Shown here: positions 1-64,000 of the stretch, piece by piece
Numbering within the stretch: the first letter of the stretch is position 1
Layout of the letters: every line of letters starts with the position of its first letter
Origin: a bacterium
GTDB lineage: Bacteria > Patescibacteriota > Minisyncoccia > Phycocordibacterales > Phycocordibacteraceae
Reading direction: 5' to 3'
Length of the DNA: 64,000 bases
Assembly: GCA_037200965.1 (NCBI GenBank)
Contig: JBBCGK010000001.1
Location: forward strand, 640,001 to 704,000
The notes under the pieces: generated by a model
The model's database searches: none
What the model was told of the DNA's origin: nothing
The model's input: the letters and a program-made list of their open reading frames with translations, nothing else
Program-made: the position numbers and the translations under genes

Positions 1-202
1 GAACAAATCTTCGAATCCGACCAGGGTGATTTTCTCAGCGAGCGGCTTCGTCGTGCGGTTGCTGCCGCAATTGAGGCTTAATTTCAGCCTGTCCCTTCTT
101 GAGAACCCACGTTCTTCTGCTGCTATGCGGTGGAGAACGGAGGGTTCTTCTTTTCGTTTTGGGTTCCGACAGCGCCTGCAGGCTCGCTGAGCTTTACTGG
201 TT

Positions 203-559
203 CTACAAACGCGCCCGAATCCTCTCCGCATTCCCCTCGAAATCCATTTTGTCCCCTTCCGCTTGGCCCGGGAATATCCAGACATGGGCATGCGCCACTT
301 CCTCGCCGACGCTCTTCGAGATAATCCAATCGGTATTGAAAGCCTTTTGCTGCGCTCTCGCGACTTTCCGGACAACTTCGAAATAGCGGCCGATGTCGGG
401 AACGTCCCATATCCAGCGGTAGTGCTGTTTCGGTATGACCTGCACGTGGCCTGGCGTTTCCGGATGGATATCGATAAACGCGAGGAAGAAATCGTCCTCA
501 TATACCTTGTATGAAGGAATCTCGCCCCGGACGAGCTTGCAGAACACGCAGTCTTCCAT
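203..559 (-). CDS. HIT-family (histidine triad) nucleotide hydrolase
   Basis: N-terminus MEDCVFCKLVRGEIPS and the histidine-triad motif HAHVWIFP within the 203..733 ORF; start trimmed to the internal ATG at 559. Confidence 0.7.
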   Translation of the reverse strand: MEDCVFCKLVRGEIPSYKVYEDDFFLAFIDIHPETPGHVQVIPKQHYRWIWDVPDIGRYFEVVRKVARAQQKAFNTDWIISKSVGEEVAHAHVWIFPGQAEGDKMDFEGNAERIRARL

Positions 560-605
560 GAAGGAAATATAGCGCACGGAGGAATTCTGGTACAATCCAC
601 CAACG

Positions 606-2336
606 ATGTTTCCGCTCCATGGTCCTTTGGACGAACGAATACGGGAAATACTCTCCGAGTATGACGACCTGACCGCCGCGCTGCTCTCGCGCAGGGGCAT
701 TACGACCAAGAAAGAGGCCGAAACCTTCCTCAACCCGAGCTATGAGGAGCATCTCCACGATCCGCTCCTTATAAAGAACATGCCGGGGGCGGCGAAGATG
801 CTTGCGGAAGCGATTGCCTCGGGCGAGCGCATCTGCGTATGGAGCGATTATGACTGCGACGGCATTCCGGGCGGCGTCCTTCTCCATGATTTCCTCAAGA
901 AAGCGGGCGCGAACTTCGAGAACTATATCCCGCACCGGCATGACGAAGGATACGGGCTCAATATTCCGGGGCTCGAGAAGCTTGCGGGGAGCGGCGTGAA
1001 GCTCGTCGTGACGGTCGATTCCGGCATCACGGATGTCGAACAGGTCGCGCGCGCGAAAGAGCTCGGCATGAAAGTCATCGTGACCGACCACCACCTGCCG
1101 GGCCCCGCGCTTCCTCCGGCTGATTTCGTTATCGACCAGAAGCAGGAAGGAGAAACGTCGCCGTACCAGGAACTGTGCGGCGCGGGAGTCGCGTGGAAAC
1201 TCGCCTGCGCGACGCTTGCGGTCGCTCCCGGGCTTCGGGAGAAGATTCCTGTCGGCTGGGAGAAGTGGCTTCTCGATATGGCGGGGCTCGCGACGATCGC
1301 CGACATGGTTCCGCTTACGGGCGAGAACCGGGTTATCGCGAAATACGGACTCCTGGTCATGCGAAAATCGCCGCGCATTGGCCTGCAAAGACTTTGCCGC
1401 GTCGCCCGCGTCGAGCAGCGCTCGATCACCGAAGGCGATGTGGCGTTCATGCTCGCGCCGAGGATAAACGCGGCGTCGAGAATGCTCGATCCGCGCGACG
1501 CGTTCGACCTTCTCACGACAAGCGATGAGATAGAGGCGGACGAGCTCGCGAAGAAGCTCGAGAAAGCGAACCGGGCACGTCGCGCGTCCGCCGGAGCGAT
1601 AACGCGGGAGGTGCACGACCGGATTGACGAGCGCCTTTCGGTGCCGGACGCCGAACTCCCTGCCGTGATCGCGATCGGGAATCCTTCGTGGCGCCCGGCC
1701 CTTCTGGGGCTCGTCGCAAGCGGCGTCGTCGAGGAGTACGCGCGCCCGGTATTTCTTTGGGGGAGGGAAGCGGACGGCCGCCTCAAGGGTTCGTGCCGCA
1801 CGGACGGGACGGTGAACGTGGTCGAGCTCATGGAAGCCGCGAAGGATACCTTCGTCGAATTCGGCGGCCATGCCGCGTCCGGCGGATTCACCGTCCGCGA
1901 CGACGCGGTTTTTTATCTTGAGGAACGCCTTTCGGAAGCGAAATCGAAACTGAAGTCCGCGGAAAGTGCCGACGCGTTCTCGCACGCGGACGCCGAGATC
2001 GCTCCGCATGAAGTCACGGCAGCCCTTCTGTCGAAATTAGAGAAGCTCGCGCCCTTCGGAGAGGGAAACCCAAAACCGCTCTTCCATTTCCGCGACGTGC
2101 TCCTTGACGAAGCGTCGCGCTTCGGGAAAGGAGAGGAGCACCTGCGCCTCCTTATCATGAGCGACGGCTTCAAGCCGCTCGAAGCGATCTGTTTCTTCGC
2201 GAAGCGCGAACTTGGGGCGAAGTGCTTCGAGTTTTCGGAAGGGGACCGCGTGCATGTGCTCGCGCATCTCGAGCGAAATCAGTTTTCGAAATACGGTTCC
2301 GTGCGGCTGCGGTTGGTTGACGTAAAGAGGGTTTAA
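606..2336 (+). CDS. recJ: single-stranded-DNA-specific exonuclease RecJ
   Basis: DHH motifs (DYDCDGI, VTVDSGI, VTDHH), DHHA1-like middle region, 576 aa. Confidence 0.85.
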   Translation: MFPLHGPLDERIREILSEYDDLTAALLSRRGITTKKEAETFLNPSYEEHLHDPLLIKNMPGAAKMLAEAIASGERICVWSDYDCDGIPGGVLLHDFLKKAGANFENYIPHRHDEGYGLNIPGLEKLAGSGVKLVVTVDSGITDVEQVARAKELGMKVIVTDHHLPGPALPPADFVIDQKQEGETSPYQELCGAGVAWKLACATLAVAPGLREKIPVGWEKWLLDMAGLATIADMVPLTGENRVIAKYGLLVMRKSPRIGLQRLCRVARVEQRSITEGDVAFMLAPRINAASRMLDPRDAFDLLTTSDEIEADELAKKLEKANRARRASAGAITREVHDRIDERLSVPDAELPAVIAIGNPSWRPALLGLVASGVVEEYARPVFLWGREADGRLKGSCRTDGTVNVVELMEAAKDTFVEFGGHAASGGFTVRDDAVFYLEERLSEAKSKLKSAESADAFSHADAEIAPHEVTAALLSKLEKLAPFGEGNPKPLFHFRDVLLDEASRFGKGEEHLRLLIMSDGFKPLEAICFFAKRELGAKCFEFSEGDRVHVLAHLERNQFSKYGSVRLRLVDVKRV

Positions 2337-2379
2337 TGATTATATATAAATATCCCCTACAGTAACGGAGGAATGAGGG

Positions 2380-2763
2380 ATGAGTGCAGGAACCAATGAA
2401 CATTTGCTGATCATCAGACAGTACCCGGGGCTTGCGAGCCTGATCAATGACATCAAGAATCCCGCGAAAGGACGTGCGCCGCTTCAGTTCGAAGGCATTA
2501 AACCCGGAGAGAAGCGTATCCAGACTTATCCGCCCCATGTGCTGCGGCTGCTCCAACTTGCGGCCGCGACAAAACAGGCGGCGGATCGCGATCCGCCGCA
2601 AACAATGGCGGCCCGGCTGCACATTGAAAGTGACATCCACTTTTATCTGGCGTGGGCCGAAAAAGAAATGTTGTGGTACGTCGGCGATGAAGTCTTAAAT
2701 CGCTGGTGTTCTCCCAGATTCCACGACAACGGCCTGGTTGGAGTACCAGTGGCCAAATCATAA
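2380..2763 (+). CDS. hypothetical protein
   Basis: 127 aa ORF with strong RBS GGAGGAAT upstream; no recognisable motifs. Confidence 0.4.
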   Translation: MSAGTNEHLLIIRQYPGLASLINDIKNPAKGRAPLQFEGIKPGEKRIQTYPPHVLRLLQLAAATKQAADRDPPQTMAARLHIESDIHFYLAWAEKEMLWYVGDEVLNRWCSPRFHDNGLVGVPVAKS

Positions 2764-2866
2764 ACAAAATAGCTCCTCCGGATGCGGGTGTTTTCAAGGG
2801 AAGTTTCTATGGGTCGGGAGCCAAACGGTTTCCGGCTCTTACCTTTTATATTGCTATACTCGTCTC

Positions 2867-3286
2867 ATGCGGTTCACTATCCACGCCGACGGCGGCTCGA
2901 GAGGAAATCCGGGTCCGGCCGGTGCCGGAGCGGTCATCCGCGATGAAGGCGGGTCTACCGTCGCGGTCGTTTCGAAGTTCCTGGGGGTGCAGACCAACAA
3001 CTTCGCCGAGTACGAAGCGGTCATAGCGGCGCTCGACGTACTGCTTTCACGCGTCCCGGAAGAAGAACGCAGGGGCGTGCGGGTACTGATAAAAATGGAC
3101 AGCCAGCTCGTGGTGAAACAAATGCGGGGCGAATACAAAGTGAAGCATCCCAATATCAAGCCGCAGTATGCCCGCCTTTCGGAGCGGGCGGCCAAATTCG
3201 GGTCCGTGACGTTCACGCACGTATATCGGGAAGAGAATGGCGACGCGGACGCGCTCGCGAACGAGGCGATGGATAGGGGTGCTTGA
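2867..3286 (+). CDS. rnhA: ribonuclease HI-like
   Basis: IHADGGSRGNPGPAG, NNFAEYEAVIAAL, MDSQLVV motifs typical of RNase H; start moved to ATG at 2867. Confidence 0.75.
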   Translation: MRFTIHADGGSRGNPGPAGAGAVIRDEGGSTVAVVSKFLGVQTNNFAEYEAVIAALDVLLSRVPEEERRGVRVLIKMDSQLVVKQMRGEYKVKHPNIKPQYARLSERAAKFGSVTFTHVYREENGDADALANEAMDRGA

Positions 3287-3337
3287 TCGGTATATCAAAA
3301 TATAAATATTTGATATGCGTCCGGCTACGATCCGGAT

Positions 3338-4831
3338 GTGATCATTCTTCTTGTCGTATCGGGCGGACTTGCAGGCGGCATATTTCTCCGGTCGTTCGCT
3401 GTGTTTGGCTGGCCCCCGTATGTCTTCGCGCTCCTGCTTGCGCTTATCGGAGCGGCCGCTTGGCGGGTAGCGGGCCGGAAGGAGTATCTTCTGTTCGTTC
3501 TGTTTCTTGCGTGCGCCGTACTGGGAGCGTGGCGGTTCTCGATCGCCGAAAAGCCGCTGCCTCCTTCGTTCCTCGCTCAGGTCGGACAGCGCGTACAGTT
3601 TGAAGGCATTGTTGCGTCCGATCCGGACGTGCGCGAAGCGAACCAGCGCGTGATAATCGACGTAGAGCAGGGCGGGGAGAAGACGCGGGTGCTCGCGGTC
3701 GCGAGCCGCTACAGCAAAGTCGGCGTCGGAGACAAGGTGGAAGTATCCGGAACGCTCGCGCTTCCCGAACCGTTCAGTACCGATACTGACGGCGGCCGCA
3801 TGTTCCGGTACGACAAGTTTCTCGAGAAAGACGGGATCAGGTTCCTTTCGGATTTCGCCTCGGTTGCTGTCATAGACCCGGCACCGTGGTACCACCCGTC
3901 CGCGCTTCTCGCGAACACCAAGCACGCCTTCATTGATGGACTTGGCCGGGCGATACCCGAACCGTATGCGACGCTCGCGGCCGGTCTTATCGTCGGCGGA
4001 AAACAGGGCCTTGGGAAAGAGCTGCTCGAAGCCTTCATTCTTTCCGGTCTCGTGCCGATCGTCGTGCTTTCCGGATACAACGTGATGATCGTGGCCGAAG
4101 GAATCATGCGCGCCTTGAAAACGATGCGAGTGCCGTCCCGCGCGTCCGCAATTGCGGGAGCTGTCGCGGTTTTATTGTTCGTACTTATGGCCGGCGCCGG
4201 TTCCGCGAGCATCCGCGCGGGACTCATGGCGCTCATCGCGCTCTATGCCCGGGCTACGGGCCGGTCATACGCGGCGGGGCGCGCACTAATCGTTGTCGCG
4301 ATCCTTATGGTTCTATGGAATCCGTATCTTCTCGCGTTCGACCCTGGCTTCGGGCTTTCGATCGCCGCGACCGCAGGGCTTATCTGGCTCTCGCCGCTGA
4401 TCGAGCTTCGGCTTATATGGATTGCGAGTGATTTCTGTCGAAGCATGCTCGCGACGACGCTCGCCGCGCAGGCCGCGGTCTTGCCACTCCTCCTCTATGA
4501 AACGGGAATGCTCTCGCTTGTCGCGATTCCGGCGAATCTTGTCGTGCTGCCGATGATTCCCCTAGCGATGGCCGCCTCCGCGGTCGCAGCCGTTTCCGGC
4601 ATGTTTCTTGGCGTCTTGGCACCGGTCTTCGCGTTTCCCGCGTATCTTCTGAATGCTTATATCGTCGAGGTCGCACGGTTCTCTTCCGGGCTTCCTTTGG
4701 CCGCGCTCCATATTCCACCGTTTCCTCTCTGGCTTATGGTACTTGCGTATGCCGTTCTGATTTTGTTCGCCCGGTACATATGCAAAGCCCCCGTGGGCGT
4801 GTACGCCCGCGGAGCCTTATCCGCTCCTTGA
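3338..4831 (+). CDS. comEC: ComEC/Rec2-like competence membrane protein (N-terminal DUF4131 plus competence TM region; lacks MBL domain)
   Basis: typical ComEC N-terminal TM topology and DUF4131-like segment; GTG start. Confidence 0.65.
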   Translation: MIILLVVSGGLAGGIFLRSFAVFGWPPYVFALLLALIGAAAWRVAGRKEYLLFVLFLACAVLGAWRFSIAEKPLPPSFLAQVGQRVQFEGIVASDPDVREANQRVIIDVEQGGEKTRVLAVASRYSKVGVGDKVEVSGTLALPEPFSTDTDGGRMFRYDKFLEKDGIRFLSDFASVAVIDPAPWYHPSALLANTKHAFIDGLGRAIPEPYATLAAGLIVGGKQGLGKELLEAFILSGLVPIVVLSGYNVMIVAEGIMRALKTMRVPSRASAIAGAVAVLLFVLMAGAGSASIRAGLMALIALYARATGRSYAAGRALIVVAILMVLWNPYLLAFDPGFGLSIAATAGLIWLSPLIELRLIWIASDFCRSMLATTLAAQAAVLPLLLYETGMLSLVAIPANLVVLPMIPLAMAASAVAAVSGMFLGVLAPVFAFPAYLLNAYIVEVARFSSGLPLAALHIPPFPLWLMVLAYAVLILFARYICKAPVGVYARGALSAP

Positions 4832-4836
4832 TTTTG

Positions 4837-5430
4837 TCACCGCGCCGCGTCCGTAAAGCGCTTCTCGATAACCGCCCAGTTGAGATTTTCGAAAAAGGCG
4901 TCGATGTAGCTTTTCTTTTCCGCCGGAACATAGTCCACCATATACGCGTGTTCCCAGAGGTCGAGCGCGACGATGACCGGAAGCCCCGACAACTGACCGA
5001 GCTCGTGGTCGCCGACGAAGGTCGTATGGAGCTTCTTTGCGGCGGGATCGAAATACACGACGACCCAGCCGATGCCGCGCGTGGCGGCGACCGCTTTCAT
5101 GGTTCCGGCGATTCCGGCTTCCCCGTACTGCTCGAGCGCGAGTTTCGAGAGCGCGCTCCCTTCGTCCGGGGCGCATGGCTTTTCTTCGAACTGGCTGAAA
5201 TAGTATTCGTGCATGCGCATGCCGTCGAACTCGAACGCGAAGCGGCGGCGCATCTCCGCTACGGCGTACTTGCCGCCTTCATCGTCCGTCTTCTGGTATG
5301 CGGCGATCATGTCCGTGATCAGATTCGCATGCTTTACATACCCCTCGTACAAGGCGAGGTGTACCTTGACCTGCTTTTCCGATATTCCCTTAAGCGCCGG
5401 AAGATCGAATTGTTTTGCGGTGTATGGCAT
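4837..5430 (-). CDS. sodA: Fe/Mn superoxide dismutase
   Basis: LPALKGISEKQVKVH, DLWEHAYMVDY Fe/Mn-SOD signature; start at ATG 5430. Confidence 0.85.
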   Translation of the reverse strand: MPYTAKQFDLPALKGISEKQVKVHLALYEGYVKHANLITDMIAAYQKTDDEGGKYAVAEMRRRFAFEFDGMRMHEYYFSQFEEKPCAPDEGSALSKLALEQYGEAGIAGTMKAVAATRGIGWVVVYFDPAAKKLHTTFVGDHELGQLSGLPVIVALDLWEHAYMVDYVPAEKKSYIDAFFENLNWAVIEKRFTDAAR

Positions 5431-5539
5431 ATGGGGAGAGTCTAGCACGGAGGGCTGCTAAATATTTGGTGAAAGAAGGACCTTGCGCAGGATACCGATT
5501 GTGGGAGAATGAGGCACAAGCTAAAGATACCTATAACCT

Positions 5540-5734
5540 ATGGAAACTATGCCAAATCAGGGGTCTCGAGATGAGAAGTTGACCGCCGAAGACGAAGCTG
5601 TCGCCAAGAAACTCCTCGCAGAAAGCGAGGCCGATATCCATCAGCGCGCGCTTGAAGCCGTGGAGTCAAATGCAAAGCTCGCCTATGACCGGGAAACGGG
5701 CACGATAATTAATCCCGAGGCTAAGCTCGGATAA
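5540..5734 (+). CDS. small hypothetical protein (64 aa)
   Basis: ORF followed by hairpin terminator. Confidence 0.3.
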   Translation: METMPNQGSRDEKLTAEDEAVAKKLLAESEADIHQRALEAVESNAKLAYDRETGTIINPEAKLG

Positions 5735-5755
5735 TTTGCACTTGCGGTAAATTGT

Positions 5756-5790
5756 AAAGGGCACCACAGCGGGTGCCCTTTGCCTTTTCT
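5756..5790. terminator. hairpin (GGGCACC-ACAGC-GGTGCCC) plus T-rich tail, possibly bidirectional
   Basis: perfect 7-bp GC stem followed by TTTGCCTTTTCT. Confidence 0.5.
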
Positions 5791-5805
5791 GAGGAGGCGT
5801 TGTGT

Positions 5806-6024
5806 TCAATGCAACGTCGGCGTTTCGCTGTGCGACAGGGCTTCGAGATGATTTTCACGAGCGCCGTCCCTCATGGCGCGAAGCATGGTGGCCATTTTCC
5901 CCGTGTTAAGGCCGCAGTACGCAGAAAGCTTTGCAAACGTCTGCGGCCCGGGGTAATAATCTCGGAGAATTTCCTCGAGTTGCCGATCCTGGGCGGCAAG
6001 CTTTTCGTTTTGTGCCGTATCCAT
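5806..6024 (-). CDS. small hypothetical protein (72 aa)
   Basis: ORF only. Confidence 0.25.
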   Translation of the reverse strand: MDTAQNEKLAAQDRQLEEILRDYYPGPQTFAKLSAYCGLNTGKMATMLRAMRDGARENHLEALSHSETPTLH

Positions 6025-6115
6025 GAGCTACCCTTCCCATTCATTAACCCGAGTTACCATACCACAGTATGATTAGAAGCGCAGGTTTTCCGCTTTATAA
6101 CCCTATACTGAGCGT

Positions 6116-6973
6116 ATGTCGGATGGTACCAAGTATTTTGTATGGCTGCTGGCCTCCCTTGCGGCTGCTAACGCGTTTCTCGCGTATTCGGCCCTTCGGA
6201 CGCTTCCGTCCGTTCTCACAATTTCATTCCTCAGTGTCGGCGCGGGAGAAGCGATCCTTGTACAAAGTCCCGCGGGAGCCGACATTCTCATCGATGCCGG
6301 GCCGGACGCGTCAATACTTCGCGCGCTCGGAACCGAGCTCGGCCCTTTTGATCGGACGATCGACGCGATACTCGTGACGCACGGAAGCGCCAGCGCGATA
6401 GGCGGTCTTTCCGATGTCTTCAATGACTATCAAGTCCGCTCGTTCTTCTCTTCGGGGGTGAATTATCATTCTTTCGCCGAGGAGGTGTTACGGGATGCAC
6501 TGAAACATGAGCAAGGATTGCAAACCGTCACGCTTGCGCGCGGCGAGCGTATCGATATCGGAGGAGGCGCCTATATCGACGTGCTCTATCCCGACCGGGA
6601 CGTATCGGGAGTCGATAGCGACACCGCCTCGCTTGTACTGCGTATCGTATACGGTGAAACGTCGTTTCTTATCACCGGTGCCGCCCCGTCGGGCGTCGAA
6701 GAATATCTGGTACGGCTCGATGGTGCGCGCCTTAAAAGCGGTGTGCTTCTTGCGGGGGACAGCGGCAAGAAAACCTCGACTTCGGCTACTTTTCTTTCGG
6801 CGGTGCATCCCGATACGGTCGTGATCTCGGTGGATACAGGCAACCGGTTCGGATATCCTCATCAGGAAACGCTCGACCGCATTGTTACGGAGGGCGCAGC
6901 CATAGCGCGGACGGGAGACGGCTCCGTGCGGTTCGTAAGCGACGGGAATACCGTACGGCTTGAAAGCCGATAG
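6116..6973 (+). CDS. ComEC C-terminal-type metallo-beta-lactamase domain protein (degenerate THxSAS motif), N-terminal signal/TM
   Basis: ILVQSPAGADILIDAG, ILVTHGSASAIGGL, MBL fold typical of ComEC C-domain encoded as separate gene. Confidence 0.6.
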   Translation: MSDGTKYFVWLLASLAAANAFLAYSALRTLPSVLTISFLSVGAGEAILVQSPAGADILIDAGPDASILRALGTELGPFDRTIDAILVTHGSASAIGGLSDVFNDYQVRSFFSSGVNYHSFAEEVLRDALKHEQGLQTVTLARGERIDIGGGAYIDVLYPDRDVSGVDSDTASLVLRIVYGETSFLITGAAPSGVEEYLVRLDGARLKSGVLLAGDSGKKTSTSATFLSAVHPDTVVISVDTGNRFGYPHQETLDRIVTEGAAIARTGDGSVRFVSDGNTVRLESR

Positions 6974-7944
6974 GTACTTAATATCGCACTAACATATCGA
7001 ACACTCTTGCAGTCGAGCATACGGCGTCTTGAGCTCGATGCCAAGGTGCGGCCGTTCGTGGTTGTATTCGCGCAGAAAGGCCTGATACTGGGCATTGAGG
7101 TCCTCCATTGAAGCGGGCTTTTTCATGAAGCGCCAGAAGAACTCCTCCTCGTCGGTGCGGAATGACCGCTCGATGACCGCGTTCTCATTCGGGTTCGCCT
7201 TGTGGATGAAATGATGCTTCCAGCCGAGTTCCCCAGTCACGAAGGCGCGGAAGCGGCTCTGGAACTCAAGGCCGTTGTCGGTCTGCACGAAATCCGGTAC
7301 GAACGGCAGCGAAACCGTCCGCAGGGCCTCGATGGAGAAGTCCTGCACGAGCTCGGGGAAGATGACGCCAGCTTTGTATCGGCTCCAAATATCAATGACG
7401 GCATACAGATACAGGGTATGCGGGAGCCCCGACAGCTCGGGCGTCACGTACTTCACATCCATCTGAAGCTTCCCGGGCGCGGTCACGTTCTTGAGATACA
7501 TATGCGTGGTCTCCTGATATCTCGGCCGTCGGTATGACGCGCCTTCCAGTATATGACCTTTCGCTTTGAGGAAGCGATGGATGGTCGCCGGGTGCTCGGA
7601 GAGGCCGAGCAGCACTTTGAGCTTGCGCGCCCCGTATCCTTTCTCTTCGCGCAGGCGCAAGAGCGCCTCAGCCCGCTCTCCCGAGAGCGTCCTGCGGCGA
7701 AGACGCTTCGGTCTTGTCGACTTGCGGACAAGCTGCCGCGTCGAGAGCGCAAACCGGCTCCGGATGCTCCGGGCTCGCTTCTTCCAGAACACCACCGTGC
7801 CCGGAGATATGCCGAGTGTCCGTGCGGTTTCGCGCACCTTTCCTCCCGACTTCTTCAATTTCCTGATGATTTCCCTGGGTTCTTTGCGCATATCCTCCTT
7901 AGTATTAGGGAGTGTTCGATATGCAGTGCGACCTTAAGTAGGTA
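6973..7944 (-). mobile_element. IS481-family insertion sequence (~970 bp) with ~34-bp imperfect terminal inverted repeats
   Basis: left end GGTACTTAATATCGCACTAACATATCGAACACTC (6973-7006) vs right end GAGTGTTCGATATGCAGTGCGACCTTAAGTAGGT (7910-7943); single DDE transposase inside. Confidence 0.75.
6989..7891 (-). CDS. IS481-family DDE (rve) transposase
   Basis: N-terminal HTH, integrase core with DNG..E (TDNGLEF), C-term ERPHLGIELKTPYARL; stop lies in terminal IR. Confidence 0.85.
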   Translation of the reverse strand: MRKEPREIIRKLKKSGGKVRETARTLGISPGTVVFWKKRARSIRSRFALSTRQLVRKSTRPKRLRRRTLSGERAEALLRLREEKGYGARKLKVLLGLSEHPATIHRFLKAKGHILEGASYRRPRYQETTHMYLKNVTAPGKLQMDVKYVTPELSGLPHTLYLYAVIDIWSRYKAGVIFPELVQDFSIEALRTVSLPFVPDFVQTDNGLEFQSRFRAFVTGELGWKHHFIHKANPNENAVIERSFRTDEEEFFWRFMKKPASMEDLNAQYQAFLREYNHERPHLGIELKTPYARLQECSIC

Positions 7945-8027
7945 TTGCTTTCTTGCTACTATATGCTATAGTGATCCCGGTTCCCGAAAGGGATTTGGCT
8001 GTGTTTTTACAGAAGGAGTACTTTTAA

Positions 8028-8446
8028 TGGCTAGAAGAAGAGCAGGGGAAATCGATGCTTTTATCGGCTCGTGCATTCGAAGCCTGCGCAAACGTGCCGG
8101 GGTTGGTCAGGCAGCGCTTGCCAGACACCTTCATCTGCGCGCCCAACAGCTCCAAAAGTATGAAGCTGGTGCGGACCGTGTAACCGTACAAGTGCTGCTT
8201 GAGATCGCCGCCGCCATCGGCGTCGCTCCCGGGCTTCTCATCCAGGAGATACAAACCGCGACACCGCTCAGTGTTTCCAAGCTCGAAAGCGAATCCGCGA
8301 TCCTGGACTTCGTCATGACGGTCGAGGGACGCGATCTCGTAGCCGCGTTTATGCGCATCGGGAACCCGCAGATGCGTAGGCAATTGATTGGCCTCATCGG
8401 GACGATAGCTGGCGAGGCTGAAATCGCCAAACCGAAATCGTCTTAA
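8028..8446 (+). CDS. XRE-family helix-turn-helix transcriptional regulator
   Basis: HTH segment QAALARHLHLRAQQLQKYEAG; RBS AAGGAG upstream; the track ORF 7553..8446 includes non-coding upstream sequence. Confidence 0.6.
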
Positions 8447-8543
8447 GGTTACGGCTCCCGACTCTCCGGATGTTGGGGAGTCGGGAGCTGCCCTACAGTC
8501 AAATCCGCCTCAAGGGCGGATTACTTATTTCCAGGAATTTGAG

Positions 8544-8786
8544 TTAAATCAGGCCCGCTTTCTTAAGCGTCGCGTGCGCGCCGTTCTTCTTGATATGCCG
8601 GAGTCCGTTGATGGAAATGTCTACTTTCACGGTCTTGCCGAGCTCGGGAACGAAGATAGCGCGGCGCTGGAGATTGGCCTTGCGACGAACCTTGCCGGTC
8701 GAGTTGAACTGCGTCGCGCGGGTACGGTTCGAATACCGCCCGCCTACTTGCGTGCTCTTGCCGGTGATTTCGCAGCTCCGTGCCAT
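8544..8786 (-). CDS. rpmB: 50S ribosomal protein L28
   Basis: MARSCEITGKSTQVGGRYSNRTRATQ...; start at internal ATG of the 8544..8879 ORF. Confidence 0.75.
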   Translation of the reverse strand: MARSCEITGKSTQVGGRYSNRTRATQFNSTGKVRRKANLQRRAIFVPELGKTVKVDISINGLRHIKKNGAHATLKKAGLI

Positions 8787-8817
8787 AGTGAACGCATGGT
8801 AGCATAGGTATTCATCT

Positions 8818-9462
8818 ATGCAACCGAGCTTCTTCGAGCCTGTCTTTACGGTCGTCGTGCTTATCCTCTCAGTCGTCATCCACGAGGTATCGCACGGCTA
8901 TGCGGCCTATTCGCTCGGCGATCCGACCGCGAAGCTCCAGGGCCGTCTCACGCTGAATCCCCTCAAGCACATCGATCCGGTCGGCTCGGTGCTCATTCCG
9001 ATGTTCCTCGTCCTTACGGGCGCGGGCGTTCTCTTCGGTTGGGCGAAGCCGGTTCCGTATAATCCGTACAACCTGAGAAACCAGCGGTGGGGCGAGGCGA
9101 TCGTCGCCGTCGCGGGCTCGGCGTCCAATATCGCGCTCGCGATAATTTTCGGACTCATCGCGCGTTTTGCGTTCCTCGACCCGTCGCTCGCATCGTTTGC
9201 GATGTTCGCGGGTACGGTGGCGTTCGTGAATCTTTTCCTCGGTCTTTTCAATCTGCTCCCGATTCCCCCCATGGATGGGTACACAGTATTGCGTGGCATC
9301 GTCCCCTACCGTCTCTCGTACGGCCTGCGCCAGTTCGAGGACCGCATCCATTCCCTCGGCTCGACCGGCATCTTCGGCATCCTTCTCATTTTCGTTCTCT
9401 TCCTCTCCGGTCCGTTTTATCTGTTCGTGTCGTTGGTGTTCGGGCTGTTGGTGGGGCAGTAA
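8818..9462 (+). CDS. M50 family (site-2 protease-like) membrane metalloprotease
   Basis: HExxH (IHEVSHG) in TM helix and NLLPIPPMDG motif. Confidence 0.75.
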   Translation: MQPSFFEPVFTVVVLILSVVIHEVSHGYAAYSLGDPTAKLQGRLTLNPLKHIDPVGSVLIPMFLVLTGAGVLFGWAKPVPYNPYNLRNQRWGEAIVAVAGSASNIALAIIFGLIARFAFLDPSLASFAMFAGTVAFVNLFLGLFNLLPIPPMDGYTVLRGIVPYRLSYGLRQFEDRIHSLGSTGIFGILLIFVLFLSGPFYLFVSLVFGLLVGQ

Positions 9463-9468
9463 AACGGC

Positions 9469-10062
9469 ATGGAGCTCAGTCTTCTGACTTTCCAGCATAT
9501 TTCAGGAGCGATAGCCGTCATTCTTGGCGCTGCGGGGTACGTCTTTTACGCGCAGGGCATTTATCAGGGCTCGGTCAAACCGCATTTTTTCTCCTGGTTT
9601 GTCTGGGGCATTTTGACCGCGACGGCATTCGCGGCCCAGGTGGTAAGCGGAGGAGGGGCTGGAACCTGGGTAACAGGCTTTACGGCGCTTGCATGCCTGT
9701 GCTTCGCTTTGGTCGGGTTGGGCGCATCGTCTCGCAGCCTGATTACGAAAAGCGACTGGATATTTTTTATCGCCGCGCTTCTCGCTATCCCCGTATGGTA
9801 TGTTACGGGCGATCCCCTCTGGTCGGTCATATTAATTACCGTCACTGATGCAGTCGCGTTCGTTCCGACGTTTCGCAAAGGATATATGCATCCAGAGACC
9901 GAAAGCGCGGCGACCTATGCTTTATCGGGCATCAAGTTTATTTTCGGTATTCTCGCCCTGCAGGCCTTTTCGGTTACGACCGTTTTGTATCCCGCATCTC
10001 TGATAGTCGCCAACGGAGTTTTCGTCCTAGTGCTTTTCTGGAGAAAGTTCCCTCACAAATGA
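9469..10062 (+). CDS. polytopic membrane protein, unknown function
   Basis: multiple hydrophobic helices; 7-bp gap to downstream SET gene. Confidence 0.45.
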   Translation: MELSLLTFQHISGAIAVILGAAGYVFYAQGIYQGSVKPHFFSWFVWGILTATAFAAQVVSGGGAGTWVTGFTALACLCFALVGLGASSRSLITKSDWIFFIAALLAIPVWYVTGDPLWSVILITVTDAVAFVPTFRKGYMHPETESAATYALSGIKFIFGILALQAFSVTTVLYPASLIVANGVFVLVLFWRKFPHK

Positions 10063-10068
10063 GTTTCT

Positions 10069-10458
10069 ATGATGCACATCAAATACAAGCTCGATACGTC
10101 GAAGCTCCACGGCATCGGATTATTTGCCGCCGAGAACGTACAGAAAGGACAACTCGTTTATACCGCAAGTCCGGTACTTGACCTCAACATAACGCAGGAG
10201 CAATTCGATGCGCTAAACGAATCGGAACAGCAGGAAATACGGTGGTGGGGATTCGAGGTCGAACCGGGAATCTGGCATGTCGACTTCGACGTCTCAAAAT
10301 TCATTAATCATTCCTACGATTCCACCGTGACCCAGGATCAACATACTAAAGAGGCGCATCTGATAGCGGTGCGGGATATCGAAGCGGGGGAGGAGCTCAC
10401 GCAGAATTATTTGGAATTCGAGTCCGCGGAGGATTTGCAGCGGAGAGGGATTGAGTAG
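10069..10458 (+). CDS. SET-domain protein (putative lysine methyltransferase)
   Basis: GIGLFAAENVQKGQLV, INHSYDST (NHSCxPN-like), GEELTQNY (ELxxDY-like) motifs. Confidence 0.55.
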   Translation: MMHIKYKLDTSKLHGIGLFAAENVQKGQLVYTASPVLDLNITQEQFDALNESEQQEIRWWGFEVEPGIWHVDFDVSKFINHSYDSTVTQDQHTKEAHLIAVRDIEAGEELTQNYLEFESAEDLQRRGIE

Positions 10459-10595
10459 CGGTTCAGTGGAGTCACGAAAACTATCGTGTCGGGTATTCTA
10501 CCGACACACGGTCAATCAGTATGGTAGATGCATGTCGGTGAGCGTTCCAACAAGGATTAAGTTCATTCTATGTTAGAACGGTATATACTAGATTC

Positions 10596-11230
10596 ATGAA
10601 GGAATTCGTACCTACATCACGCGCGAAAAATCCGGAGCCCGATACTTCAGATATCGCCGAATGGCTTGAAGGCGAATCAAGGGAGGTGCGCGCGCTCTTT
10701 AATCAGCTGCCGCGTCCGCTTTGGAGACGGCATTATCAGGCCATAGAGGATCGTATCGCGGCGAGTCCAGACCTCAACCCTGAAGCGCTAGCGCAAGAGA
10801 AGCTTGGGTATCTCTTAGGAGTAGTGGAAGCCAGGAGAGTAAGTCTGGAAGAGTTCAAGTCGACCGATCCGCATTTTCGGGAGTTGATAGCCGAACCTAA
10901 ATTCGGTGAGAGACTGCAGGGATTGCTTGAGTCTCCGGAAGAGACGCTCGGCGCCGGACAAACTGCGCGCGTAAAGCGACTTAGCCTTGCCGGCGAACGT
11001 AACGCTGCGGTGAAGTACCTCCTCACCCCCACACAAAAAACTCTCTCGGCAGAAGGAGAGCATGACATGCTGTGGGAAGTTGATACGGTGACGCATATCG
11101 AAGAGGAAGAACACAAAATAGGCGCGGGCTCCAGAATCCGCGTACCGCACCCATACTTTTACTACAAGAACGAAAAGCTCCAATGTTATGGCATGGAAGA
11201 AATTAAAGGTCAAACCATCGAGCGGTACAT
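10596..11230 (+). pseudogene. protein kinase-like gene, N-terminal fragment (Gly-loop GAGQTARV, AVKYL, hinge YGMEEIKGQTIERY) truncated by IS30 insertion
   Basis: N-lobe kinase motifs; the reading frame runs into the IS30 terminal repeat at 11231. Confidence 0.6.
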
Positions 11231-12268
11231 TCAAGAATATATCGCAACACCCGTATCCCTCCAGAATACTTCCTCGGGCGTCAGCCCGCCATGGCGCTTG
11301 CGTGGTCGGGTATTGATGAGGCGTTCCGCTCGAGCAAGCTCCTCGTCAGAGACCAAACTCCAGTCGGTCTTCTTTGGGAAAAATCGACGGGCTAGACCAT
11401 TCGCGTTCTCGTTTGAGCCGCGCTCGCACGAGCTGTATGGATGGGCGAAGAATATATCCATGTCGAGTGCTTCTTTGACTTCTTCCCACCGCACGTTCTC
11501 CGTACCGCGGTCTCGCGTGAGCGTCTTGCGCACGCGCTTTGGAAGAGCGGAGAGCCGTTTGATGAGTGCCTCGTCGCAGACAACGGCCGTACCATCCTTG
11601 GCCTTCTCAAAGAAGGTCACACCGCTCCTGCGCTCGGTCATACTTTTGACACGGTCGGTTGATTGCCTCGACACCATGGTGTCGTCTTCCCAGTCACCGA
11701 TGCGGGAGCGTTCGTTCACCACCTCGGGACGCGCTTCGATTGAGGGCAACGCCTCATTCCGTGCCATTCTGCGGGCTTTCCTGAAGCCCTGCTTCGCACG
11801 CGCCTTGTGGCGACGTGCCAAATGCGGCCGCAGATCGGTCTCTCCGGGCTTCACCGATCCTCGGCCCTTGCGATGTATCCTGCGGTATACCTCCTGGTAT
11901 ACCGCTTCGGTTGAGATGCGCATGGAAGGGTCGTCGGGGTATTCAAGTGGCAGTCGTATATGCACTTGCTCGGGAGACCATTTCTTTTCCCGCATCTTCT
12001 CCTCGACGTACGCTTTGAGTGTTGGGGTACGCTTCATTTTTGGCGTGTTGCCTCGCTTGCCAATGCGTTCTTGCGCTTTTGCGTGTGCCGCTTCAGCTCG
12101 ATACCGCCCCATCCCTTTGCGCGGTTTCCCCGCAAGCTCGCGGGAGACCGAGCTCTTGTTGCGGCCGAGTTCCGTGGCCATGTCCGTGACGCTCTTTGCG
12201 TCCTTGCGCCATCTGACTTCGATGATGCTTCGTTCGCGGAGCGTGAACGGTCCCTTGTTTTGTGCCAT
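11231..12268 (-). CDS. IS30-family transposase
   Basis: HTH N-term, DDE core DRGTEN, C-term HPYSSCERGSNENANGLARRFFPK, LINTRPRKRHGGLTPEEVF; ATG at 12268 (the track start at 12274 is TTG). Confidence 0.85.
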   Translation of the reverse strand: MAQNKGPFTLRERSIIEVRWRKDAKSVTDMATELGRNKSSVSRELAGKPRKGMGRYRAEAAHAKAQERIGKRGNTPKMKRTPTLKAYVEEKMREKKWSPEQVHIRLPLEYPDDPSMRISTEAVYQEVYRRIHRKGRGSVKPGETDLRPHLARRHKARAKQGFRKARRMARNEALPSIEARPEVVNERSRIGDWEDDTMVSRQSTDRVKSMTERRSGVTFFEKAKDGTAVVCDEALIKRLSALPKRVRKTLTRDRGTENVRWEEVKEALDMDIFFAHPYSSCERGSNENANGLARRFFPKKTDWSLVSDEELARAERLINTRPRKRHGGLTPEEVFWRDTGVAIYS

Positions 12269-12315
12269 ATCCAATTAGCCTAGTCTGCTAATTGGGTGTT
12301 GCAATTAATTCTGGA
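11231..12315 (-). mobile_element. IS30-family insertion sequence (~1085 bp)
   Basis: terminal IRs CAAGAATATATCGCAACACC (11232-11251) vs GGTGTTGCAATTAATTCTGG (12295-12314, reverse complement, 16/20 match); transposase stop inside IR. Confidence 0.75.
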
Positions 12316-12690
12316 ACTTAGGAGCAGCTTCTAAGTACCGGTACACCGAATACGCTTGCCGAGACTGAACAACGCGAAGCGGTCTGGAAAGCCTTGCGAC
12401 GCAGATACTCGGATCCGCAAGAGCAGGCATCTCTGCATACAGAACTCGACAAGTTTGTATTCGCGGTACACACCGTATGTCTTCATGGGGATATCAAGCT
12501 CGCGAATATGATGGTAGACGGAGAAGGCACCATCTACCTTATCGACTTTGGACAGTCGATAGACATGAACGCCATGAACGACAAAGCCCGCGAGCAGTTC
12601 GAGAATTTACAGGTTCTCGAACGCGACCAGGTTAAATTCTGCATTCGCTCACTCCTTGACGGCATAACGCGCCCAAAGCCCACTGTTTAA
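12316..12690 (+). pseudogene. protein kinase-like gene, C-terminal fragment (catalytic loop HGDIKLANMMV, DFG)
   Basis: frame open from 12322 (after a TAG at 12319), continues the kinase fold: LHGDIKLAN...LIDFGQS. Confidence 0.6.
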
Positions 12691-15311
12691 TCTTGAAGGT
12701 ACGGGAACCGTACCTAGTGGACCTCATCTCCAAGCTAAGATACGATCCCGAGAATACGCGCAGCAAACGTAAAAGCTTCTGCCAAATCGCTTTTAGCCAA
12801 AATACGAATTGACGGAAGGCGGTATCGTCAAACGCCCCATAAACGGACGCGGTTTGCGTTTGACGAACCACGTTCGCAGTTCCTGCACGTTCCTGTCTTT
12901 GAATCGGCGTATTTTCGATTGGCATTGATTTTATTTCTTGGGCAACGAGCGCAACTTCTTTGCGCGCTGGATTGACCACCGGACTTCCGGGAATAAGCGA
13001 AATCGCTGTTGTCGCCGTCGCGTGGGAAGCGGCACTTTCGGAAGAACGCCTGCCAACATCCGATACGGAAGACGTCGTAGTCGGCTGAAGCGAATTAGCG
13101 GAATATGGTACTGCCTCACCAAGCCGCGGAGTGATCTCGATATCGACCATGCCGTCGCCGTCTTCGTCAACTATAAGCGCGCTGGCGTGTCTCAGGTCAC
13201 CCGCAACTTTCATTGATGCTCTCGTGCGCTCGCGTACAGGCACCCCGTATATCGTGCTTGATGCGATAACACGGTCTCCTTCCTGTTCCTCAAGATCGAC
13301 CGAGAATGTTCCGGAACCGGTACCGCGAAGTTCGATTTCATAGTTCCGGCCCGCGGGGACGATACTATACTTGACCTCTCCGAATTCCCCGTACGTCGAA
13401 CCCGGAATATCCTCCCGTATCCTGCCGTCGTCGGTAAGGCCGGTGCGGCGTCCGCGCCCATCGGATACTTCGAGCGCGAGCGGGGAATGCAGAAAGAAGA
13501 GGAGTTTCTTCGCGGTCGGGAGTACGGGTTCGGTCGTGACGATCGAAGCCGGTGTTTCTTCGGTATTTGTAAGGATGCTCTCGATGAAAGCGCGCACGTC
13601 CGGATGCTCGAAGATGGTTCCGTGGTCGCTGTCGCTTCCTGCGAGATCTATCCAGTATTTCCTTGCTCCCGTATCCATCATGAGCGCGCTTATGCTCGGC
13701 ACGACGCCGTCGCCTCTGGGGGTGAAGAGCGGACGATATTCGCGAAGCGCGGGAGTTTCGGCACCGATAGGCCCGGCGAACGTGCGGGGGAGCGTATAGA
13801 AGTCGATACCGGAGACCGTTGAATCGACGCCGAAGCCCGCGAGCTCGTAGACGGCCGTGCCCGCGGGCGGCTGCCATGCGTCGATCGAGTCGTGCGTGGC
13901 GGAAGCATAGGCAAGAAGCGATTCGTTCGCATTATTCGCGGAGAGAAATTCCGCGAGTTCGTCTTCGCGGTTGAGAATTTCTCCATACGCATCTTCTTCC
14001 GCCGCATACGCCTCTCCTTCGAACTGTCCTACGGGGAGATCGGAGTCGCTAAAGTACGCCTCCGAAGGCAGGAGGTGGTATGCCATCGGCGCGTTCTGCG
14101 CGAATTCGCGCGCCGCGTCGGCGGAGACCACCGGAACGATGCCGTTAAGCGCCGCGATGCCCTGGTTGAGCCCGTAGAGGAGCGCGCCGACCGCTCCCGG
14201 CGCGCCGCTTTGCGGTACCCCGACAAGAATGACCTTGTCGATAAGCCGGGCGGTTTCCTCGCCTCCGAGCTTTTCCATGAGCGCTTTCGCGACCAGGCCG
14301 CCGTTGCTGTGCGCGATGACCGTCACCCGTCCGCTCTTTGATGTCGCCGCAAGCGAATGAAGCGTCTGTTCTATATACGGGGTGCTCGTCGCTTCTTCAT
14401 AGAAGATCATTCCGTCGCGCAGGGTGCCGTGTTCGATAATGTCCGGAAGCGACAGGCGCCAGTCGTAGGCGGCAGCTTTCCAGTCGCGTATCGTTCCCGC
14501 GCTTTTGAGCGCATCCATTTCATCCATGAAAGAGGCGTAGAAACGGTTGCCGTCGGCTTCGTCGATAACATCGCTTTCTTTGGCGTACAGATCGCTCCGC
14601 GCACTCTTTCCCGCGCCGTTAAGCGACAAGCTTTTCATCCGCTCGTTACCGATCCCGCCGAGAATATCGGCGATCGAATCGTTTTCCCCGATCGACCGGT
14701 TCCCAAAGCTTTCCTTCGGGTCCGTAGAGACGGCTGCCCTCGATGCCGGGAAGGAACAAGACATTCGATACTCCCGGCAGGGGAGGAGGCTCGGGGGTAT
14801 CCGGCTGCTTCACGGCTATCGCGGTGCTTGTCGCGGTTGCCATATACCCGGCCTCGTCCTCGACTGTCACCACCGCAACGACTGCCGCCGCATCCGGGCC
14901 AAGCGCGGGAATATTCATGGGTATGTTCTCAAGCGCTACGACGCCCTCTTCCGCAAACGCGCCCGTCATGGAATGAACCTGGCTCGCGATCGGTCCGTGA
15001 TACGCGCCGCTCCGGTCTATCGCGTACTGATAAATGATTGCGGACTTGAACGGAGAGAAAGTATCGTGCGCGAATCCTGCCAACATCGCACCCCACACGA
15101 TGCCGGGCTCTATCTCGCGGCCGTTCGTCGTATGGAAGTCGGTCAAAGTGACGGATATATCCGGCGTGGAAGTTGCGGCTGCCTCGACAGAGATTGCTTC
15201 AAGGGACAGGCTATCGGGCGAAGTGGCTTCCTCGGCATGCGCGGTAGCCGCAAAACCGCAAAGGAACAGCATGACTGACGCATATAACAGACCGCGCAAG
15301 AACATTCGCAT
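12632..15311 (-). CDS. secreted LCAT/PGAP1-like alpha/beta-hydrolase (lipase/acyltransferase), apparently frameshifted near 14650-14760
   Basis: signal peptide and LFLPGIEGSRLY in the 14646..15311 ORF; YDWRLS and lipase box IAHSNGG in the 12632..14764 ORF; the two ORFs overlap in different frames. Confidence 0.5.
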
Positions 15312-15439
15312 AGGCGAACGCTAGCAGGGAGCGAATAAGATTTTCTTAAAAGCCCGTGCGGACGAGCGGCCAAGACCGACACCGCATTATCTGTTCTTGA
15401 ACTCAATGGCGTACGATAAGCACACACGTAATCAATCGT

Positions 15440-15913
15440 ATGGGTGTTTTATCTCGATACAAGAAAATGTTGGCTGACGCAGGTGTTTTCTATAAAAAGA
15501 TAGGCAAGATCGTGTGCCCATATTTCGGGCATGAAATACCTTTCAATTCTGACGGTTTCCATCACCTCCAGTTTTCTGCCGACCGGGAACGAGATAAGAA
15601 AGAACAGATGCTGAAGTTCAGTTTGCTCCCCGCAGCACCACGCATCTTGAAAAACTCGGGTACCGTACAGGAACATCGAAAGACAATGGAAATCGAGAAC
15701 ATCGGTCGTTATTCAAAGAATGGCAAGCGAATGGTCGAGGTTGAGTATTGGGGTTTCGTTGCGATTGTCGGTGCCAGGGATCCGTTGCGCATAAAAGTGA
15801 TAGTACGGCGTGTCGGCACGGGACAGGTTCATTTCTGGAGTATTATGCCCGCGCAGCGCATGGGCGAAGACGCGTATCTCAAGGTCGGCAGCAAGGACAT
15901 GCAAGACGGCTAA
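15440..15913 (+). CDS. hypothetical protein (157 aa)
   Basis: ORF followed by strong terminator. Confidence 0.4.
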   Translation: MGVLSRYKKMLADAGVFYKKIGKIVCPYFGHEIPFNSDGFHHLQFSADRERDKKEQMLKFSLLPAAPRILKNSGTVQEHRKTMEIENIGRYSKNGKRMVEVEYWGFVAIVGARDPLRIKVIVRRVGTGQVHFWSIMPAQRMGEDAYLKVGSKDMQDG

Positions 15914-15914
15914 A

Positions 15915-15958
15915 GGCACATCAAAAAGCCCCGCATATGCGGGGCTTTTTGATGTGCC
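15915..15958. terminator. rho-independent terminator (20-bp stem GGCACATCAAAAAGCCCCGC/GCGGGGCTTTTTGATGTGCC)
   Basis: perfect long hairpin with T-run. Confidence 0.65.
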
Positions 15959-16151
15959 TGCCTTCAGCTTACGTATTTTAGCTGAACGGGCCTTGCGGCC
16001 ACAGGCACGGGGCGATTATACCCCAGCAGCATGAAGTTCCCAAGTAAGGTGTGAATTGCTCATAGTACGTAGGTTGCCTGCGGTGGTATTGCGTTTATGC
16101 GCCCTCTCTTATATAGTCTCCTTGACCCGCTTGCGGGTCGTATTTTCGTAA

Positions 16152-16559
16152 ATGTCTACCATAAACCAGCTCGCGAAGAAGCGCCGCAAGGATAAGACGA
16201 GGAAGACCACGGTCCTCGCTCTTGGCCGCGGCTTTAACGCGCTCGAGAACCGCCCGACCTACTATTCCTCGCCCTTCAAGCGCGGCGTTTGCACCAAGGT
16301 GACCACGAAAACTCCAAGGAAGCCGAACTCGGCCGTCCGCAAGATCGCGCGCGTGAGGCTCACGAACGGCATGGAGGTCACCGCGTATATCCCCGGAGAA
16401 GGGCACAACCTCCAGGAGCACTCGGTGGTGCTGCTTCGCGGCGGCCGCGTGAAGGACATCGGCGTCCAGTACACGATCGTGCGCGGCAAGCTCGACACCG
16501 CGGGCCTCGAGAAGCGCCGCCGCTCGCGCTCCCGCTACGGCGCGAAGAAGCCTAAATAA
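16152..16559 (+). CDS. rpsL: 30S ribosomal protein S12
   Basis: MSTINQL..., [21 protein letters not shown]... motifs. Confidence 0.9.
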
Positions 16560-16564
16560 TTTCC

Positions 16565-17029
16565 ATGCGACGTCCTCTTAAAAAGAAGCGAACCTGGCGC
16601 CCCGACCTCAAGTACGGATCGGAAGGCCTTGAGCGTTTCGTAAACGCGGTCATGTGGGACGGAAAGAAAGATACCGCCCGCGCGGTCGTCTACGGCGCGC
16701 TTGAGAAGGTAAAGGAGAGCGGCGCAGACCCGCTTGAGACGTTCGAAGCGGCTATCAGGAACGTCTCTCCTCTTATGGAAGTCCGCTCCCGCCGCGTCGG
16801 CGGCGCGAACTATCAGGTGCCGCGCGAGGTTCCCCAGCAGCGCCGTCTCGCGCTTTCCTATCGCTGGATTATCGGCGCTGCCCGCTCGAAGAAGGGCAAG
16901 CCGATGGCCGAGAAGCTCGCCGAGCAGCTCGTCCTCGCCGCAAAGAACGAAGGCGACGCCATCAAGAAGAAGGATGACATGCACCGCATGGCGGAGTCGA
17001 ACAAGGCATTCGCGCACTTCGCGTGGTAG
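16565..17029 (+). CDS. rpsG: 30S ribosomal protein S7
   Basis: S7 sequence, follows rpsL by 5 bp. Confidence 0.9.
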   Translation: MRRPLKKKRTWRPDLKYGSEGLERFVNAVMWDGKKDTARAVVYGALEKVKESGADPLETFEAAIRNVSPLMEVRSRRVGGANYQVPREVPQQRRLALSYRWIIGAARSKKGKPMAEKLAEQLVLAAKNEGDAIKKKDDMHRMAESNKAFAHFAW

Positions 17030-17050
17030 TCATTTCATAGTATCCGAAAC

Positions 17051-17089
17051 ACAAAAGACGGCCGCGCTACGGCCGTCTTTTGTGTTTGC
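17051..17089. terminator. bidirectional rho-independent terminator
   Basis: ACAAAAGACGGCCG-CGCTA-CGGCCGTCTTTTGT then TTTG; between convergent rpsG and hypothetical gene. Confidence 0.6.
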
Positions 17090-17151
17090 GGCGGTGAATA
17101 CAAAGCAAAGGGTACGGTCCTGAGACCGCACCCTTTCACTCACCCCTTCTC

Positions 17152-17661
17152 TTATCCGGACCGAACGAGCTGCTGTAGCACCCGCACCTGGTCTCCTTCG
17201 TACCGGGCTGCTGCCCGAAGAGTTTCGGCCGTTTTCATCCATTCCCCGATTGCGGTGTGTATGCCGGATCCGATAACCGCTCTCAGAGTACCTGGAAGGT
17301 CGTTCTTGGCCATATCGCCGCCCGGGAGGGAATCGAAGAAAGCGTCCCAAGAGAGCCTTGCGAGACAACCGTATCCGTCTATTTTTGGGGGCGGCTTCGG
17401 GCCAACCAAATACACGCGGACGAACCCGCCTTTGACGGTGACTGGTTTCCCGTCCTTGCGTTCAAGCGAGCCGGGAACGGGAGCGTCGAGCGCCGTAAGA
17501 ATTTCATAACCCGGCGGCATATCGAATGTGACGGCCGCGATTGCTTCGAGGAATGCGCGTTCGTTTCCGTCCGGGTGACGGGCGATAGCTTCGACCGGAA
17601 TGCAATGACCGGACAATTCCTCCAAGTGCGAGAAAGCGGCGATAGAGCTGATGATGCGCAT
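17152..17661 (-). CDS. hypothetical protein (169 aa)
   Basis: ORF only; cargo between rpsG and IS481-like element. Confidence 0.4.
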   Translation of the reverse strand: MRIISSIAAFSHLEELSGHCIPVEAIARHPDGNERAFLEAIAAVTFDMPPGYEILTALDAPVPGSLERKDGKPVTVKGGFVRVYLVGPKPPPKIDGYGCLARLSWDAFFDSLPGGDMAKNDLPGTLRAVIGSGIHTAIGEWMKTAETLRAAARYEGDQVRVLQQLVRSG

Positions 17662-17744
17662 GATTTCCTCCTTGCGCTAGAACGGATTTACGGAATCGAA
17701 TCCGGAAGCACCATAGCATGGCCGTCCGGTTTTTACCCTAAGCA

Positions 17745-18845
17745 GCCGGATTGCCGCAACTTGCACAAGTTCAGATACATATGGCACTCCTCCTAACTGA
17801 GGAGCGATGCGTCAATTCAACATACTGAAGGATACCGAGGGCTGGTTGTATATGCGCGAGCGGAGCATACGCTTCCTGCATATGAGGAACAACGACGAGG
17901 TGCGGCATCGGGTCAAGGTGCTGGACTTCTGGAAAACGCACGGGGAGCGTGCGGCCAGGGACGCCTTCAGCGTCTCTCGCCGCACGCTCTTCCGTTGGCA
18001 GGCGAAGCTCGACCGCGCGCACGGGAGACTCGACGCGCTCGATCCCAAGTCGACGGCACCGAAGAATCGGAGGAGACGCATCGTCCTCCCCGAGGTCGAG
18101 ACGTTCATCCTGAAGGAGCGCGCGGAGCATCCGAGGCTCGGCAAGGCGAAGCTCGCAGCCCTGCTGCGGGAGGACGGGTACCGGGTATCCGAATCGTATG
18201 TCGGGAGGGTCGTCGCGGACCTCAAGAGGAGAGGGCTGCTGCTCCCGCACAAGCCGCTCTCATACTATGCGCGAAGCGGCACGTATCGGGAGAAGCCCGT
18301 ATCGAAGCGCACGAAGCTGCGCAGGCGGCACAAGCGGGGCATGGAGCTCGACACCGTCGTCCGCTTCATCGACGGCGTGAAGCGGTACGTCCTGACCGCC
18401 ATCGATGTCGAGAAGAAGTTCGCCTTCGCCGGCGCGTATACCGTCCACTCCTCCGCGTCCGCCGCCGATTTCCTCGCGCGCGTCATCGCGGTGTGCCCCT
18501 TCGACATCACGGAGCTCCAGACCGACAACGGCCCGGAGTTCGCCAAGAACTTCGAGGCGGGGTGCCGCGCCCTCGGCCTCACCCACTTCAATACGTTTCC
18601 CCGCAGCCCGAAGATGAACGCGTTCGTCGAGCGGTTCAACCGGACGATCTCGGAGGACTGCATCATGCTCAATCGGCCGCTCCTGCGGGACGACGTCGCG
18701 GCATTCAACCTGAAGCTGGTCGACTGGCTGCTCTGGTACAACGCCCGGCGTCCGCACGAGTCCCTGGGACAGGTGCCGCCGCTCCGGTATATACTCTCCT
18801 CATTAACGGCCGAGGAGTGCCAGAGGTACTGGACGCGTACGCCTG
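17745..18845 (+). mobile_element. IS481-family-like insertion sequence (second, divergent copy); right end abutted by IS30
   Basis: upstream end CATATGGCACTCC...CTAACTGAGGAGCGATG resembles the IS at 6973-7944; the C-terminal ECQRYW segment is homologous to the ECSIC-stop IR of the first copy; approximate boundaries. Confidence 0.55.
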
Positions 18846-18850
18846 AACCC
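17807..18850 (+). CDS. IS481-family DDE (rve) transposase (ORF in the track reads through to 19003 into the adjacent IS30)
   Basis: HTH N-term, TDNGPEF, SPKMNAFVERFNRT, RRPHESLGQVPPLRY; no stop codon before the IS30 junction. Confidence 0.7.
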
Positions 18851-19849
18851 CACTCTAACTGCAACACTCACTTCCTCAGAAATATCGAGCGCGGTGATTC
18901 GAATTTCAGACGCTTGCGCGGCCGGTCATTGAGCTTCTTCACCACATGCGCCAGCTCCTCAGGGGTGATCAGGTTGAAGTTGAGCGAACGAGGAAAGTAC
19001 TGACGCAGGAGTCCGTTGGTATTCTCGTTGGTACCACGCTCCCAAGGACGGTGCGGGTATGCGAAGTACACGGTTGCCCCGCTCTTCTTCCCGAGTCGCT
19101 TCCAGTCGGCAAATTCTGGACCGTTGTCGAGCGTGATGGTCTTGCGTTTGGCACGCGGAATATGACGGAAGCGTGCGAGCGCAAGCGACGTGAGGAGCTC
19201 GGCGCGCATCTTGGGCAACAAGTATGCAACCAGGTATCCGCTCCTGCGATCCACAAAGGTGACAATGCGGACTCGCTTGTCGCTGCCTTGCACCGTATCG
19301 CCCTCCCAGTCGCCGAGCCGGCTTCGTCGTTCAATAATCGTTGGACGGTCATCAATACGCTGCTTCTTGGCCGCTTCACGAGCCTTCTCGCGTATTTTGG
19401 TACCGCGCCTGCGACGGTATTTGCCTTTGGATGATCTGAGGAACTGCTTCAGGTGCGGAGCACGCTCCTCAATATATCGGTATATGGTGCTGGCGGAGAC
19501 TGCACCCGTCACCCCTTCAATTTGCTCAGGAGAGTGGTGGTCTTTGAGCATACGCACCACCGTGCGCAAGAGCGCACCCTTGAGCACGCGAATACTGTCC
19601 ATTGCAGCAATGCGTTTCAGCTTCTTCTTTCTGCGTACTTCGCGTACATCATATCCCTCACGTCCGCCGTATTCGTTCACATGACGAGAGATCGATCCTG
19701 CATCCTTCTCAAGCGTACGTGCGATCTCTCGGATCGCGTGTCCTGCCCGCAGCATGCGGGCAATCACCGGCCAGTCTCCTGGCCCAATCTGGGTATGTGC
19801 CATATCCAGAGAGTGTGGAACCCAAAAGAGCTGTTGCAATTAGCCTGCA
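18846..19849 (-). mobile_element. IS30-family insertion sequence (second copy, different lineage)
   Basis: ends CTAACTGCAACAC (18855-18867) and CTGTTGCAATTAG (19831-19843) inverted; same architecture as IS30 at 11231-12315. Confidence 0.65.
18868..19803 (-). CDS. IS30-family transposase
   Basis: DDE core, YFAYPHRPWERGTNENTNGLLRQYFPR, LNDRPRKRLKFESP. Confidence 0.85.
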   Translation of the reverse strand: MAHTQIGPGDWPVIARMLRAGHAIREIARTLEKDAGSISRHVNEYGGREGYDVREVRRKKKLKRIAAMDSIRVLKGALLRTVVRMLKDHHSPEQIEGVTGAVSASTIYRYIEERAPHLKQFLRSSKGKYRRRRGTKIREKAREAAKKQRIDDRPTIIERRSRLGDWEGDTVQGSDKRVRIVTFVDRRSGYLVAYLLPKMRAELLTSLALARFRHIPRAKRKTITLDNGPEFADWKRLGKKSGATVYFAYPHRPWERGTNENTNGLLRQYFPRSLNFNLITPEELAHVVKKLNDRPRKRLKFESPRSIFLRK

Positions 19850-19888
19850 AACTTTGTTGCGATTAGGGTGGGGATTCACCTACACAAC

Positions 19889-19918
19889 TTTGACAGACCT
19901 TTGTCTATAGGTTATTAT
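19889..19918 (+). promoter_or_regulatory. sigma70-like promoter TTGACA-N18-TATTAT upstream of 19963 gene
   Basis: consensus -35 and near-consensus -10 with 18-nt spacing; flanked by CCTTTGTC/GACAAAGG inverted repeat. Confidence 0.35.
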
Positions 19919-19962
19919 ATCCATGGATTCCCGAGTGGCGGGACAGACAAAGGGAGACGTGC

Positions 19963-20391
19963 ATGAACAATCCTGAATTCCGCGAACTCGCGCAGGAAAT
20001 CGATCTGTTTTTGTATTCGGCTGACGGCGAGCGCATCACCGACTATCTGAAGTTCCATGAGAAGCGTATCGTCCTGTTCCGCTCCACGGACTTGGGCGTA
20101 TACCGCTGCTACGGCCTCATGTATGCGGGCTTCGCCTGCTGGGCGGATGCCGACGTCGAGCCCGACGCTGACCCGGCGCTTCGTTCGCTTGACGCTGAGT
20201 CATTCGTCGCGCGCTGGTTCAAGGAAACGGGCGACAACTCCGCCGCGTCGCTCGTCGAAGCGATCAGGCAGGGTTATAGGCGGTTGTGCGAAGAGGATGA
20301 AAACCCCCCGCTCACTGGCCTTGTCCTCGGAATTATCGTTTTCCTCGCCGTTTTCATCTTCCTTGGACTCAAGATCACGGGTCATCTCTGA
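19963..20391 (+). CDS. hypothetical tail-anchored membrane protein (142 aa)
   Basis: single C-terminal hydrophobic helix LTGLVLGIIVFLAVFIFLGL. Confidence 0.4.
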   Translation: MNNPEFRELAQEIDLFLYSADGERITDYLKFHEKRIVLFRSTDLGVYRCYGLMYAGFACWADADVEPDADPALRSLDAESFVARWFKETGDNSAASLVEAIRQGYRRLCEEDENPPLTGLVLGIIVFLAVFIFLGLKITGHL

Positions 20392-20429
20392 CGGCCCGTT
20401 CGCAAGAACCGGTACAACACTTGGGCGCG

Positions 20430-20463
20430 GGCCCGGACCACAAATCCGGGCCTTTGCTTTTCC
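20430..20463 (+). terminator. rho-independent terminator
   Basis: GGCCCGGA-CCACAAA-TCCGGGCC then TTTGCTTTTCC. Confidence 0.5.
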
Positions 20464-20549
20464 TAGAAAACCCGCTACTCTATGGATAACGCCTCGGCGC
20501 TTTTATTTTTACCGCTTCCAGACACAACACATCCCTTACGTACTAGTAT

Positions 20550-22697
20550 ATGAACCGCGACTACCCGCTTGAGAAAGTCAGGAACTTCGGAATCATCGCC
20601 CATATCGACGCCGGAAAGACCACCACGTCCGAGCGCATTTTGTATTACACCGGTTCCCAGCACAAAATCGGCGAGGTGCACGACGGAGAGACCACGACCG
20701 ACTGGATGGAGCAGGAGCGGGAGCGCGGCATCACCATCACGGCCGCCGCCATCACCTCCTTCTGGACCCGCACCAGCGAGCCGGACAAGAAGGACGTTTC
20801 GAAAAAGTTCCGCTTCAACATCATCGACACGCCGGGACACATCGACTTCACGGTCGAGGTGAAGCGGTCCATGCGCGTCCTTGACGGCGCGGTCGTCGTT
20901 TTCGACGGCGTCGCGGGCGTCGAGCCGCAGTCGGAGACCAACTGGCGCTATGCGGACGAGGCCAATGTGCCGCGCCTCTGTTTCATCAACAAGCTCGATC
21001 GCACGGGCGCATCGTTCGAGTTCTCCTATAAGAGCATTCTCGACCGCCTCTCGAAGAAGGCCGTGCGCATGCAGATCCCGGTGGGAGAGGAAGACCAGCA
21101 CGAAGGCGTCATCGACCTCCTTTCCATGAAGGCTTTCACCTTCACGGGCAACATGGGCGACATCGTGACCGAGGGAGAGATCCCGGCGAACCTCCTTGAG
21201 GACGCGAAGAAATACCGCGCAGAGCTCATCGAGCGGATCGTCGAGCACGACGAGGCGGCGATGAGCGCGTATCTTGAGGGCAGGGAGCCCGAAGTGGCGG
21301 AGCTTAAGACGATTCTCCGCAAGGCCGTGATCGCGAACGCGATCTTCCCGGTCTTCACCGGTTCCGCGCTCAAGAACAAGGGCGTGCAGCTCGTGCTTGA
21401 CGCCGTCGTCGACTATCTCCCGTCGCCTCTCGACATGCCGCCCGTCAAAGGCATCAACCCGAAGACCGGCGAGGAGGTCGTCCGCAGGGCTTCCGACGAC
21501 GAGCCGTTCACCGCGCTTGCCTTCAAGCTCCAGACCGATCCGTTCGTCGGTGCCCTTACGTTCTTCCGCGTCTATGCGGGAACTTTGACCGCAGGCTCGT
21601 ACGTATACAACTCGACGACCGGCAGCAAGGAGCGCGTCGGCCGCATCGTGCGGCTTCAGGCTGATAAGCGCGAGGAAGTGGAGAAGGTGTTCGCGGGAGA
21701 GATCGCGGCGGCCGTAGGTCTCAAGGACACGAAGACTGCGCACACGCTCTGCGACGAGGCGAATCCGATCATCCTCGAGACTATCAAGTTCCCGGAGCCG
21801 GTGGTATCGCTTCGCATCGAGCCGAAAACCAAGGCCGACCAGGAGAAAATGGGCATGGCGCTCAAGAAGCTCTCCGACGAGGACCCGACCTTCCGCGTCA
21901 CCTCGGACGCCGAAACCATGGAGACCATCATCTCGGGGATGGGCGAGCTGCATCTCGAGATTCTGGTCGACCGCATGCAGCGGGAGTTCAACGTGGGCGC
22001 GAATGTCGGGAAGCCGCAGGTGGCATACCGCGAGACGGTGCTCGGCGCGTCCGATGCCGAAGGCAAGTACATCAAGCAGACCGGCGGCAAGGGCCAGTAC
22101 GGGCATGTGAAGATCAAGATGAAGCACCTCGAGCCTTTGGACCCTGAAGCGAAGATTCCGAAGAACGTCACGCGCGAAGCCAATTTCGAATTCATCAACA
22201 ACATCAAAGGCGGCGTGGTGCCGGCTGAGTTCATCGCTCCCGTCGAGAAGGGTATCCGCGAGTCGATGGCGCGCGGCATTCTCGCGGGCTTCCCGGTCGT
22301 CGACATCTCCGTCGACCTCTACGACGGTTCGTACCACGACGTGGACTCCTCGGAAATCGCCTTCAAGATCGCGGCATCGATGGCCTTCAAGGAAGCCGCG
22401 ACCCGCGCGAAGCCGGTGATTCTCGAGCCGATCATGAAAGTGGAGGTGGTGGTGCCGGAGAAGTTCATGGGCGACATCACGGGGAACCTCTCCGGGAAGC
22501 GCGCTTCGATCGAAGGCATGGAAGAGCGCGGCATGAACAAGGCGGTGCACGCCAAGGTGCCGCTCTCCGAGATGTTCGGGTATACGACGACGCTGCGCTC
22601 CATGACCGAGGGCCGCGGCTCCATGACCATGGAATTCGACCACTACGAAGTCGTGCCCCAAAACGTCGCGCAGGACATCATCGCGAGCAGGAAGTAG
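20550..22697 (+). CDS. fusA: elongation factor G
   Basis: [16 protein letters not shown]-domain, domains II-V; 715 aa. Confidence 0.95.
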
Positions 22698-22714
22698 CTT
22701 CCTGAGTATCAGGC

Positions 22715-22747
22715 AAAACCCCGGCGTGCTGTGCACGCCGGGGTTTT
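22715..22747 (+). terminator. rho-independent terminator after fusA
   Basis: AAAACCCCGGCGTGC-TGT-GCACGCCGGGGTTTT. Confidence 0.6.
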
Positions 22748-22936
22748 GCTCATCTTTCCGCTTCTTGCAATCTTCAGGGCGTTCGGTTACATTCAACATA
22801 ACGCAGGCCTGCGGCTTTTTGCTGTTTCAGCGGGAAGTCGCGCCGCGGCAATTATCCGATTCGCGTCTTGCGCCTTGGTCGCCTGCCCTTCGCAGGCAGG
22901 CGCGCGCGGTAACAGTTCCGATAACTTTACAATCAT

Positions 22937-24139
<1,203 letters not shown>

Positions 24140-24161
24140 GGTTCCAATCGGTTCGAAAAAG

Positions 24162-24191
24162 AAAAGCCCCGGCCTTGGCCGGGGCTTTTCT
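24162..24191 (+). terminator. rho-independent terminator after tuf
   Basis: GCCCCGGCC-TT-GGCCGGGGC then TTTTCT. Confidence 0.6.
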
Positions 24192-24236
24192 ACTTGCGCT
24201 TTTAGCGGCCATGGTGCATACTCGCGGATACGTTCT

Positions 24237-24617
24237 ATGACAGCAGCGACGATCACTCCGAAGCCCAAGCGCGCCTCGAAAAAGGCGGCTGATGTCGCTG
24301 TACCTCCTGCCGAAGCGAAGCTCCGCATCCGCATCAAGGCCTACGAGCACAAGATCCTCGACCTTTCCGTAAAGCAGATCATGGATACCGCGGCACGTTT
24401 CGACGCGAAGGTCGTGGGCCCGGTGCCGCTCCCGACCGAGATCAAGCGCTGGACGGTAAACCGTTCGACATTCGTCCATAAGGACGCGCGCGAGCAGTTC
24501 GAGATGCGCATCCATAAGCGTCTTATCGACATTCTCTCCCCGAATCCGAAAGTGATCGAAGCGCTGACGAATCTCAATCTTCCGTCGGGCGTCACGATCG
24601 ACGTGAAGATGGTGTAG
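24237..24617 (+). CDS. rpsJ: 30S ribosomal protein S10 with ~25-aa N-terminal extension
   Basis: LRIRIKAYEHKILD...GPVPLPT...HKRLIDIL. Confidence 0.85.
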   Translation: MTAATITPKPKRASKKAADVAVPPAEAKLRIRIKAYEHKILDLSVKQIMDTAARFDAKVVGPVPLPTEIKRWTVNRSTFVHKDAREQFEMRIHKRLIDILSPNPKVIEALTNLNLPSGVTIDVKMV

Positions 24618-24640
24618 CCGTATTTTAAAAGGAATGAAGA

Positions 24641-24668
24641 AAACCGCCGGTAGGCGGTTTCCTTTTTT
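24641..24668 (+). terminator. hairpin AAACCGCC-GGTA-GGCGGTTT plus TTTTTT immediately after rpsJ
   Basis: 8-bp stem plus T6 run. Confidence 0.55.
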
Positions 24669-24724
24669 GTGCTGAAGGCAGGGCCTGTGCTAGGCTTTGA
24701 CGGGACAACTGTGAAGGTAGATCT

Positions 24725-24898
24725 ATGGGTCAAATGAAACGTTTGTGGGGAAAGTTGCAGACTGAAGGCAGGCAACCTCCCAAGGCCGGAAAGACGTCTG
24801 ATCAACTCGGTCTTCACCTTGATGAAGAGGCTCCGGTTGCTCACGACGGGAAGCCGGGCCGGCTCTTCTATCTGGATAAGCCAGAAAATGGAGAGTGA
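24725..24898 (+). CDS. possible small ORF (57 aa) in rpsJ-rplC spacer
   Basis: ATG with GAAGGTAG 7 nt upstream; below the track length cutoff; no homology recognised. Confidence 0.15.
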   Translation: MGQMKRLWGKLQTEGRQPPKAGKTSDQLGLHLDEEAPVAHDGKPGRLFYLDKPENGE

Positions 24899-25072
24899 GC
24901 TTCCGGCGCTACACACCTAACAAAGGCCGCGGGCGAAAGCCCGCGGCCTTGGAGTTTGCATCTTTCGGAGCCTTCGTGTAGAGTGCCCCTATCGCTACGA
25001 ACGGTGCCCTTGGCCGGTCCAATGGCAATTCGCGCTGCTGCGATTGCTGCTAGCGCGTTTTGCTTTAGCCAC

Positions 25073-25705
25073 ATGAAATTCCTACTCGCAAAGAAACAGG
25101 GCATGACCCAGATCTTCACCGACAAAGGCGAGGCTTTTGCCGGTACCGTCCTCGTCGCGGGCCCCGTTACCGTCACTCAGGTGAAGGGCAAGGAGAAGGA
25201 AGGATATTCGGCCGTGCAGGTAGGCTTTGGCGCCCGCAAAGCGAAGAACCTCTCGAAGCCCGTTGCAGGACATCTGAAGGGGAAGAGCTTCGCGGCGCTC
25301 CGCGAGTTCCGCACGGACGATGCGTCCGCGCACGAACTCGGCTCCGAAATTTCCGTCGACACGTTCGCTCCGGGAGACATCGTCCGCGTCTCGGGCGTCA
25401 CCAAGGGCAAGGGTTTCCAGGGCACCGTGAAGCGCCATGGTTTCCACGGCGGGCGCCGCACGCACGGCCAGAAGCACTCGGAGCGCGAGCCGGGGTCGAT
25501 CGGCGGATCGGGCGGCCGCGCCGGAGGCCGGGTCGCGAAGGGCATCCGCATGAGCGGGCGCATGGGCGGCGACCGTGTTACGGTCGAGAACCTGAAGGTG
25601 CTGTCGGTCGACACGAAGGCGGGCACGATCATCATTTCGGGAGCGGTTCCGGGCGCACGCGGCGCGCTTCTTGAGATAACGTCGATGCACGGCAAGAGCG
25701 CATAA
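25073..25705 (+). CDS. rplC: 50S ribosomal protein L3
   Basis: MKFLLAKKQGMTQIF start inside the 24956..25705 ORF. Confidence 0.85.
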   Translation: MKFLLAKKQGMTQIFTDKGEAFAGTVLVAGPVTVTQVKGKEKEGYSAVQVGFGARKAKNLSKPVAGHLKGKSFAALREFRTDDASAHELGSEISVDTFAPGDIVRVSGVTKGKGFQGTVKRHGFHGGRRTHGQKHSEREPGSIGGSGGRAGGRVAKGIRMSGRMGGDRVTVENLKVLSVDTKAGTIIISGAVPGARGALLEITSMHGKSA

Positions 25706-25713
25706 ATTTCCGT

Positions 25714-26472
25714 ATGGCAACCAACAACACGAAAAACAAGAATAAGCTGAATGCCAAAAAGGTTGCGCCTAAGAAGGCGGTCGTTCCCGCTGCTCCGGCG
25801 AAGGTGCTTGAGGCCACGGTGTACGACATGAAGGGCAAGAGCGCCGGGACCATTACGCTTCCGGCAGAAATCTTCGGCAAGCCGTGGCGCCCGGCCATGG
25901 TGCACCAGGTCGCGCTCGCGATGGAAGCGAACGCCCGCCCGGTCGTGGCGAACACGAAGGGCCGCGGCGAAGTGCGCGGCGGAGGCAGGAAGCCCTGGAA
26001 GCAGAAGGGCACCGGCCGCGCTCGCCACGGCTCCTCGCGCTCTCCTATCTGGAGGGGCGGCGGCATCACCTTCGGCCCGACTTCCGAGCGCTCCTACAAG
26101 GAGAAGATCAACCGCAAGCTCCGCGTCGCCGCGCTCTTCTCCGTGCTTTCGAAGAAAGCGAAGGACGGCGAAGTGCTCTTCGTCGACAAATTCACCATGG
26201 GCGCTCCGAAGACCGCCGTGGCCAAGGCCGCGCTCGTCGCGATCGGCTCCGCCGCGGGTGCCGACCGCCTTACGACCAAGGCCAGGAATTCCGCGGTTAT
26301 CGCGCTTGGAAGCAAGAACCTCATGATCGAGAAGAGCTTCCGTAATATCGGCAACCTCGTCGTCGAAGAAGTCAGGAACCTCAACCCGGTGACGCTTCTC
26401 AAGTACCGCTATCTCATAATCGAGCAGCCTGCCGAGGCGTTCAAGACGCTCACGGCGCGCTCCGCAAAATAA
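25714..26472 (+). CDS. rplD: 50S ribosomal protein L4 with Lys-rich N-terminal extension
   Basis: L4 core GGGRKPWKQKGTGRAR. Confidence 0.9.
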   Translation: MATNNTKNKNKLNAKKVAPKKAVVPAAPAKVLEATVYDMKGKSAGTITLPAEIFGKPWRPAMVHQVALAMEANARPVVANTKGRGEVRGGGRKPWKQKGTGRARHGSSRSPIWRGGGITFGPTSERSYKEKINRKLRVAALFSVLSKKAKDGEVLFVDKFTMGAPKTAVAKAALVAIGSAAGADRLTTKARNSAVIALGSKNLMIEKSFRNIGNLVVEEVRNLNPVTLLKYRYLIIEQPAEAFKTLTARSAK

Positions 26473-26474
26473 CC

Positions 26475-26879
26475 ATGGCTATTTTTTCCAAATCAACCCC
26501 CAAGAAGGCCAAGATGCCGAAGAAAGTAACGGTATCCCCGAACGCCGGAGCGCGCGTGCTCAAGTCTTCCCGCGGCCGCGGCGTTTCCGCCTCGACCGGC
26601 CGCACCTCCGACGTGCTTCGCGCACCGTGGCTTTCGGAAAAGGCGCTTATCGCGACCGAGCGCGGCGTGTACGTGTTCGCCATTCCCGAGAAGGCGACGA
26701 AGTACGACGTGGCCGCGGCGGTTACCGCCATCTACAAAGTCACCCCGAAGAAAGTGAACATCGTGAACCTTCCGGCGAAACTTAAGATGATGCGCACGCG
26801 CCGCGGGCTCGGCAAGCAAAGCGTCCGCCGGAAGGCATACGTATTCCTTCAGGCCGGAGACACCATTCAATTCGCATAA
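26475..26879 (+). CDS. rplW: 50S ribosomal protein L23 with N-terminal extension
   Basis: L23 core YVFAIPEKATKYDV... Confidence 0.85.
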   Translation: MAIFSKSTPKKAKMPKKVTVSPNAGARVLKSSRGRGVSASTGRTSDVLRAPWLSEKALIATERGVYVFAIPEKATKYDVAAAVTAIYKVTPKKVNIVNLPAKLKMMRTRRGLGKQSVRRKAYVFLQAGDTIQFA

Positions 26880-26885
26880 ACCCTT

Positions 26886-27734
26886 ATGAAATCCTATCGC
26901 CCGACCAGCAAGAGCCGCCGTGCCATGACGACGCTCCCGTACAAGGAGCTCCTTTCCGGCGCGAAGCCGCATAAGCCGCTCATGGGCTCGAAGAAGCGCC
27001 AAGGGGGCCGCAACAACGCGGGCCGCGTGAGCGTCCGGCACCAGGGCGGCGGGCACAAGCGCCTCTATCGCGACGTCGATTTCAAGTACGACAAGAAAGG
27101 AATCCCGGCGAAGATCGAGACCGTCGAATATGATCCGTATCGCTCGGGCTTCATCGCGCTCGCGCTCTATGCCGACGGCGCCCGCCGCTACGTGCTCGCG
27201 CCCAAGGGTCTTTCGGTCGGCGATTCCTTCATCGTCGCCGAGGATGCGCCGCTTAAGAGCGGCAACCGACTCCCGATCGGGAAGATTCCCGTCGGCACCT
27301 TCATCTATAACGTCGAACTTCGCCCGGGCGCAGGCGCGCTTCTCGCCCGTTCTGCGGGAAACTACGCGGAAGTGGTCGCGCACGACCAGGGCTATGCTCA
27401 GGTTAAATTGCCGTCGACCGAAATCCGCAGGGTGTCCGATCTTTGCTGGGCTTCGGTGGGTTCGGTGGGGAACGAGGAATACAATCTCGTGAACCTCGGT
27501 AAGGCGGGCCGCTCGCGCTGGCTTGGCATCCGCCCGACGGTTCGCGGTACGGCCATGAACCCGGTCGACCATCCGCATGGCGGCGGCGAAGGAAGGCAGG
27601 GCCGCGGACTCAGGAGGGCGAAGAGCGCCTGGGGCAAGCCGACCGGCAAAGGCCAGAAGAGCCGCACGCCGAAGAAGTACTCGAACGTCTTCATCGTCTC
27701 GAGGAGGAAAGTCGGGAAGAAGAGGAAAGGATAA
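26886..27734 (+). CDS. rplB: 50S ribosomal protein L2
   Basis: L2 motifs GGGHKRLYR, RNPVDHPHGGGEG. Confidence 0.95.
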   Translation: MKSYRPTSKSRRAMTTLPYKELLSGAKPHKPLMGSKKRQGGRNNAGRVSVRHQGGGHKRLYRDVDFKYDKKGIPAKIETVEYDPYRSGFIALALYADGARRYVLAPKGLSVGDSFIVAEDAPLKSGNRLPIGKIPVGTFIYNVELRPGAGALLARSAGNYAEVVAHDQGYAQVKLPSTEIRRVSDLCWASVGSVGNEEYNLVNLGKAGRSRWLGIRPTVRGTAMNPVDHPHGGGEGRQGRGLRRAKSAWGKPTGKGQKSRTPKKYSNVFIVSRRKVGKKRKG

Positions 27735-28668
27735 TTTTACAAGGGTAATCCCTAATTCCTGCCACCAAACCCAGTGCCCTGAACGAGCGTGAGCAGACGC
27801 TCCTCCTGCTCGGCAAGCGTCTTCGTGCGGCGGTTGAACTTCCAGGCGATCTCTCCGACGAAGAGGTACAGATGCGTACGGCGCATGCCGCCGATGCATC
27901 CGAGACGACGCTTCAAGAGCCCCCAGAAGCCCTCGATGTTGTTCGTATGCACGTCGCCGCGTACGAGCTCTCCGCCGTCATGATCCACGTACTCGTGACG
28001 GTACCCCCGCTTCTTGAGGCCGCGGTATGTTTTGAAGCCGTCGGTATACACGTACGCTCCCTCCGGCACCAGCCGCTCGATCGTGCTGAAGATGGTCCTC
28101 CAATCAAGCTTCTTGGGGAGTATGGCGACATATACCTGTCCGGAGGTCCGCGAAAAGAGCCCGAAGATGGGAAGCTTGTCGGTCCCGTGACCGCGCTTCG
28201 TTTCCAGACGCCGGATGTGGAGACGTTTGTTCTTGCGCTGGCCGCCGATGTACGTTTCGTCCATCTCGATTGGACCGGGAAGCACGGCTGGCTGGTCAGC
28301 CGTCATGACCGTACGGAGATGGAGTGCCATGCGCTCCACGCGCGAATGCGGTATTCCCGTCTCCTCAACGATACGTTTGATCGTCCGCTCCCTGAGGAAG
28401 ACACGTATGCACTTCCGCCACTCGGCTTCCGTGCTGCGGATGCCCTCAACTGGAGCTGCGTGCCCGCTCCACTCGCGTCTGCACCGCCTGCACTTCAGTT
28501 TGTTCCTGCGGAGTTTCCAGGCACGGCGGAAGGCGCAATACGGACATACAGGAGCGGGCATATATGGTGGCACTATTAGGTATTGCACCACTGTGCCCGT
28601 CAGAGAGCCTCACGCAAGGATATTTCAAAGATATGTGGTGGCAGAGTTAGGGATTACCCTTTACAAAA
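27735..28668 (-). mobile_element. IS1595-family insertion sequence (934 bp) with ~33-bp terminal inverted repeats, inserted immediately after the rplB stop codon
   Basis: TTTTACAAGGGTAATCCCTAATTCCTGCCACCA (27735-27767) vs reverse complement of GTGGTGGCAGAGTTAGGGATTACCCTTTACAAAAG (28634-28668). Confidence 0.8.
27752..28591 (-). CDS. IS1595-family (ISXO2-like) transposase
   Basis: N-terminal CPYC...CRRC zinc ribbon, DETYIGG, HTNNIEGFWGLLKR; stop inside the IR; alternative start at 28561. Confidence 0.85.
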   Translation of the reverse strand: MVQYLIVPPYMPAPVCPYCAFRRAWKLRRNKLKCRRCRREWSGHAAPVEGIRSTEAEWRKCIRVFLRERTIKRIVEETGIPHSRVERMALHLRTVMTADQPAVLPGPIEMDETYIGGQRKNKRLHIRRLETKRGHGTDKLPIFGLFSRTSGQVYVAILPKKLDWRTIFSTIERLVPEGAYVYTDGFKTYRGLKKRGYRHEYVDHDGGELVRGDVHTNNIEGFWGLLKRRLGCIGGMRRTHLYLFVGEIAWKFNRRTKTLAEQEERLLTLVQGTGFGGRN

Positions 28669-28671
28669 GAA

Positions 28672-28700
28672 AAAGCCCCGCCAGACCGGCGGGGCTTTTT
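28672..28700. terminator. bidirectional hairpin terminator GCCCCGCC-AGACC-GGCGGGGC flanked by A- and T-runs
   Basis: 8-bp GC stem with AAAAA upstream and TTTTT downstream. Confidence 0.55.
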
Positions 28701-28709
28701 CTTTCCGGC

Positions 28710-29495
28710 TTATTGGTATTCGGGCTTCAAGATGTCCGCGAAATCGGAACGCGGCAGGCGCACGGTCTGCGGACCTATGGCATACGGGCCGACGGCGTAA
28801 GGAGGGAAGAAAATAAGGAGATCGGTACCGTCAAGCGCAAAGAACTGGAAATTTCCCGCGTCGTCCGGCGACGTTCCGGTGTCGACGAAATCCGGAAGCG
28901 CGTACTCCCCGAGCGCTGCGTACAGGAATGCCCGCGATGCTCTGGAGAGCGCGTCGAGATACGGCGCGCTACGCATGAACAGATCGCCAAGTTGGAGTGC
29001 CTTGCCGGTCGTGGAATCGAATGTGAACGTGCGGTAGTAGCTGTTGGGGTGCGCACCGAGCGTATCCTCGTAAATACTGAAGACATAGGAGAGCGTACGG
29101 GGTGACGCATATGCCGCATACTCGATATCCTGCGCGTATTTCTTATCAGGCCCGAGTTCCTGAAGTTTTATATCTTCTTCCGTAAGGTTTCCGAGGCGGT
29201 TCTGGTTCTTGAATTCCGCTTCCGCGGCCAGTACCCATGTCTCCATGACCTTTGCCGCATGTGCGTCCGCCTCCGCCCCGGCGGTTACAAGAAGCGGGGT
29301 TGATGCGGGATAGATGGCGTCGATGAGGTAGTAGTCGGCGTGGTCCGCAACCGTCTTGGAGGTCGTAGTTGCATTTTCCCCGGAAGGGACAGGGGCCACT
29401 CCGGGTGCCGGATTCTCGGCCATGTACCAGAGAAGGCAGGCAAGTATGGCAACCAGCACCGCACCGAGCGCGATCCGTTCGCAAGTGGTGTTCAT
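28710..29495 (-). CDS. membrane-anchored DUF3298/RsiV-like domain protein
   Basis: N-terminal anchor; C-terminal region resembles the DUF3298 family; recognition from memory only. Confidence 0.4.
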   Translation of the reverse strand: MNTTCERIALGAVLVAILACLLWYMAENPAPGVAPVPSGENATTTSKTVADHADYYLIDAIYPASTPLLVTAGAEADAHAAKVMETWVLAAEAEFKNQNRLGNLTEEDIKLQELGPDKKYAQDIEYAAYASPRTLSYVFSIYEDTLGAHPNSYYRTFTFDSTTGKALQLGDLFMRSAPYLDALSRASRAFLYAALGEYALPDFVDTGTSPDDAGNFQFFALDGTDLLIFFPPYAVGPYAIGPQTVRLPRSDFADILKPEYQ

Positions 29496-29599
29496 GCGAG
29501 AAAGTGTAGCACCCGCATATCAGGGAAAAATGAAGGGCTCCGGAATAGCCAAATGAAAGGGCCCGGGCGGTAATGCCACCCGGGCCCCCCAACGAAGGC

Positions 29600-30049
29600 T
29601 TAAGATTTGCAGGGACCTGTCCCGCAGGTTTTGCAACTTTTGCACGTTCCGTGTCTTATCCCTTTTCTCTTTCGGGAATTTCGCGCCTCTTCTCCGGGCA
29701 TGGCTTCGCCGAAGCGCGCGAAATAGAGCTTCGAGGTTCTCGCGTACCCTCTGCGGGAGCTTGCGTTCGGCTCAAGTTCAGGCTGATGGTGGAGGAAACC
29801 GCCGAAGACCGTCTGACAGTCCGAAGCGTACTTCTTCGTCATCAGGATATGTTCATGCCAGGCCCAGTCGATCATGTGAGACGGTGCCAGAGATTTGCGC
29901 GGATTTTCGCGGCAAAGCGTGTAGAACCGGCGCAAACCGAGAACGCACATCTTTGCGACCGGTTCGGTAAGACGCAAGGCAAGTTTGTGCTCCACTGCCC
30001 CGAGGTCGAGTCTCCGGATAGCGCTTGGAAGGTTCTTTTTGACGGCCAT
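29600..30049 (-). CDS. small DUF1399-like protein with Cys-rich C-terminal tail
   Basis: DWAWHEHILMTKKYASDC..FGGFLHH resembles the WHxHxL motif of GRDP/DUF1399; tail HGTCKSCKTCGTGPC. Confidence 0.3.
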   Translation of the reverse strand: MAVKKNLPSAIRRLDLGAVEHKLALRLTEPVAKMCVLGLRRFYTLCRENPRKSLAPSHMIDWAWHEHILMTKKYASDCQTVFGGFLHHQPELEPNASSRRGYARTSKLYFARFGEAMPGEEARNSRKRKGIRHGTCKSCKTCGTGPCKS

Positions 30050-30257
30050 CTCGGCCTCCTGCTGTGATTGCCGTTCCAGAGTAGCAAGGCGCGCAGCACC
30101 AGGTCAACCATAGAATCATACAAGTATAATGTGTTTTGTCTACGTTTTAAAACGGCCTTGCAAGTACGAGCTCTTTTGAAACGGTACGATTTGACTCTTT
30201 ATCCCGGCTCCTGTATCTTGCACCTATCTCGCGCTATGCGCGGGCTTTACCTTACTC

Positions 30258-30608
30258 ATGTCCCGATCGCTCAAGAAAGGTCCCTACGTGGACGCGAAGC
30301 TCATAAAGAAGCTTCGCGACAAGAAACCGGCTACCGCCGGGGTGATTAAGACGTGGGCGAGAGGTTCCCAGATCGCCCCGGAGATGGTCGGCTTCACGTT
30401 CGGCGTCTATAACGGACAGAAGCACCTCGAGGTGCTCGTCTCCGAGGAGATGGTAGGGCACCGCCTCGGCGAATTCTCCCCGACCAAGAAGTTCGTCCGG
30501 CACGGAGGCAAGATGCAGAAGGAGCTCGAGCAGAAGCGCCAGGAGTCCGAGATCGCGTCCGCGAAGGCCGCCTCAGCCGCTCCTGCCAAGGCCCCGGCAA
30601 AGAAATAA
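30258..30608 (+). CDS. rpsS: 30S ribosomal protein S19 with Ala/Lys-rich C-terminal extension
   Basis: SLKKGPYVD...KHLEV. Confidence 0.9.
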
Positions 30609-30611
30609 TCC

Positions 30612-30932
30612 ATGAAAGCCGAACTCACCGGATACAACCAGGCCCCGCGCAAAGTCCGCCTCGTCACCGACATGGTGAAGGGGAAGACCGTCGAGGCGGC
30701 TCTCGCCGCGCTCACCTTCTTCCCGAAGCGCGCTGCCGAGCCCATCGCGAAGCTCATCAAGTCCGCCGCCGCAAACGCGAAGCAGCAGGGCGTCGAGGAG
30801 CCGATGAAGCTGGTCGTCAAGAACATCGAGGTCAACAGCTCGGGGATGCTGACTCGTTTCCGCGCCCGCGCGATGGGCCGCTCGGCGACGATCCGGCACC
30901 GGAAGAGTCGCGTCGCGGTCACCCTCGCATAG
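30612..30932 (+). CDS. rplV: 50S ribosomal protein L22
   Basis: L22 sequence. Confidence 0.85.
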   Translation: MKAELTGYNQAPRKVRLVTDMVKGKTVEAALAALTFFPKRAAEPIAKLIKSAAANAKQQGVEEPMKLVVKNIEVNSSGMLTRFRARAMGRSATIRHRKSRVAVTLA

Positions 30933-30943
30933 ATTTACATACC

Positions 30944-31660
30944 ATGACTCACACCGTACATCCTTACGCGCACCGCCTCGGCATCATCCGCGACTGGAAG
31001 AGCCGCTGGTTCGCGGGCGACAAGAAGAGCTATCGCGAGAACATCCGCGTCGACGAGGCGCTGCGCGCGTTTCTCGTGAAGAAACTGCGCGGCACCTATA
31101 CGAGCGGCATCGAGATCGAGCGCACCGCGAACGAACTCAAGATCGTCGTCCACAGCGCCCGCCCGGGCCTCATCATCGGCCGTTCGGGCGAGAACGCGGC
31201 GAAGCTCCGCAAGGAACTCACGGACCTCGTCGCCAAGACCGCGAAAGGACATGGCCGCAAGGTCTCGTTCGATATCGTCGAGATCCGCCAGCCGGAGACC
31301 GATGCCGCGGTCGTCGCCTATATGGTCGCCGAAGGCCTCGAGAAGCGCATGCCGTTCCGCCGCGTGCTCAAGTCGACGGTCGAGAAGGTGATGGCGGTGC
31401 GCGACGTGGTCGGGGTGCGCATCACCATCTCGGGACGCCTTGGCGGCGCGGACATGTCGCGCAAGGAAGAGATCAAGAAGGGACGCATTCCGCTTCAGAC
31501 CTTCCGCGCGGACATCGATTTCGCGAACGAGAAGGCGCATCTTCCGTACGGCGTGATCGGCATCAAGGTCTGGATATACCGCGGCGAGGTGCTCGGAAGC
31601 GAAGGGCGCGGCTCGCGCCCGGAAGCCCGCACGGCGCGTCCCGCCCAGTCGCCCGTCTAA
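30944..31660 (+). CDS. rpsC: 30S ribosomal protein S3
   Basis: KH domain, IIGRSGENAAKLRKEL. Confidence 0.9.
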   Translation: MTHTVHPYAHRLGIIRDWKSRWFAGDKKSYRENIRVDEALRAFLVKKLRGTYTSGIEIERTANELKIVVHSARPGLIIGRSGENAAKLRKELTDLVAKTAKGHGRKVSFDIVEIRQPETDAAVVAYMVAEGLEKRMPFRRVLKSTVEKVMAVRDVVGVRITISGRLGGADMSRKEEIKKGRIPLQTFRADIDFANEKAHLPYGVIGIKVWIYRGEVLGSEGRGSRPEARTARPAQSPV

Positions 31661-31669
31661 TCCTTTGCC

Positions 31670-32089
31670 ATGCTGTTTCCCAAAAAAGTAAAGCACCGCA
31701 AGTGGCAGACGCAGCGCAAGAGCCCTGCGCGCCTCCTTCGCCCCGAGACCCGCGGTATCACGCTCGCCTTCGGTGCCTATGGCCTTAAGGCGACGACCTC
31801 CTCGCGCGTCACGAGCAACCAGATCGAGGCGGCCCGCAAGGTGCTCTCGCGCGTAACGGGCAAGGGGGGTAAGATGTGGATCCGCATCTTCCCCGACCGC
31901 CCGGTCACCAAGAAGCCCGCGGAAGTGGGCATGGGTTCCGGAAAGGGCGACCCCCAGCACTTCGTCTTCGAGGTACGCCCGGGCCGCGTCCTCTTCGAGC
32001 TTGACGGCGTGGCTGACGCCCCGGCGCGCGACGCGCTCCGGAGGGCCGGCGCGAAGCTTCCCCTGAAGACCACCGTCGTGGCCCGATAA
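31670..32089 (+). CDS. rplP: 50S ribosomal protein L16
   Basis: KHRKWQTQRK... Confidence 0.9.
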   Translation: MLFPKKVKHRKWQTQRKSPARLLRPETRGITLAFGAYGLKATTSSRVTSNQIEAARKVLSRVTGKGGKMWIRIFPDRPVTKKPAEVGMGSGKGDPQHFVFEVRPGRVLFELDGVADAPARDALRRAGAKLPLKTTVVAR

Positions 32090-32094
32090 ATTTT

Positions 32095-32301
32095 ATGGCA
32101 AAGAAAACCAAACCGACATTCAAGGACACCCCGACGGCGGAGCTCACGAAGCTTCGCGGCGAGAAGCGCGAGGAACTGCGCGTGCTCCGCTTTGCCTCCG
32201 CGGGATCGCGCCCGAAGGATACCAACGAGCCGAAGGCCGCGCGGAAGGTGATCGCGCGGATCGAGACCGAGCTCTCCAAGCGCCGCATCGCAGCAAAATA
32301 A
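32095..32301 (+). CDS. rpmC: 50S ribosomal protein L29
   Basis: L29 sequence. Confidence 0.8.
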   Translation: MAKKTKPTFKDTPTAELTKLRGEKREELRVLRFASAGSRPKDTNEPKAARKVIARIETELSKRRIAAK

Positions 32302-32303
32302 TT

Positions 32304-32579
32304 ATGGATACTCCAAACAAAAAGCCCCAGACGTTTAGCGGTACGGTCGTGAAGACCGCCATGAAGGACACCGCGACGGTGGCGGTCAACCGCTACGTCA
32401 AGCACCCGAAATACAAGAAGTTCCAGGTGAAGACGACCAAATTCCTCGTCGACGACAAGGGGAACACGGCGAAGGTCGGCGACAAGGTCACGATCGTCGC
32501 GACGCGCCCGATCTCGAAGCTGAAGTCGTTCAGGATCGCAAGCATCGACCTCGCGGCCGCTTCGGGCGATACCGAATAA
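32304..32579 (+). CDS. rpsQ: 30S ribosomal protein S17
   Basis: GTVVKTAMKDTATVAV. Confidence 0.85.
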   Translation: MDTPNKKPQTFSGTVVKTAMKDTATVAVNRYVKHPKYKKFQVKTTKFLVDDKGNTAKVGDKVTIVATRPISKLKSFRIASIDLAAASGDTE

Positions 32580-32583
32580 TCCT

Positions 32584-32961
32584 ATGCTTCAGCCGCAGAC
32601 CATCGTTACCGTCGCAGACAACTCCGGAGCCAAGGTGGCTCGCATCTTCAAGGTGCTCGGGGGCTCGAAGCGCCGCTATGCCTATATCGGCGACACGGTC
32701 GTGGTCGCGATCCAGTCGGCGGAACCCCGCAAGGCGGTCAAGAAGAAGGACGTCTTCAAGGCGATCGTCGTGCGCACCAAGAAGCCGCTGCGCCGCCTCG
32801 ACGGCTCGTACGTCTCCTTTGACGACAACGCGGTCGTGCTCATCGAGAAGCAGGGCAAGGAGATGGGTCCCAAGGGGAACCGCATCTTCGGCCCCGTGCC
32901 GCGCGAGCTCATAGAAAAGGGCTGGGCGTCGATCGCGTCCGCCGCATCCGAAGTCGTCTAA
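32584..32961 (+). CDS. rplN: 50S ribosomal protein L14
   Basis: MLQPQTIVTVADNSGAK. Confidence 0.9.
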   Translation: MLQPQTIVTVADNSGAKVARIFKVLGGSKRRYAYIGDTVVVAIQSAEPRKAVKKKDVFKAIVVRTKKPLRRLDGSYVSFDDNAVVLIEKQGKEMGPKGNRIFGPVPRELIEKGWASIASAASEVV

Positions 32962-32971
32962 CTAGTTACAT

Positions 32972-33190
32972 ATGAAAATGAAGATAAAAAAGAACGACAA
33001 GGTGCAGGTGATCACGGGAAAGGACAAGGGCAAGACCGGCTCGGTCGTGCGCGTCATCCCCAGGGAAAACCGCGTCGTCGTCGAAGGCGTCGCGGTCGCC
33101 AAGCGCCACCGCAAGGGGCAGGGCGGCCAGTCCGGCCGCATCACCGAGGCTCCGCGCCCGATACACGCGTCGAACGTAAAGAAGGTCTAA
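32972..33190 (+). CDS. rplX: 50S ribosomal protein L24
   Basis: [20 protein letters not shown]. Confidence 0.85.
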
Positions 33191-33200
33191 TCCCGCTCCT

Positions 33201-33761
33201 ATGATGCTTTCCAAACAAAAACAGCAGACCTCCTTCGAAGCTCTCTCGGCTGATTTCGGCTATACGAGCCGCATGCAGGCGCCGCGCATCGAGAAGGTCG
33301 TCGTCTCCTCGGGAGTCGGCAAGAAGCGCGACAAGAAGCAGCTCGAACTCATTTCCGAGCGCCTCGCCCGCATCACGGGCCAGAAGGCGGCACCGCGCGC
33401 GGCAAAGCAGTCGATCGCGCAGTTCAAGATGCGCGCGGGCGATACGGTCGGATACCAGACGACGCTCCGCGGGGCGCGCATGTTCGATTTCCTCGACAAG
33501 CTCATTCACATTGCCTTGCCGAGAACCAGGGACTTCCGCGGCCTTCCCGCGACCGCGATCGACGACATGGGCAACCTCACGATCGGCATCCGCGAGAACA
33601 CCATCTTCCCGGAGACTTCCGACGAGGACCTCAAGGACGTGTTCGGGCTTGCCGTGACCATCGTCACGACCGCGAAGTCGAAGAAGGAGGCCGATGCGTT
33701 CTTCCGCCACCTTGGCGTGCCGCTTCGCCCGGCTGAGGAGCAGAAGAAGGGGAAGAAATAA
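33201..33761 (+). CDS. rplE: 50S ribosomal protein L5
   Basis: L5 sequence. Confidence 0.9.
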   Translation: MMLSKQKQQTSFEALSADFGYTSRMQAPRIEKVVVSSGVGKKRDKKQLELISERLARITGQKAAPRAAKQSIAQFKMRAGDTVGYQTTLRGARMFDFLDKLIHIALPRTRDFRGLPATAIDDMGNLTIGIRENTIFPETSDEDLKDVFGLAVTIVTTAKSKKEADAFFRHLGVPLRPAEEQKKGKK

Positions 33762-33785
33762 AAAAGTTTTAAAATGCAGGGAGCC

Positions 33786-33814
33786 TTGACGGGAGTCAGG
33801 GCTCTTTGTATCAT
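33786..33814 (+). promoter_or_regulatory. sigma70-like promoter TTGACG-N17-TATCAT directly after rplE
   Basis: good -35/-10 with 17-nt spacer, upstream of island gene A. Confidence 0.4.
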
Positions 33815-33895
33815 ATATTCGGATACTTCACATTCTCGGATAGTGACGTTAACGGTATCCACGTCGAGCGTCCGATGGCATCAAGGAGATGTGTC

Positions 33896-34309
33896 ATGCG
33901 GTTTGTCTGTGATCTTGAGGATTTGTTCTGGATGAGTAATAGATACGAGCATACTGCCAGCAATGAGATCAGGCAGGCGCTTCTTGCCGGAAAGGATACG
34001 GACGGAACTCCGCGCTGGACGATTCCGGGGGCTGGAATGTTCAATCTTGCCCAAGTCCTCTGGTCGGGCCAAAACTCGGTTGGCCATGAAGAGGACTGCG
34101 CACGAGACCGTATGTTCACCAGTCTCGAGCTCATGCGTCGACTGGGCCACGCCCGTGCACGCTCGCAGGCTGTGTTTTTTCTCGTCATTCTCCGGAGGAT
34201 GGAGCGCGAGAACAGCGACTCCATCGAAATCAATATCCCGTGGACCCGTGCGAAGACGAGGTGCATGTATGTCAAACGGAAACCAAATATCGAATTCGGT
34301 CTGGTATAA
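33896..34309 (+). CDS. hypothetical protein A (137 aa) of the rplE-rpsN island
   Basis: ATG with AAGGAG RBS 7 nt upstream; hairpin terminator 34316-34341 downstream. Confidence 0.45.
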   Translation: MRFVCDLEDLFWMSNRYEHTASNEIRQALLAGKDTDGTPRWTIPGAGMFNLAQVLWSGQNSVGHEEDCARDRMFTSLELMRRLGHARARSQAVFFLVILRRMERENSDSIEINIPWTRAKTRCMYVKRKPNIEFGLV

Positions 34310-34556
34310 CCGGACAGGGCGCGGCGGAACTTTCCGCCGCGCCCATCGTGTGTATGGGTCACCATTCTATATCAGGTACATACGAGTGAATTTGACGTAC
34401 TAAGTTATACATACCTTTTTTACGAATTAGTCCTGCAAGTGCTAATTTCTGGCAGCAGAATTGTTCCAATATCCTAAAGGAAACCCCGCAAAGCTTGGTT
34501 GCTTTGCGGGGCTCGACCGGAGGTCGATTTTTCAAACAAGGCTTAGTATGTCCGGT

Positions 34557-35348
34557 TCAGGTTTTGGGGTCGATGCTCATCGCGCGCGGTATCGATTTCC
34601 GTTGCCAGTTGTCGATTTTTCGCCTATCAGAACTCCTGCCGATTATGTATAAGACGAGTGAGATGATGCATACGGCCACGCCCGGGCCGAAGGAACCGAT
34701 GTCCAAAGCCTCCCCGGCCCACACACACAGGGCAAGGTATATGAAGCCCGTAGCACCGAGCACGTAGCTGACAGCCGTTAAACCGTTGCTCTCGCTCTCT
34801 TTGCGCCGATACGAGGTTAACAGGGATTCGGCGATCGGGAGTTCGCTTCCCGGTCCTTCATCCCACGCGGCAAGAGGATATACCCGGCCATCGTGAGCTC
34901 GGCCCACGAGCAGGCTCGGCCCGCTCGTGCCGAATGCGCCGGACTCATACTTGGGATACTCGGGAAGAGACTGACTGATCCAGACCTCGATGTCGGCGAA
35001 GCAGTCCAGCCAATTTACCCATTCCAGACCTTCGAGTACTTTGCGGGGGAATTTTTGCCCGTACCATGCTCGATAGGTCGTGCTGTAGGCATAACCATGG
35101 TACGTGTTCACAGTGCGCACTTTGCGGACACACTGCCACCCTTTCTGAGCCGAGAATTTCCCGGGAAGAGAGCATCTCCACTGGCTCAGGGAATTGGGGT
35201 CGAAGGGTTCGAGAAGCGGAACATGCCTACGAATTTCTTCGATCCGGTTAAGCCGAGGCAGCGCCATGAGTGCGTTCCTCGCATCCGCGTTCAGCGTCCG
35301 TCCGTAGGCGGCGACTGCTTCGATTCTTCGGGATTGGTATTCAGCCAT
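34557..35348 (-). CDS. hypothetical protein B (263 aa) with two C-terminal TM helices
   Basis: start ATG overlaps the upstream gene stop (TGATG coupling); C-terminal hydrophobic helices AVSYVLGATGFIYLALCVWA and VAVCIISLVLYIIG; terminator hairpin 34479-34510. Confidence 0.45.
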   Translation of the reverse strand: MAEYQSRRIEAVAAYGRTLNADARNALMALPRLNRIEEIRRHVPLLEPFDPNSLSQWRCSLPGKFSAQKGWQCVRKVRTVNTYHGYAYSTTYRAWYGQKFPRKVLEGLEWVNWLDCFADIEVWISQSLPEYPKYESGAFGTSGPSLLVGRAHDGRVYPLAAWDEGPGSELPIAESLLTSYRRKESESNGLTAVSYVLGATGFIYLALCVWAGEALDIGSFGPGVAVCIISLVLYIIGRSSDRRKIDNWQRKSIPRAMSIDPKT

Positions 35349-35956
35349 CACACGTCCTCCTTGCTCGGAGCCGCGACGAACGCGACCCAGTTGTGCCACG
35401 AGATTTCGGTCGGGACGGAGCCCTGCGAATTCTTGAGGCTGCAGAGGGAGGAATAGAAGTAGTTGATGAGGCCGGCCGGATTGCCGTTGAGCGGTTCCGT
35501 GACGAACGCCACGAAGCTGCCGTCGGGTATGCGCGGGTCGTGCCCGAGATCGTCCGCGAGCCGCGGGCGCTCTGCGAACAATGCGTCTCGATACTCGACC
35601 GGTGCGGGAACGAGGCTGGCCTTCTGGCCGTATTCCTCGATCTGCCCGGGCCTGAGCCGACCGTTTTTGCCCGAATCGCCGAAGCGGACGAGCATGAGGG
35701 TTTTGTCCTCACCGCCGATCGCGATCCTCACCGCGCAGGCCTTGCCGCCTTTCGGCGGGTCGATCCGCGCCGTGGTCGCGATCTCGCTATAGAGCCCGGA
35801 GAGCTCTGCGAGAACACGCTCAAGCCTGCTGCTATGCGCGGGCTTGACCACCGCGGCGAGCAGCTCATTCAGGTCTGCGCCGGTTTGCCCGCGAACGAGC
35901 TCGCCGATCTGACCGAGCGCCCCGAAGAGCACCGTGGCCGTGACAGGTTTTGGCAT
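35348..35956 (-). CDS. hypothetical protein C (202 aa), translationally coupled to B
   Basis: ORF with 1-nt stop/start overlap with B; no recognisable domain. Confidence 0.45.
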   Translation of the reverse strand: MPKPVTATVLFGALGQIGELVRGQTGADLNELLAAVVKPAHSSRLERVLAELSGLYSEIATTARIDPPKGGKACAVRIAIGGEDKTLMLVRFGDSGKNGRLRPGQIEEYGQKASLVPAPVEYRDALFAERPRLADDLGHDPRIPDGSFVAFVTEPLNGNPAGLINYFYSSLCSLKNSQGSVPTEISWHNWVAFVAAPSKEDV

Positions 35957-36272
35957 GACACTTCCTTTCTATGAACCCCTCACTCCTTAGCGAAGCCCCA
36001 GGTTCAACAGCCTTACCTCCACCCGATTGTGGCGGTTTCAGCGCGCAACAGCCCACTTTAGTGAGCCCCTGAGCGCTGAAACCGCCCCTAGCCTTGTTTT
36101 CAAGGGACGTATCTATCTAAGAGTGTATACTATATATCATATCTTGTCAAGTTTTCCGTAATGGTTCAATACCTTGGATGATTCCAGGGTATTGACAGAT
36201 AATACTGTATGTGCTAACGTTACTTAAGCGTTCGGGCCGCTCTTTTCAGCTCGGAACCAATGGAGGAACATC

Positions 36273-36668
36273 ATGAACAAGATTTATCTGGCTATCATGG
36301 CCGTCATTTCCCTCTCCGGCATCGCCCTGGCCTTCAGCCCCGAGGCGGTGTTCGAGAGCGCTTCCCGGGTTGACCCGGGCGGCACCCTGTCGTTCGCGAA
36401 CTTCTCCTTCTGGACGTGCGTCTGCATCGGGGGCGTCGTTTTCTTCTTCTCCCGTCGCGGATCACAAGGAAAAGAAATCGCGAGGATCGGCTTGCTTCTC
36501 GGAGCCGCGGCCGCGTGCCTTGCGCTCATGTCGCTCACTCACTACTTCGCGTACTGGCATCAGGGCCTCGCGACGATGCTGGGCATCATCTTCTTCGTCT
36601 CCCCGCTGCTCGGCATCGCGATCGCGCTGTCCGACCGACAGCAGACATCGGTTCCGAACGGAGGCTGA
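36273..36668 (+). CDS. small membrane protein D (131 aa, 4 TM)
   Basis: hydrophobic helices; hairpin GGAGGCTGAAGCCTCC just downstream. Confidence 0.45.
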   Translation: MNKIYLAIMAVISLSGIALAFSPEAVFESASRVDPGGTLSFANFSFWTCVCIGGVVFFFSRRGSQGKEIARIGLLLGAAAACLALMSLTHYFAYWHQGLATMLGIIFFVSPLLGIAIALSDRQQTSVPNGG

Positions 36669-37522
36669 AGCCTCCGGTCAAGGACTCGGTTCGCACGCAG
36701 GTACGGCCCCACGCAATTCGGCGTGGGGTCTTTTGGATATATTCGACGCCGCCGGATATATATATAGTGTCCTTCCCGTTCGAGATATCGGCTGGTACGA
36801 TCAAGGATCCGGCACGTCCTCGGCTTGTGCAATGTCATCAAGCCGTAGTTGCGCTTGAACCAGTCCTCAATCGCAACACCTTCCAAACCCTCGGCGCGGT
36901 GTCTTCCGGCGAAGACACTTGCGAGGCTGGTGATTGAGAAGGCAGGTCACGCGGTCAGCCTGTCGCTGGGACAGCGCTCCGAGTTCCATGTCCTCGGGAA
37001 AGAACCGGCGCAGCTGTTCTCGCATGCACCCCGCTCCCAGGGATGATGGGGACGGGCGAAGTATACCCGGGCATTGGTATCGCGCTCAATGAACTGCCAG
37101 AGCGTGAACCCGGTACCACGATCGTACGTGATGGTATGTGCAGGAAGATCAGGAAGCGCTCCTCGCGCTTCCTGGTGCACCGTGTTCGTTTCGTCGTCAG
37201 ACACGAGCCGCGCCCGCAAGGAACCCGCCTCTTTCGGTCAACACGGGCCAGAAACCTTGCACGGTCGCGTCCGACCGCGGTATGGTCTCGTCGGATATGA
37301 TGCGTCCCTCTTCGGTGATCTGTTCGGGCGGTCAGCGCGCAGAAGCGCGGACAGAAACACCCGCTCGTCGCGTGTCAAGTGATGATGCGTTGAAGGCCCG
37401 AATGATGGATACCATTCGGGCTTGAAGACAGAAGCATTGCGTTTCAAGCTCGGATTTAAGCTATGATTTAGCGTTGACGCGGGTTGAACCCCGGGCAAAG
37501 CAGGCGCGGACCTCGTTCTCAT
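36560..37522 (-). pseudogene. degenerate IS30-family transposase remnant (multiple frameshifts)
   Basis: fragments ITYDRGTGF...YFARPHHPWERGACEN (36947..37219) and an HTH-like LTRDERVFLSALLRA (37238..37522), collinear with intact IS30 transposases but in different frames. Confidence 0.55.
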
Positions 37523-37674
37523 CCATTTTCGCGAAGTTCGTGATTTCGGTAAAGTTGTTTAGGCCGTCTGACGAAAGATTATCCCGCTTGGCCGCTCGAC
37601 CAAGCAGGGCTCCTGTTTGACGCCCCGTAACCTATTTGATACAGTGTCCTGAAGCTCCGCGGAGCTATTTTTGT

Positions 37675-37944
37675 ATGGCTAAAACCTCCCAGCTTGCCCG
37701 GTACGCCAAGAAGGCGAAACTGGTCAAAAAGTACGCCGCCAAGCGCGCGGCTCTTAAGGCTGCCGGTGACTCTGAGGGCCTCCAGAAGCTCCCGCGGAAC
37801 TCCTCCCCGGTTCGTTTGAAGAGCCGCTGCGCCGTTTCCGGCCGCTCCCGCGGGTATCTCCGGGCGTTCGGCCTCTCCCGCATCCAGTTCCGCGAGATGG
37901 CGAGGGAAGGGAAGATTCCGGGCGTAAAGAAGGCGTCGTGGTAA
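37675..37944 (+). CDS. rpsN: 30S ribosomal protein S14
   Basis: [15 protein letters not shown]...[26 protein letters not shown]. Confidence 0.85.
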
Positions 37945-37948
37945 GCGT

Positions 37949-38353
37949 ATGATCACGGACCGCGTCGGAGATTTCATCGTGCGACTCAACAATGCCGGAG
38001 CGGTCCGGAAGCCGTCCGTCTCGCTTCCGTATTCGGCGCATCTCGAAGCGATCGCGAAGAAGCTCAAGGCGCTCGGGTACGTCGAAAGCGTGGACGTTAT
38101 CGCAAACGAGAAGACCCCGGCGAAGCGCACGCTCGACGTCGTACTCGCTTATGACGCGCAGGGCGTCTCGAAGATCCACGGCGTGAAGCGCGTATCGAAG
38201 CCCGGCCGCCGCCTCTATGCCGCAGGGAAGGACGCGCACAGCGTCAAAAACGGAGTCGGCGTCCGCGTGCTCTCGACCCCGAAGGGAATCCTTTCGGACC
38301 GCGAGGCGAGGAAGCAGCAGGCCGGAGGAGAAACCCTTTTCGATATCTGGTAA
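37949..38353 (+). CDS. rpsH: 30S ribosomal protein S8
   Basis: MITDRVGDFIVRLNNA... Confidence 0.9.
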   Translation: MITDRVGDFIVRLNNAGAVRKPSVSLPYSAHLEAIAKKLKALGYVESVDVIANEKTPAKRTLDVVLAYDAQGVSKIHGVKRVSKPGRRLYAAGKDAHSVKNGVGVRVLSTPKGILSDREARKQQAGGETLFDIW

Positions 38354-38368
38354 TTCTTTTATTTTCGT

Positions 38369-38902
38369 ATGTCACGCCTCGCAAAAAAGCCCGTCGTTCT
38401 CGCTTCCTCCACCCAGGTTTCGGTGGCTGACGGCGTGCTGTCGGTCAAAGGCCCCAAGGGAACGCTCACGCGCCCGGTCCATTCCTTCGTTTCGATCGAA
38501 GTGACTCCCGAAGGCGTGCAGGTTTCGCCAAGAAACAACAGCAAGCTCTCCAAGGCGCTCACGGGCACCTTCGTCGCGCATGTGCGCAACATGGCTGCGG
38601 GCGTCGTGACGCCGTTCAGGAAGAGCCTTATCCTTGAAGGCGTGGGCTATAAGGTCGAGCTTGCGGGGAAGGAGCTCGTGCTCTCGGTCGGCTTCTCGCA
38701 TAAGGTGAAGCTTCCGGTTCCCGAAGGCATCACGGCGACCATCGAGAAGAACACGATTCATTTCGACAGTCCCGACAAGGACGCGCTCGGCCAGTTCGCG
38801 GCAGTCGTCCGTGCCGTGAAGCCGCCGGAACCGTATCTTGGCAAGGGCTTCCGCTATTCGGACGAGAAGATCCTCCGGAAGCAGGGGAAGAAGGCAGTCT
38901 AA
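38369..38902 (+). CDS. rplF: 50S ribosomal protein L6
   Basis: L6 sequence. Confidence 0.9.
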   Translation: MSRLAKKPVVLASSTQVSVADGVLSVKGPKGTLTRPVHSFVSIEVTPEGVQVSPRNNSKLSKALTGTFVAHVRNMAAGVVTPFRKSLILEGVGYKVELAGKELVLSVGFSHKVKLPVPEGITATIEKNTIHFDSPDKDALGQFAAVVRAVKPPEPYLGKGFRYSDEKILRKQGKKAV

Positions 38903-38911
38903 TATTTTCGT

Positions 38912-39262
38912 ATGACCAAGATAGCGACAACCAAGAGGACCCAGCGCATGAGCCGCCACAAGCGGGTACGCTCGCGCGTCAAAGGCACCAAGGAGCGCCC
39001 GCGCCTCGCGGTCTTCCGCTCGAACAAGTTCGTCTCCGTGCAGCTCATCGACGACGCGGCGGGAAAGACGATCGCGCAGGCGCACGGCAGGGAATTCCCG
39101 GGCGCGCAGTCGCTCCAGGCCGCGGCTATCGGCAAGGCGATCGCGGAGCGGGCGAAGAAACTCGGCGTTTCGGCCATCGTCTTCGACCGCGGAGGATACG
39201 CGTATGCCGCGCAGGTGAAGAGCCTCGCGGACGCCGCGCGTGCAGGCGGCCTCTCCTTCTGA
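38912..39262 (+). CDS. rplR: 50S ribosomal protein L18
   Basis: L18 sequence. Confidence 0.85.
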
Positions 39263-39268
39263 TACGGT

Positions 39269-39892
39269 ATGGCTGACGACACCATCATGACTCCCGAGAC
39301 CGAAGTACAGGACGCGCCGGTTGAAGCGGCGCCCGAAGCCGCCGTTGAGGCGGAAGCTGCGGCTACGCCCGAGAAGACCGCGGTTCGCGGCCGCGCTCCG
39401 CGCGGGCGCGGAGGCCCCGGGGGCCAGCGCCGCTCGAACCGCCTTCCCCGCGAGCGCGGGGAGTTCGACTCGGTCAATATCGACGTGCGCCGCGTGGCGC
39501 GCGTCATGGCCGGAGGCCGCCGCTTCAACTTCAGCGTCGCGGTCGTAATCGGTGATAAGAAGGGGAGGGTCGGCGTCGGACTCGGGAAGGCCGCGGACAC
39601 CGCGCTCGCGATTGACAAGGCGACGCGCGACGCGAAGAAGCATATGTTCACCGTGCCGCGCACCGACTCGGGCTCCATCCGCCACGAGGTCCAGGCGAAG
39701 TACGCGTCCTCGACGGTGGCGGTCATCCCGTCGAAGGGCCGCGGTCTCGTCGCCGGAAGCGCGATGCGCACCGTGCTCGAGCTCGCGGGCGTCTCCGATG
39801 TCGTCACCAAGATCCTCTCGCGCACCAAGAACAAGCTCACTATCGCCCGCGCGACGGTAGCGGCTTTGAAGAAGCTCCGCACCCGCTCATAA
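39269..39892 (+). CDS. rpsE: 30S ribosomal protein S5 with acidic/Ala-rich N-terminal extension
   Basis: S5 core VVIGDKKGRVGVGLGKA. Confidence 0.9.
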   Translation: MADDTIMTPETEVQDAPVEAAPEAAVEAEAAATPEKTAVRGRAPRGRGGPGGQRRSNRLPRERGEFDSVNIDVRRVARVMAGGRRFNFSVAVVIGDKKGRVGVGLGKAADTALAIDKATRDAKKHMFTVPRTDSGSIRHEVQAKYASSTVAVIPSKGRGLVAGSAMRTVLELAGVSDVVTKILSRTKNKLTIARATVAALKKLRTRS

Positions 39893-39899
39893 CATTTCC

Positions 39900-40358
39900 A
39901 TGCAGTTCAACAACCTCAAATCGAATCACTCCCGCCCGAAAAGCACCGTCGTCGGACGCGGCGGCAAGCGCGGCAAGACTTCCGGACGCGGTGGCAAGGG
40001 CCAGACCGCGCGTGCGGGCCACAAGATACGGCCGGAGATGCGCGACATCATCAAGAAGCTCCCGAAGCGCCGCGGATACGGCAGGAACCGCAGCCGCACC
40101 GTCCGTCGCGACCGCGGCGGATACGCGCCGGTCAATCTCGCCGCGCTTGAGGCGACGTTCGCCGCGGGCGACGCCGTCACCCCTTCGATCCTCGTGAAGA
40201 AGGGTCTCGTCCGGGCCCTCTCCGGCCGCGCCCCGCTCGTGAAGATCCTCGGCACCGGGGAGCTCACCAAGGCGCTCTCCATCTCGGGATGCGAAGCGTC
40301 CGCGAGCGCCAGGAAGGCGATAGAGGCTGCGGGCGGCTCGCTCGTATCCCATGCTTAA
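39900..40358 (+). CDS. rplO: 50S ribosomal protein L15 (no L30 gene precedes it)
   Basis: L15 sequence; 7-nt gap from rpsE. Confidence 0.9.
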   Translation: MQFNNLKSNHSRPKSTVVGRGGKRGKTSGRGGKGQTARAGHKIRPEMRDIIKKLPKRRGYGRNRSRTVRRDRGGYAPVNLAALEATFAAGDAVTPSILVKKGLVRALSGRAPLVKILGTGELTKALSISGCEASASARKAIEAAGGSLVSHA

Positions 40359-41625
40359 CGCCTTTTATCACAAGCTCAAGCTCACCTTCAGCGACGAGGC
40401 GTTGCGCACCCGCATCTTTTTCCTCGTGGCCGCGCTCGCCGCGTTCCGCTTCCTTGCCGCGATTCCGATTCCGGGTGTCAACCACGATGCGCTCACGCAG
40501 TTTTTCGCGAACAACCAGTTCTTCGGCCTTTTGAACGTCTTCTCGGGCGGCGGGCTCTCGCATCTCTCGATCGTGATGCTCGGGGTGGGCCCCTACATCA
40601 CCGCGAGCATCATCATGCAGCTCGGGACCGCGGTCTCCCCGCGCCTCAAGGCCCTCTATTTCGAAGAGGGCGAGGCGGGCCGCGCGAAATTCATCGAGTG
40701 GAGCCGCATCATTACCATCCCGCTCGCGCTCATCCAGGGCGTCGCGTTCCTCTTCCTCCTTCAGAGCCAGGGCATCATCGAGCCGCTCTCTGCCGTGGGG
40801 CTTGTCGCGAACGTGCTTCTGGTCGCCGCGGGCTCCCTCCTTCTTATGTGGCTCGGAGAGCTCGTGACGGAATTCGGTATCGGCAACGGCGTCTCGCTCA
40901 TCATCTTCGCGGGCATCGTCTCGCGCTTCCCGTCCGAGCTTTCCCAGCTCCTCTTCACCGCGACCGCGGCGAACATCCCGGCGTATCTCGGTTTCGGGGC
41001 GCTCGCGCTCGCGGTCGTCTATGCCGTGGTCGTAGTGTCGGAGGCGGAGCGCTCGATCCCGATCGCGTACGCACGGGCGGTCCGCGGCGCGGCGCTCACG
41101 AGCGGCGCGGCGACCTATCTCCCGCTCCGTCTTCTTCAGGCGGGCGTGATCCCGATCATCTTCGCGCTCTCGCTCCTGCTTCTCCCGCAGATGGCGCTTT
41201 CGATACTCGCCGCGGCGAAGATTTCCTTCTTCGTCGGCGCGAACGCCTGGTTCGCCGCCTTCATCGCGAACCCCTGGGCTTATGGCGCCGCGTACTTCGC
41301 GCTCGTCGTCCTCTTCACGTATTTCTATACCTCGATCACCTTCGAGCCTAAACGCGTCGCGGAGAACCTTCAGAAGTCGGGAGCCTTCGTCCCCGGAGTC
41401 CGTCCCGGCCGCGAGACCGAAAACTACATCAGCGCCGTCGTCTCCCGCATCACGCTTCCGGGCGCCGTGTTCCTCGGCCTCGTCGCGGTCGTGCCGTTCA
41501 TCATCCAGGGGCTCACGGGCGTCACGGCCTTCCTCGTCGGCGGTACGGCCCTCCTCATCGCGGTGCAGGTCATTCTCGATCTCGTACGGAAGATCGACGC
41601 GCAGGCATCGCTTCGGGAGTATTAA
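40351..41625 (+). CDS. secY: preprotein translocase subunit SecY
   Basis: 10-TM SecY sequence. Confidence 0.95.
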   Translation: MLNAFYHKLKLTFSDEALRTRIFFLVAALAAFRFLAAIPIPGVNHDALTQFFANNQFFGLLNVFSGGGLSHLSIVMLGVGPYITASIIMQLGTAVSPRLKALYFEEGEAGRAKFIEWSRIITIPLALIQGVAFLFLLQSQGIIEPLSAVGLVANVLLVAAGSLLLMWLGELVTEFGIGNGVSLIIFAGIVSRFPSELSQLLFTATAANIPAYLGFGALALAVVYAVVVVSEAERSIPIAYARAVRGAALTSGAATYLPLRLLQAGVIPIIFALSLLLLPQMALSILAAAKISFFVGANAWFAAFIANPWAYGAAYFALVVLFTYFYTSITFEPKRVAENLQKSGAFVPGVRPGRETENYISAVVSRITLPGAVFLGLVAVVPFIIQGLTGVTAFLVGGTALLIAVQVILDLVRKIDAQASLREY

Positions 41626-41642
41626 AAACTCTACCTATCGTC

Positions 41643-41670
41643 AAACAGCCGGAGCGTGCTCCGGCTGTTT
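41643..41670 (+). terminator. hairpin AAACAGCCGGAG-CGTG-CTCCGGCTGTTT after secY
   Basis: perfect 12-bp stem ending in TTT. Confidence 0.5.
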
Positions 41671-41727
41671 GACATTGAGAGCGAATCGTTATATTTTTGC
41701 CGCAGATACCAAGTTTGCGAGGTTCCC

Positions 41728-42117
41728 ATGCTCTCCCTGCTCCAACTGTTCGGGTTCGGCGCAAGACCGAAAAAGCCCGTACCGTCTCCTTTGCCCCAAC
41801 ATAGCCGGGATGCGGTCTCACTTCCTCGGGTGCTCGAAGAAGCGCGTCGGTCGTGCCTGAACGATGACGGCACGATCAGTGTGAAGAAGCTCCGTTCGAT
41901 ATTTCCCGTGCTCTCGCCTTTTTATATCGTCTTCAACGAAAAAGGAAAGGCACAGGCACAAAGAGAGGGGGTAGTCTACAACCGACCGAACCTGTCGAGT
42001 GTGTTCGCAAGCCCGGATTCGGGCATGCCGGTGGTGTGCGGTTACCTGTGCGTTGTCATTGAACGCACGCCGGATTACATGCTGGTCGACCGCGAATTCA
42101 ATCTCAGGCTGAGATAA
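41728..42117 (+). CDS. hypothetical protein (129 aa)
   Basis: ORF only; start at internal ATG of the 41656..42117 ORF. Confidence 0.3.
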   Translation: MLSLLQLFGFGARPKKPVPSPLPQHSRDAVSLPRVLEEARRSCLNDDGTISVKKLRSIFPVLSPFYIVFNEKGKAQAQREGVVYNRPNLSSVFASPDSGMPVVCGYLCVVIERTPDYMLVDREFNLRLR

Positions 42118-42185
42118 GCGTTATCGGTTCTCAGGTATCGTTCGAAAGTCCGCGGGCCAGCCATTCGGCTGGCCCTTGTTTGTTT

Positions 42186-42752
42186 TTACGCACTAGCGCT
42201 TTGCCAGCCGCGAAAGGCGCCAAGCACCATAGCGACCACAGTCTCCAGATTATTGTGCGTCGTGTTGATAACCGCGTCGAACTGGGTTGTATCGTACACG
42301 TTCACTCCGTAGAGTGCGGAATAGCGCCGCGTCTCGCTTGCCGTTCTGACTTCCGTATTTTCCCTGATCTCGGCAGCTGAGGATCCTTCCTGGCTCACCC
42401 TCCCTTGATCGCGAATATGGGCATAAATTCTTTCGGCCGCGCTTTGCGGATCGACATAGAGGAACACTTTGAATGATTCGGGAATCCAGTGAAAGGCAAG
42501 CCGGGAGTCTATGACGAGCTTCTCCTTCCCGTTCATGTTTTTCAGGAGTTCGTCCACTCCGTGATCGACATCGTTGCGCTCTTCAAGCGAAAGATTCATC
42601 GCCTCGATGGAAAGGCCGCGCTCCGCGGCTATCTGGCGGAACAGGTCGCCCGAGGAGAAATGTTCGTACCCGAGTGCGGCGGCGACCGCTTTGGCCGTGG
42701 AAGATTTACCGCTACCGATAGAACCCGCGATCGTGATGATTTGAGGCTTCAC
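42186..42752 (-). CDS. cmk: cytidylate kinase
   Basis: P-loop ITIAGSIGSGKSS and NMP-binding segment; antisense to the flanking secY/adk. Confidence 0.7.
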   Translation of the reverse strand: MKPQIITIAGSIGSGKSSTAKAVAAALGYEHFSSGDLFRQIAAERGLSIEAMNLSLEERNDVDHGVDELLKNMNGKEKLVIDSRLAFHWIPESFKVFLYVDPQSAAERIYAHIRDQGRVSQEGSSAAEIRENTEVRTASETRRYSALYGVNVYDTTQFDAVINTTHNNLETVVAMVLGAFRGWQSASA

Positions 42753-42800
42753 GTTTCCGTGATTATAGCCGCACCAAGCCTTTTTTGCTACACTCCCCGT

Positions 42801-43388
42801 ATGACAGACTCAGGCGCCCTGGGCGCGGTGCTATTCGTCGGCAGGCCTGGATCCGGCAAGGGTACGCAGGCGCACATGCTTGCCGCACGCCTTGGCTGGC
42901 CGCTTTTTTCCTCGGGCAACCACTTCAAAGACCTTATTTTGAAGGCTACGCCGCTTGGCGAGCGCATACGCGACGACTATAACCGCGGCAAGCTTTCTCC
43001 GGACTGGATCGCCGATTATTTCTTCGAGGAAGCGATTCTTTCGCTTCTCCCCGGGCAGGGGCTCGTTTCCGAGGGCTTCCCCCGGTCGCTTCCGCAGGCG
43101 GAACTCGCGGACGAAGTGCTTGCGTGGCTCGGGCGTCCCTACAAAGTCATACACCTCGCCGTATCCGAAGACTCCGCCCTTACGAGGCAGCTCGGGCGCG
43201 CGAAGACGGAACATCGTCCCGACAGCGATGCTGATGAGAAGATACGGGGCCGGTTCGACGTTTACCGCACCCATACCGAGCCGGTTCTGGATTTCTTCAG
43301 GACGCGAGGCGCGCTCATAGATATCGACGGAGAGAAGGCTCCCGAACAGATCGCATCGGATATCGCGCGCGCCCTGGAACTTTCATGA
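42801..43388 (+). CDS. adk: adenylate kinase (short, lid-less type)
   Basis: GRPGSGKGTQA P-loop; start ATG at 42801 inside the 42489..43388 ORF. Confidence 0.8.
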   Translation: MTDSGALGAVLFVGRPGSGKGTQAHMLAARLGWPLFSSGNHFKDLILKATPLGERIRDDYNRGKLSPDWIADYFFEEAILSLLPGQGLVSEGFPRSLPQAELADEVLAWLGRPYKVIHLAVSEDSALTRQLGRAKTEHRPDSDADEKIRGRFDVYRTHTEPVLDFFRTRGALIDIDGEKAPEQIASDIARALELS

Positions 43389-44161
43389 TCGTACGTACGC
43401 CGAAACAGCGGGAAGACCTGGTGGAAGGAGGCAGGCGCATAGGCGAAGTGCTTGCCAAGGTCGCGCGTGCGGTCGTGCCGGGAATAACGACCGAAGAGCT
43501 CGATGACCTGGCCGAGAAGCTCATACGCGACCTCGGTGACGAGCCGTCATTTCTCGGCTATCAGCCGGAAGGCGCCCGGCGCCCGTTTCCGGCAACGCTG
43601 TGCGTTTCGATAAACGACGAAGTGGTGCATGGCATTCCAAGTCCTTCGAGGAAACTCAAGACGGGCGATATCGTAAGCCTCGACCTCGGGCTTACTCACC
43701 ACGGCCTCATCCTCGACTCCGCGGTTACGGTACCCGTGGGGAAGGTGAAACCCGAGCTTCTCGAGCTTATCGCCGCGACGGACGCGGCCCTTGAAGCGGG
43801 TATCGCCGCCGCAAGGCCCGGCAACCGCACGGGCGATATCTCCCGTGCGATCGGCGAAGCATACAAAGGTACGGGCTTCGCGATCGTGCGCGTCCTTGGA
43901 GGACACGGGGTAGGCGAGCATGTGCATGAGGAGCCTTTCATCGCGAACTACGGCAAAGGAGGCGACGGCGTCGATATCGTGCCGGGCATGGTGCTCGCGC
44001 TCGAGCCCATCGCGACTCTGGGGAAGGCGTCCGTCGTCCTTTCTCAGGACGGCTACACCTACCGCACCAAGGACGGCTCCGCCGCCGCGCACTCCGAGCA
44101 CACTATTTTGATAGAAGAGAAGGAAACTGTTGTACTTACGAGAAGGCCGGGGGAGGTATAA
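43385..44161 (+). CDS. map: type I methionine aminopeptidase
   Basis: pita-bread fold motifs VVHGIPS, DIVSLDLG, GHGVGEHVHEEP. Confidence 0.9.
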   Translation: MIVRTPKQREDLVEGGRRIGEVLAKVARAVVPGITTEELDDLAEKLIRDLGDEPSFLGYQPEGARRPFPATLCVSINDEVVHGIPSPSRKLKTGDIVSLDLGLTHHGLILDSAVTVPVGKVKPELLELIAATDAALEAGIAAARPGNRTGDISRAIGEAYKGTGFAIVRVLGGHGVGEHVHEEPFIANYGKGGDGVDIVPGMVLALEPIATLGKASVVLSQDGYTYRTKDGSAAAHSEHTILIEEKETVVLTRRPGEV

Positions 44162-44169
44162 TATTTCGT

Positions 44170-44733
44170 ATGAAACGAGCCGTACTTGTACATGGGTGGG
44201 ATGGAGGACCCGACCAGGATTGGTTCCCTTGGCTTGCAGACGAACTCAAGAGCCGGGGCTACGAAATAGTCGCCCCACAACTCCCGGTGCCAGAAGAGCC
44301 CCGCAAAGAACGTTGGGTACCGGCGCTCGCGGAAGCCGTCGGTACATCTAATACAGAGACATTTTTTGTCGGGCACTCAATGGGATGCCAGACGATACTT
44401 AGATATCTCGAGACGCTCTCGGAGCGCGGTACCGTTGGCGGCGCACTGTTCGTTGCTGGTTTCCTCCACACGATAAGAAATCTAGAAAATGCTCGCGACG
44501 AGGAGATTGGGCGTTCGTGGACCGATGCCCCGCTCAATCTCACGCATGTGCGATCGCTCTTGCCGAAAAGCATCGCGCTCTTCTCCGATAACGACCAGTG
44601 GGTGACGCTTGATAACACGGCTGCTTTCGAAGAAGGACTTGGTTCGGAGATTGTCGTCGAGCATCAGCGCGGACACTTTACGGAAGAAATCGAGCCCTCG
44701 GTACTCGCCGCCGCCCTGCGTCTCCTCGCATAA
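44170..44733 (+). CDS. alpha/beta-hydrolase, YdeN/RBBP9-like serine hydrolase
   Basis: VLVHGWDGGP...FVGHSMGC nucleophile elbow. Confidence 0.5.
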   Translation: MKRAVLVHGWDGGPDQDWFPWLADELKSRGYEIVAPQLPVPEEPRKERWVPALAEAVGTSNTETFFVGHSMGCQTILRYLETLSERGTVGGALFVAGFLHTIRNLENARDEEIGRSWTDAPLNLTHVRSLLPKSIALFSDNDQWVTLDNTAAFEEGLGSEIVVEHQRGHFTEEIEPSVLAAALRLLA

Positions 44734-44791
44734 GCACCTTCATCAATCCTTCAAGCCCATGCTGTAAAGTAGCGAGGTTACTCTCTAACTT

Positions 44792-45043
44792 TTGCACATG
44801 GCAACTATCGTGAACAATCCGGGACCCGAGCGTATCGTCGAAGTGGAGCGTCCTTCAGACTCAAGCGGCTGGGCGGTCGCCGTCATCGTGCTCGTCATTA
44901 TCCTCGCGGTCGGCGCCTTCTACTTCCTGCGGTATCGTCCCGCTCCGGCGCCGCAGCCCCAGGGCGCGAACATCAACGTCACCCTTCCGATACCGGAGGA
45001 GAACGGCGGGAATACTCCCGCGCCGGCACCCGCAAATCCGTAA
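44792..45043 (+). CDS. small single-pass membrane protein with Pro/Ala-rich tail
   Basis: TM helix WAVAVIVLVIILAVGAFYFL. Confidence 0.35.
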   Translation: MHMATIVNNPGPERIVEVERPSDSSGWAVAVIVLVIILAVGAFYFLRYRPAPAPQPQGANINVTLPIPEENGGNTPAPAPANP

Positions 45044-45138
45044 AGATCGCGCGCGTATCAAAGAGAAGCGCCCGCGCTAGCGCGGGCGCTTCTCTTTCGC
45101 TATACTGCCCGCATACCTTTAATTCATTCGACAGCATC

Positions 45139-45747
45139 ATGGCAACGCATCCGCAATACGAGAGAACCCTTGTAATCGTGAAGCCCGACGGGGTGCAGCG
45201 CTCCCTTGTCGGAGAGATCATCAGCCGCTATGAGCGCATGGGCCTTAAGCTGGTCGGCATCAAGATGCTCGTGCCTTCGGCGGAGCTCGCGGAGAAGCAC
45301 TATCTCGCCGATCCGAACTGGCGCATGACGGTCGGTACCAAGACCATCGCAAGCTATGAGAAGAAAGGCGAAACCCCGCCCTCGACCGATCCGCTCGTCA
45401 TCGGCGGCATTATCCTCGAGTCGGTGAAGAAATACCTCACTGCGGGCCCCGTCATCCCGATGGTGTGGGAGGGCGCGCATGCGGTCGAGGTCGTGAAGAA
45501 GATCACGGGCGGTACGGAGCCACGAACGAGCGACGTGGGCACCATCCGCGGCGACTTCATGCTCGACTCGTACCCGATGGCCGATCTCGACAAGCGCGCG
45601 ATCAGGAACCTCGCGCACATCTCCGGGAATCTCGACGACGCGAAAGTGGAGATCCCGCTCTGGTTTACGCCTGAGGAACTCGTCGAGTACAAGCACATCC
45701 AGGAGCATATCCTCTATAACGAGGATATGGGCGGGGCATTGAAATAA
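45139..45747 (+). CDS. ndk: nucleoside diphosphate kinase (long variant)
   Basis: RTLVIVKPDGVQRSLVGEII, NxxHxSD-like region with insertions. Confidence 0.75.
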   Translation: MATHPQYERTLVIVKPDGVQRSLVGEIISRYERMGLKLVGIKMLVPSAELAEKHYLADPNWRMTVGTKTIASYEKKGETPPSTDPLVIGGIILESVKKYLTAGPVIPMVWEGAHAVEVVKKITGGTEPRTSDVGTIRGDFMLDSYPMADLDKRAIRNLAHISGNLDDAKVEIPLWFTPEELVEYKHIQEHILYNEDMGGALK

Positions 45748-45807
45748 AAAGCAAAGGATAGCGGAAAGCCGCGCTTCTATCTAAGAGCCGCGGCTTTTTA
45801 TCCATGG

Positions 45808-46389
45808 TTATGTCTTGTCGGGGTCGTGCTTATCAATATCGTCTGTTCTCATTCCAAAGTTGTCCAGGCACAGATTACGAAAATAAATCGCACCTACACG
45901 CCTCAAGATACCCATACTGGTGCCCTTTTCGAACGCGAACTTCTTTAATTGGTTGTCAAATTCGGGCGCGAGTACAAGAAGGTCAAAAGCTTTGAAAATA
46001 TGCTTTTGAACTTCATAAGGATTTGTATTTCTTTTTTCTTCACACAGCTTCATCAATTCGTCTTTATGGGCAGCAATATATTCTTTCCACCCACTCTCGA
46101 TGAGCCATTCTTCTCCAAGGGGTTTGAGATTGACAGGCGATCCCTGCCCGAATGCCGGGGCAGGAGCGCTTGCGTTATCAGTGGATACTTGCAAATCGTG
46201 CAAGGCATCTTTCACCCATTGCATGGATGTTTCAAGCGCGGTAAACCGGCCGTTTGAATACCAGGCGATACCCAGGAGCGCTGCCATGAGGCCAAGAAAG
46301 TATTCCCAACCTATGTGAATGGTAACGCCGTCCATATAACCGGCAGTATACACTGTCCCTATATAACGTAGGAATAAAGCCTGAATCAT
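45808..46389 (-). CDS. hypothetical membrane-associated protein
   Basis: ORF 45808..46554 trimmed to internal ATG; one TM helix. Confidence 0.3.
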   Translation of the reverse strand: MIQALFLRYIGTVYTAGYMDGVTIHIGWEYFLGLMAALLGIAWYSNGRFTALETSMQWVKDALHDLQVSTDNASAPAPAFGQGSPVNLKPLGEEWLIESGWKEYIAAHKDELMKLCEEKRNTNPYEVQKHIFKAFDLLVLAPEFDNQLKKFAFEKGTSMGILRRVGAIYFRNLCLDNFGMRTDDIDKHDPDKT

Positions 46390-46633
46390 AGAAAAGTGGA
46401 CGTAAGGTTGTCCACAACCTATTTCCTTGGTCGGGCGTATACTGAATCCGGGCCGCCTTAAAACGCAACTGTTTACACATTCGGGAGCCTGACATTCTCC
46501 CCGGCTGGCGAATCCTTTCCGGAATCCGACGCCGCGGGCAGCAAGGGCACCCACCTGGCACTACAGTTGCCTACTGGCGGTCCGCGAGAAAATCCCGCAG
46601 AAGTGCGGGATTTTCTCGTGCTAGAGTTTCTAC

Positions 46634-48022
46634 ATGCCGTTTCGCATCACTCCCTATGGCGGAGCCGATTCCGTCACCGGTTCGAACTTTCTGATAGAAG
46701 GAAGCGGCGGCGGGAAGATTCTCGTCGACTGCGGCATCGAGCAGGGGAGGGATGTTTCGGAGGCGGATACGTACGCCCCTTTTCCGTACGATGCGTCCCA
46801 GATAGACGCGCTCGTGATAACGCACGCGCATCTCGATCACGTGGGCCGCTGCCCGAAGCTCGCAAAGGAGGGATTCAGGGGCAGGGTATATATGACGCCG
46901 CCGACGCGCGATCTGGCGGAACTTATCCTTCGCGACAGCGCCGGCATCCTCGCGCAGGAAGCGCAGATGCGGCATCTGCCCCTTCTTTATACCGACGAGG
47001 ACGTGACGCGGTTCTTCTCGCTCGTCGAAACGCTCGAATACCACACGGAGAAAGAAATCGCTCCCGGCCTTTCGGTCTGTCTCCGGAACACCGGCCATAT
47101 CCTCGGCTCCGCAAGCGTCCGGATACGGGATGCGTCGGGCTCCTCCCTCGCCCTTACGGGCGACATCGGCAACTCGCCCTCTCCCTTTCTTCCCGACGCC
47201 GAACCGATTCCGGACGCCGGCGCCCTGCTTATGGAAAGCGTGTACGGCGACCGGCTGCATCCGCACCTTGCCGATCGTGTCGCGGAGCTTCGCGATACCC
47301 TGAAGCGGGCGATAGCGCGGGGAGGAACCATTCTCATCCCTTCGTTCTCGATGGAGCGCACGCAGCTCATGCTCTACGAATTCTCGAACCTCATGGCCGC
47401 GGGAGAGATCCCGAAGATTCCCGTATTCCTCGATTCCCCGCTCGCGATCGGCGTCACCGCCGTATACGAGAAATGGGGAAGTACGTATTTCAAGCAGGAG
47501 GCGAAAGAGGAGCTCGAGCGGGAAGGCAGCATTTTCAATTTCCCGTTTCTCAAGATGACATCCTCGCGCGAGCAGTCGGAGGGAATTGCGGCCGCGCCTG
47601 ACCCGAAGATCATCATCGCGGGGGCGGGCATGAGCCACGGAGGGCGCATAGGGGCGCACGAGGCCCGCTATCTGCCGTTTCCGACGACGACCCTCATCAT
47701 GGTCGGATACCAGGCGCCGGGGACTCCCGGGCGGCTCATGCAGGAAGGCGCTCCTTCCGTGCGGCTCGGGGGCCGGGAGGTGCGCATACGGGCCAAGATA
47801 GAGACCCTGTCAGGCTGGTCGGCGCACGCGGACCGCGACGGGCTCATGAAGTTTGTCGAAGCCTGTCTTCCGGGGACGAAGACGTTTTTCGTCGCGATCG
47901 GGGAGCCTTCCGCCGAGCGTTTCCTCGCCCAGCGCATTCATGACACCTTCAGTGTTCGCACTATCGTACCGGAGACGGGGGAGGGGTGGGAGATAGGGAA
48001 AGATTCGATTCATAGGGTATAG
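46634..48022 (+). CDS. beta-CASP family MBL-fold ribonuclease (RNase J/CPSF-like)
   Basis: VITHAHLDH zinc motif, beta-CASP motifs incl. WSAHAD. Confidence 0.7.
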   Translation: MPFRITPYGGADSVTGSNFLIEGSGGGKILVDCGIEQGRDVSEADTYAPFPYDASQIDALVITHAHLDHVGRCPKLAKEGFRGRVYMTPPTRDLAELILRDSAGILAQEAQMRHLPLLYTDEDVTRFFSLVETLEYHTEKEIAPGLSVCLRNTGHILGSASVRIRDASGSSLALTGDIGNSPSPFLPDAEPIPDAGALLMESVYGDRLHPHLADRVAELRDTLKRAIARGGTILIPSFSMERTQLMLYEFSNLMAAGEIPKIPVFLDSPLAIGVTAVYEKWGSTYFKQEAKEELEREGSIFNFPFLKMTSSREQSEGIAAAPDPKIIIAGAGMSHGGRIGAHEARYLPFPTTTLIMVGYQAPGTPGRLMQEGAPSVRLGGREVRIRAKIETLSGWSAHADRDGLMKFVEACLPGTKTFFVAIGEPSAERFLAQRIHDTFSVRTIVPETGEGWEIGKDSIHRV

Positions 48023-48031
48023 TCTTGCTAT

Positions 48032-49813
48032 ATGCCCGATTCTCGCGGCGCGTCCACGCAGCTTTCTCCCGAACGCCACGCTACTCCCTTCGCGTTTTTC
48101 CTCGCGACGAATCGTCAGGAAGTGAAATGGCTTGGCTTGAGCGCGCTTTCTTATAGTTTTGCGGCGGCGGCCATGCTCGCCGCTACCTATGCGCTTGGCC
48201 AGGCGGTGGATTTGCTCCCCCCCCCCCCCCCCTCGCACGGACCAATCCGCCTACTCCTTATCGGCGCGATCCTCGGTTTTGTTTGCTATGAACTTGGGTT
48301 CCGTGTCGGGCACATAATTGAAGTCCTTGCTTCCTCGCGTATACGTGCCAGAACGAAACAGGCGCTCTTTGACCACGTGACGGGACTTTCGTACGGCTAT
48401 TTCGTGGACCGGTTTTCCGGGCAGATCGCGCATAAGATCTCGGCGACGACCGACGCGCTCGAACGGATGACATTGCGCGTCACGAATGATTTTATAGAGG
48501 AGGGCGCGTTGGTATTGATAAGCGCCGCTACACTTTCTCTCATCAGCCCCTACTTCGGGCTGTTCGTGCTTGTCTGGGGGGTGCTGTTGTGCCTTGGCAC
48601 GCTTCCGTATGCGAAGCGGATGAACGCGCGGGCGAACGAATACGCGGACGTGGAATCAAAAACCACCGGCGTCTTCGTCGACTTCTTCGGCAATATAGCG
48701 GCAGTGAAAGTGTACGGAGGTACGCGAAGCCGCACGTCCGTCCATGATCAGATCGAGGAAGAGAAGCGCTCCTTTCGGGCGCTCGGCTTTTGGGCGGTGC
48801 TGTCATACAACTATATGGGTTTGTCGGTCGTCGTTCTCGGCGCGGGGCTCATCGCCATCACTTCGTACTTGTATGCCCACACGCTTATCACCCTGGGGAG
48901 TATCCTGTTCGTGATGGCGACGGGGCTTCGCCTCTCGAACGTCTCGTGGGAACTCGGGAAAAGCGTCATAGATTTCATCCGCGAGCGCGGGGAATGCCAG
49001 CAGAATCTCGAAGACCTCATCGTTGCGCCCGTCGTGACCGATCGGGCGGTCTCTCCTCAACATGCGCATACGCAGGCACGCGTCGAATATCGGGACGTAA
49101 CGTTTTCATACAATACCGGCCGGCCGGTACTCGCCGATTTCTCGCTCTGCGTGTCCGCGGGAGAGAAAGTCGGTATCGTCGGGCGTTCGGGCGCGGGAAA
49201 AACCACGCTTGCGAATCTGCTCCTCCGGTTCTTTGACGCGAACAAAGGGGCGGTGCTGTTAAACGATGTCGATGTCCGCGACTTGTCGCAGCAGTATCTC
49301 CGCTCCCACCTTTCCTATATTTCACAGGATACGTCCTTGTTTCATGCAAGCGTACGGGACAATATCGCGTACGGGGTGCCTGACGCGCCGCAGGAAGACG
49401 TAGAAAGCGCCGCGCGGCTTGCGTATGCTGACGAATTCATACACGCGCTCCCGCAAGGGTACGACAGCGTCGTCGGCGAGCGCGGCGTAAAGCTCTCGGG
49501 CGGCCAGCGCCAGCGCATCGCTATCGCCCGCGCCATCCTTGCGGACCGTCCCCTCTTCCTTCTTGACGAGGCGACGAGCGCGCTCGACAGCGACAGCGAG
49601 TCGAAAATCCAGGTCGGTCTCGCGGCCCTTATGGAAGGGAAGACCGTCATCGCCATCGCGCACCGTCTCTCGACCCTTTCGCGCATGGACCGCATCATTT
49701 ATCTGGAAGAGGGAAGGATTATCGAAGACGGAGCGCACGAAGAACTGCTGGCGCTGAACGGAAGATACGCCGAACTTTGGCGCATGCAGGCGGGCGGGTT
49801 CCTTCCCTCATAA
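48032..49813 (+). CDS. ABC exporter, fused permease/ATPase (MsbA-like)
   Basis: 6-TM domain, Walker A GRSGAGKTT, signature LSGGQRQR, Walker B LLDEATSALD. Confidence 0.85.
   Translation: MPDSRGASTQLSPERHATPFAFFLATNRQEVKWLGLSALSYSFAAAAMLAATYALGQAVDLLPPPPPSHGPIRLLLIGAILGFVCYELGFRVGHIIEVLASSRIRARTKQALFDHVTGLSYGYFVDRFSGQIAHKISATTDALERMTLRVTNDFIEEGALVLISAATLSLISPYFGLFVLVWGVLLCLGTLPYAKRMNARANEYADVESKTTGVFVDFFGNIAAVKVYGGTRSRTSVHDQIEEEKRSFRALGFWAVLSYNYMGLSVVVLGAGLIAITSYLYAHTLITLGSILFVMATGLRLSNVSWELGKSVIDFIRERGECQQNLEDLIVAPVVTDRAVSPQHAHTQARVEYRDVTFSYNTGRPVLADFSLCVSAGEKVGIVGRSGAGKTTLANLLLRFFDANKGAVLLNDVDVRDLSQQYLRSHLSYISQDTSLFHASVRDNIAYGVPDAPQEDVESAARLAYADEFIHALPQGYDSVVGERGVKLSGGQRQRIAIARAILADRPLFLLDEATSALDSDSESKIQVGLAALMEGKTVIAIAHRLSTLSRMDRIIYLEEGRIIEDGAHEELLALNGRYAELWRMQAGGFLPS
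48217..48232 (+). repeat. C16 homopolymeric tract inside ABC exporter coding sequence (encodes LPPPPPS)
   Basis: 16 consecutive C, in frame. Confidence 0.9.
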
Positions 49814-49815
49814 GT

Positions 49816-50967
49816 TTAGAGCGCTTTCACGGGTAGCGTCCGTAGTGCAAAGAAGCTCACGCAGAGCAGCGCGAGCGCCGCAACCGCATTCACGGCAAAC
49901 ACCCCTTCGAGTCCGATGAACCGATAGGTAAGCGCGATGAAAAGGGGAGAGGCGAAGTACGCGATATCCCGCACGGTCTCGAGTATGCCGAAGAATTCGC
50001 CGCGTTCCTGCGGGGCGTGGAGGCGCGAGGTGAGGACATCCATGACGAGCCATATGCCAAGCACGCCGATGGCCGCGACGAATATCGAAATGACTTTCAT
50101 CGGGAGCGCGGTACTTAGATAAAACGCGAGAAACGATGCGACGGAGAGCAGGGACGATAGCGTAAAGACCCTCCTTTCTCCGAAGCGGTCGATGAATTTG
50201 CCAAGGACATCGGAAAAGAGGATGGAAGGAACGGAAAATGCCGCGATAATGAGCGCGGAATCCATGAAGGAGTTTTCATAGAAGCCGACGAGCGGCTGCG
50301 TGAACCAGACCGATTCCCAGAAGAACGCCACGAAGAAGGCGGTCGCGACAAGAAAGAGATTGAGCGGCAGGGATCTGCGGAACAGCCGGAGGGTGTCGCG
50401 GTAGGAGAATGGCCTTGCGTGCTCCTCCGCGCGCGTAGCGGGCTTCCTTGCCGCGCCGTAAATAAGGAAGAGGCAGAGTATCGCGACGCCCGCGACCGCA
50501 AGAAACGGCGCGTCGAGGCTCAGGTAGGCGATGAGGAATGCGACGCCGATCGGCGCAAGTCCCTCCCCGATGGCGACGATGCGGAAGAACCTTCCGAAGG
50601 CGGTGCCATGCCCGTCCTTCTCCGCATCGTCGCCTATGAGCGCGAGGAGCGGCGACCAGTTGAGCCCGTAGCTTGCCCCGAAGAGCACGGCGGCGGCGAA
50701 GAACACGAAGACATTGTTCGAGAAATAGAGCGCCACCGCCGCAAGCGCGGCAAGCACCATGGAATAGGCGATGAGCCGCTCCCGGCCTATGCGGTCCGAG
50801 AGCTTTCCGGAGGGGATGTCGAGGAGTCCCGAACAAAGCGATACCAGGGAGAAGAGGACGGCCGTGAGCCCGACGCTCACTCCCGCTTCCGAGAACTTGA
50901 CCGGGAGCAGGAACTCCATCGCCCCGAATATGACGTTGAAAAGAAAAAGGGGCGCGAGCCGGCGCAT
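49816..50967 (-). CDS. MFS transporter
   Basis: 12 predicted TM helices, MFS-like loop DRIGRERL. Confidence 0.7.
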   Translation of the reverse strand: MRRLAPLFLFNVIFGAMEFLLPVKFSEAGVSVGLTAVLFSLVSLCSGLLDIPSGKLSDRIGRERLIAYSMVLAALAAVALYFSNNVFVFFAAAVLFGASYGLNWSPLLALIGDDAEKDGHGTAFGRFFRIVAIGEGLAPIGVAFLIAYLSLDAPFLAVAGVAILCLFLIYGAARKPATRAEEHARPFSYRDTLRLFRRSLPLNLFLVATAFFVAFFWESVWFTQPLVGFYENSFMDSALIIAAFSVPSILFSDVLGKFIDRFGERRVFTLSSLLSVASFLAFYLSTALPMKVISIFVAAIGVLGIWLVMDVLTSRLHAPQERGEFFGILETVRDIAYFASPLFIALTYRFIGLEGVFAVNAVAALALLCVSFFALRTLPVKAL

Positions 50968-51003
50968 CCGTACAGTATAATCCAATCATTCCCCGGCTCC
51001 TGC

Positions 51004-51846
51004 ATGTACCTCTTCCCTTTTTTGACGGCGGGCGCTCACGGCCTTGCGATAGCGTTCGACCGGCTCAATCTTACCCGTACCAAGTTCAAACCGCGCGCGC
51101 TTCTCCTGCTCACGTTCCTCGTGATGACCGTAACGGCCGCCGCGTATGTCCTCATCGCGCGTCCGCCGTTTCCCGCGCTCGGGCCCGTCGTCCTCGGGAT
51201 CGTTACCGCCATGGTCCTCCTTTCGTTCGCGCAGAACATATTCGAACTGAAAGGAATCCAGGCGATGCAGCTCCACACCCGCGAACCCGTCACCACCCTG
51301 CAGCCTCTCCTTACGGGCCTTCTCGCGTATCTTCTCTTTCCATCCGAAGGCAATATCCTTTATCTGGCCGCCATCGTCGTCGGCGTGCCGATCGTCCTCT
51401 GGTCAAACGCGAAACGGTATTCGTGGCGCAAGCTCCTCACCCCGGGGAGCGGATACGTGTTCGCCGACATATCCCTTTCGGCGGCTGTCGACAACCTCGC
51501 CAAGCTCGCGCTCCAATTCCTTTCTCCCGCGTATCTCGGGCTGTTCCGGATCGGCGGGGTATTCTTCCTTTGCTGCGCCTTCTTTCGCGGCTCGTGGAAG
51601 GAAGTTCCGCCCGGAGGCCTCTGGCTCGGACTTGTGCCGGGCATGTTTTTCGGCGTTTCCGCGCTCGCGCGGCTCTTCGCGTTCGAATACGTCGGTCTTA
51701 ATTTCACGCTGCTCATCCTGCTTCTTGAGCCCGGGCTCGTCTATCTGCTGAGCCGCGTGCTGCTCAAGGAAAAGCTCGAGTGGCGGCCGATCATCGGCAG
51801 CGGGCTCATTCTGTGCCTCATCATCGCGGTCCGGTGCCTGTCATAA
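51004..51846 (+). CDS. DMT/EamA-like membrane transporter (280 aa)
   Basis: 10 TM polytopic; ATG at 51004 inside the 50419..51846 ORF. Confidence 0.45.
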   Translation: MYLFPFLTAGAHGLAIAFDRLNLTRTKFKPRALLLLTFLVMTVTAAAYVLIARPPFPALGPVVLGIVTAMVLLSFAQNIFELKGIQAMQLHTREPVTTLQPLLTGLLAYLLFPSEGNILYLAAIVVGVPIVLWSNAKRYSWRKLLTPGSGYVFADISLSAAVDNLAKLALQFLSPAYLGLFRIGGVFFLCCAFFRGSWKEVPPGGLWLGLVPGMFFGVSALARLFAFEYVGLNFTLLILLLEPGLVYLLSRVLLKEKLEWRPIIGSGLILCLIIAVRCLS

Positions 51847-51916
51847 CTACCCTGCGTTTTCATCGGCAACCTGCTATCTTCCTAAGAGGGTACACAGTTC
51901 TGTCACGGAGGGAAGC

Positions 51917-52318
51917 ATGGAAGAAAAGACTCTCGCGAAAAGATATCCGAATGGTCCATACAAGGGGATACTCTATGAGCAGAGAACCCTCACGGGCCCC
52001 CGCACGTACATTACCCGCGTCTTTCTCCTCACCGAAGGAGAATATCTGGGGGAGGGCATATACCGATTCGTCCTGCCGCTCACTTATGAGCCTTCGGCTG
52101 TCGTCGAAGGAGCGCTGACTCCCAAGGAAGCCGAGTGGCGCGTAGCGCGTCCGCTGCGGGCACTTCTCTTCGGCTATTCGATAGGGTGCTATATGCGTAA
52201 CGTCGAGTATAGGCCTCATGAGGCGATACTCGACGTGTGGATCAAGACCTATAATGCTGAGGTGATAGCTATCACTGTCGAAGGAAGGATAGTCGATAAG
52301 AGCAAGCTCACCCTATAG
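51917..52318 (+). CDS. hypothetical protein (133 aa)
   Basis: ORF followed by terminator hairpin 52346-52378. Confidence 0.4.
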   Translation: MEEKTLAKRYPNGPYKGILYEQRTLTGPRTYITRVFLLTEGEYLGEGIYRFVLPLTYEPSAVVEGALTPKEAEWRVARPLRALLFGYSIGCYMRNVEYRPHEAILDVWIKTYNAEVIAITVEGRIVDKSKLTL

Positions 52319-52442
52319 TGATCGAAGAGCCCCCAATACTGCGTCGAGCCGGGATCGCTAGACGATCCCGGCTTTTTTGCAAAATCTGTTGGGACTAGCG
52401 GGCTGTATTCCGTCTGATAGAAGGCAGTATACTTTACGTACC

Positions 52443-53156
52443 ATGCCGGACATCCGCGACCTCTACGCCAGGGCCGGGCACTGGCACGGGACGGGGCGGT
52501 ATAAATACGGCGATACCGACGGAGTCGTCGATATTCTGGAAGGGATCATACAAAACAAAGGACTTACCCCGCACCACGATGACTGGGACAGGAAGCGGGG
52601 AGGCATACGATCGATCTCGCTTGGTCGCGCGCGCATGTACGCGCGGCTGTATGCGGGTATGTATATGCCGCAGGGACAGCGGATCGGGAACGAATACGGA
52701 TCGAGGCTTGTATGGGGCCATTGGTTTTTCGACACCGCGTTTCTCGTCGCGCTCGCGGAATACCCGTTCGGGAAGCATATCCTCGATTACCAGCGGAAGC
52801 TAGTGAACTGGACGGGGAAGGTTTCGAAGAAAAAGCACTCCCTAAAAAGCGTTTTTCTCGAAGGCACGGACATCGCGTACAACTACCCGATACTCATCGG
52901 CATACGGCAGGGAGCGATATCGCCGTCGCCCGGTTCGCGGTTCTTCAACCTCCATGAGGACCGGAGCGAATTTCCCATTTCCATCGAAGACTTTACGCAT
53001 GTGGAGGTTCCGGAGACGCGGGTACGTGAAGTTGCCGAAACGTTCCGGGACGCCGGGTTCGAAATCCCCGTGATTCCGATCGAGGACGGGGAGACATACT
53101 GTCGGAGTTTTTCTTTTGCGAAGCTCGTTGGCGGAAAACCGCTTATACGGCCATAG
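52443..53156 (+). CDS. hypothetical protein (237 aa)
   Basis: ATG at 52443 (the track start at 52377 is TTG inside the terminator). Confidence 0.4.
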   Translation: MPDIRDLYARAGHWHGTGRYKYGDTDGVVDILEGIIQNKGLTPHHDDWDRKRGGIRSISLGRARMYARLYAGMYMPQGQRIGNEYGSRLVWGHWFFDTAFLVALAEYPFGKHILDYQRKLVNWTGKVSKKKHSLKSVFLEGTDIAYNYPILIGIRQGAISPSPGSRFFNLHEDRSEFPISIEDFTHVEVPETRVREVAETFRDAGFEIPVIPIEDGETYCRSFSFAKLVGGKPLIRP

Positions 53157-53161
53157 CTCCT

Positions 53162-53734
53162 ATGAACCCCCTCGTCATTTGGCTTCTCGCATACGCGCTT
53201 CCGGCCTTCTTGGCCGGCTGCTATATCAAATTATGTTCGCATCAAGAAGGCGGCTCTCCGAAGAATCTGACTTTCATTCATGTCGTGCTGCTGGTATCCG
53301 CGCTTGCAAGTCAATGCGCGATATACGCTCAGGGAATATCGTTCCCGACGCCGGGGATATGGTTCCTGGTGGTTTTTGCAGCGAGCGTGGCGATCGCGGG
53401 CTTTTTCATCGGCAGGCTTGGCCTTCTCTATGGTGTTTCCGCGCTCCTGCAGCAGGCATGCATGCTCTCCATCGCTTTTCTCCTTTTGCCCGCGTTTCCG
53501 GTCTGGATTGTTGTACTTCTTATCGTGCCGCTTTTCGTGTTCTGCCACCAACTGACCGGCGTGCCGTATTGGCGCACTCGAATCATACTTATCACGCTCT
53601 GGGGCAGCGTTTCCGTCCTCATCTTCGCTTTTATCCCGGATATCCTTCTTGTTTCTTCGCTCCACACGCTCTTCGGGACGATTCTCATCGCGAACGGTAT
53701 ATTGCATATACAATATGAGCGATCCCGATTTTGA
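53162..53734 (+). CDS. membrane protein (190 aa)
   Basis: 5-6 hydrophobic helices. Confidence 0.45.
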   Translation: MNPLVIWLLAYALPAFLAGCYIKLCSHQEGGSPKNLTFIHVVLLVSALASQCAIYAQGISFPTPGIWFLVVFAASVAIAGFFIGRLGLLYGVSALLQQACMLSIAFLLLPAFPVWIVVLLIVPLFVFCHQLTGVPYWRTRIILITLWGSVSVLIFAFIPDILLVSSLHTLFGTILIANGILHIQYERSRF

Positions 53735-54242
53735 GCGCCTTTTAGAGAAAGACAAATACCAGGTCTTCTTGTTCGCGTGTCCCGCGGGGATGCCGGCCAG
53801 CTTCGCGACGCATCCGTGGTTCGTCGTGAACCGGACAGGAACCATCTCCCGCTACGGCATCAGCTGGCGAACGGCCGCCCAGGGCGACCGCCCGCCGTTC
53901 GCGCGCCACACCTGCGGAAAATGCGTCGGACACTTGCATAAGGACGCGCTTCCGTCGGCGGTAGGGATAGAGATGTTCTTTTTCATACGGGGATGGATGT
54001 GGGAGAGCCGGCTCCTCGGAAGCGTCACCGGCGGGGAAGGGTCGCTCGCGGCGCGCATGGCCGACGTTATCGAGCGATCTTTGGAAACATATCCATATAT
54101 CGAACGCTATTCCCTGATCGGTCCGAACAGCAACACGTATCCGCAATGGGTAGTGAATCAGTTTCCCGAATCCGGCCTCCGGTTGCCCTGGAACGCGTTC
54201 GGGAAAAGATATGTGATGAGCAGAACATCCGTCAATTCTTGA
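53715..54242 (+). CDS. hypothetical protein (175 aa)
   Basis: ATG at 53715; 20-bp overlap with upstream gene. Confidence 0.4.
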   Translation: MSDPDFERLLEKDKYQVFLFACPAGMPASFATHPWFVVNRTGTISRYGISWRTAAQGDRPPFARHTCGKCVGHLHKDALPSAVGIEMFFFIRGWMWESRLLGSVTGGEGSLAARMADVIERSLETYPYIERYSLIGPNSNTYPQWVVNQFPESGLRLPWNAFGKRYVMSRTSVNS

Positions 54243-54918
54243 CTACCAGACATTGCGAGAAAGGAAGTTCGATAAATGTATCGGGCCTGGTCTCAAGAAA
54301 TTCGTCGAATGCTTTGCGTACACCCTGGCACTGTGAATAGTCATGGGAAAGGATGATTCCGCCCGGAAGCATCCTAGGATAGAAGAAACTAAGGCAGGCT
54401 TTCGTGCTTTCATATGTGTCGACATCAAGGTGCACGAATGAAAACCTATTTTCCGCGACAGGCGCTGCAGTATCGGGGAAGAACCCCGGATAGATGAAGA
54501 CTTGTGGATATGCAGCGAGACGAGCACGCACCGCAGCTTCGCTTGCCGCAAACATCCCTTTCTTAAAACGGGTGTCTAGGGCGCCGACGCTCGGAAGTCC
54601 TGCGAACGTGTCAAACAGGTGTAATGGGGTGCCCTCTTTTGCTTCGCAGATAGCTTTCGACGAGGCTCCCTGGAACACATCAACTTCCGCATATTCGCCT
54701 CCGTGCTTTCGCTGTGTTCGCGCGAGTGAATAGATCATGAAAAGTTCTTCGGGGTCAAGTAAGACTGGGCCCCGTTCCTCGCGATAAATTTCCCGAACGA
54801 GCCGCACGAGGCCCGCGTCGGCCGCCTTGTAGTAGGAGAACACTTTAAGATCGAACCAGTTCACGAGGCGCTTGGTGACCTTGCCAAAGTATATGTTTGC
54901 TATCTTGTCGGTGTTCAT
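54232..54918 (-). CDS. TylF/MycF-family SAM-dependent O-methyltransferase
   Basis: DTFAGLP, FSFVHLDVDTYESTKACLSFFYPRMLPGGIILSHDY. Confidence 0.65.
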   Translation of the reverse strand: MNTDKIANIYFGKVTKRLVNWFDLKVFSYYKAADAGLVRLVREIYREERGPVLLDPEELFMIYSLARTQRKHGGEYAEVDVFQGASSKAICEAKEGTPLHLFDTFAGLPSVGALDTRFKKGMFAASEAAVRARLAAYPQVFIYPGFFPDTAAPVAENRFSFVHLDVDTYESTKACLSFFYPRMLPGGIILSHDYSQCQGVRKAFDEFLETRPDTFIELPFSQCLVVKN

Positions 54919-54957
54919 ATACGTTCAGTATAGCAATGGTCTGTTACACTGTAACCG

Positions 54958-56223
54958 ATGTTGCGCGCGGGCTCCCGGCTCTTTAGCAGGCTCTTCTGGA
55001 CGTTCTCCCCGTTCTGGCTTTTCCTCGTCCTCTTCAAGTTCGCCGGCGGACTCCACTATTCCCTCCTTTCGCCCCTTGGCGAGCGGCTCCTGCCGCTCTG
55101 GATCGTCGGATTCATCATGGGAGGAGCCTCGCTCATCCAGCTTCTTCTTGACGTGCCCGCCGGTCAGCTGCTTGACCGTTTCGGATACCGCAGACTGCTC
55201 AAAGTGACGGCGGCGACATTCCTTGTCGCCGCGCTGTGCCTTGCCTTCGAGCTCACGCTCGCGACGTACCTCATCAGCATATTCCTTTCCATCTTCGGGT
55301 GGCTGTTCTTCAGTCCCGGCATAAACGCGTATATCCTTTCTTCCGCCCCCAGGGAATTCGCGGGGAAATTCATGTCGCTCCGGGATGTGTTCGGGTCGGT
55401 CGGCATCGTGATATCGAGCGCCGCGCTCCCGTTCACCCTGCTCCTCGCCCCGTCGTATATCGGGACGGTGCTTGCGGCGGGATTCGCACTTGCGTTCCTG
55501 GCGCTTATCTTCGCGCCCAAGGACCATGCGTCGGTGCACGCGGAGCAGAAAATAGACACGCATCACTACTACATCCGCCGCCAGTTCCTCGCCTCCCTCC
55601 GGACCATACGGAAGCTCAATCCGGCAAGCTCGATGCTTCTCCTCCTCAGCCTCTCAAGCGGCATCTTCTACGGCATCATCTGGTTCGTCGTGCCGCTCAT
55701 TCTCGCGCACGAACTCCACGGTGCGATCCTCGGCGGCATCGGGCTCGGCATCTTCGATTTCTCGGTCGTCGTGCTCGGTTTCGTGCTCGGCACGCTCGCC
55801 GACCGCGCGGACCGGCGCACGCTCGTATTCTTCGGTCTCCTCGTCTTCGCGCTGTTTGGCATGCTCCTTGGACTTGGGTTCGGCATCCTGTTCATACTTT
55901 TCGGTTTCCTCGCGACCGCGGGCGAGGAGATGGCCGGAATATCGCTCTGGTCCTGGCTCCATGCGCTTGACCGGGAACACGCCAAGGACGGTGCGGTAGC
56001 GGGGGTCATAACCCTCTTTGACGATGTCGGGTGGATGATCGGGCCGGCGTGTGCCGGCGTACTCTACGGGCTCGTTGGCCCCTCGTGGGCGGTCATTATC
56101 GGCGCGCTGCCGATACTCGTTACCTGGGCCGTCTACTGGATCGGCTTCCAGAAGCATGTCCTGCCGAATATCAGCTTCCCGTTCGTCCCGGCGAAGCCGC
56201 ACCACAGGCGGCATAAGGCATAG
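54958..56223 (+). CDS. MFS transporter
   Basis: 12 TM helices, DRFGYRRL loop. Confidence 0.7.
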   Translation: MLRAGSRLFSRLFWTFSPFWLFLVLFKFAGGLHYSLLSPLGERLLPLWIVGFIMGGASLIQLLLDVPAGQLLDRFGYRRLLKVTAATFLVAALCLAFELTLATYLISIFLSIFGWLFFSPGINAYILSSAPREFAGKFMSLRDVFGSVGIVISSAALPFTLLLAPSYIGTVLAAGFALAFLALIFAPKDHASVHAEQKIDTHHYYIRRQFLASLRTIRKLNPASSMLLLLSLSSGIFYGIIWFVVPLILAHELHGAILGGIGLGIFDFSVVVLGFVLGTLADRADRRTLVFFGLLVFALFGMLLGLGFGILFILFGFLATAGEEMAGISLWSWLHALDREHAKDGAVAGVITLFDDVGWMIGPACAGVLYGLVGPSWAVIIGALPILVTWAVYWIGFQKHVLPNISFPFVPAKPHHRRHKA

Positions 56224-56237
56224 CCGGCGCGGCCTTG

Positions 56238-57062
56238 TTAGGTTCCGGCAACGGCGCGTATCGAGCGGGAGAGATTCTCGAGAAACCTTCCGCGAGTCGT
56301 ATCTGACAGCCTGGTTACGGAAAGAAAGACACCGCCCTGATCGGTGACTTCCGTAAGGAGGAGGTCGCCCGTCTCCGTGCGGCACGCGTCGACGCGTATG
56401 ATGCCCCGCTTTTGCCTGTCCCAGTCGATAAAGACTTTAGCGAACGCGATATCGCGTTCGCTTGGATCGAATTCTTCCAGTTCCCATCGCTTCCGCGTAT
56501 CGGGCGCATACAATACGTACTGCAGCTTCCCGTCGAGATAATAGAAGGATATCTCGTACGTGAAGTCTATGAAGGGCTGGATGAGATAGTGCCTGGGAGC
56601 GAGCGCGAGCAGTTCGTCCCGCGAAAGCCTCCGCGCGTTTATGCCGCTGAAGCCGTTCTTCGGTTTTATGAAATAATCGCCGCCGTTTGGCAGCTGGCCG
56701 ATATCCCCGACGCGGTCGACGGTCGGAATCACCGGAAACCCGTTCCTGGAAAGCCAAAGCAGGTATCCCTTCCACCCGTCGGAGTCGTCCTGCTCATATT
56801 CGCGGACGTACAGGTCGTCATGTATCGGAAGCCATGGCTTCGCGCGCCACCGCCCGTACCACGGCTCCGGCTTCCCATAGTCTTTCGTGTTCCATGTATT
56901 GCGGATGATGATCGCGTCCGCCGCGTCCTCAAACGGTTCGCAGTCGCGCGGGTGCATGAGCGCTACGTCAAAGTCCCGCCGCAGGAAATCTCTTATGAGC
57001 ATGTCTTCTTCTTCCGCGCCGTTCGTAAGGTCGGTGAGGAAGAGGAGCAGGGGCTTAGCCAT
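56238..57062 (-). CDS. ATP-grasp fold ligase-like protein
   Basis: YFIKPKNGFSGINA nucleotide-binding-loop-like motif; weak. Confidence 0.4.
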   Translation of the reverse strand: MAKPLLLFLTDLTNGAEEEDMLIRDFLRRDFDVALMHPRDCEPFEDAADAIIIRNTWNTKDYGKPEPWYGRWRAKPWLPIHDDLYVREYEQDDSDGWKGYLLWLSRNGFPVIPTVDRVGDIGQLPNGGDYFIKPKNGFSGINARRLSRDELLALAPRHYLIQPFIDFTYEISFYYLDGKLQYVLYAPDTRKRWELEEFDPSERDIAFAKVFIDWDRQKRGIIRVDACRTETGDLLLTEVTDQGGVFLSVTRLSDTTRGRFLENLSRSIRAVAGT

Positions 57063-57070
57063 GCGGTGAA

Positions 57071-58324
57071 CTATACCGCGCGCTCCGGCGGCGGGGGAGG
57101 GGCAAGCCGGAGATGGCGCAGGCTCGAACGGGCGCCCCGCCGCGTATGGAAGAAGAACACGATCGCGAGGAAGCAGGCGATGGTCGCGAGAAGAGAGGCA
57201 AGAAGCGGGAAGCCCATGAAATCAAGCGCAACGCCAAGCATCACGGGCGCGGCCAGGTCGCTTATGCCGCCGATAACGGAGAATACCGATTCGAGCCGCC
57301 CATAGTGGTCGGGAGGCGTGAGCGCGGTCGCGAGGCTCTTTTGGAGAATGGAAAGGAATTCGACCAGCGTGCCGATAAGGAGGCCGCCCGCGACCGTAAC
57401 CGCGTACGGCAGGGGAAGAGCGAGCGCGGCGAGAACGAGCGCCATGAGGCCGCACAATATTGCCGCAAGCCGCGCCTTCTCGCCGCGGTCGGCAATCTTG
57501 CCGAGAAGGTAGCCGAAGAGGGACGGGATGCCCATCACGACCGTAAAGAGAATCACGAGCGAGAGGTTTCCGGTCGTGAAATAGATATCGATCGGAATGA
57601 AGAACTCGACGAGCACCACGACCACCTCGGTAAACAGAAGGAGCATGGCAAGGAGCCGGAGATCGCTGTTCCAGGTCTTCCATTCATCGATGGCCGAGCG
57701 GTATGCGTGCCGGAGCGGAAGCTTCTTCGCCGCGTTTGCGAGCGCCGGATGGTCCTTCCTGATCCGCAGCACGAACGGAAGCGCGAGGAGCGCGGTCGGG
57801 GCGACGAGGAACAAAAGCGCCTGGATCGAGAAGTATTTTATGAGGAGGATCCCGGCGAGCGCCGCGGCGAGCCACCCGAAATTCGAAAGAGTGTCGAGGA
57901 GCCCGAACGAGGAGGCGATAGTGCTCCCCGGAGCCATGCGGCGGATATAGGTATCGATGCCGGTCGAATCGAGGCCCCAGGCGATGCCGTTGAGCCCCCG
58001 CGCGACGACGACGAACGCCACGAGCCCGGTCATGCCCGCGATGAAATAAAAAAGACCGACGAAAGGATAAATGCACAGTCCGATGATCACGAGCCATTTC
58101 GCGCTCATGCGCTCCGCGAGGAGCCCGAGCACCGGTATCGCGAGGAGAAGCGTCACTTCGTAGCTTGAGCGCACGAGCCCGGCTTCGCCGAAGCTTCCCG
58201 TGAGCTGCATGATGAGGATGGGAATGAGCGATTCGCCGAATCCCCAGCCGACATAGCGTATCGTCCGCGCGTACGCGAGCGAACGCACCCCGGCGAGGGA
58301 ATAAGAAAGACGGCGGCGGAACAT
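57071..58324 (-). CDS. MFS transporter
   Basis: 12 TM helices; ATG at 58324 (the track start at 58363 is GTG inside the terminator). Confidence 0.65.
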   Translation of the reverse strand: MFRRRLSYSLAGVRSLAYARTIRYVGWGFGESLIPILIMQLTGSFGEAGLVRSSYEVTLLLAIPVLGLLAERMSAKWLVIIGLCIYPFVGLFYFIAGMTGLVAFVVVARGLNGIAWGLDSTGIDTYIRRMAPGSTIASSFGLLDTLSNFGWLAAALAGILLIKYFSIQALLFLVAPTALLALPFVLRIRKDHPALANAAKKLPLRHAYRSAIDEWKTWNSDLRLLAMLLLFTEVVVVLVEFFIPIDIYFTTGNLSLVILFTVVMGIPSLFGYLLGKIADRGEKARLAAILCGLMALVLAALALPLPYAVTVAGGLLIGTLVEFLSILQKSLATALTPPDHYGRLESVFSVIGGISDLAAPVMLGVALDFMGFPLLASLLATIACFLAIVFFFHTRRGARSSLRHLRLAPPPPPERAV

Positions 58325-58349
58325 GGGAGAAGTATAGCGTGGACAACAC

Positions 58350-58380
58350 AAAAGCCGTCTCACAGGAGACGGCTTTTGTT
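58350..58380 (-). terminator. hairpin AAAAGCCGTCTC-ACAG-GAGACGGCTTTTGTT downstream of rplT
   Basis: stem-loop with flanking A/T runs. Confidence 0.55.
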
Positions 58381-58395
58381 GATTCCAGAACCGTA

Positions 58396-58743
58396 TTATG
58401 CGATCTTCTTCGCGATGCGCGCGAATATCTCCGGATGGTCCTTGGCGAAGGTCGAGAGGACCTTGCGGTCGAGCGCGACGCCCTGCTTCTTCAGCTTCCC
58501 GATGAACGTGCTGTACGACTTGTGGCCGTTCTCGCGGAGCGCGGCATTGAGGCGCACGATCCAGAGCTGACGGTAGTCGGTCTTCTTGTCGCGGCGGTGG
58601 TTGAACGCGTACTTGCCCGCGTGCTGGAGCGCCTCGTGCGCGAAACGCTCCTTCTTGCTCCGTGCGTGGCGGTAGCCCTTGGCGCGCTTGAGCACGTTCC
58701 GGCGCCGCTTCGCAGAGATGATTCCTCCTTTTACTCGTGGCAT
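58396..58743 (-). CDS. rplT: 50S ribosomal protein L20
   Basis: MPRVKGGIISAKRRRNVLKRAKGY. Confidence 0.9.
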   Translation of the reverse strand: MPRVKGGIISAKRRRNVLKRAKGYRHARSKKERFAHEALQHAGKYAFNHRRDKKTDYRQLWIVRLNAALRENGHKSYSTFIGKLKKQGVALDRKVLSTFAKDHPEIFARIAKKIA

Positions 58744-58779
58744 ACGTAAATGATTACAATTCTAAGGTTGATAGGGGGG

Positions 58780-58965
58780 CTAGGAGCCCGGGAGAAAGCG
58801 GCGGCGGATCTTGTTGGAGACGGCAAGATTCACCACGCGGCGTTTCCCCATGGTCTTAGAGCCCGATTCCTTCGCGTTGAAATGGTTCTGGCCGGGCTTG
58901 CGGGCAAGGACCTTGCCGGTACGCGTGACGCGCAGGCGCTTCTGGTATGACTTGTTGGTTTTCAT
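58780..58965 (-). CDS. rpmI: 50S ribosomal protein L35
   Basis: [25 protein letters not shown]. Confidence 0.85.
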
Positions 58966-59534
58966 GGTTGTGGGTTTTCCGGTTTCTCTTTCGCGCTTTT
59001 CTCCTGCTTTCCCTGCGCTTCCTTGTCGCGCTCGATGACGCCCGCGAATCCCTTGGGACTTCTCGCGACGGGCTCCGCTATCTTGTACGCGTACGGGATG
59101 AGGAGCAGGAATTTCTCGAGGCGGGCCTTAAGAAAGGCCTCTTCCATTCCTTTATAGCGTCCCTTGAGGAAGAGCTCGGCCCGGACCCGGTGTCCTTCGG
59201 CAAGCCATTCGGCCGCCTTCTTGGCCTTGAGGCGCATGTCGTTGTCCCCGGTCCCGACCTTGATCTGGACCTCCTTGGTTTCCGACACCTTGGCCTTGGC
59301 CCGCGCTTGGCTCTCTTTCTTGCTGCGCTCGTACTCGAATTTACCATAATCCATCACTTTCGCAACGGGCGGGGTCGCGAGGGGCGATATCTCGATGAGG
59401 TCGAGCCCCGCGGCTTCGGCGGCCCGAAGCGCCTCGTCAAGCGTGATGACGCCGAGGTTCTCGCCCTGTGCGCCAATGACGCGCAGCTCGGGTGCGCGTA
59501 TCTCACGGTTGATGCGGGCTCGTTCGGTGCTCAA
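58962..59534 (-). CDS. infC: translation initiation factor IF-3 (TTG start)
   Basis: [24 protein letters not shown]...; atypical TTG start codon. Confidence 0.85.
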
Positions 59535-59633
59535 AGCGGTGTTCCACCGACTCTAGCACGAACGAGGCCGTACCTGCAAGGAAATTCAGGCGGCATACCT
59601 TGTTCTTTCCGGATTATGGGTTAAGGTAATCGC

Positions 59634-60761
59634 GTGTCCGATTCCTCCGAACGCGCTGCCAGGAAACTTCTCGCCAAAGCCGATATAGAGATCGGCGGCT
59701 CGCGACCGTGGGATATCCAGGTCCATGACCCGCGCCTCTATGCGCGCGTCTTCCGGTTCGGGAGCCTTGGCCTTGGCGAAGCCTATATGGACGGCTGGTG
59801 GGACGCTCCGGCACCCGACCAGCTCATCGATAAGCTCATATCCGCGCGCCTGCAGGAGACGGTACGGTTTTCCTTCGCGGAACTCCTCGATATCGCGAAA
59901 GGGTATCTGTTCAACCTTCAGTCGCCCTCCCGGGCGCCGGAAGTGGCCGAGAAGCACTACGACCTGGGCAACGACCTGTATAAGGCGATGCTCGACCCGC
60001 GCCTCGTATACACCTCCGGATACTGGAGCGGCACTCCGGCCGCGGGGAACCTGGCCGAAGCGCAGGAAGCCAAGCTCGATCTTATCTGCCGCAAGATCGG
60101 GCTTACAGCGGGCGACCGGGTGCTCGACATCGGGTGCGGCTTCGCGGGATTCGCGAAATACGCCGCCGAGAAGTACGGCGCGCACGTCGTCGGCATCACG
60201 GTTTCCAGGGAACAGCTCGCGCTCGGCAAGGAAATCTGCGAAGGCCTTCCGGTCGAGCTCCGGTTCGAGGACTATCGGGACGTGAACGAGCCGTTCGATC
60301 ATATCGTCTCGATCGAAATGATCGAGGCGGTCGGCGCGAAGAATTTCCGCACGTATATGAAAGTCGTCGAGCGGTGCCTCAAGCCGGGCGGTTTCTTTCT
60401 TCTCCAGGCGATCGGCAATAACGAGTCCGTTATCGCGGGCGACCCGTGGATCACGAAATACATCTTCCCGAACGGCATGCTCCCGTCCGCGGCCCAGCTC
60501 ACGCAAGCGTTCGAGGGGCTTCTCATGATCGAAGACTGGCATAACTTCGGCCCCGACTACGACAAGACGCTCATGGCCTGGTTTACGAACTTCGACAAGG
60601 CCTGGCCGGCGCTTCGCGGGAAGTACGGCGACCGCTTCTATCGTATGTGGAAGTATTATCTCCTTATGTGCGCGGGCCTCTTCCGCGCGCGGCAGACGCA
60701 CGTCTGGCAGATCGTACTGTCGAAGGGAGGAGTCCCGGGCGGATACAAGTCGGTACGATAG
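59634..60761 (+). CDS. cfa: cyclopropane-fatty-acyl-phospholipid synthase-like SAM methyltransferase
   Basis: VLDIGCGFAGFAKYAAEKYGAHVVGITVS; GTG start. Confidence 0.8.
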   Translation: MSDSSERAARKLLAKADIEIGGSRPWDIQVHDPRLYARVFRFGSLGLGEAYMDGWWDAPAPDQLIDKLISARLQETVRFSFAELLDIAKGYLFNLQSPSRAPEVAEKHYDLGNDLYKAMLDPRLVYTSGYWSGTPAAGNLAEAQEAKLDLICRKIGLTAGDRVLDIGCGFAGFAKYAAEKYGAHVVGITVSREQLALGKEICEGLPVELRFEDYRDVNEPFDHIVSIEMIEAVGAKNFRTYMKVVERCLKPGGFFLLQAIGNNESVIAGDPWITKYIFPNGMLPSAAQLTQAFEGLLMIEDWHNFGPDYDKTLMAWFTNFDKAWPALRGKYGDRFYRMWKYYLLMCAGLFRARQTHVWQIVLSKGGVPGGYKSVR

Positions 60762-60830
60762 GGATACAAGTGTGGGTATACAAAGAATGCGCGGCCATAC
60801 GCCGCGCATTCTTTAGTATCCGAGCTATTT

Positions 60831-61130
60831 CTATTGCGCTGCCTGCCCGTTCGTTACGGTCGTGGTAGCGGCCGTTTCCACGTTCACGCTGAAGTCGTGA
60901 AGGATGGCGGCGAGATCGGCGAGGTCCTGACTGCAAGCCTCCTTCTTTGCAGGCGTTCCGTCGCAGTCTTCCCTGATCTGGTCGCGCTGGGCGGCGATGT
61001 TGTGCTTGCCGCTTTCAAGCACGGTGGCGAGGTCGTTTCTGGTGCTGATCCAGAAATAAAGCGCCACTACGAGAAGCACGGCGAGAACTCCGGCGACTAT
61101 CCAGGCGGTTGTTGCGTCTTGTCGGTCCAT
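60831..61130 (-). CDS. small single-pass membrane protein
   Basis: TM helix AWIVAGVLAVLLVVALYFWI. Confidence 0.35.
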   Translation of the reverse strand: MDRQDATTAWIVAGVLAVLLVVALYFWISTRNDLATVLESGKHNIAAQRDQIREDCDGTPAKKEACSQDLADLAAILHDFSVNVETAATTTVTNGQAAQ

Positions 61131-61153
61131 ATGAAGGATAAGGTAAGGGTTAC

Positions 61154-61654
61154 TTGGGTCCGGTAATACTCACCAGCCTAGCATGCCGCCCGGCCGGTGA
61201 AGGGTTCATGAAGCGCTGTACAGGCGATCCGGCCGCGTGCTTAACTGGATGCATGCATCTTCGTACGGGCGCGTTTCCCCTCCTTCTCCTTCGCTACACC
61301 TATGTCGCGTTCTTGTCGGTCATGAGCATCGATAAGCTGCTTCACTTCAATGTCGTCGATGCGTGGGAGCGGTTCGCCGGGCCGGTGGTGCATGCGATTC
61401 TTCCGGTAAGCACGGTCGCGATCGTCTCCATCGAGGGAGTCGTCGAGATCGCCATCATCGCCCTCCTCCTTACCAGGTGGTACCGCATCGGCGCGCTCGT
61501 TCTCTTCCTCGCCATCATCCCGGTCTGGATCGATCTCATGATTCTCGGTTTCTACGATCTCGCGCTTCACGATCTCGTCGTTTCCGCGGGCGCCATCGCG
61601 CTCGTCCTCCTTCCTCCTCCGGAGGAGAAGCCTCCGCTTGTTCAGGCGGCATAA
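61154..61654 (+). CDS. DoxX-like small membrane protein (start uncertain, maybe 61253)
   Basis: 4 hydrophobic helices. Confidence 0.35.
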   Translation: MGPVILTSLACRPAGEGFMKRCTGDPAACLTGCMHLRTGAFPLLLLRYTYVAFLSVMSIDKLLHFNVVDAWERFAGPVVHAILPVSTVAIVSIEGVVEIAIIALLLTRWYRIGALVLFLAIIPVWIDLMILGFYDLALHDLVVSAGAIALVLLPPPEEKPPLVQAA

Positions 61655-61710
61655 GGTTCACCGTGCGTTCACGGCCGAAGACGCACCATGGGTGGCCTAT
61701 ACTTAGAGCT

Positions 61711-62964
61711 ATGCGAAGAAACTATAGTATCGCGATCGTCATCCTTGCCGTCGTCGTTATCGGCGGTTATTTCACGTACCAATACCTCAAGCAAAAGCCT
61801 CCGGCGTTCCTCATAGAACTCCTCACGAAGACCAGGCCTCCTCCGCCCCTGCCCGCGGGCGACGCCGCGCCCCTGTCGGTATCCGAAGGATTTTCCGCGA
61901 CCATCTTCTCGCGCGCGGTGCCGGGCGCCCGCGTCATGATCCGCGACCCGAAGGGAACAATGCTCGTTTCCGAGACTTCGCAGGGAAGAGTGGTCGCGCT
62001 TCCCGATCCCGATGCCGACGGAAAGGCCGATAAGGTTGTGACCATGCTTGAGCAGCTCGATCAGCCGCACGGCCTCGCGGTTGTCTGTCCGGACACGGGG
62101 AACGCGAGCGCCGACCAGGGCGCGTGCAGGCTGTATGTCGCCGAGACCGGCAGCCTGAAATCCTATGCGTACGACGCCGATACCTATACGGCAAGTGATC
62201 CGGTTTCGGTCGCGGCTTTTCCGACCGGCAGCGGCCACTTCACGCGCACCATCCTTCCGGGTGCCGACGGGAAGAGCCTCTTTGTCTCGGTCGGCTCGTC
62301 CTGCAACGTCTGCATCGAGACGAATCCGCTCCGGGCGACCATCCAGAAGCTCGATCTCGCGACGGGGAAGATGGCGGTATTCGCGAAAGGGCTCCGGAAT
62401 TCCGTCTTCATGGCCCTTAATCCGGTCTCGGGCGAGCTGTGGGCGACCGACAACGGCCGCGACGTGATCGGCGACGACATCCCGCCGGACGACGTGAACA
62501 TCGTGCGCGAAGGCGGCGACTACGGATGGCCCCTCTGCTACGGACAGAATGTCCATGACACCGACTTCGATACCAAGCAATATCTTGTCGATCCGTGCGC
62601 GGGCAAAATCCCGTCGCATATAGAGCTTCCCGCGCATTCTGCAGCGCTTGGTCTCGCGTTCGTGCCGGAAGAAGGATGGCCTGATGGCTGGGGCAACGAT
62701 CTACTTGTCGCATTCCACGGCTCCTGGAACCGCTCGATCCCCACGGGCTACAAGGTTGTCCGCATCGATCTTGATGACAAGGGTAACGAAATCGGTTCTC
62801 TGCAGGATTTCGTCACCGGCTTCCTCCCCGCGAGTTCCCACGATACCGATGATGCTATCGGAAGGCCCGTCGGACTTCTCGCCGAGCCCGGCGGCGTGGT
62901 CTATGTCTCAGACGACCGTGCGGGCGCGGTTTATCGCGTGGCGCGTACGGAAGAGGCGAGATAG
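61711..62964 (+). CDS. PQQ-dependent sugar (glucose/sorbosone) dehydrogenase-like beta-propeller, N-terminal anchor
   Basis: GGDYGWP motif and SGDH-like propeller repeats; ATG at 61711 inside the 61363..62964 ORF. Confidence 0.6.
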   Translation: MRRNYSIAIVILAVVVIGGYFTYQYLKQKPPAFLIELLTKTRPPPPLPAGDAAPLSVSEGFSATIFSRAVPGARVMIRDPKGTMLVSETSQGRVVALPDPDADGKADKVVTMLEQLDQPHGLAVVCPDTGNASADQGACRLYVAETGSLKSYAYDADTYTASDPVSVAAFPTGSGHFTRTILPGADGKSLFVSVGSSCNVCIETNPLRATIQKLDLATGKMAVFAKGLRNSVFMALNPVSGELWATDNGRDVIGDDIPPDDVNIVREGGDYGWPLCYGQNVHDTDFDTKQYLVDPCAGKIPSHIELPAHSAALGLAFVPEEGWPDGWGNDLLVAFHGSWNRSIPTGYKVVRIDLDDKGNEIGSLQDFVTGFLPASSHDTDDAIGRPVGLLAEPGGVVYVSDDRAGAVYRVARTEEAR

Positions 62965-62974
62965 GATTTCCTTA

Positions 62975-63529
62975 GTGATCGAATATACGCTTCGGGAAAG
63001 CAATCAGGCCCGCGCCGTCCGTATTACCGTCCGCGCGGACGGCAGCGTATCCGTCACCAAGCCGGTACGGGTTTCGCTCAGATTGGCAGAAAAGTTCGTG
63101 GAAGAAAAACAGGAATGGATAGAGAAAACACGGGAACGCTTCGCGAAGAGGAGGGCAAACGGGAAGGACCGTGTGGTACTCCCGAAGCTGCGGCGGGGCA
63201 CGAGCACGCGCCGCGAAGCCGTACGAACCATCCGCACGCTTATCGGAGAGCGCCTCGCGCACTTCAACCGGGAATACGGATACAAGGTCGGCACGATATC
63301 GATACGGGATCAAAAGACGCGCTGGGGAAGCTGCTCGCTAAAAGGGAACTTAAGTTTCAACTATCGCCTCCTGTACCTTCCGCCGACCCACCGCGACTAC
63401 GTCATCGTGCACGAGCTCTGCCACATTAAAGAACACAACCACTCTAAAGCGTTTTGGCTCCTCGTCGGGCGGACGATTCCGGATGCCCGGGCAATTCGCA
63501 GGGAGTTGCGGTCGGGGTATTCGCTCTAG
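62975..63529 (+). CDS. YgjP/SprT-like (DUF45, M48-type) zinc-dependent hydrolase
   Basis: HELCH zinc motif near the C-terminus; GTG start. Confidence 0.55.
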   Translation: MIEYTLRESNQARAVRITVRADGSVSVTKPVRVSLRLAEKFVEEKQEWIEKTRERFAKRRANGKDRVVLPKLRRGTSTRREAVRTIRTLIGERLAHFNREYGYKVGTISIRDQKTRWGSCSLKGNLSFNYRLLYLPPTHRDYVIVHELCHIKEHNHSKAFWLLVGRTIPDARAIRRELRSGYSL

Positions 63530-63533
63530 GTAC

Positions 63534-63827
63534 TTAGACGAGCTGAACCTTTTTCCCGAACGCTTCGGCGATCCGCCCGAGCGTATCGACCGTGATGCCG
63601 GTCTCGCCGCTTTCGATACGGGCGATGACCGACTGGGGCATGCCTGCTTTCTCGGCGACCGCCTTCTGGGTGAGGCGCTGGCTGCCGCGCAGGGCCGCAA
63701 TCTGTTTTGCGATGCTCAGCCGCACCGCCTCCTCGTTATAGCCGCGGCGGAAGGCCGCTTTCTTCGAGGACTTTCTAAACACGTCGTCGAACGAATAGAG
63801 TTTTATCGTTTTCGGGTTCCTTTTCAT
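63534..63827 (-). CDS. higA: XRE-family HTH protein, HigA-like antitoxin
   Basis: LTQKAVAEKAGMPQSVIARIESG HTH; 4 bp downstream of the toxin-like gene. Confidence 0.55.
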   Translation of the reverse strand: MKRNPKTIKLYSFDDVFRKSSKKAAFRRGYNEEAVRLSIAKQIAALRGSQRLTQKAVAEKAGMPQSVIARIESGETGITVDTLGRIAEAFGKKVQLV

Positions 63828-63830
63828 ATG

Positions 63831-64000
63831 CTACGGTTTCTTTAGTTGTTTCCAGATTTTTTCCGCATACTCGATTTCCGCTTTCGGGGTCTTGTCGGTC
63901 TTCTTCCTGAATCCCCGTATGAAATAGATGCTGTTCGCGATGAGTACGTACGTAATGCGGTGATGGCCGGAGATAAGTTCGCGTACGGCCCGCCGCAACT
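63831..64000 (-). CDS. higB: HigB/Gp49-like (RelE/ParE superfamily) toxin, partial (N-terminus outside window)
   Basis: C-terminal HRITYVLIANSIYFIRGFRKKTDKTPKAEIEYAEKIWKQL matches the PF05973-like signature. Confidence 0.5.
   Translation of the reverse strand, partial: LRRAVRELISGHHRITYVLIANSIYFIRGFRKKTDKTPKAEIEYAEKIWKQLKKP

What the first reader, a model, noticed from the sequence alone, without database searches (positions are those of the whole stretch)
17745..19849. Tandem IS481-like/IS30 composite in which the IS481 transposase ORF reads through into the IS30 terminal repeat
The second IS481-like transposase (17807-) has no stop codon at its expected C-terminus. The ECQRYW segment is homologous to the ECSIC-stop terminal repeat of the IS481 copy at 6973-7944. 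Its ORF continues 135 bp into the oppositely oriented IS30 element, which carries its own inverted ends at 18855-18867 and 19831-19843. This suggests IS30 inserted at or within the right end of the IS481-like element, or that the two move as one unit. The outward-facing sigma70-like promoter at 19889-19918 sits just beyond the IS30 end.
Basis: seen in the sequence. Interest (0 to 1): 0.5.

Follow-up and report, generated by a model that had tools for sequence, protein, structure and literature searches.

The report
IS30 nested in promoter-homing IS481 element
One mobile element (IS30 family) has jumped into the last base of another (IS481 family), an ordinary event; it exposes that this IS481 clade has no stop codon of its own, because it inserts precisely in front of the -35 box (TTGACA) of host promoters and uses the TGA there.

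Summary
The IS481-like element is 1080 bp. Bases 1-1079 are window 17762-18840, the last base is A19884, and its 5-bp target duplication CAACT lies at 17757-61 and 19885-89. A 1040-bp IS30-family element (18841-19880, 3-bp duplication TAC) sits one base inside its right tip. This is a nested insertion, IS481 first and IS30 second, not a composite. A 100% identical solo IS481 copy lies elsewhere on the same contig, and a solo IS30 copy occurs in another assembly.

The missing stop codon is normal for this clade. The reading frame runs through the right inverted repeat and ends two codons later at the TGA of a host TTGACA. Removing IS30 in silico restores a 347-aa protein ending at TGA 19891-93. 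With IS30 in place the protein has 398 aa and a 53-residue tail that is antisense to IS30.

The "outward promoter" at 19890-19918 is the host promoter that the IS481 element targeted. In 74 distinct insertion sites of relatives, 57 match TTGACA in at least 5 of 6 bases exactly 5 bp beyond the IS end, usually with a -10 box 16-18 nt further on. The orientation is always the same. I found no published description.

The parts
17757..17761 (.). Left copy of the 5-bp target-site duplication (CAACT) of the IS481-like element
   Evidence: Identical pentamer at 19885-19889, directly after the displaced terminal A.
17762..18840 (+). IS481-like element, bases 1-1079 of 1080 (5'-TGCACAAG...GCGTAC). IRL is 17762-17792. 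IRR is 18812-18840 and lacks its last base.
   Evidence: 1079/1079 identical to the solo copy L004:2956-4034 on the same 960-kb contig. IR alignment. NCBIfam best hit is the IS481 model; Pfam hits are rve, rve_3 and HTH_32.
17807..19003 (+). Transposase ORF, 398 aa as it stands. Residues 1-345 are native. Residues 346-398 are a 53-aa tail read from the antisense strand of IS30, in place of the native Q-L-stop.
   Evidence: The solo copy encodes 347 aa (P0001).
18838..18840 (.). Left copy of the 3-bp duplication (TAC) made by IS30. It is also bases 1077-1079 of the IS481-like element.
   Evidence: TAC is repeated at 19881-19883. The intact sequence GCGTACA is seen in L004.
18841..19880 (-). IS30-family element, 1040 bp. 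Inverted repeats are about 18841-18866 and 19854-19880.
   Evidence: 100% identical to L003, L093 and L094, which begin or end at these bases. Many relatives sit on stand-alone contigs of 1040-1042 bp. IR alignment.
18868..19803 (-). IS30-family transposase, 311 aa (an upstream TTG at 19839 would give 323 aa)
   Evidence: NF033563 scores 230 bits against a cut-off of 80. The gene is called as 311 aa in the public record.
19881..19883 (.). Right copy of the IS30 3-bp duplication (TAC)
19884..19884 (+). Displaced last base (A, position 1080) of the IS481-like element. It completes the terminal CA-3'.
   Evidence: L004 ends ...GCGTACA, followed by its own 5-bp duplication. The reconstruction gives 1080 bp.
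19885..19889 (.). Right copy of the 5-bp duplication (CAACT) of the IS481-like element
19890..19918 (+). Host sigma70-type promoter (TTGACA, 17 nt, TATTAT), the original target of the IS481-like element. TGA 19891-19893 was the transposase stop codon before IS30 arrived.
   Evidence: 11/12 matches. In-silico removal of IS30 gives a 347-aa ORF ending ...WTRTQL-TGA. The same arrangement is seen at 57 of 74 related insertion sites.
19963..20391 (+). ORF142, the first gene downstream of the targeted promoter. It is followed by a terminator-like hairpin at 20429-20453 and by fusA at 20550.
   Evidence: No Pfam or NCBIfam hit.

Best explanation
Two sequential, independent transposition events.

Step 1 (shown). 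A 1080-bp IS481-family element (5'-TG...CA-3' ends, about 30-bp inverted repeats) inserted immediately upstream of the -35 hexamer of the promoter in front of ORF142/fusA. It duplicated the 5 bp CAACT. Like all its relatives it has no stop codon of its own. The frame stays open through the right inverted repeat (which encodes ...ECQRYWTRT), crosses the 5-bp duplication, and stops at the TGA inside the host's TTGACA. The product was 347 aa.

Step 2 (shown). A 1040-bp IS30-family element inserted one base inside the right tip of the first element and duplicated TAC. This pushed the terminal A, the CAACT repeat and the TGA 1043 bp downstream. The transposase frame now reads 163 bp of IS30 antisense sequence and ends at 19003, giving 398 aa.

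Inferred. The IS481-like copy is probably immobilised, because its right inverted repeat no longer ends in CA-3'. The 53-aa tail has no function. The host promoter is intact.

Family level (shown statistically; mechanism inferred). This ISKpn28-like clade homes to promoters. Its right end lands exactly 5 bp upstream of TTGACA-like hexamers, always co-oriented with the promoter. Nothing is conserved on the other side of the duplication. Recognition is either direct reading of the -35 hexamer by the transposase (I put this at about 0.5) or capture of promoter-bound sigma70/RNA polymerase (about 0.35).
For: Ends of the IS481-like element. The window and L004 (same contig) are identical over exactly 1079 bp, 17762-18840. 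L004 reads gc[CATCC]TGCAC...GTACA[CATCC]TTGACAG. The window reads [CAACT]TGCAC...GCG[TAC]-IS30-[TAC]A[CAACT]TTGACAG.

Ends of IS30. It is 100% identical to L003, L093 and L094, which start or stop at 19880 and 18841. Both inverted repeats extend 10 nt beyond the CAC(T/C)CTAA core, as in the relatives L096, L098 and L100.

Reconstruction. Removing IS30 in silico gives a 1080-bp element and a 347-aa ORF ending at TGA 19891-93.

No in-element stop in the family. Of 104 homologues, 89 have exactly 2 residues after WTRT, and the second is always a residue that an NNT codon can encode.

Targeting. In 25 copies in Kaiserbacteria chromosome OY969413.1, flank positions 6-10 read T21, T22, G22, A20, C19; 13 of the 23 full-length copies have a perfect 5-bp duplication. 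In 48 distinct metagenome sites, flank positions 6-11 read T46, T46, G44, A40, C40, A28. The pattern holds in relatives down to 31-37% identity (22 of 38 loci), in ISKpn28 and in a Nitrosophilus plasmid. Both hexamers match at 4 of 6 or better in 25 of the 37 candidate ends that were scored (four are probably spurious pattern matches), against 0.6% of random positions. TTGAC sites next to an IS have a -10 box in 76% of cases, against 15% for other TTGAC sites. Sites with a weak -35 carry a stronger -10: 80% versus 42% score at least 5/6, Mann-Whitney p=0.003, with a random expectation of 1.4%. Left flanks are unconserved.
Against: Only two independent contexts of this exact IS30 are available, and its left end is never seen next to unrelated DNA other than in the window. 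That end therefore rests on the duplication logic and on inverted-repeat symmetry. A 1041-bp element with a 2-bp duplication would fit equally well and changes nothing else.

Loss of mobility of the IS481-like copy and the irrelevance of the tail are inferred, not tested.

Promoter function of the flanking hexamers is inferred from sequence alone. No transcription data exist for these uncultured bacteria.

Survivorship (selection against insertions elsewhere in compact genomes) inflates the apparent link to functional promoters and cannot be separated from targeting with these data.

The IS481 NCBIfam score (169 bits) is below the curated cut-off of 224.
Confidence: 0.9

Rival explanations
1. 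The IS481-like element and IS30 form a composite that transposes as one 2.1-kb unit, using the IS481 left end and the TACA remnant beyond IS30. On this view the CAACT duplication was made by the composite.
For: The 5-bp duplication CAACT brackets the whole 2123-bp structure. Sequence alone cannot say whether IS30 arrived before or after the move to this promoter.
Against: Only 4 bp (TACA) of the IS481 right repeat lie beyond IS30. The transposase-binding part of the repeat (18812-18840) is 1 kb away from that tip. No second copy of the junction was found. The exact 398-aa product is on record only on this contig. Each element occurs alone.
Confidence: 0.03
2. The junction is an assembly artefact created by joining reads from separate repeated IS copies.
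For: Both elements are repeats. The IS481-like element is present at least twice on the contig at 100% identity. I have no read-level data.
Against: A chimeric join would not produce two nested, perfectly matching target duplications (TAC/TAC inside CAACT/CAACT) together with the single displaced terminal A. The public record carries the same structure within a 960-kb contig.
Confidence: 0.02
3. The association of this IS481 clade with promoters is produced by selection alone. Insertion is random or only weakly sequence-biased, and only copies just upstream of promoters survive in compact genomes.
For: The hosts are mostly roughly 1-Mb Patescibacteria genomes with short intergenic regions. Insertions inside genes, or between a promoter and its gene, would be purged. 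ISKpn28 has been reported inside mgrB at +91 under colistin selection (PMC6101004).
Against: Selection cannot set a fixed distance (the duplication directly abuts the hexamer in about 80-90% of 74 sites). It cannot set a single orientation, nor the stop-codon dependence conserved down to 31% identity. Safe intergenic positions further upstream are not used.
Confidence: 0.05
4. The 398-aa read-through product is a functional new fusion, with the IS30-antisense tail giving the IS481 transposase a new property.
For: The ORF is intact and was called as a gene.
Against: The tail is antisense to the IS30 transposase coding sequence. Other off-target copies carry arbitrary tails of 10-31 residues. 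The element has lost its terminal base, so its transposase has no intact right end to act on in cis.
Confidence: 0.02

Closest known systems
ISKpn28 (IS481 family, Klebsiella and other enterobacterial plasmids)
   Same: About 35% transposase identity over residues 15-347. Same end architecture: TGTGTAAG...TGGACCCATACA, with the inverted repeat encoding ...CNMWWTHT. No in-element stop; annotated coding sequences of 357-377 aa run into flanking DNA. The sampled copies lie 5 bp before TTGCAA, TTGCCT or TTGCGC, followed 17 nt later by a -10-like hexamer.
   Different: The flanking hexamers seen are TTGC.. rather than TTGAC, so the TGA stop is missing in the sampled copies. The host is Gammaproteobacteria. 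It has been reported inside the mgrB ORF under selection (PMC6101004). I found no statement on its target preference in the papers I could search.
IS481 / IS1002 of Bordetella pertussis (type members of the IS481 family)
   Same: Single-ORF DDE (rve) transposase related to IS3 OrfB, TG-initiated inverted repeats, short duplication, sequence-specific target.
   Different: From memory (Stibitz 1998), they duplicate 6 bp at the palindromic consensus NCTAGN. Here the duplication is 5 bp of any sequence, and the recognised motif (TTGACA) lies outside it, on one side only, with fixed orientation. The NCBIfam IS481 score is below cut-off (169 versus 224 bits).
IS30 of E. coli and its family
   Same: The NF033563 score is far above cut-off. 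Length about 1.04 kb, inverted repeats of about 26 bp, 2-3 bp duplication, one ORF filling the element. Insertion into the terminal inverted repeat of another IS recalls the IR-targeting and palindromic hot-spot preference described for IS30 (from memory: Olasz, Kiss and colleagues).
   Different: IS30 IR-targeting is described for its own ends. Here the target is the tip of an unrelated IS481-family repeat, and with one case no preference can be claimed.
Ty3 retrotransposon of yeast (integrase tethered to TFIIIB at Pol III promoters)
   Same: An rve-fold integrase/transposase that places its element at a fixed distance from a promoter element without destroying the promoter. This is a functional analogy only.
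   Different: Ty3 is eukaryotic, an LTR retroelement, and its protein tethering is demonstrated. Here no protein partner is shown and direct DNA reading is at least as likely.

Membership tests
IS481 family | DDE transposase whose best profile match is the IS481 model | tested here: inconclusive
   NF033577 is the best hit (E=1.3e-49, 169 bits, residues 35-327) but falls below the curated cut-off of 224. The IS3 model comes second at 88 bits. PGAP names the 35%-identical relative 'IS481-like element ISKpn28 family'.
IS481 family | Single transposase ORF without programmed frameshift; rve catalytic core with D, D(35)E | tested here: met
   One ORF. Pfam rve and rve_3 hits. D182, D240 and E275 are invariant in 11 homologues, with a D240-E275 spacing of 35.
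IS481 family | Terminal inverted repeats beginning 5'-TG(T) and a short direct target duplication | tested here: met
   5'-TGCAC... and the reverse complement TGTAC..., about 30-nt repeats with one indel. 5-bp duplications: CATCC in L004, CAACT in the window, and 13 perfect cases in OY969413.1.
IS30 family | Transposase matches the IS30 profile above cut-off | tested here: met
   NF033563 at 230 bits against a cut-off of 80, E=3e-68. HTH_38 and rve domains.
IS30 family | Element of about 1.0-1.2 kb, inverted repeats of 20-30 bp, duplication of 2-3 bp | tested here: met
   1040 bp, repeats of about 26 nt with one indel, TAC/TAC duplication. Relatives sit on stand-alone contigs of 1040-1042 bp.
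Composite (compound) transposon | Two copies of the same IS bracketing a cargo segment and moving together | tested here: not met
   The two elements belong to different families and directly abut with no cargo. There is no second copy of either within the structure. Both occur singly elsewhere.
ISKpn28-like promoter-adjacent clade (defined here) | Right end ...TGGAC-N3-TACA encoding W-T-x-T, no in-element stop, 5-bp duplication abutting a TTGAC-like hexamer | tested here: met
   After in-silico removal of IS30 the window copy reads ...TGGACGCGTACA|CAACT|TTGACA, 17 nt, TATTAT. The family pattern is shown.

The most novel reading that the evidence does not exclude
The ISKpn28-like clade of IS481-family elements selects its target through promoter-bound RNA polymerase holoenzyme (sigma70 region 4 and the bent DNA just upstream of -35), not by reading TTGACA itself. 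That would make it a bacterial counterpart of Ty3/TFIIIB targeting. Supporting hints: insertion sites with a degenerate -35 hexamer still sit at the canonical distance from a near-perfect -10 box (80% at 5/6 or better, against 1.4% expected at random). The per-position conservation also mirrors that of sigma70 -35 boxes (TTG > AC > A).
Probability: 0.3. Interest if true: 0.85.

Novelty: new variant of a known kind. Interest (0 to 1): 0.55.

Why it matters
The flagged structure is a routine IS-in-IS insertion and needs no new biology. Resolving it shows that a widespread group of IS481-family elements inserts at one precise position relative to bacterial promoters: the 5 bp directly upstream of the -35 hexamer, in one orientation. 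The group occurs in Patescibacteria, Dehalococcoidia and Campylobacterota, and includes the clinically common ISKpn28 of Klebsiella plasmids. These elements depend on the TGA inside TTGACA to terminate their transposase.

If the property is intrinsic, three things follow. It is a safe-site strategy that leaves the host promoter intact, which matters in 1-Mb genomes. It gives a sequence-only way to locate real promoters in uncultured phyla where none have been mapped. It explains why annotation pipelines call these transposases with variable C-terminal tails. ISKpn28 is available in culturable hosts, so target choice (transposase alone or with RNA polymerase) can be tested directly.

Tried and rejected
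They share 28% protein identity and no DNA repeat.
- An exact look-up of the 323-aa IS30 ORF found nothing. The record uses the 311-aa start.
- A metagenome scan for the IS30 right-end 23-mer gave 0 hits.
- Seven literature searches on IS481 stop codons, TTGACA or -35 targeting, and Patescibacteria insertion sequences found nothing relevant (one search was a syntax error). The ISKpn28 papers give no target analysis.
- I considered whether TTGACA-N17-TATAAT is carried by the element as an outward promoter. This is rejected. The 5-bp duplication lies between the IS end and the hexamer, and the spacer and downstream sequences differ among the roughly 99.5%-identical copies (identity; flanking sequences).
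- I considered target mimicry of the IS ends (subterminal TG(G/A)AC; IRL tip TGCACA versus TTGACA). The resemblance is weak and not conserved in relatives, so I left it as an idea only.
- My first regular expression for right ends was wrong (first part) and was corrected.
- I did not run a structure prediction of the transposase. Similarity of a helix-turn-helix domain to sigma region 4 would not discriminate between the models.

Full report
SOURCE. The window matches NCBI assembly GCA_037975565.1, contig JBBCBH010010897.1 (960 kb). Close relatives of its IS481-like transposase come from Candidatus Kaiserbacteria (Patescibacteria) genomes. The region lies between rpsL-rpsG (16152-17029) and fusA (20550-).

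WHAT IS THERE. ORF 17807-19003 (+, 398 aa) carries HTH_32, rve and rve_3 domains. Its best NCBIfam hit is the IS481 model, at 169 bits, which is below the cut-off of 224. ORF 18868-19803 (-, 311 aa; 323 aa from an upstream TTG) is an IS30-family transposase, at 230 bits against a cut-off of 80. The two ORFs converge and overlap by 136 bp.

ENDS OF THE IS481-LIKE ELEMENT. A protein search returned a 347-aa product that is 100% identical over its whole length and is encoded on the same contig (P0001).
- At DNA level that locus (L004) and the window are identical over exactly 1079 bp, window 17762-18840.
- In L004 the element reads gc[CATCC]|TGCAC...GCGTACA|[CATCC]TTGACAG. It is therefore 1080 bp long, has 5'-TG...CA-3' tips, inverted repeats of about 30 nt and a 5-bp duplication.
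- In the window the left flank is [CAACT]|TGCAC..., but the right end stops at ...GCGTAC, one base short.

ENDS OF IS30. A 100% identical copy in another assembly (L003, GCA_015655515.1) and two stand-alone contigs (L093, L094) match window 18840/18841-19880. They start or stop at those bases.
- Both repeats extend 10 nt beyond a conserved CAC(T/C)CTAA core, as in relatives at 76-78% nucleotide identity.
- Many relatives sit on contigs of 1040-1042 bp.
- IS30 is therefore 18841-19880 (1040 bp).
The latter is an inner second copy of the repeat motif; the true arm is about 19854-19880.

THE NESTED STRUCTURE. Immediately beyond IS30 the window reads TAC-A-CAACT-TTGACA (19881-19895). TAC repeats 18838-18840 and is the IS30 duplication. 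A is the missing base 1080 of the IS481-like element. CAACT repeats 17757-17761 and is the IS481 duplication.
- Deleting 18841-19883 in silico restores a 1080-bp element and a 347-aa ORF ending ...WTRTQL-TGA.
- The order of events is fixed: the IS481-like element came first, then IS30 inserted one base inside its right tip.
- Two nested, exact duplications also argue strongly against misassembly.

WHY THERE IS NO STOP CODON. The intact solo copy has no stop inside the element either. Its frame leaves the repeat (ACG CGT ACA), crosses the duplication and ends at the TGA of a flanking TTGACA.
- Among 120 homologues, 104 carry the terminal W-T-R-T motif. Of these, 89 have exactly two further residues, and the second is always a residue that an NNT codon can encode. 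The rest have arbitrary tails of 0-31 residues.
- The stop codon is therefore supplied by the target throughout the clade. In the window, IS30 simply moved it 1043 bp away.

PROMOTER HOMING (side result).
- A complete Kaiserbacteria chromosome (OY969413.1) holds at least 25 copies of a relative. This relative is also 1080 bp and its transposase is about 70% identical.
- In those copies, flank positions 6-10 after the right end read T21, T22, G22, A20, C19 of 25. A TATA(A/C)T-like hexamer follows 16-18 nt later.
- 13 of the 23 full copies keep a perfect 5-bp duplication. The remainder show flank exchange between copies.
- Nothing is conserved to the left of the duplication.
- The same layout appears in relatives at 47-71% identity from other Patescibacteria and in 22 of 38 loci at 31-37% identity.
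- It also appears in a Nitrosophilus plasmid, and, as TTGC.. hexamers, next to ISKpn28 in Klebsiella and Escherichia plasmids.
- In 48 distinct metagenome sites, positions 6-11 read T46, T46, G44, A40, C40, A28.
- Pooling 74 distinct sites, 57 match TTGACA in at least 5 of 6 bases.

CONTROLS.
- Both hexamers match at 4/6 or better at 0.6% of random positions.
- TTGAC sites not next to an IS have a -10 box (4/6 or better) in 15% of cases, against 76% for IS-adjacent sites.
- Sites with a weak -35 (3-4/6) have a better -10 than sites with a strong -35: 80% versus 42% score at least 5/6, p=0.003, with 1.4% expected at random.
- That compensation is typical of functional promoters. It is the main hint that promoter function, not only the TTGAC word, is being recognised. 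Survivorship in compact genomes could contribute.

THE WINDOW'S PROMOTER. The site at 19890-19918 (TTGACA, 17 nt, TATTAT; 11/12 matches) is the host promoter in front of ORF142 (19963-20391). It was the target of the IS481-like element. It is not an IS30-borne outward promoter.

CONSEQUENCES (inferred).
- The IS481-like copy has lost the CA-3' tip from next to its transposase-binding repeat and is probably immobile unless IS30 leaves precisely.
- Its transposase carries a 53-residue tail read from antisense IS30.
- The two transposase genes now converge.
- The host promoter remains intact 9 bp beyond the IS30 end.

COMPARISON AND NOVELTY. Nested IS insertions are commonplace, and both elements are new members of known families. 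What I could not find described is the combination of four features in this IS481 subgroup. These are a one-sided, orientation-specific target abutting the duplication, identity of that target with the sigma70 -35 hexamer, the accompanying -10 boxes, and dependence on the target for the transposase stop codon. Eight successful searches of the paper library found nothing; ISfinder was not available to me. Classical IS481 and IS1002 instead duplicate a palindromic NCTAGN (from memory). The rating is therefore 'new variant of a known kind', with moderate interest. The flagged composite alone would rate low.

Noticed in passing
window 11231-12274 (-); window ~36983-37156 (-): A second, intact IS30-family transposase ORF (347 aa), only about 35% identical to the one in the finding. 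A short fragment of a third IS30-like gene also turned up.
   Followed up: partly
window 6970-7945: The other IS481-like element has 37-nt inverted repeats, and its 300-aa transposase (6989-7891, -) ends at a TAG inside the right repeat. It therefore belongs to a different subgroup that carries its own stop. Its repeat core (CATATCGAACACTC) resembles that of element b (ATATGGCACTCCTC). The ORF 6116-6973 ends inside its terminal bases.
   Followed up: partly
window 17030-20549: rpsG and fusA, usually adjacent in the str operon, are separated by 3.5 kb. This stretch holds two ORFs with no family match (ORF169 at 17152-17661, minus strand; ORF142 at 19963-20391, plus strand), both IS elements, and terminator-like hairpins at 17107-17136 (-) and 20429-20453 (+).
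   Followed up: no
L006-L029, L036 (OY969413.1, Candidatus Kaiserbacteria, 993 kb): At least 25 copies of one 1080-bp IS, about 2.7% of a roughly 1-Mb genome. Ten of the 23 full copies lack matching duplications, and several share flanks (L013/L029, L021/L024/L018, L006/L011). This indicates recombination between copies. It is an unusually heavy IS load for a streamlined genome.
   Followed up: partly
L084, L086-L090 (Klebsiella plasmids): ISKpn28 sits beside hok toxin genes in at least two diverged hok loci. Its right end lies 5 bp before TTGCAA or TTGCCT, followed 17 nt later by CATACT or TACTCT, pointing away from hok. This may be the antisense sok promoter (not verified). Annotated ISKpn28 coding sequences (357-377 aa) run into flanking DNA and, in L084, into an adjacent ISKpn8.
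   Followed up: partly
window 17945-17989: A 20-nt near-perfect inverted repeat (90% complementary, 5-nt loop) lies inside the IS481-like transposase coding region. Its function is unknown.
   Followed up: no
window 19831-19866: The IS30 left end carries its repeat-core motif CTAAT(C/T)GCAACA twice, 23 nt apart. This may be a second transposase-binding site.
   Followed up: no
L003 1042-1060: In the only other context of this IS30, a TTGACA lies 10 nt beyond its right end (GGCAGTCGATTGACAT). With a single case this is probably coincidence.
   Followed up: no

What the first reader, a model, noticed from the sequence alone, without database searches (positions are those of the whole stretch)
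24618..25072. Unusual 455-nt structured spacer with terminator between rpsJ and rplC
rpsJ normally abuts rplC. Here rpsJ is followed by an intrinsic terminator (24641-24668). Then comes ~400 nt containing two copies of CTGAAGGCAGG and a perfect 10-bp GC stem with a GAAA tetraloop (24925-24948). A possible 57-aa ORF with RBS (24725-24898) also lies here. This could be a relocated S10-operon leader/attenuator (L4 autoregulation acts on an upstream leader in E. coli), a small RNA, or a micro-protein gene.
Basis: seen in the sequence. Interest (0 to 1): 0.55.

Follow-up and report, generated by a model that had tools for sequence, protein, structure and literature searches.

The report
Conserved attenuator-like leader before rplC
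The long gap between two ribosomal-protein genes in this candidate-phyla (Patescibacteria) genome is an operon boundary: a terminator, about 280 bases of orphan filler, then a promoter and a roughly 90-base folded RNA leader. That leader is conserved in more than 100 related genomes, matches no catalogued RNA family, and looks like an on/off transcription switch for the L3-L4-L23-L2 genes.

Summary

**What is not conserved.** In 77 relatives the rpsJ-rplC gap ranges from 3 to 2969 nt and often holds unrelated cargo genes. So "rpsJ abuts rplC" does not hold in this clade. The 57-aa ORF, the GC/GAAA hairpin and the 11-mer repeats are absent from all relatives. The ORF has no homologue anywhere and atypical codon usage.

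**What is conserved.** Only the last ~115 nt (24956-25072) is shared:
- a TTGCAT-N17-TAGAGT promoter;
- an ~88-nt leader made of the invariant CGCUAYG, a covarying hairpin P1 and CCNAUGGC;
- two mutually exclusive helices, an antiterminator (25023-25049) and a terminator with U-tract (25031-25066). Both are supported by compensatory changes.

I found about 100 distinct copies. Every copy that could be evaluated lies directly upstream of rplC. Two expression-platform subtypes share one sensor. Rfam 15 has no match.

**Best reading.** This is a new ribosomal-protein leader that works as a transcription attenuator, analogous to but not homologous with the E. coli S10 leader. The ligand is unknown; L3, L4, L23 and L2 are the candidates. 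The rest of the spacer is the rpsJ terminator plus lineage-specific filler in a terminator-to-promoter slot that tolerates insertions.

The parts
24237..24617 (+). rpsJ (S10), with an N-terminal extension of about 29 aa. It has its own promoter-like site upstream and its own terminator downstream.
   Evidence: Pfam PF00338, E 5.8e-34, residues 30-124. The upstream sequence reads TTGCGC-N17-CATACT after the tuf terminator.
24637..24670 (+). Intrinsic terminator of rpsJ: the stem AAGAAAACCGCC/GGCGGTTTCCTT followed by a T-run.
   Evidence: A terminator-like hairpin lies within about 100 nt after rpsJ in 23 of 24 related loci that carry the leader.
24671..24922 (+). Lineage-specific orphan insert. 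It contains the two CTGAAGGCAGG copies (24672, 24762) and the unsupported 57-aa ORF (24725-24898).
   Evidence: No blastn, tblastx or tblastn similarity in 200 related loci or in the rest of the window. The ORF has no homologues and non-genic codon usage. Fold z is only -1.8.
24923..24950 (+). Perfect 12-bp GC-rich hairpin with a GAAA loop, 5 nt upstream of the -35 box. It occupies the position where relatives carry the terminator of the upstream gene. It has no canonical U-tract.
   Evidence: -28.5 kcal/mol, z -4.9. Not called a terminator. Not conserved.
24956..24984 (+). Promoter of the rplC operon: -35 TTGCAT (24956-24961), a 17-nt spacer, and -10 TAGAGT (24979-24984).
   Evidence: TTGCAT (or a one-base variant) -N17/18- TAnAGT is conserved at this position in all 23 leader-bearing loci that were found through the L3 protein alone.
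24985..25072 (+). Structured 5' leader of rplC (type I). CM R1 matches 24985-25066.
   Evidence: R1 scores 57.5 bits, E 1e-12, and this is the only strong hit in the 64-kb window even with filters off. There are 71 type-I and about 30 type-II homologues.
24993..25026 (+). Sensor domain. It has the invariant CGCUACG (24993-24999) and hairpin P1 (24999-25019, with an internal A25001.G25017 mismatch). The proposed P0 pairs GCUA 24994-24997 with UGGC 25023-25026.
   Evidence: Four of the 5 P1 pairs show compensatory changes and 92% of cells are paired. P0 is 89-99% paired but almost invariant, so it is not proven by covariation.
25023..25049 (+). Antiterminator helix A: UGGCAAU(u)CGC with GCGAUUGCUG. 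It shares UGGC with P0 and CGC with the terminator.
   Evidence: Helix A was not part of the CM, yet it covaries: 81/124 CG30 UA23 UG11, 82/122 AU33 GC22 GU13, 87/105 AU30 GC25. It is in the MFE fold of the nascent transcript in 65 of 71 homologues.
25031..25066 (+). Terminator helix B (core CGCGCU 25031-25036 with AGCGCG 25052-25057) plus the U-tract UUUUGCUUU (25058-25066), ending 6 nt before the rplC ATG.
   Evidence: RNAalifold. Seven of 12 pairs have compensatory changes and 92.5% of cells are paired. It is in the full-length MFE fold in 64 of 71 homologues and in the window's own MFE fold.
25073..27734 (+). The regulated operon in this genome: rplC, rplD, rplW and rplB. The cluster is then interrupted by an IS1595 transposase and two reverse-strand genes, and rpsS resumes at 30258.

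Best explanation
The 455-nt spacer is an operon boundary built from four modules:
1. the intrinsic terminator of rpsJ (24637-24670);
2. about 280 nt of lineage-specific, probably functionless sequence ending in a strong hairpin (24671-24950);
3. a promoter (24956-24984);
4. a conserved ~88-nt structured leader (24985-25072) that controls rplC-rplD-rplW-rplB.

The leader has a sensor: the invariant CGCUAYG, a covarying hairpin P1 and CCNAUGGC, which may be closed by a short helix P0. It also has an expression platform with two mutually exclusive helices. The antiterminator A uses the 3' strand of P0 and part of the 5' arm of the terminator. The terminator B is followed by a U-tract just upstream of the start codon.

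**Proposed mechanism (inferred).** Helix A forms first during transcription and lets RNA polymerase read through. When a factor binds the sensor and holds UGGC in P0, A cannot form completely. B then forms and transcription stops before rplC. The factor is most likely a surplus ribosomal protein encoded by the operon. L4 is the candidate by precedent and L3 by proximity.

**Shown:** conservation, genomic position, covariation of P1, A and B, and the folding order. **Inferred:** actual termination, the direction of the switch, and the ligand.

Because the junction runs from a terminator to a promoter, insertions there are harmless. That explains the variable cargo in relatives and the orphan filler here.
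For: - **Only the 3' end is conserved.** Only spacer positions ~338-450 are shared with relatives, and they always lie directly upstream of rplC whatever the gap length.
- **Promoter and leader in relatives.** Both were visible by eye in 23 loci found through the L3 protein alone.
- **Unbiased metagenome scan.** A scan using only the promoter plus CGCUAYG returned 120 loci. Of the 77 distinct leaders among them, 69 of 69 evaluable ones are followed by L3.
- **CM search.** R1 gave 17 hits with E<1e-10 among 80 genome loci, all upstream of rplC, and a single hit in the window.
- **Structure.** RNAalifold predicts P0, P1 and a long terminator.
- **Covariation, type I (71 sequences).** P0+P1+B is 91.8% paired against 21-47% for slid controls. 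Eleven pairs show double changes and 0 of 500 shuffles reached the observed score. Helix A, which was not in the model, also covaries.
- **Covariation, type II (30 sequences, MAFFT only).** The equivalent antiterminator CAAUGGC:GCYAUUG is 92% paired against 15-49% for slid controls.
- **Folding order.** Helix A is in the nascent MFE fold in 65 of 71 sequences, and B is in the full-length MFE fold in 64 of 71.
- **Not coding.** The leader is not an N-terminal extension of L3. Fifty of 95 leaders have an in-frame stop, and leader lengths show no period of 3.
- **Terminator after rpsJ.** Present in 23 of 24 leader-bearing loci. The minimal spacers of 151-188 nt are just terminator, promoter and leader.
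- **Cargo in relatives.** The gaps hold unrelated genes such as pyrF/pyrE-like, MsrB-like and NYN genes.
Against: - There is no experimental or transcriptomic evidence of premature termination.
- P0 is nearly invariant, so it is not proven by covariation. It appears in the MFE fold of only 7 of 71 full-length sequences.
- Much of the covariation separates two large sub-clades, so the number of independent events per pair is small, about 2-3.
- The window's own copy is one of the weaker ones: 57.5 bits, its nascent MFE fold does not contain helix A, and its leader fold has z of only -1.7.
- The U-tract is interrupted (UUUUGCUUU) and can pair with an upstream GCAAA. The hairpin could therefore act on translation or stability instead.
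- No rRNA mimicry was found that would point to a particular ribosomal protein.
Confidence: 0.65

Rival explanations
1. The conserved leader is a translational operator or an mRNA-stability element rather than a transcription attenuator. In this reading the long hairpin B sits within the 30S footprint of a start codon that has no SD sequence. It blocks initiation when a factor stabilises it, or it simply protects the 5' end.
For: B ends only 6-15 nt before the ATG in most copies. The genome does not use SD sequences, so local structure near the start could matter. The U-tract is imperfect and partly pairs with GCAAA. The E. coli S10 leader acts on both transcription and translation (established knowledge).
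Against: In several sub-clades the hairpin plus U-tract is conserved while the distance to the ATG grows to 35-200 nt (L004, L025, L005, L174). That fits termination better than occlusion. A covarying, mutually exclusive antiterminator is the hallmark of attenuators.
Confidence: 0.15
2. The leader is a switch that senses something other than an operon-encoded ribosomal protein. Candidates are a small molecule or alarmone, a general factor of the NusA/NusG type, or RNA polymerase speed and NTP levels.
For: No rRNA mimicry was detected. The architecture of a sensor plus alternative platforms (types I and II) is shared with riboswitches.
Against: The sensor is small: one hairpin with a variable loop and an asymmetric internal loop. 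Every copy is tied to rplC and none to another gene. Exclusive association with a ribosomal-protein operon is the usual signature of autogenous control (PMC7247131).
Confidence: 0.1
3. The middle of the spacer encodes a real 57-aa micro-protein (24725-24898), and the GC/GAAA hairpin is its terminator.
For: The ORF is intact and lies between two hairpins. Relatives carry real cargo genes in the same slot, each with a terminator just before the rplC promoter.
Against: No homologue by tblastn in 80 relatives, in the metagenome contigs or among 5.8 billion proteins. Neither assembly carries a called gene for it. GC3 is 0.51 against 0.66-0.86, and the codon score is below 98.5% of genuine in-frame windows. 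No promoter with proper spacing is present, and the claimed RBS is irrelevant in a genome without SD sequences.
Confidence: 0.07
4. The whole spacer, including the 3' part, is non-functional drift. In this reading the apparent conservation reflects only a shared promoter and close relatedness.
For: Part of the covariation follows clade structure. P0 is invariant.
Against: L3 identity among carriers falls to about 60%, yet the helices are kept through compensatory changes. Slid-partner controls collapse to 15-50% pairing. The upstream insert shows zero conservation in the same genomes. Two platform variants keep the same logic.
Confidence: 0.04

Closest known systems
E. coli S10 operon leader (L4-mediated, NusA-dependent transcription attenuation plus translational repression)
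   Same: It is a 5' leader of the operon that encodes L3, L4, L23 and L2. A structured region ends in a hairpin with a U-tract a few nucleotides before the first start codon. The inferred function is feedback control by premature termination.
   Different: There is no sequence or structure homology: Rfam 15 gave no match. The leader lies downstream of rpsJ and directly before rplC, so S10 is outside the controlled unit. It has an explicit, covarying antiterminator. The ligand is unknown.
Firmicute ribosomal-protein leaders with terminator/antiterminator switches (for example the B. subtilis infC-rpmI-rplT L20 leader, and the Firmicutes S10 r-leader cited in PMC7247131)
   Same: The logic is the same: a protein-binding sensor whose occupation decides between an antiterminator and an intrinsic terminator.
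   Different: It is an unrelated fold in a different phylum (Patescibacteria) and a different operon position. Two alternative expression platforms (types I and II) share one sensor.
Archaeoglobi L4 r-leader candidate (Eckert and Weinberg 2020, PMC7247131)
   Same: Same gene context: it lies immediately upstream of rplC-rplD-rplW-rplB. It is likewise a purely computational candidate.
   Different: That candidate is archaeal. No Rfam match to the present element was found at E<=10, and bacterial-type intrinsic terminator logic is not expected there.

Membership tests
E. coli-type S10 leader (L4 attenuator) | Homology to the curated covariance model | tested here: not met
   Rfam 15 gave no hit at gathering score over the whole window. 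It gave no relevant hit at E<=10 over 24100-25300 or at E<=1 over the best-scoring homologue L136.
E. coli-type S10 leader (L4 attenuator) | Located upstream of rpsJ, the first gene of the S10 operon | tested here: not met
   The element lies between rpsJ and rplC, after an rpsJ terminator.
E. coli-type S10 leader (L4 attenuator) | L4 binding and NusA-dependent termination | not testable with these tools
   This needs biochemistry.
Terminator/antiterminator transcription attenuator | A GC-rich hairpin followed by a U-rich tract between the promoter and the regulated ORF | tested here: met
   Core stem 25031-25057 plus UUUUGCUUU. Seven of 12 pairs have compensatory changes across 71 sequences. 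A type-II terminator is also present.
Terminator/antiterminator transcription attenuator | A conserved alternative helix that is mutually exclusive with the terminator | tested here: met
   Helix A covaries although it was not in the model. The type-II equivalent is 92% paired against 15-49% for slid controls. Nascent versus full-length folding fits the expected order.
Terminator/antiterminator transcription attenuator | Premature termination demonstrated to respond to a signal | not testable with these tools
   No transcriptome or in vitro data are available.
Autogenous ribosomal-protein leader (r-leader) | Exclusive location in the 5' UTR of a ribosomal-protein operon across many genomes | tested here: met
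   All 17 strong CM hits in the genome loci and 69 of 69 evaluable metagenome copies precede rplC. There is a single copy in the 64-kb window.
Autogenous ribosomal-protein leader (r-leader) | Resemblance to the rRNA binding site of the regulating protein | tested here: inconclusive
   Only E. coli rRNA was available. There was no consistent similarity. The one 8/9-mer match, CCAAUGGC(A) at 23S position 2703, is within chance expectation. No cognate Patescibacteria 23S was found in the fetched loci.
Autogenous ribosomal-protein leader (r-leader) | Direct binding by an operon-encoded protein | not testable with these tools
   This needs EMSA or filter binding with L3, L4, L23 and L2.
Small protein-coding gene (ORF 24725-24898) | Conservation of the reading frame in relatives, or any homologue | tested here: not met
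   Searches found none. One search shows that no gene with this product is on record in either of the two assemblies that carry the identical rpsJ.
Small protein-coding gene (ORF 24725-24898) | Codon usage like the host genes | tested here: not met
   GC3 is 0.51 against 0.66-0.86. The score of -0.13 per codon compares with a mean of 0.50 for in-frame windows and lies below 98.5% of them.

The most novel reading that the evidence does not exclude
This would be the first cis-regulatory ribosomal-protein leader family described for the candidate phyla radiation. It is a compact sensor (CGCUAYG-P1-CCNAUGGC) wired to two different terminator/antiterminator platforms, and it gives Kaiserbacteria-like Paceibacterota feedback control of L3-L4-L23-L2. 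It evolved independently of the E. coli and Firmicute S10 leaders, after rpsJ was split off into its own transcription unit. If the ligand proved to be L3 rather than L4, it would also be a new regulator-operator pair.
Probability: 0.55. Interest if true: 0.62.

Novelty: new member of a known kind. Interest (0 to 1): 0.55.

Why it matters
Almost nothing is known about gene regulation in Patescibacteria. They are uncultivated organisms with reduced genomes, and no structured regulatory RNA specific to them turned up in Rfam 15 or in the literature searches.

A leader with more than 100 representatives and clear switch logic would show that autogenous control of ribosome synthesis has been re-invented in this lineage. 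Its small size makes it an easily synthesised RNA for in vitro termination and binding assays with recombinant L3, L4, L23 and L2. It could also serve as a marker for annotating the rplC operon start.

The finding also explains why the rpsJ-rplC junction in this clade collects unrelated cargo genes. The junction is a terminator-to-promoter gap, so the usually rigid S10 cluster is two transcription units here.

Tried and rejected
- **Rfam.** Gathering score over the whole window, E-value mode on the spacer, on the best homologue and on the 15.9-kb small-RNA candidate. Only sub-threshold terminator look-alikes came back.
- **tRNA/tmRNA scan.** None in the window.
- **Sigma-70 consensus scan.** It missed the promoter, because TTGCAT matches TTGACA at only 3 of 6 positions.
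- **ORF57.** No exact-product record, no Pfam hit, no tblastn hit in relatives, nothing in the metagenome scan, nothing in the 5.8-billion-protein search, and a non-genic codon test. Rejected as a gene.
- **Insert as a decayed cargo gene or repeat.** tblastx and blastn against 200 loci and the rest of the window found nothing.
- **N-terminal extension of L3.** A TTG at 24956 is in frame with rplC. Rejected because of in-frame stops and non-triplet length variation in homologues.
- **rRNA mimicry.** No Patescibacteria 23S was present in the fetched loci. E. coli 16S and 23S gave no consistent match. A resemblance of the P1 base (GUAC...GGAC) to the sarcin-ricin loop was considered and dropped. 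The U-A pair covaries to A-U as a Watson-Crick pair, and many copies have C-G instead of A.G.
- **Single-sequence folding of the window's leader.** It does not reproduce the consensus P1 or helix A. The structural claims therefore rest on comparative data.
- **Literature.** No prior description was found in three searches and one paper read.

Full report
**Context.** The window comes from a Patescibacteria (Paceibacterota, Kaiserbacteria-like) genome.
- The closest rplC relatives are MAGs labelled Candidatus Paceibacterota, Kaiserbacteria and Minisyncoccia.
- An identical copy of the region is contig JAATEX010000136.1 of GCA_015655515.1.
- The gene order is fusA, tuf, rpsJ (24237-24617), the 455-nt spacer, then rplC (25073-25705), rplD, rplW and rplB (ending at 27734).
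- After rplB come an IS1595-family transposase and two further genes on the opposite strand. rpsS-rplV-rpsC resume at 30258.

**Check of the observation.**
- The hairpin 24637-24664 with its T-run is called a terminator.
- CTGAAGGCAGG occurs at 24672 and 24762.
- The GC stem is a perfect 12-bp helix with a GAAA loop (24923-24950; -28.5 kcal/mol, z -4.9).
- The 57-codon ORF exists.

The 11-mer repeat is only marginally unusual. A third exact copy lies at 15957-15967 on the other strand, and with one mismatch there are 4 matches against 0.92 expected.

**The premise is wrong for this lineage.** I fetched 80 related loci through the L3 protein. In the 77 that also contain rpsJ, the rpsJ-rplC gap ranges from 3 to 2969 nt, with a median of about 150 nt. 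The longer gaps hold mutually unrelated ORFs. By my reading of their sequences these include pyrF/pyrE-like, MsrB-like, NYN-domain, DoxX-like and kinase-like proteins. All-against-all BLAST groups almost none of them. A 455-nt spacer is therefore ordinary here.

**What is and is not conserved.** blastn and nhmmer of the spacer against these loci match only its last ~115 nt. The matches lie directly upstream of rplC in about 18 loci, whatever the gap length.
- Nothing upstream of about 24955 is conserved.
- The insert 24660-24960 has no nucleotide or translated similarity in 200 loci or in the rest of the window.
- ORF57 has no tblastn hit in relatives, none in the metagenome contigs and none among 5.8 billion proteins.
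- No gene with the ORF57 product is on record in either assembly.
- Its GC3 is 0.51 against 0.66-0.86 for real genes. Its codon score is lower than 98.5% of genuine 57-codon windows.
- Its supposed RBS means little, because none of 16 secure genes in the window has a Shine-Dalgarno sequence. Several have a -10-like box 6-9 nt before the ATG, which suggests leaderless mRNAs.

**Anatomy of the conserved part.** Laying the upstream regions side by side shows a fixed architecture.
1. A terminator belonging to whatever gene lies upstream.
2. TTGCAT-N17-TA(G/T)AGT. In the window the -35 box is 24956-24961 and the -10 box is 24979-24984.
3. About 8 nt, then the invariant CGCUAYG.
4. A hairpin P1 of variable length and sequence.
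5. CCUAUGGC, CCAAUGGC or CCUCCAGC.
6. A GC-rich hairpin followed by UUUUGCUUU-like sequence, a few nucleotides before the rplC ATG.

The leader is not an extension of L3. Fifty of 95 homologues have an in-frame stop, and leader lengths are spread over all residues mod 3.

**Size of the family.**
- A covariance model built from 15 sequences (R1) finds 17 hits with E<1e-10 in the genome loci. All are directly upstream of rplC. The window has one hit (24985-25066, 57.5 bits), even with filters off.
- A metagenome scan used only the promoter and CGCUAYG, so it is unbiased for the downstream structure.
- Those loci hold 77 distinct leaders, and all 69 not cut by a contig end are followed by L3. S10 lies 79-3424 nt upstream of them.
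- Two subtypes share the sensor. Type I includes the window (71 sequences, alignment A5). Type II has an extra hairpin P2 before a shorter terminator (30 sequences, alignment A6).

**Structure and covariation.** RNAalifold predicts P0 (GCU/AGC), P1 and a long terminator helix.

On the 71 type-I sequences, the structure P0+P1+B gives these figures:

| Measure | Value |
|---|---|
| Cells forming a standard pair | 91.8% |
| Same, with 3' partners slid by 1-3 columns | 21-47% |
| Pairs with changes on both sides | 11 |
| Shuffles reaching the observed covariation score | 0 of 500 |
| P1 pairs with compensatory changes | 4 of 5 |
| Terminator pairs with compensatory changes | 7 of 12 |

A second helix, A, pairs (C)CAG/UAUGG-CAAAUCGC with GCGAUUGCUG/..CUAU. 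It was not part of the model and still covaries:

| Column pair | Pair types observed |
|---|---|
| 81/124 | CG 30, UA 23, UG 11 |
| 82/122 | AU 33, GC 22, GU 13 |
| 87/105 | AU 30, GC 25, UA 2 |

- Helix A shares its outer 5' nucleotides (UGGC or CAGC) with the 3' strand of P0. It shares its inner nucleotides (UCGC) with the 5' arm of the terminator. The three helices therefore form a chain of mutually exclusive pairings.
- In type II the same logic is kept with different sequences. CAAUGGC pairs with GCYAUUG, which is the terminator's 5' arm plus loop. On a plain MAFFT alignment this helix is 92% paired against 15-49% for slid controls, and 3 of 7 pairs show double changes.
- Folding supports the order of events. 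Transcripts truncated after the 3' arm of A contain A in the MFE structure in 65 of 71 cases. Full-length leaders contain B in 64 of 71.

**Weak points.**
- P0 is almost invariant and is not predicted thermodynamically, so it remains a hypothesis.
- Much of the covariation separates two sub-clades.
- The window's own copy is a weaker member. Its single-sequence fold does not reproduce P1 or A.

**Interpretation.** rpsJ in this clade ends in its own terminator (23 of 24 leader-bearing loci). The shortest spacers, 151-188 nt, consist of just terminator, promoter and leader. rpsJ also appears to have its own promoter after a tuf terminator. The classical S10 cluster is thus cut into separate units, and rplC-rplD-rplW-rplB has its own regulated start.

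The leader has the anatomy of a terminator/antiterminator attenuator. Its exclusive association with a ribosomal-protein operon makes an operon-encoded protein the most likely ligand. L4 is the candidate by analogy with E. coli and L3 by proximity. In this genome the operon encodes only L3, L4, L23 and L2.

I could not identify the ligand.
- No Patescibacteria rRNA was in hand.
- E. coli rRNA showed no consistent mimicry.

The rest of the spacer (24671-24950) sits in the neutral slot between terminator and promoter, where relatives carry cargo genes. It is best read as lineage-specific filler or a decayed remnant. The strong GC/GAAA hairpin occupies the place of an upstream terminator.

**Comparison with known systems.** Functionally the element resembles the E. 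coli S10 leader and the Firmicute terminator/antiterminator r-leaders. It shares its gene context with the Archaeoglobi L4 r-leader candidate (PMC7247131). It is not a member of any of these families. It has no Rfam 15 match, it lies after rpsJ rather than before it, and it is a different fold. I found no description of it in the literature searches.

**Verdict.** There is an attenuator-like leader, but it is a new family confined to the last 115 nt. The ORF, the repeats and the GC hairpin are not conserved.

| Claim | Confidence |
|---|---|
| The leader is a genuine conserved structured cis-element | about 0.85 |
| It acts by transcription attenuation | about 0.65 |
| The ligand is an operon-encoded ribosomal protein | about 0.5 |

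Noticed in passing
window 15914-16094 (minus strand): An apparently intergenic stretch holds the third exact copy of CTGAAGGCAGG. On the minus strand it reads as a TATAAT-like box, then a ~60-nt three-way-junction-like fold, then a clean intrinsic terminator. The fold has a GUGCCUG/CAGGCAC closing stem, a GGCC-GCAA-GGCC hairpin and a UUCAGC/GCUGAA hairpin. The terminator is AAAAAGCCCCGC-auau-GCGGGGCUUUUU. This is a candidate small RNA. Rfam shows only sub-threshold terminator look-alikes.
   Followed up: partly
window 27752-30049: An IS1595-family transposase (27752-28591, minus strand; Pfam DDE_Tnp_IS1595, E 3e-28) and two further minus-strand ORFs (28710-29495, 29600-30049) interrupt the ribosomal-protein cluster between rplB and rpsS (30258). 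The short contig of GCA_015655515.1 ends inside rplB, just before this point.
   Followed up: partly
window, upstream of genes at 606, 46634, 48032, 54958 and others: None of 16 secure genes has a Shine-Dalgarno sequence. Several have a TAnAnT box only 6-9 nt before the ATG, which suggests mostly leaderless mRNAs. An 88-nt leader on rplC is therefore exceptional in this genome.
   Followed up: partly
window 24140-24236: tuf is followed by its own terminator-like hairpin (24171-24186 with a T-run). rpsJ is preceded by a promoter-like TTGCGC-N17-CATACT. rpsJ therefore looks monocistronic, flanked by terminators on both sides.
   Followed up: no
window 24237-24323: S10 carries an N-terminal extension of about 29 residues, rich in Ala, Pro and Lys, before the Pfam S10 domain, which starts at residue 30. 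In relatives the tblastn match usually begins at residues 20-29, so the extension is variable.
   Followed up: no
L026 2143-4000; L077 1846-4000; L004 1704-4000; L061 1032-4000: The rpsJ-rplC gap of relatives holds unrelated cargo. By my reading of the sequences these are pyrF- plus pyrE-like genes (L026), an MsrB-like gene and membrane proteins (L077), a NYN-domain protein (L004), and a kinase-like plus a KdsC-like phosphatase (L061). The junction is an insertion hotspot.
   Followed up: partly
L005 3797-4000 (also L006, L112, L149); L004, L025, L132, L177, L184, L188 just before rplC: Some sub-clades have extra conserved sequence between the leader's terminator and rplC. One form is a ~200-nt segment beginning AAUGACCCCAGCCGCAUAU. 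The other is a small hairpin, GAAAUCUnnGAUUUC. Their function is unknown.
   Followed up: no
window 30190-30257: Upstream of rpsS there is a TTGCAC box and a small hairpin, CGCGC-UAU-GCGCG, followed by a U-rich stretch about 25 nt before the ATG. This may be another leader element. It is not matched by model R1.
   Followed up: no

Follow-up and report, generated by a model that had tools for sequence, protein, structure and literature searches.

An IS1595-family insertion sequence beside rplB, most probably without cargo, at an older split of the Paceibacteria ribosomal-protein cluster

The interval between rplB and rpsS in the window (the whole 64-kb stretch of DNA analysed here) very probably holds an ordinary 917-bp insertion sequence (IS) of the IS1595 family, inserted between rplB and a terminator, bringing no cargo and leaving rpsS unpolarised. 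rplB (L2; 26886-27734, forward strand; Pfam Ribosomal_L2_N and Ribosomal_L2_C) closes the upstream ribosomal-protein transcription unit with a TAA stop at 27732-27734, and rpsS (S19; 30258-30608, forward strand; Pfam Ribosomal_S19, 2.5e-32), whose start lies at 30258 beyond the intervening genes, is the first gene of the downstream unit. The IS (27743-28659, reverse strand) runs from GGGTAAT to ATTACCC and starts 8 nt past the rplB stop; these termini are common to three related elements of 911-918 bp, and identity of 100% to two other copies, L005 and L006, settles where the element begins and stops. The core GGGTAATCCCTAA at 27743-27755 recurs inverted at 28647-28659, the sole two matches in 64 kb, within terminal inverted repeats that are imperfect (25/24 nt, one mismatch and one indel). 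Repeat search and alignment place IRR, GGGTAATCCCTAATTCCTGCCACCA, at the 3' end of the transposase gene (27743-27767) and IRL (reverse complement GGGTAATCCCTAACTCTGCCACCA) at its 5' end (28636-28659), and the window holds no third copy of the inverted repeat. The first-pass annotation had recognised this pair and had rightly put the transposase stop (TAG, 27752-27754) inside a repeat, but gave the repeats a length of ~33 bp; the outer 8 nt of that 33-nt repeat are one flanking T and a 7-bp direct repeat, and with the target-site duplication counted in this way the element had come out at 934 bp and as beginning directly after the rplB TAA. An imperfect internal copy of IRL (80%; direct repeat family D2) at 28560-28584 overlaps the transposase start codon, and may be a second, putative transposase-binding site.

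Both ends of the IS abut TTTACAA (left copy 27736-27742, right copy 28660-28666), a 7-bp target-site duplication that fits the two termini; 8 bp had been anticipated, and the 8-bp reading fails to match. In the relative L107, the uninterrupted site reads TAA-tcca-TTTTACAAAAAGAAAG-hairpin-TTA, with TTTACAA present once, and equals the empty site reconstructed from the window. The target is partly palindromic (TT...AA), and the same empty site results if the ends are set at AAGGG...CCCTT (3-bp duplication) or at GGG...CCCTT (5-bp duplication). The usual duplication in the family is 8 bp (PMC8101967), in contrast to the 7 bp seen here, and 7-9 bp are reported for the IS1016 group (PMC12561309). 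A second clean 7-bp duplication, TTTATAA, occurs in L092, making two clean cases overall. Elsewhere among the related elements, contigs in L092, L094 and L095 join one right flank to differing left flanks, and a duplication is absent from L096 and L104; these contigs are probably chimeric assemblies across the repeat, and because of them the duplication length from related elements is only partly usable.

ISfinder divides the IS1595 family, which is related to the eukaryotic Merlin transposons, into the groups ISPna2, ISH4, IS1016, IS1595, ISSod11, ISNwi1 and ISNha5. We took as hallmarks of the family a single open reading frame between terminal inverted repeats, with a length of ~0.7-1.1 kb for simple members, and an N-terminal zinc-ribbon in all groups but IS1016. 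The element resembles the family in its single transposase gene with a DDE_Tnp_IS1595 domain and N-terminal CxxC...CxxC, its inverted repeats beginning with GG, its short A/T-rich duplication and its size of ~0.9 kb. The transposase gene (27752-28561, reverse strand) encodes 269 aa from an ATG, and an in-frame GTG at 28591 would extend the product to 279 aa. Its product matches PF12762 (DDE_Tnp_IS1595; E 2.6e-28, 99.4 bits against a cutoff of 27) over model positions 2-153 of 153, and NCBIfam NF033547 (transpos_IS1595; 6.6e-35, 120.9 bits against a cutoff of 75). Unlike in the family at large, the zinc-ribbon falls below the Pfam threshold (PF12760, 18.3 bits, cutoff 25.4), yet the cysteine pairs C6xxC9 and C24xxC27 are present within residues 6-27. 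Catalysis is predicted to depend on D101, D174 and E210, with K217 further along; the corresponding block (HTNNIEGFWGLLK, DETY, YTDG), aligned by eye, fits the signature in PMC12561309, and the order DETY...YTD...NNIEGFW...K is close to the DESY...YTD...NGIENFW...K of ISApl4/IS1016 (PMC12561309; PMC8101967). An identical 269-aa protein is listed by NCBI as 'IS1595 family transposase', which, together with the two domain matches, bears out the family first proposed from the open reading frame; an exact look-up of the 279-aa GTG-start form returned no record. The nearest recorded transposases are only ~70% identical, and a new IS name would therefore be due. The element falls in a large subgroup, known mostly from metagenomes, whose termini read GGGTAAT; one member of this subgroup is annotated from Candidatus Kerfeldbacteria.

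Further copies of the IS, which the earlier reading had led one to expect, do exist. In L005 (GCA_015655515.1) a copy 100% identical over the compared sequence has another genomic flank, visible on one side only, and L006 is a 919-bp unitig, likewise 100% identical over the compared sequence. Only this one further copy of the exact IS shows any flank, and the L005 flank is not in the 64-kb window, so that it offers no second empty site for comparison. With more than one copy and differing flanks, the IS is multi-copy and mobile, an active jumping gene; its collapse into a 919-bp unitig and the ending of contigs inside it in two samples agree with this. Such an element might have been wrongly joined to ribosomal-protein contigs, and it does break short-read assemblies precisely here (L001, L002 and L088), just as related elements show apparently chimeric contigs (L092, L094 and L095). 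We nevertheless consider it extremely unlikely that the junction is an assembly artefact of this kind: the flanks carry matching 7-bp duplications, deletion of the IS with one duplication copy restores the orthologous L107 sequence, and the left and right junctions have each been assembled independently in other samples. Both filled junctions recur in Logan contigs of SRR28211700 and SRR10968228, which end 28-30 nt inside the IS. Counting the source of the window, at least three data sets contain this filled junction, and nothing at the unitig breaks hints at an empty allele.

Immediately beyond the IS lies a predicted bidirectional intrinsic terminator (inverted repeat I2; 28666-28704), common to rplB on the forward strand and to the convergent gene on the reverse strand. 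It consists of 17-nt perfect arms around a 5-nt loop, AAAGAAAAAGCCCCGCC-agacc-GGCGGGGCTTTTTCTTT, with an A-run before and a T-run after, and folds equally well on the two strands (MFE -30.4 and -32.0 kcal/mol; z -5.7 and -5.3), in agreement with the first-pass annotation. The orthologous terminator of L107 has different stem bases with compensatory stem changes, and its conservation suggests that the hairpin, which lies outside the IS, predates it; termination and read-through at this hairpin are predicted from the same evidence. Rfam gave only sub-threshold matches, all of them on this hairpin and none at gathering score in the whole window, and no tRNA genes were found as possible integration targets.

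The gene beyond the terminator (28710-29495, reverse strand), convergent with rplB, encodes a DUF3298/MPT64-like protein that had been correctly described as membrane-anchored: its N-terminus is hydrophobic, and PF11738 scores E 8.7e-10 (39.8 bits, cutoff 24.1). Its likeness to secreted proteins of the MPT64/DUF3298 type extends to PDB matches with 2hhi (MPT64, 1e-6), 3cyg and 3s5t (DUF3298). Orthologues with 65% identity stand at the same rplB junction without an IS in L106 and L107. In L107, whose L2 is 92% identical, rplB and the DUF3298 gene are convergent, 55 nt apart, with a terminator between them; L106 has the DUF3298 gene at the junction and lacks both the IS and the next gene of the window. 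The DUF3298 gene is thus resident at this junction in a genus-level clade.

That next gene (29600-30049, reverse strand) is divergent from rpsS and encodes a GRDP-like/UCP032817-like protein of 149 aa, in whose translation we could confirm the WHEHIL motif (as WAWHEHIL) and the cysteine tail (CxxCxxCxxxxC at the C-terminus) already remarked upon. PF27765 comes from precomputed annotation only; the copy of Pfam that we used gave no match even at E <= 10. A word-based homologue search returned the protein itself alone and a PDB sequence search was empty, whereas an exhaustive HMMER search returned 5167 representative homologues at E <= 1e-3, and 7/10 sampled homologues matched PF07173 (GRDP-like) at the WHxH block. 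A literature search for UCP032817 returned nothing, and neither the MPT64/DUF3298 nor the GRDP-like (DUF1399)/UCP032817-like families have a defined function. The small gene has a promoter-like site of its own (TAGACA-16-TATGAT, 30115-30142, reverse strand, 10/12 matches) and, downstream, a terminator-like hairpin (29559-29587, reverse strand; MFE -37.3 kcal/mol, z -2.9) followed by UUUCAUUU. Missing from L106, it is a lineage-specific addition.

The two genes had been taken for cargo carried by, or at least accompanying, the IS. Some IS1595-family members reportedly do contain passenger genes, and the G+C of these two (0.53-0.58) is slightly under that of the ribosomal-protein genes (0.60-0.67), as might suit a transporter IS or larger transposon in which the whole 2.5-kb block had moved together. 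We give this reading next to no chance. Both genes lie outside the inverted repeats, which enclose the transposase gene alone, with no third repeat in 64 kb; the 7-bp duplication brackets the 917-bp unit, and elsewhere the repeated unit is 917-919 bp, with another flank and without either gene in L005. DUF3298 orthologues occupy the same junction in the absence of the IS, and the terminator that separates the IS from the DUF3298 gene is orthologous to that of the IS-free L107. The repeats, the duplication, the other copies and the IS-free relatives thus contradict passenger genes, and we rejected the idea; 'accompanying' holds in the sense of adjacency and in no other.

A further claim was that insertion so close to an essential gene must be either compensated by an internal promoter or very recent. 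In such a reading a formerly continuous S10 operon was broken in two by the IS or by the insert in its entirety, and rpsS is rescued by a promoter lying within the insertion or created by it, unless the event is too recent for selection to have acted. In most bacteria rplB and rpsS do form part of a single operon, and in the other phyla compared they are 18-143 bp apart. By contrast, the gap measures 126-4042 bp in 13/13 Paceibacteria relatives, usually with a terminator after rplB, and with rpsS usually having its own TTGACx-N16-17 promoter. What fills the gap differs and is unrelated across genomes (MazEF, DgkA, pyrF/E/D, a Y1 transposase, DUF5674). The canonical order rpsJ-rplC-rplD-rplW-rplB-rpsS-rplV-rpsC-rplP-rpmC-rpsQ is wholly kept in Paceibacteria, and most other S10/spc junctions are <=150 bp; unlike the canonical operon, the cluster is cut into units, chiefly at rplB|rpsS and less regularly at rpsJ|rplC and rplE|rpsN, each cut being marked by a terminator, by accessory genes that vary and by a fresh promoter and leader. 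Since all 13 relatives are already expanded at this junction, most of them with a terminator after rplB and a promoter before rpsS, the division of the operon predates the IS. It is accordingly very unlikely that the insertion itself parted rplB from rpsS and left the latter to be rescued from within the insert: the rpsS promoter is separated from the IS by 1.5 kb and is conserved in L106, which has no IS, and the recurrence of the insertion in three independent data sets, with no empty allele seen where unitigs break, also tells against a very recent event. On the junction expansion, the conserved promoter and the recurring insertion we rejected polarity as an explanation. Because split, terminator and dedicated promoter preceded the IS, polarity on rpsS needs no compensating; the two genes had been parted beforehand by the terminator, by opposite-strand genes and by the rpsS promoter.

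The predicted promoter of the rpsS operon, TTGACT-17-TATCTT (30191-30219, forward strand), keeps both hexamers in L106 with a varying spacer, and a TTGACx-16/17-TAnnnT equivalent is found in 11/14 Paceibacteria junctions. Directly before the rpsS ATG comes a 5' leader hairpin (30228-30244, forward strand; z -2.1) and then a U-rich run; promoter and leader together are nearly identical in L106. The succession of promoter, hairpin, U-run and ATG occurs at 11/14 rpsS junctions and upstream of rpsN, the same leader layout standing before rpsS in relatives and before rpsN in the window (37653-37666). Single-sequence folding of the leaders gives z from 0 to -3.2, MAFFT alignment of their hairpins yielded no consensus structure, and the leaders match no Rfam family. 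The rplC leader contains the sequence motif GGACCAATGG. As with the terminator, the roles given here to promoters and to read-through are predictions from sequence and its conservation.

The history that we hold very probable is that the IS entered the AT-rich spacer separating the rplB stop from the bidirectional terminator and duplicated TTTACAA. That terminator would already have closed the rplB transcription unit in the Paceibacteria lineage, and the DUF3298 and GRDP-like genes would be older residents of a rplB|rpsS gap that is variable across the clade, rather than passengers of the IS. As rpsS and the following genes presumably rely on a conserved promoter and leader of their own, the insertion need not be polar. 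Before they meet the old terminator, transcripts of rplB would now cross ~0.9 kb of IS in antisense orientation to the transposase gene; the terminator in turn would shield the transposase gene from read-through on the DUF3298 side; through this antisense transcription and shielding, transposase expression may be low and the insertion near neutral.

Taken alone, the IS is unremarkable: it adds an unnamed element to a familiar family and occupies the kind of site at which ISs usually survive. A recent study (PMC13548323, ISME J 2026) reports ISs to be enriched beside CDS ends and between convergent genes, with terminator-like sequence just upstream; its main text contains no IS1595 result (0 occurrences). 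The insertion described here fits that niche, being flanked by convergent genes, within a few bases of the end of a CDS and with a terminator directly upstream of the transposase gene, and several related IS copies are also 4-8 nt from terminators. It departs from the niche in its neighbour, an essential ribosomal-protein gene in the normally invariant S10-spc cluster. It is tempting to speculate, with considerably more doubt than attaches to the insertion itself, that the cuts in the Paceibacteria S10-spc cluster are safe-harbour hot spots that combine a clade-specific leader module with a TTnnnAA-targeting subgroup of IS1595. The cluster would then be permanently interrupted at rplB|rpsS, with frequent further cuts at rplE|rpsN and rpsJ|rplC, and accessory genes, toxin-antitoxin pairs and ISs would gather at the cuts. 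The module would comprise a promoter, a 5' hairpin (often GAGCUC...GAGCU), a U-run and an ATG without a Shine-Dalgarno sequence, its leader being an undescribed regulatory or stabilising element of ribosomal-protein mRNAs, and TTnnnAA sites at the base of intrinsic terminators would be the specific target of the GGGTAAT-ended subgroup.

Phylogenetic placement of CPR genomes widely relies on the syntenic ribosomal-protein block. When a multi-copy IS lies within this block, short-read assemblies break precisely at rplB|rpsS, which happened in three data sets. For the biology of the group, the clade-wide operon break with its conserved leader is a more interesting by-product of this analysis than the IS: an operon that ranks among the most conserved in bacteria is constitutively divided throughout a CPR class, with variable genes within the split and a restart promoter and leader after it, and the split offers a place to study both the coordination of ribosomal-protein synthesis and the tolerance of gene gain in reduced genomes.

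The tuf-S10-spc ribosomal-protein cluster lies on the plus strand of the window, and within it rplB (26886-27734, +) and rpsS (30258-30608, +), both assigned by Pfam, are separated by 2523 bp that contain, in order, a minus-strand transposase ORF, a strong hairpin, two further minus-strand ORFs and an AT-richer intergenic stretch. Counted from its ATG at 28561, the transposase is 269 aa long; Pfam DDE_Tnp_IS1595 (2.6e-28) and NCBIfam transpos_IS1595 (120.9 bits against a cutoff of 75) both recognise it, and its catalytic block of DETY (101), YTDG (172) and HTNNIEGFWGLLK (205-217) parallels the ISApl4/IS1016 signature quoted in PMC12561309. The Zn-ribbon model scores 18.3 bits, below threshold, with CxxC...CxxC present by eye. 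A database entry identical to the whole protein carries the NCBI name 'IS1595 family transposase'. The element thus agrees with the IS1595 family in all that was tested, except for the sub-threshold Zn-ribbon score and a target duplication of 7 rather than 8 bp, and by its sequence it is a new member, since the nearest recorded transposases are only ~70% identical. An imperfect 25-nt internal copy (80%) of the left inverted repeat (28560-28584, compared with 28631-28655) overlaps the transposase start codon, and may be a second transposase-binding or autoregulatory site.

In the 64 kb there are just two copies of the inverted-repeat core GGGTAATCCCTAA, inverted relative to each other, at 27743 and 28659; the arms that hold them are 25 and 24 nt long and align with a single mismatch and a single indel. 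Two other copies are each 100% identical across the element, one on a 13.6-kb contig of GCA_015655515.1 (L005) with a flank different from that in the window, the other on a 919-bp Logan unitig (L006); three related elements of 911-918 bp (transposases 61-67% identical) begin with GGGTAAT and end with ATTACCC. On these grounds the limits of the element are 27743-28659 (917 bp). The transposase stop (TAG, 27752-27754) does fall inside the right-hand arm, as first described. The ~33-bp length given for the repeat in the first-pass annotation does not stand: it had counted in one T and the 7-nt sequence TTTACAA, which abuts both ends of the element (27736-27742 and 28660-28666) and is easily mistaken for inverted repeat because TT...AA is partly self-complementary. 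Sequences of 8 nt at the two ends do not match. At 7 bp, the duplication falls within the 7-9 bp cited for the IS1016 group (PMC12561309) and short of the 8 bp typical of the IS1595 family (PMC8101967). Because the target is partly palindromic, ends placed two bases further out, which would shorten the duplication to 3 or 5 bp, would leave the reconstructed empty site unchanged; GGG/CCC termini are favoured over these outer placements, since CCC directly precedes TA or AT in related copies (L096, L102) and another related copy (L092) offers a second clean 7-bp duplication, TTTATAA.

The possibility that the region is an assembly join was rejected, both junctions recurring in contigs from independent samples: left and right in SRR28211700 (L001 and L002, respectively), and right in SRR10968228 (L088). 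These contigs end 28-30 nt inside the element, as happens when a de Bruijn assembler meets a multi-copy repeat. As the junctions recur in other assemblies, with no sign of an empty allele at the contig breaks in either SRR28211700 or SRR10968228, the insertion is established in this population. Perfect identity between copies nevertheless shows recent activity of the element. Among related copies, L092, L094 and L095 share one right flank but differ in all three left flanks around one type of element, and L096 and L104 have no duplication; the contigs are probably metagenome chimaeras formed across the repeat, or products of inter-copy recombination.

In L107, a relative from a metagenome (L2 92% identical), rplB and a DUF3298 orthologue face each other convergently; their stops are 55 nt apart and there is no insertion. 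Its spacer reads TAA-tcca-TTTTACAAAAAGAAAGCCGCCGCAC-gaa-GTGCGGCGGTTTTCTTTT-atttc-TTA, and the window without the element and one TTTACAA reads TAA-T-TTTACAA-AAGAAAAAGCCCCGCC-agacc-GGCGGGGCTTTTTCTTT. The two align base for base around the target, with a hairpin at equal position whose stem bases differ. This match shows that the element entered between the rplB stop and a terminator already present.

The two neighbouring genes had been suggested as cargo, a reading we rejected: both are outside the inverted repeats, no third repeat was found in the 64-kb window, and DUF3298 orthologues occur at insertion-free junctions in L107 and in a second relative, L106. The DUF3298 gene (28710-29495, -) encodes 261 aa with a hydrophobic N-terminus, a DUF3298 domain (8.7e-10) and a resemblance to MPT64 (2hhi, 1e-6). 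The small gene (29600-30049, -) encodes a 149-aa protein whose family is very large, with 5167 representatives at E <= 1e-3; Pfam GRDP-like (PF07173) matches at the WHxH block in seven of ten sampled homologues, and the precomputed annotation is PF27765, UCP032817-like. In L106, a close relative (L2 C-terminus 99% and S19 89% identical to those of the window), rplB and its terminator are followed by an unrelated 86-aa ORF, then the DUF3298 gene and, 143 nt further on, rpsS, with neither the small gene nor the element. That low-G+C, coiled-coil-like ORF (L106 3828-4088) is found in the short space that separates the rplB terminator from the 3' end of the DUF3298 gene, where the window has the element. 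We infer that the DUF3298 gene was resident in the genus-level clade, that the small gene block (~29496-30145) was added in the lineage of the window, and that the insertion sequence arrived last.

The genes on either side of the element converge; the rplB stop is 8 nt away, and a bidirectional terminator (z -5.7 and -5.3) lies 6 nt upstream of the element's transposase end. This fits the general niche of insertion sequences, near CDS ends, between convergent genes and with terminator-like sequences just upstream (PMC13548323). Transcripts of rplB would cross the element antisense to the transposase gene and then terminate at 28704, and those of the DUF3298 gene would stop before it; antisense transcription and terminator would both damp transposase expression, leaving the insertion nearly neutral. 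The L005 copy and several related ones are also 4-8 nt from terminators, a small sample compatible with either preferential targeting of AT-rich TTnnnAA sites or the survival of copies at such sites alone. Terminator-adjacent positions are frequent among copies of the element and of its GGGTAAT-ended relatives (L005 918-965; flanks of L092, L094, L095 and L089), the targets being AT-rich and partly palindromic (TTnnnAA).

Polar effects on rpsS had also been proposed. Genomes closest to the window come from Candidatus Kaiserbacteria and other Paceibacteria MAGs (L2 59-70% identical), and in all 13 of these with rplB and rpsS on one contig the junction is already expanded (126-4042 bp; 18-143 bp in the other phyla retrieved). 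Other cluster junctions in these genomes are mostly <=150 bp, with secondary expansions at rpsJ|rplC, rplE|rpsN and, once, tuf|rpsJ. An intrinsic terminator directly follows rplB in nearly all relatives, and 11 of 14 junctions carry TTGACx-16/17-TAnnnT, a short hairpin and a U-run just ahead of the rpsS start codon (ATG). In the window the predicted promoter is TTGACT-17-TATCTT (30191-30219) and the hairpin lies at 30228-30244; the segment from -35 to ATG is nearly identical in L106, differing in the promoter spacer. Given the terminators after rplB and this conserved predicted promoter, rpsS should be independent of transcription from rplB, and the element could not be polar on it; polarity was rejected, as terminator and promoter/leader recur in relatives, including L106.

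The promoter-hairpin module recurs before rpsS and rpsN in the window (30191-30257 and 37617-37677) and likewise in the Paceibacteria relatives (L008-L023), as TTGACx-16/17-TAnnnT, a 5-9 bp hairpin (often GAGCTC..GAGCT), a T-run and an ATG without Shine-Dalgarno. It matches no Rfam family; its role may be that of a 5' stabiliser or an attenuator, or it may be a leader for ribosomal-protein genes. The rpsJ|rplC gap of the window spans 464 bp (24618-25081) and contains a terminator downstream of rpsJ (~24643-24668), a promoter-like TTGCAT-17-TAGAGT at ~24957 and, in the rplC leader, a conserved GGaCCAATGG box (~25018-25027), which in the relatives compared (L008, L011, L017, L024) is followed by a hairpin and T-run: a candidate structured leader for rplC-rplB.

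The contents of the rplB|rpsS gap show no relation between genomes: MazE/MazF (L008), DgkA (L021), OMP decarboxylase, phosphoribosyltransferase, dihydroorotate dehydrogenase and DgkA (L018), a 1007-aa protein and Y1 transposase (L023), DUF5674 (L017), no ORFs (L013, L015) and, in other relatives, ORFs without assignment. DgkA, directly upstream of rpsS and co-oriented in L018 (9820-10215) and L021 (6905-7312), may be a sub-clade-conserved occupant. The rplE|rpsN break of the window (33762-37677, 3.9 kb) contains ORFs that match no family, a single small ORF of membrane-like character and a partial IS30-family transposase (36947-37219, -; NCBIfam transpos_IS30, 5.7e-15). More interesting than the insertion itself is a constitutively split S10 cluster in a whole CPR class: variable genes and insertion sequences gather at its breaks, which restart with a conserved promoter-and-hairpin leader.
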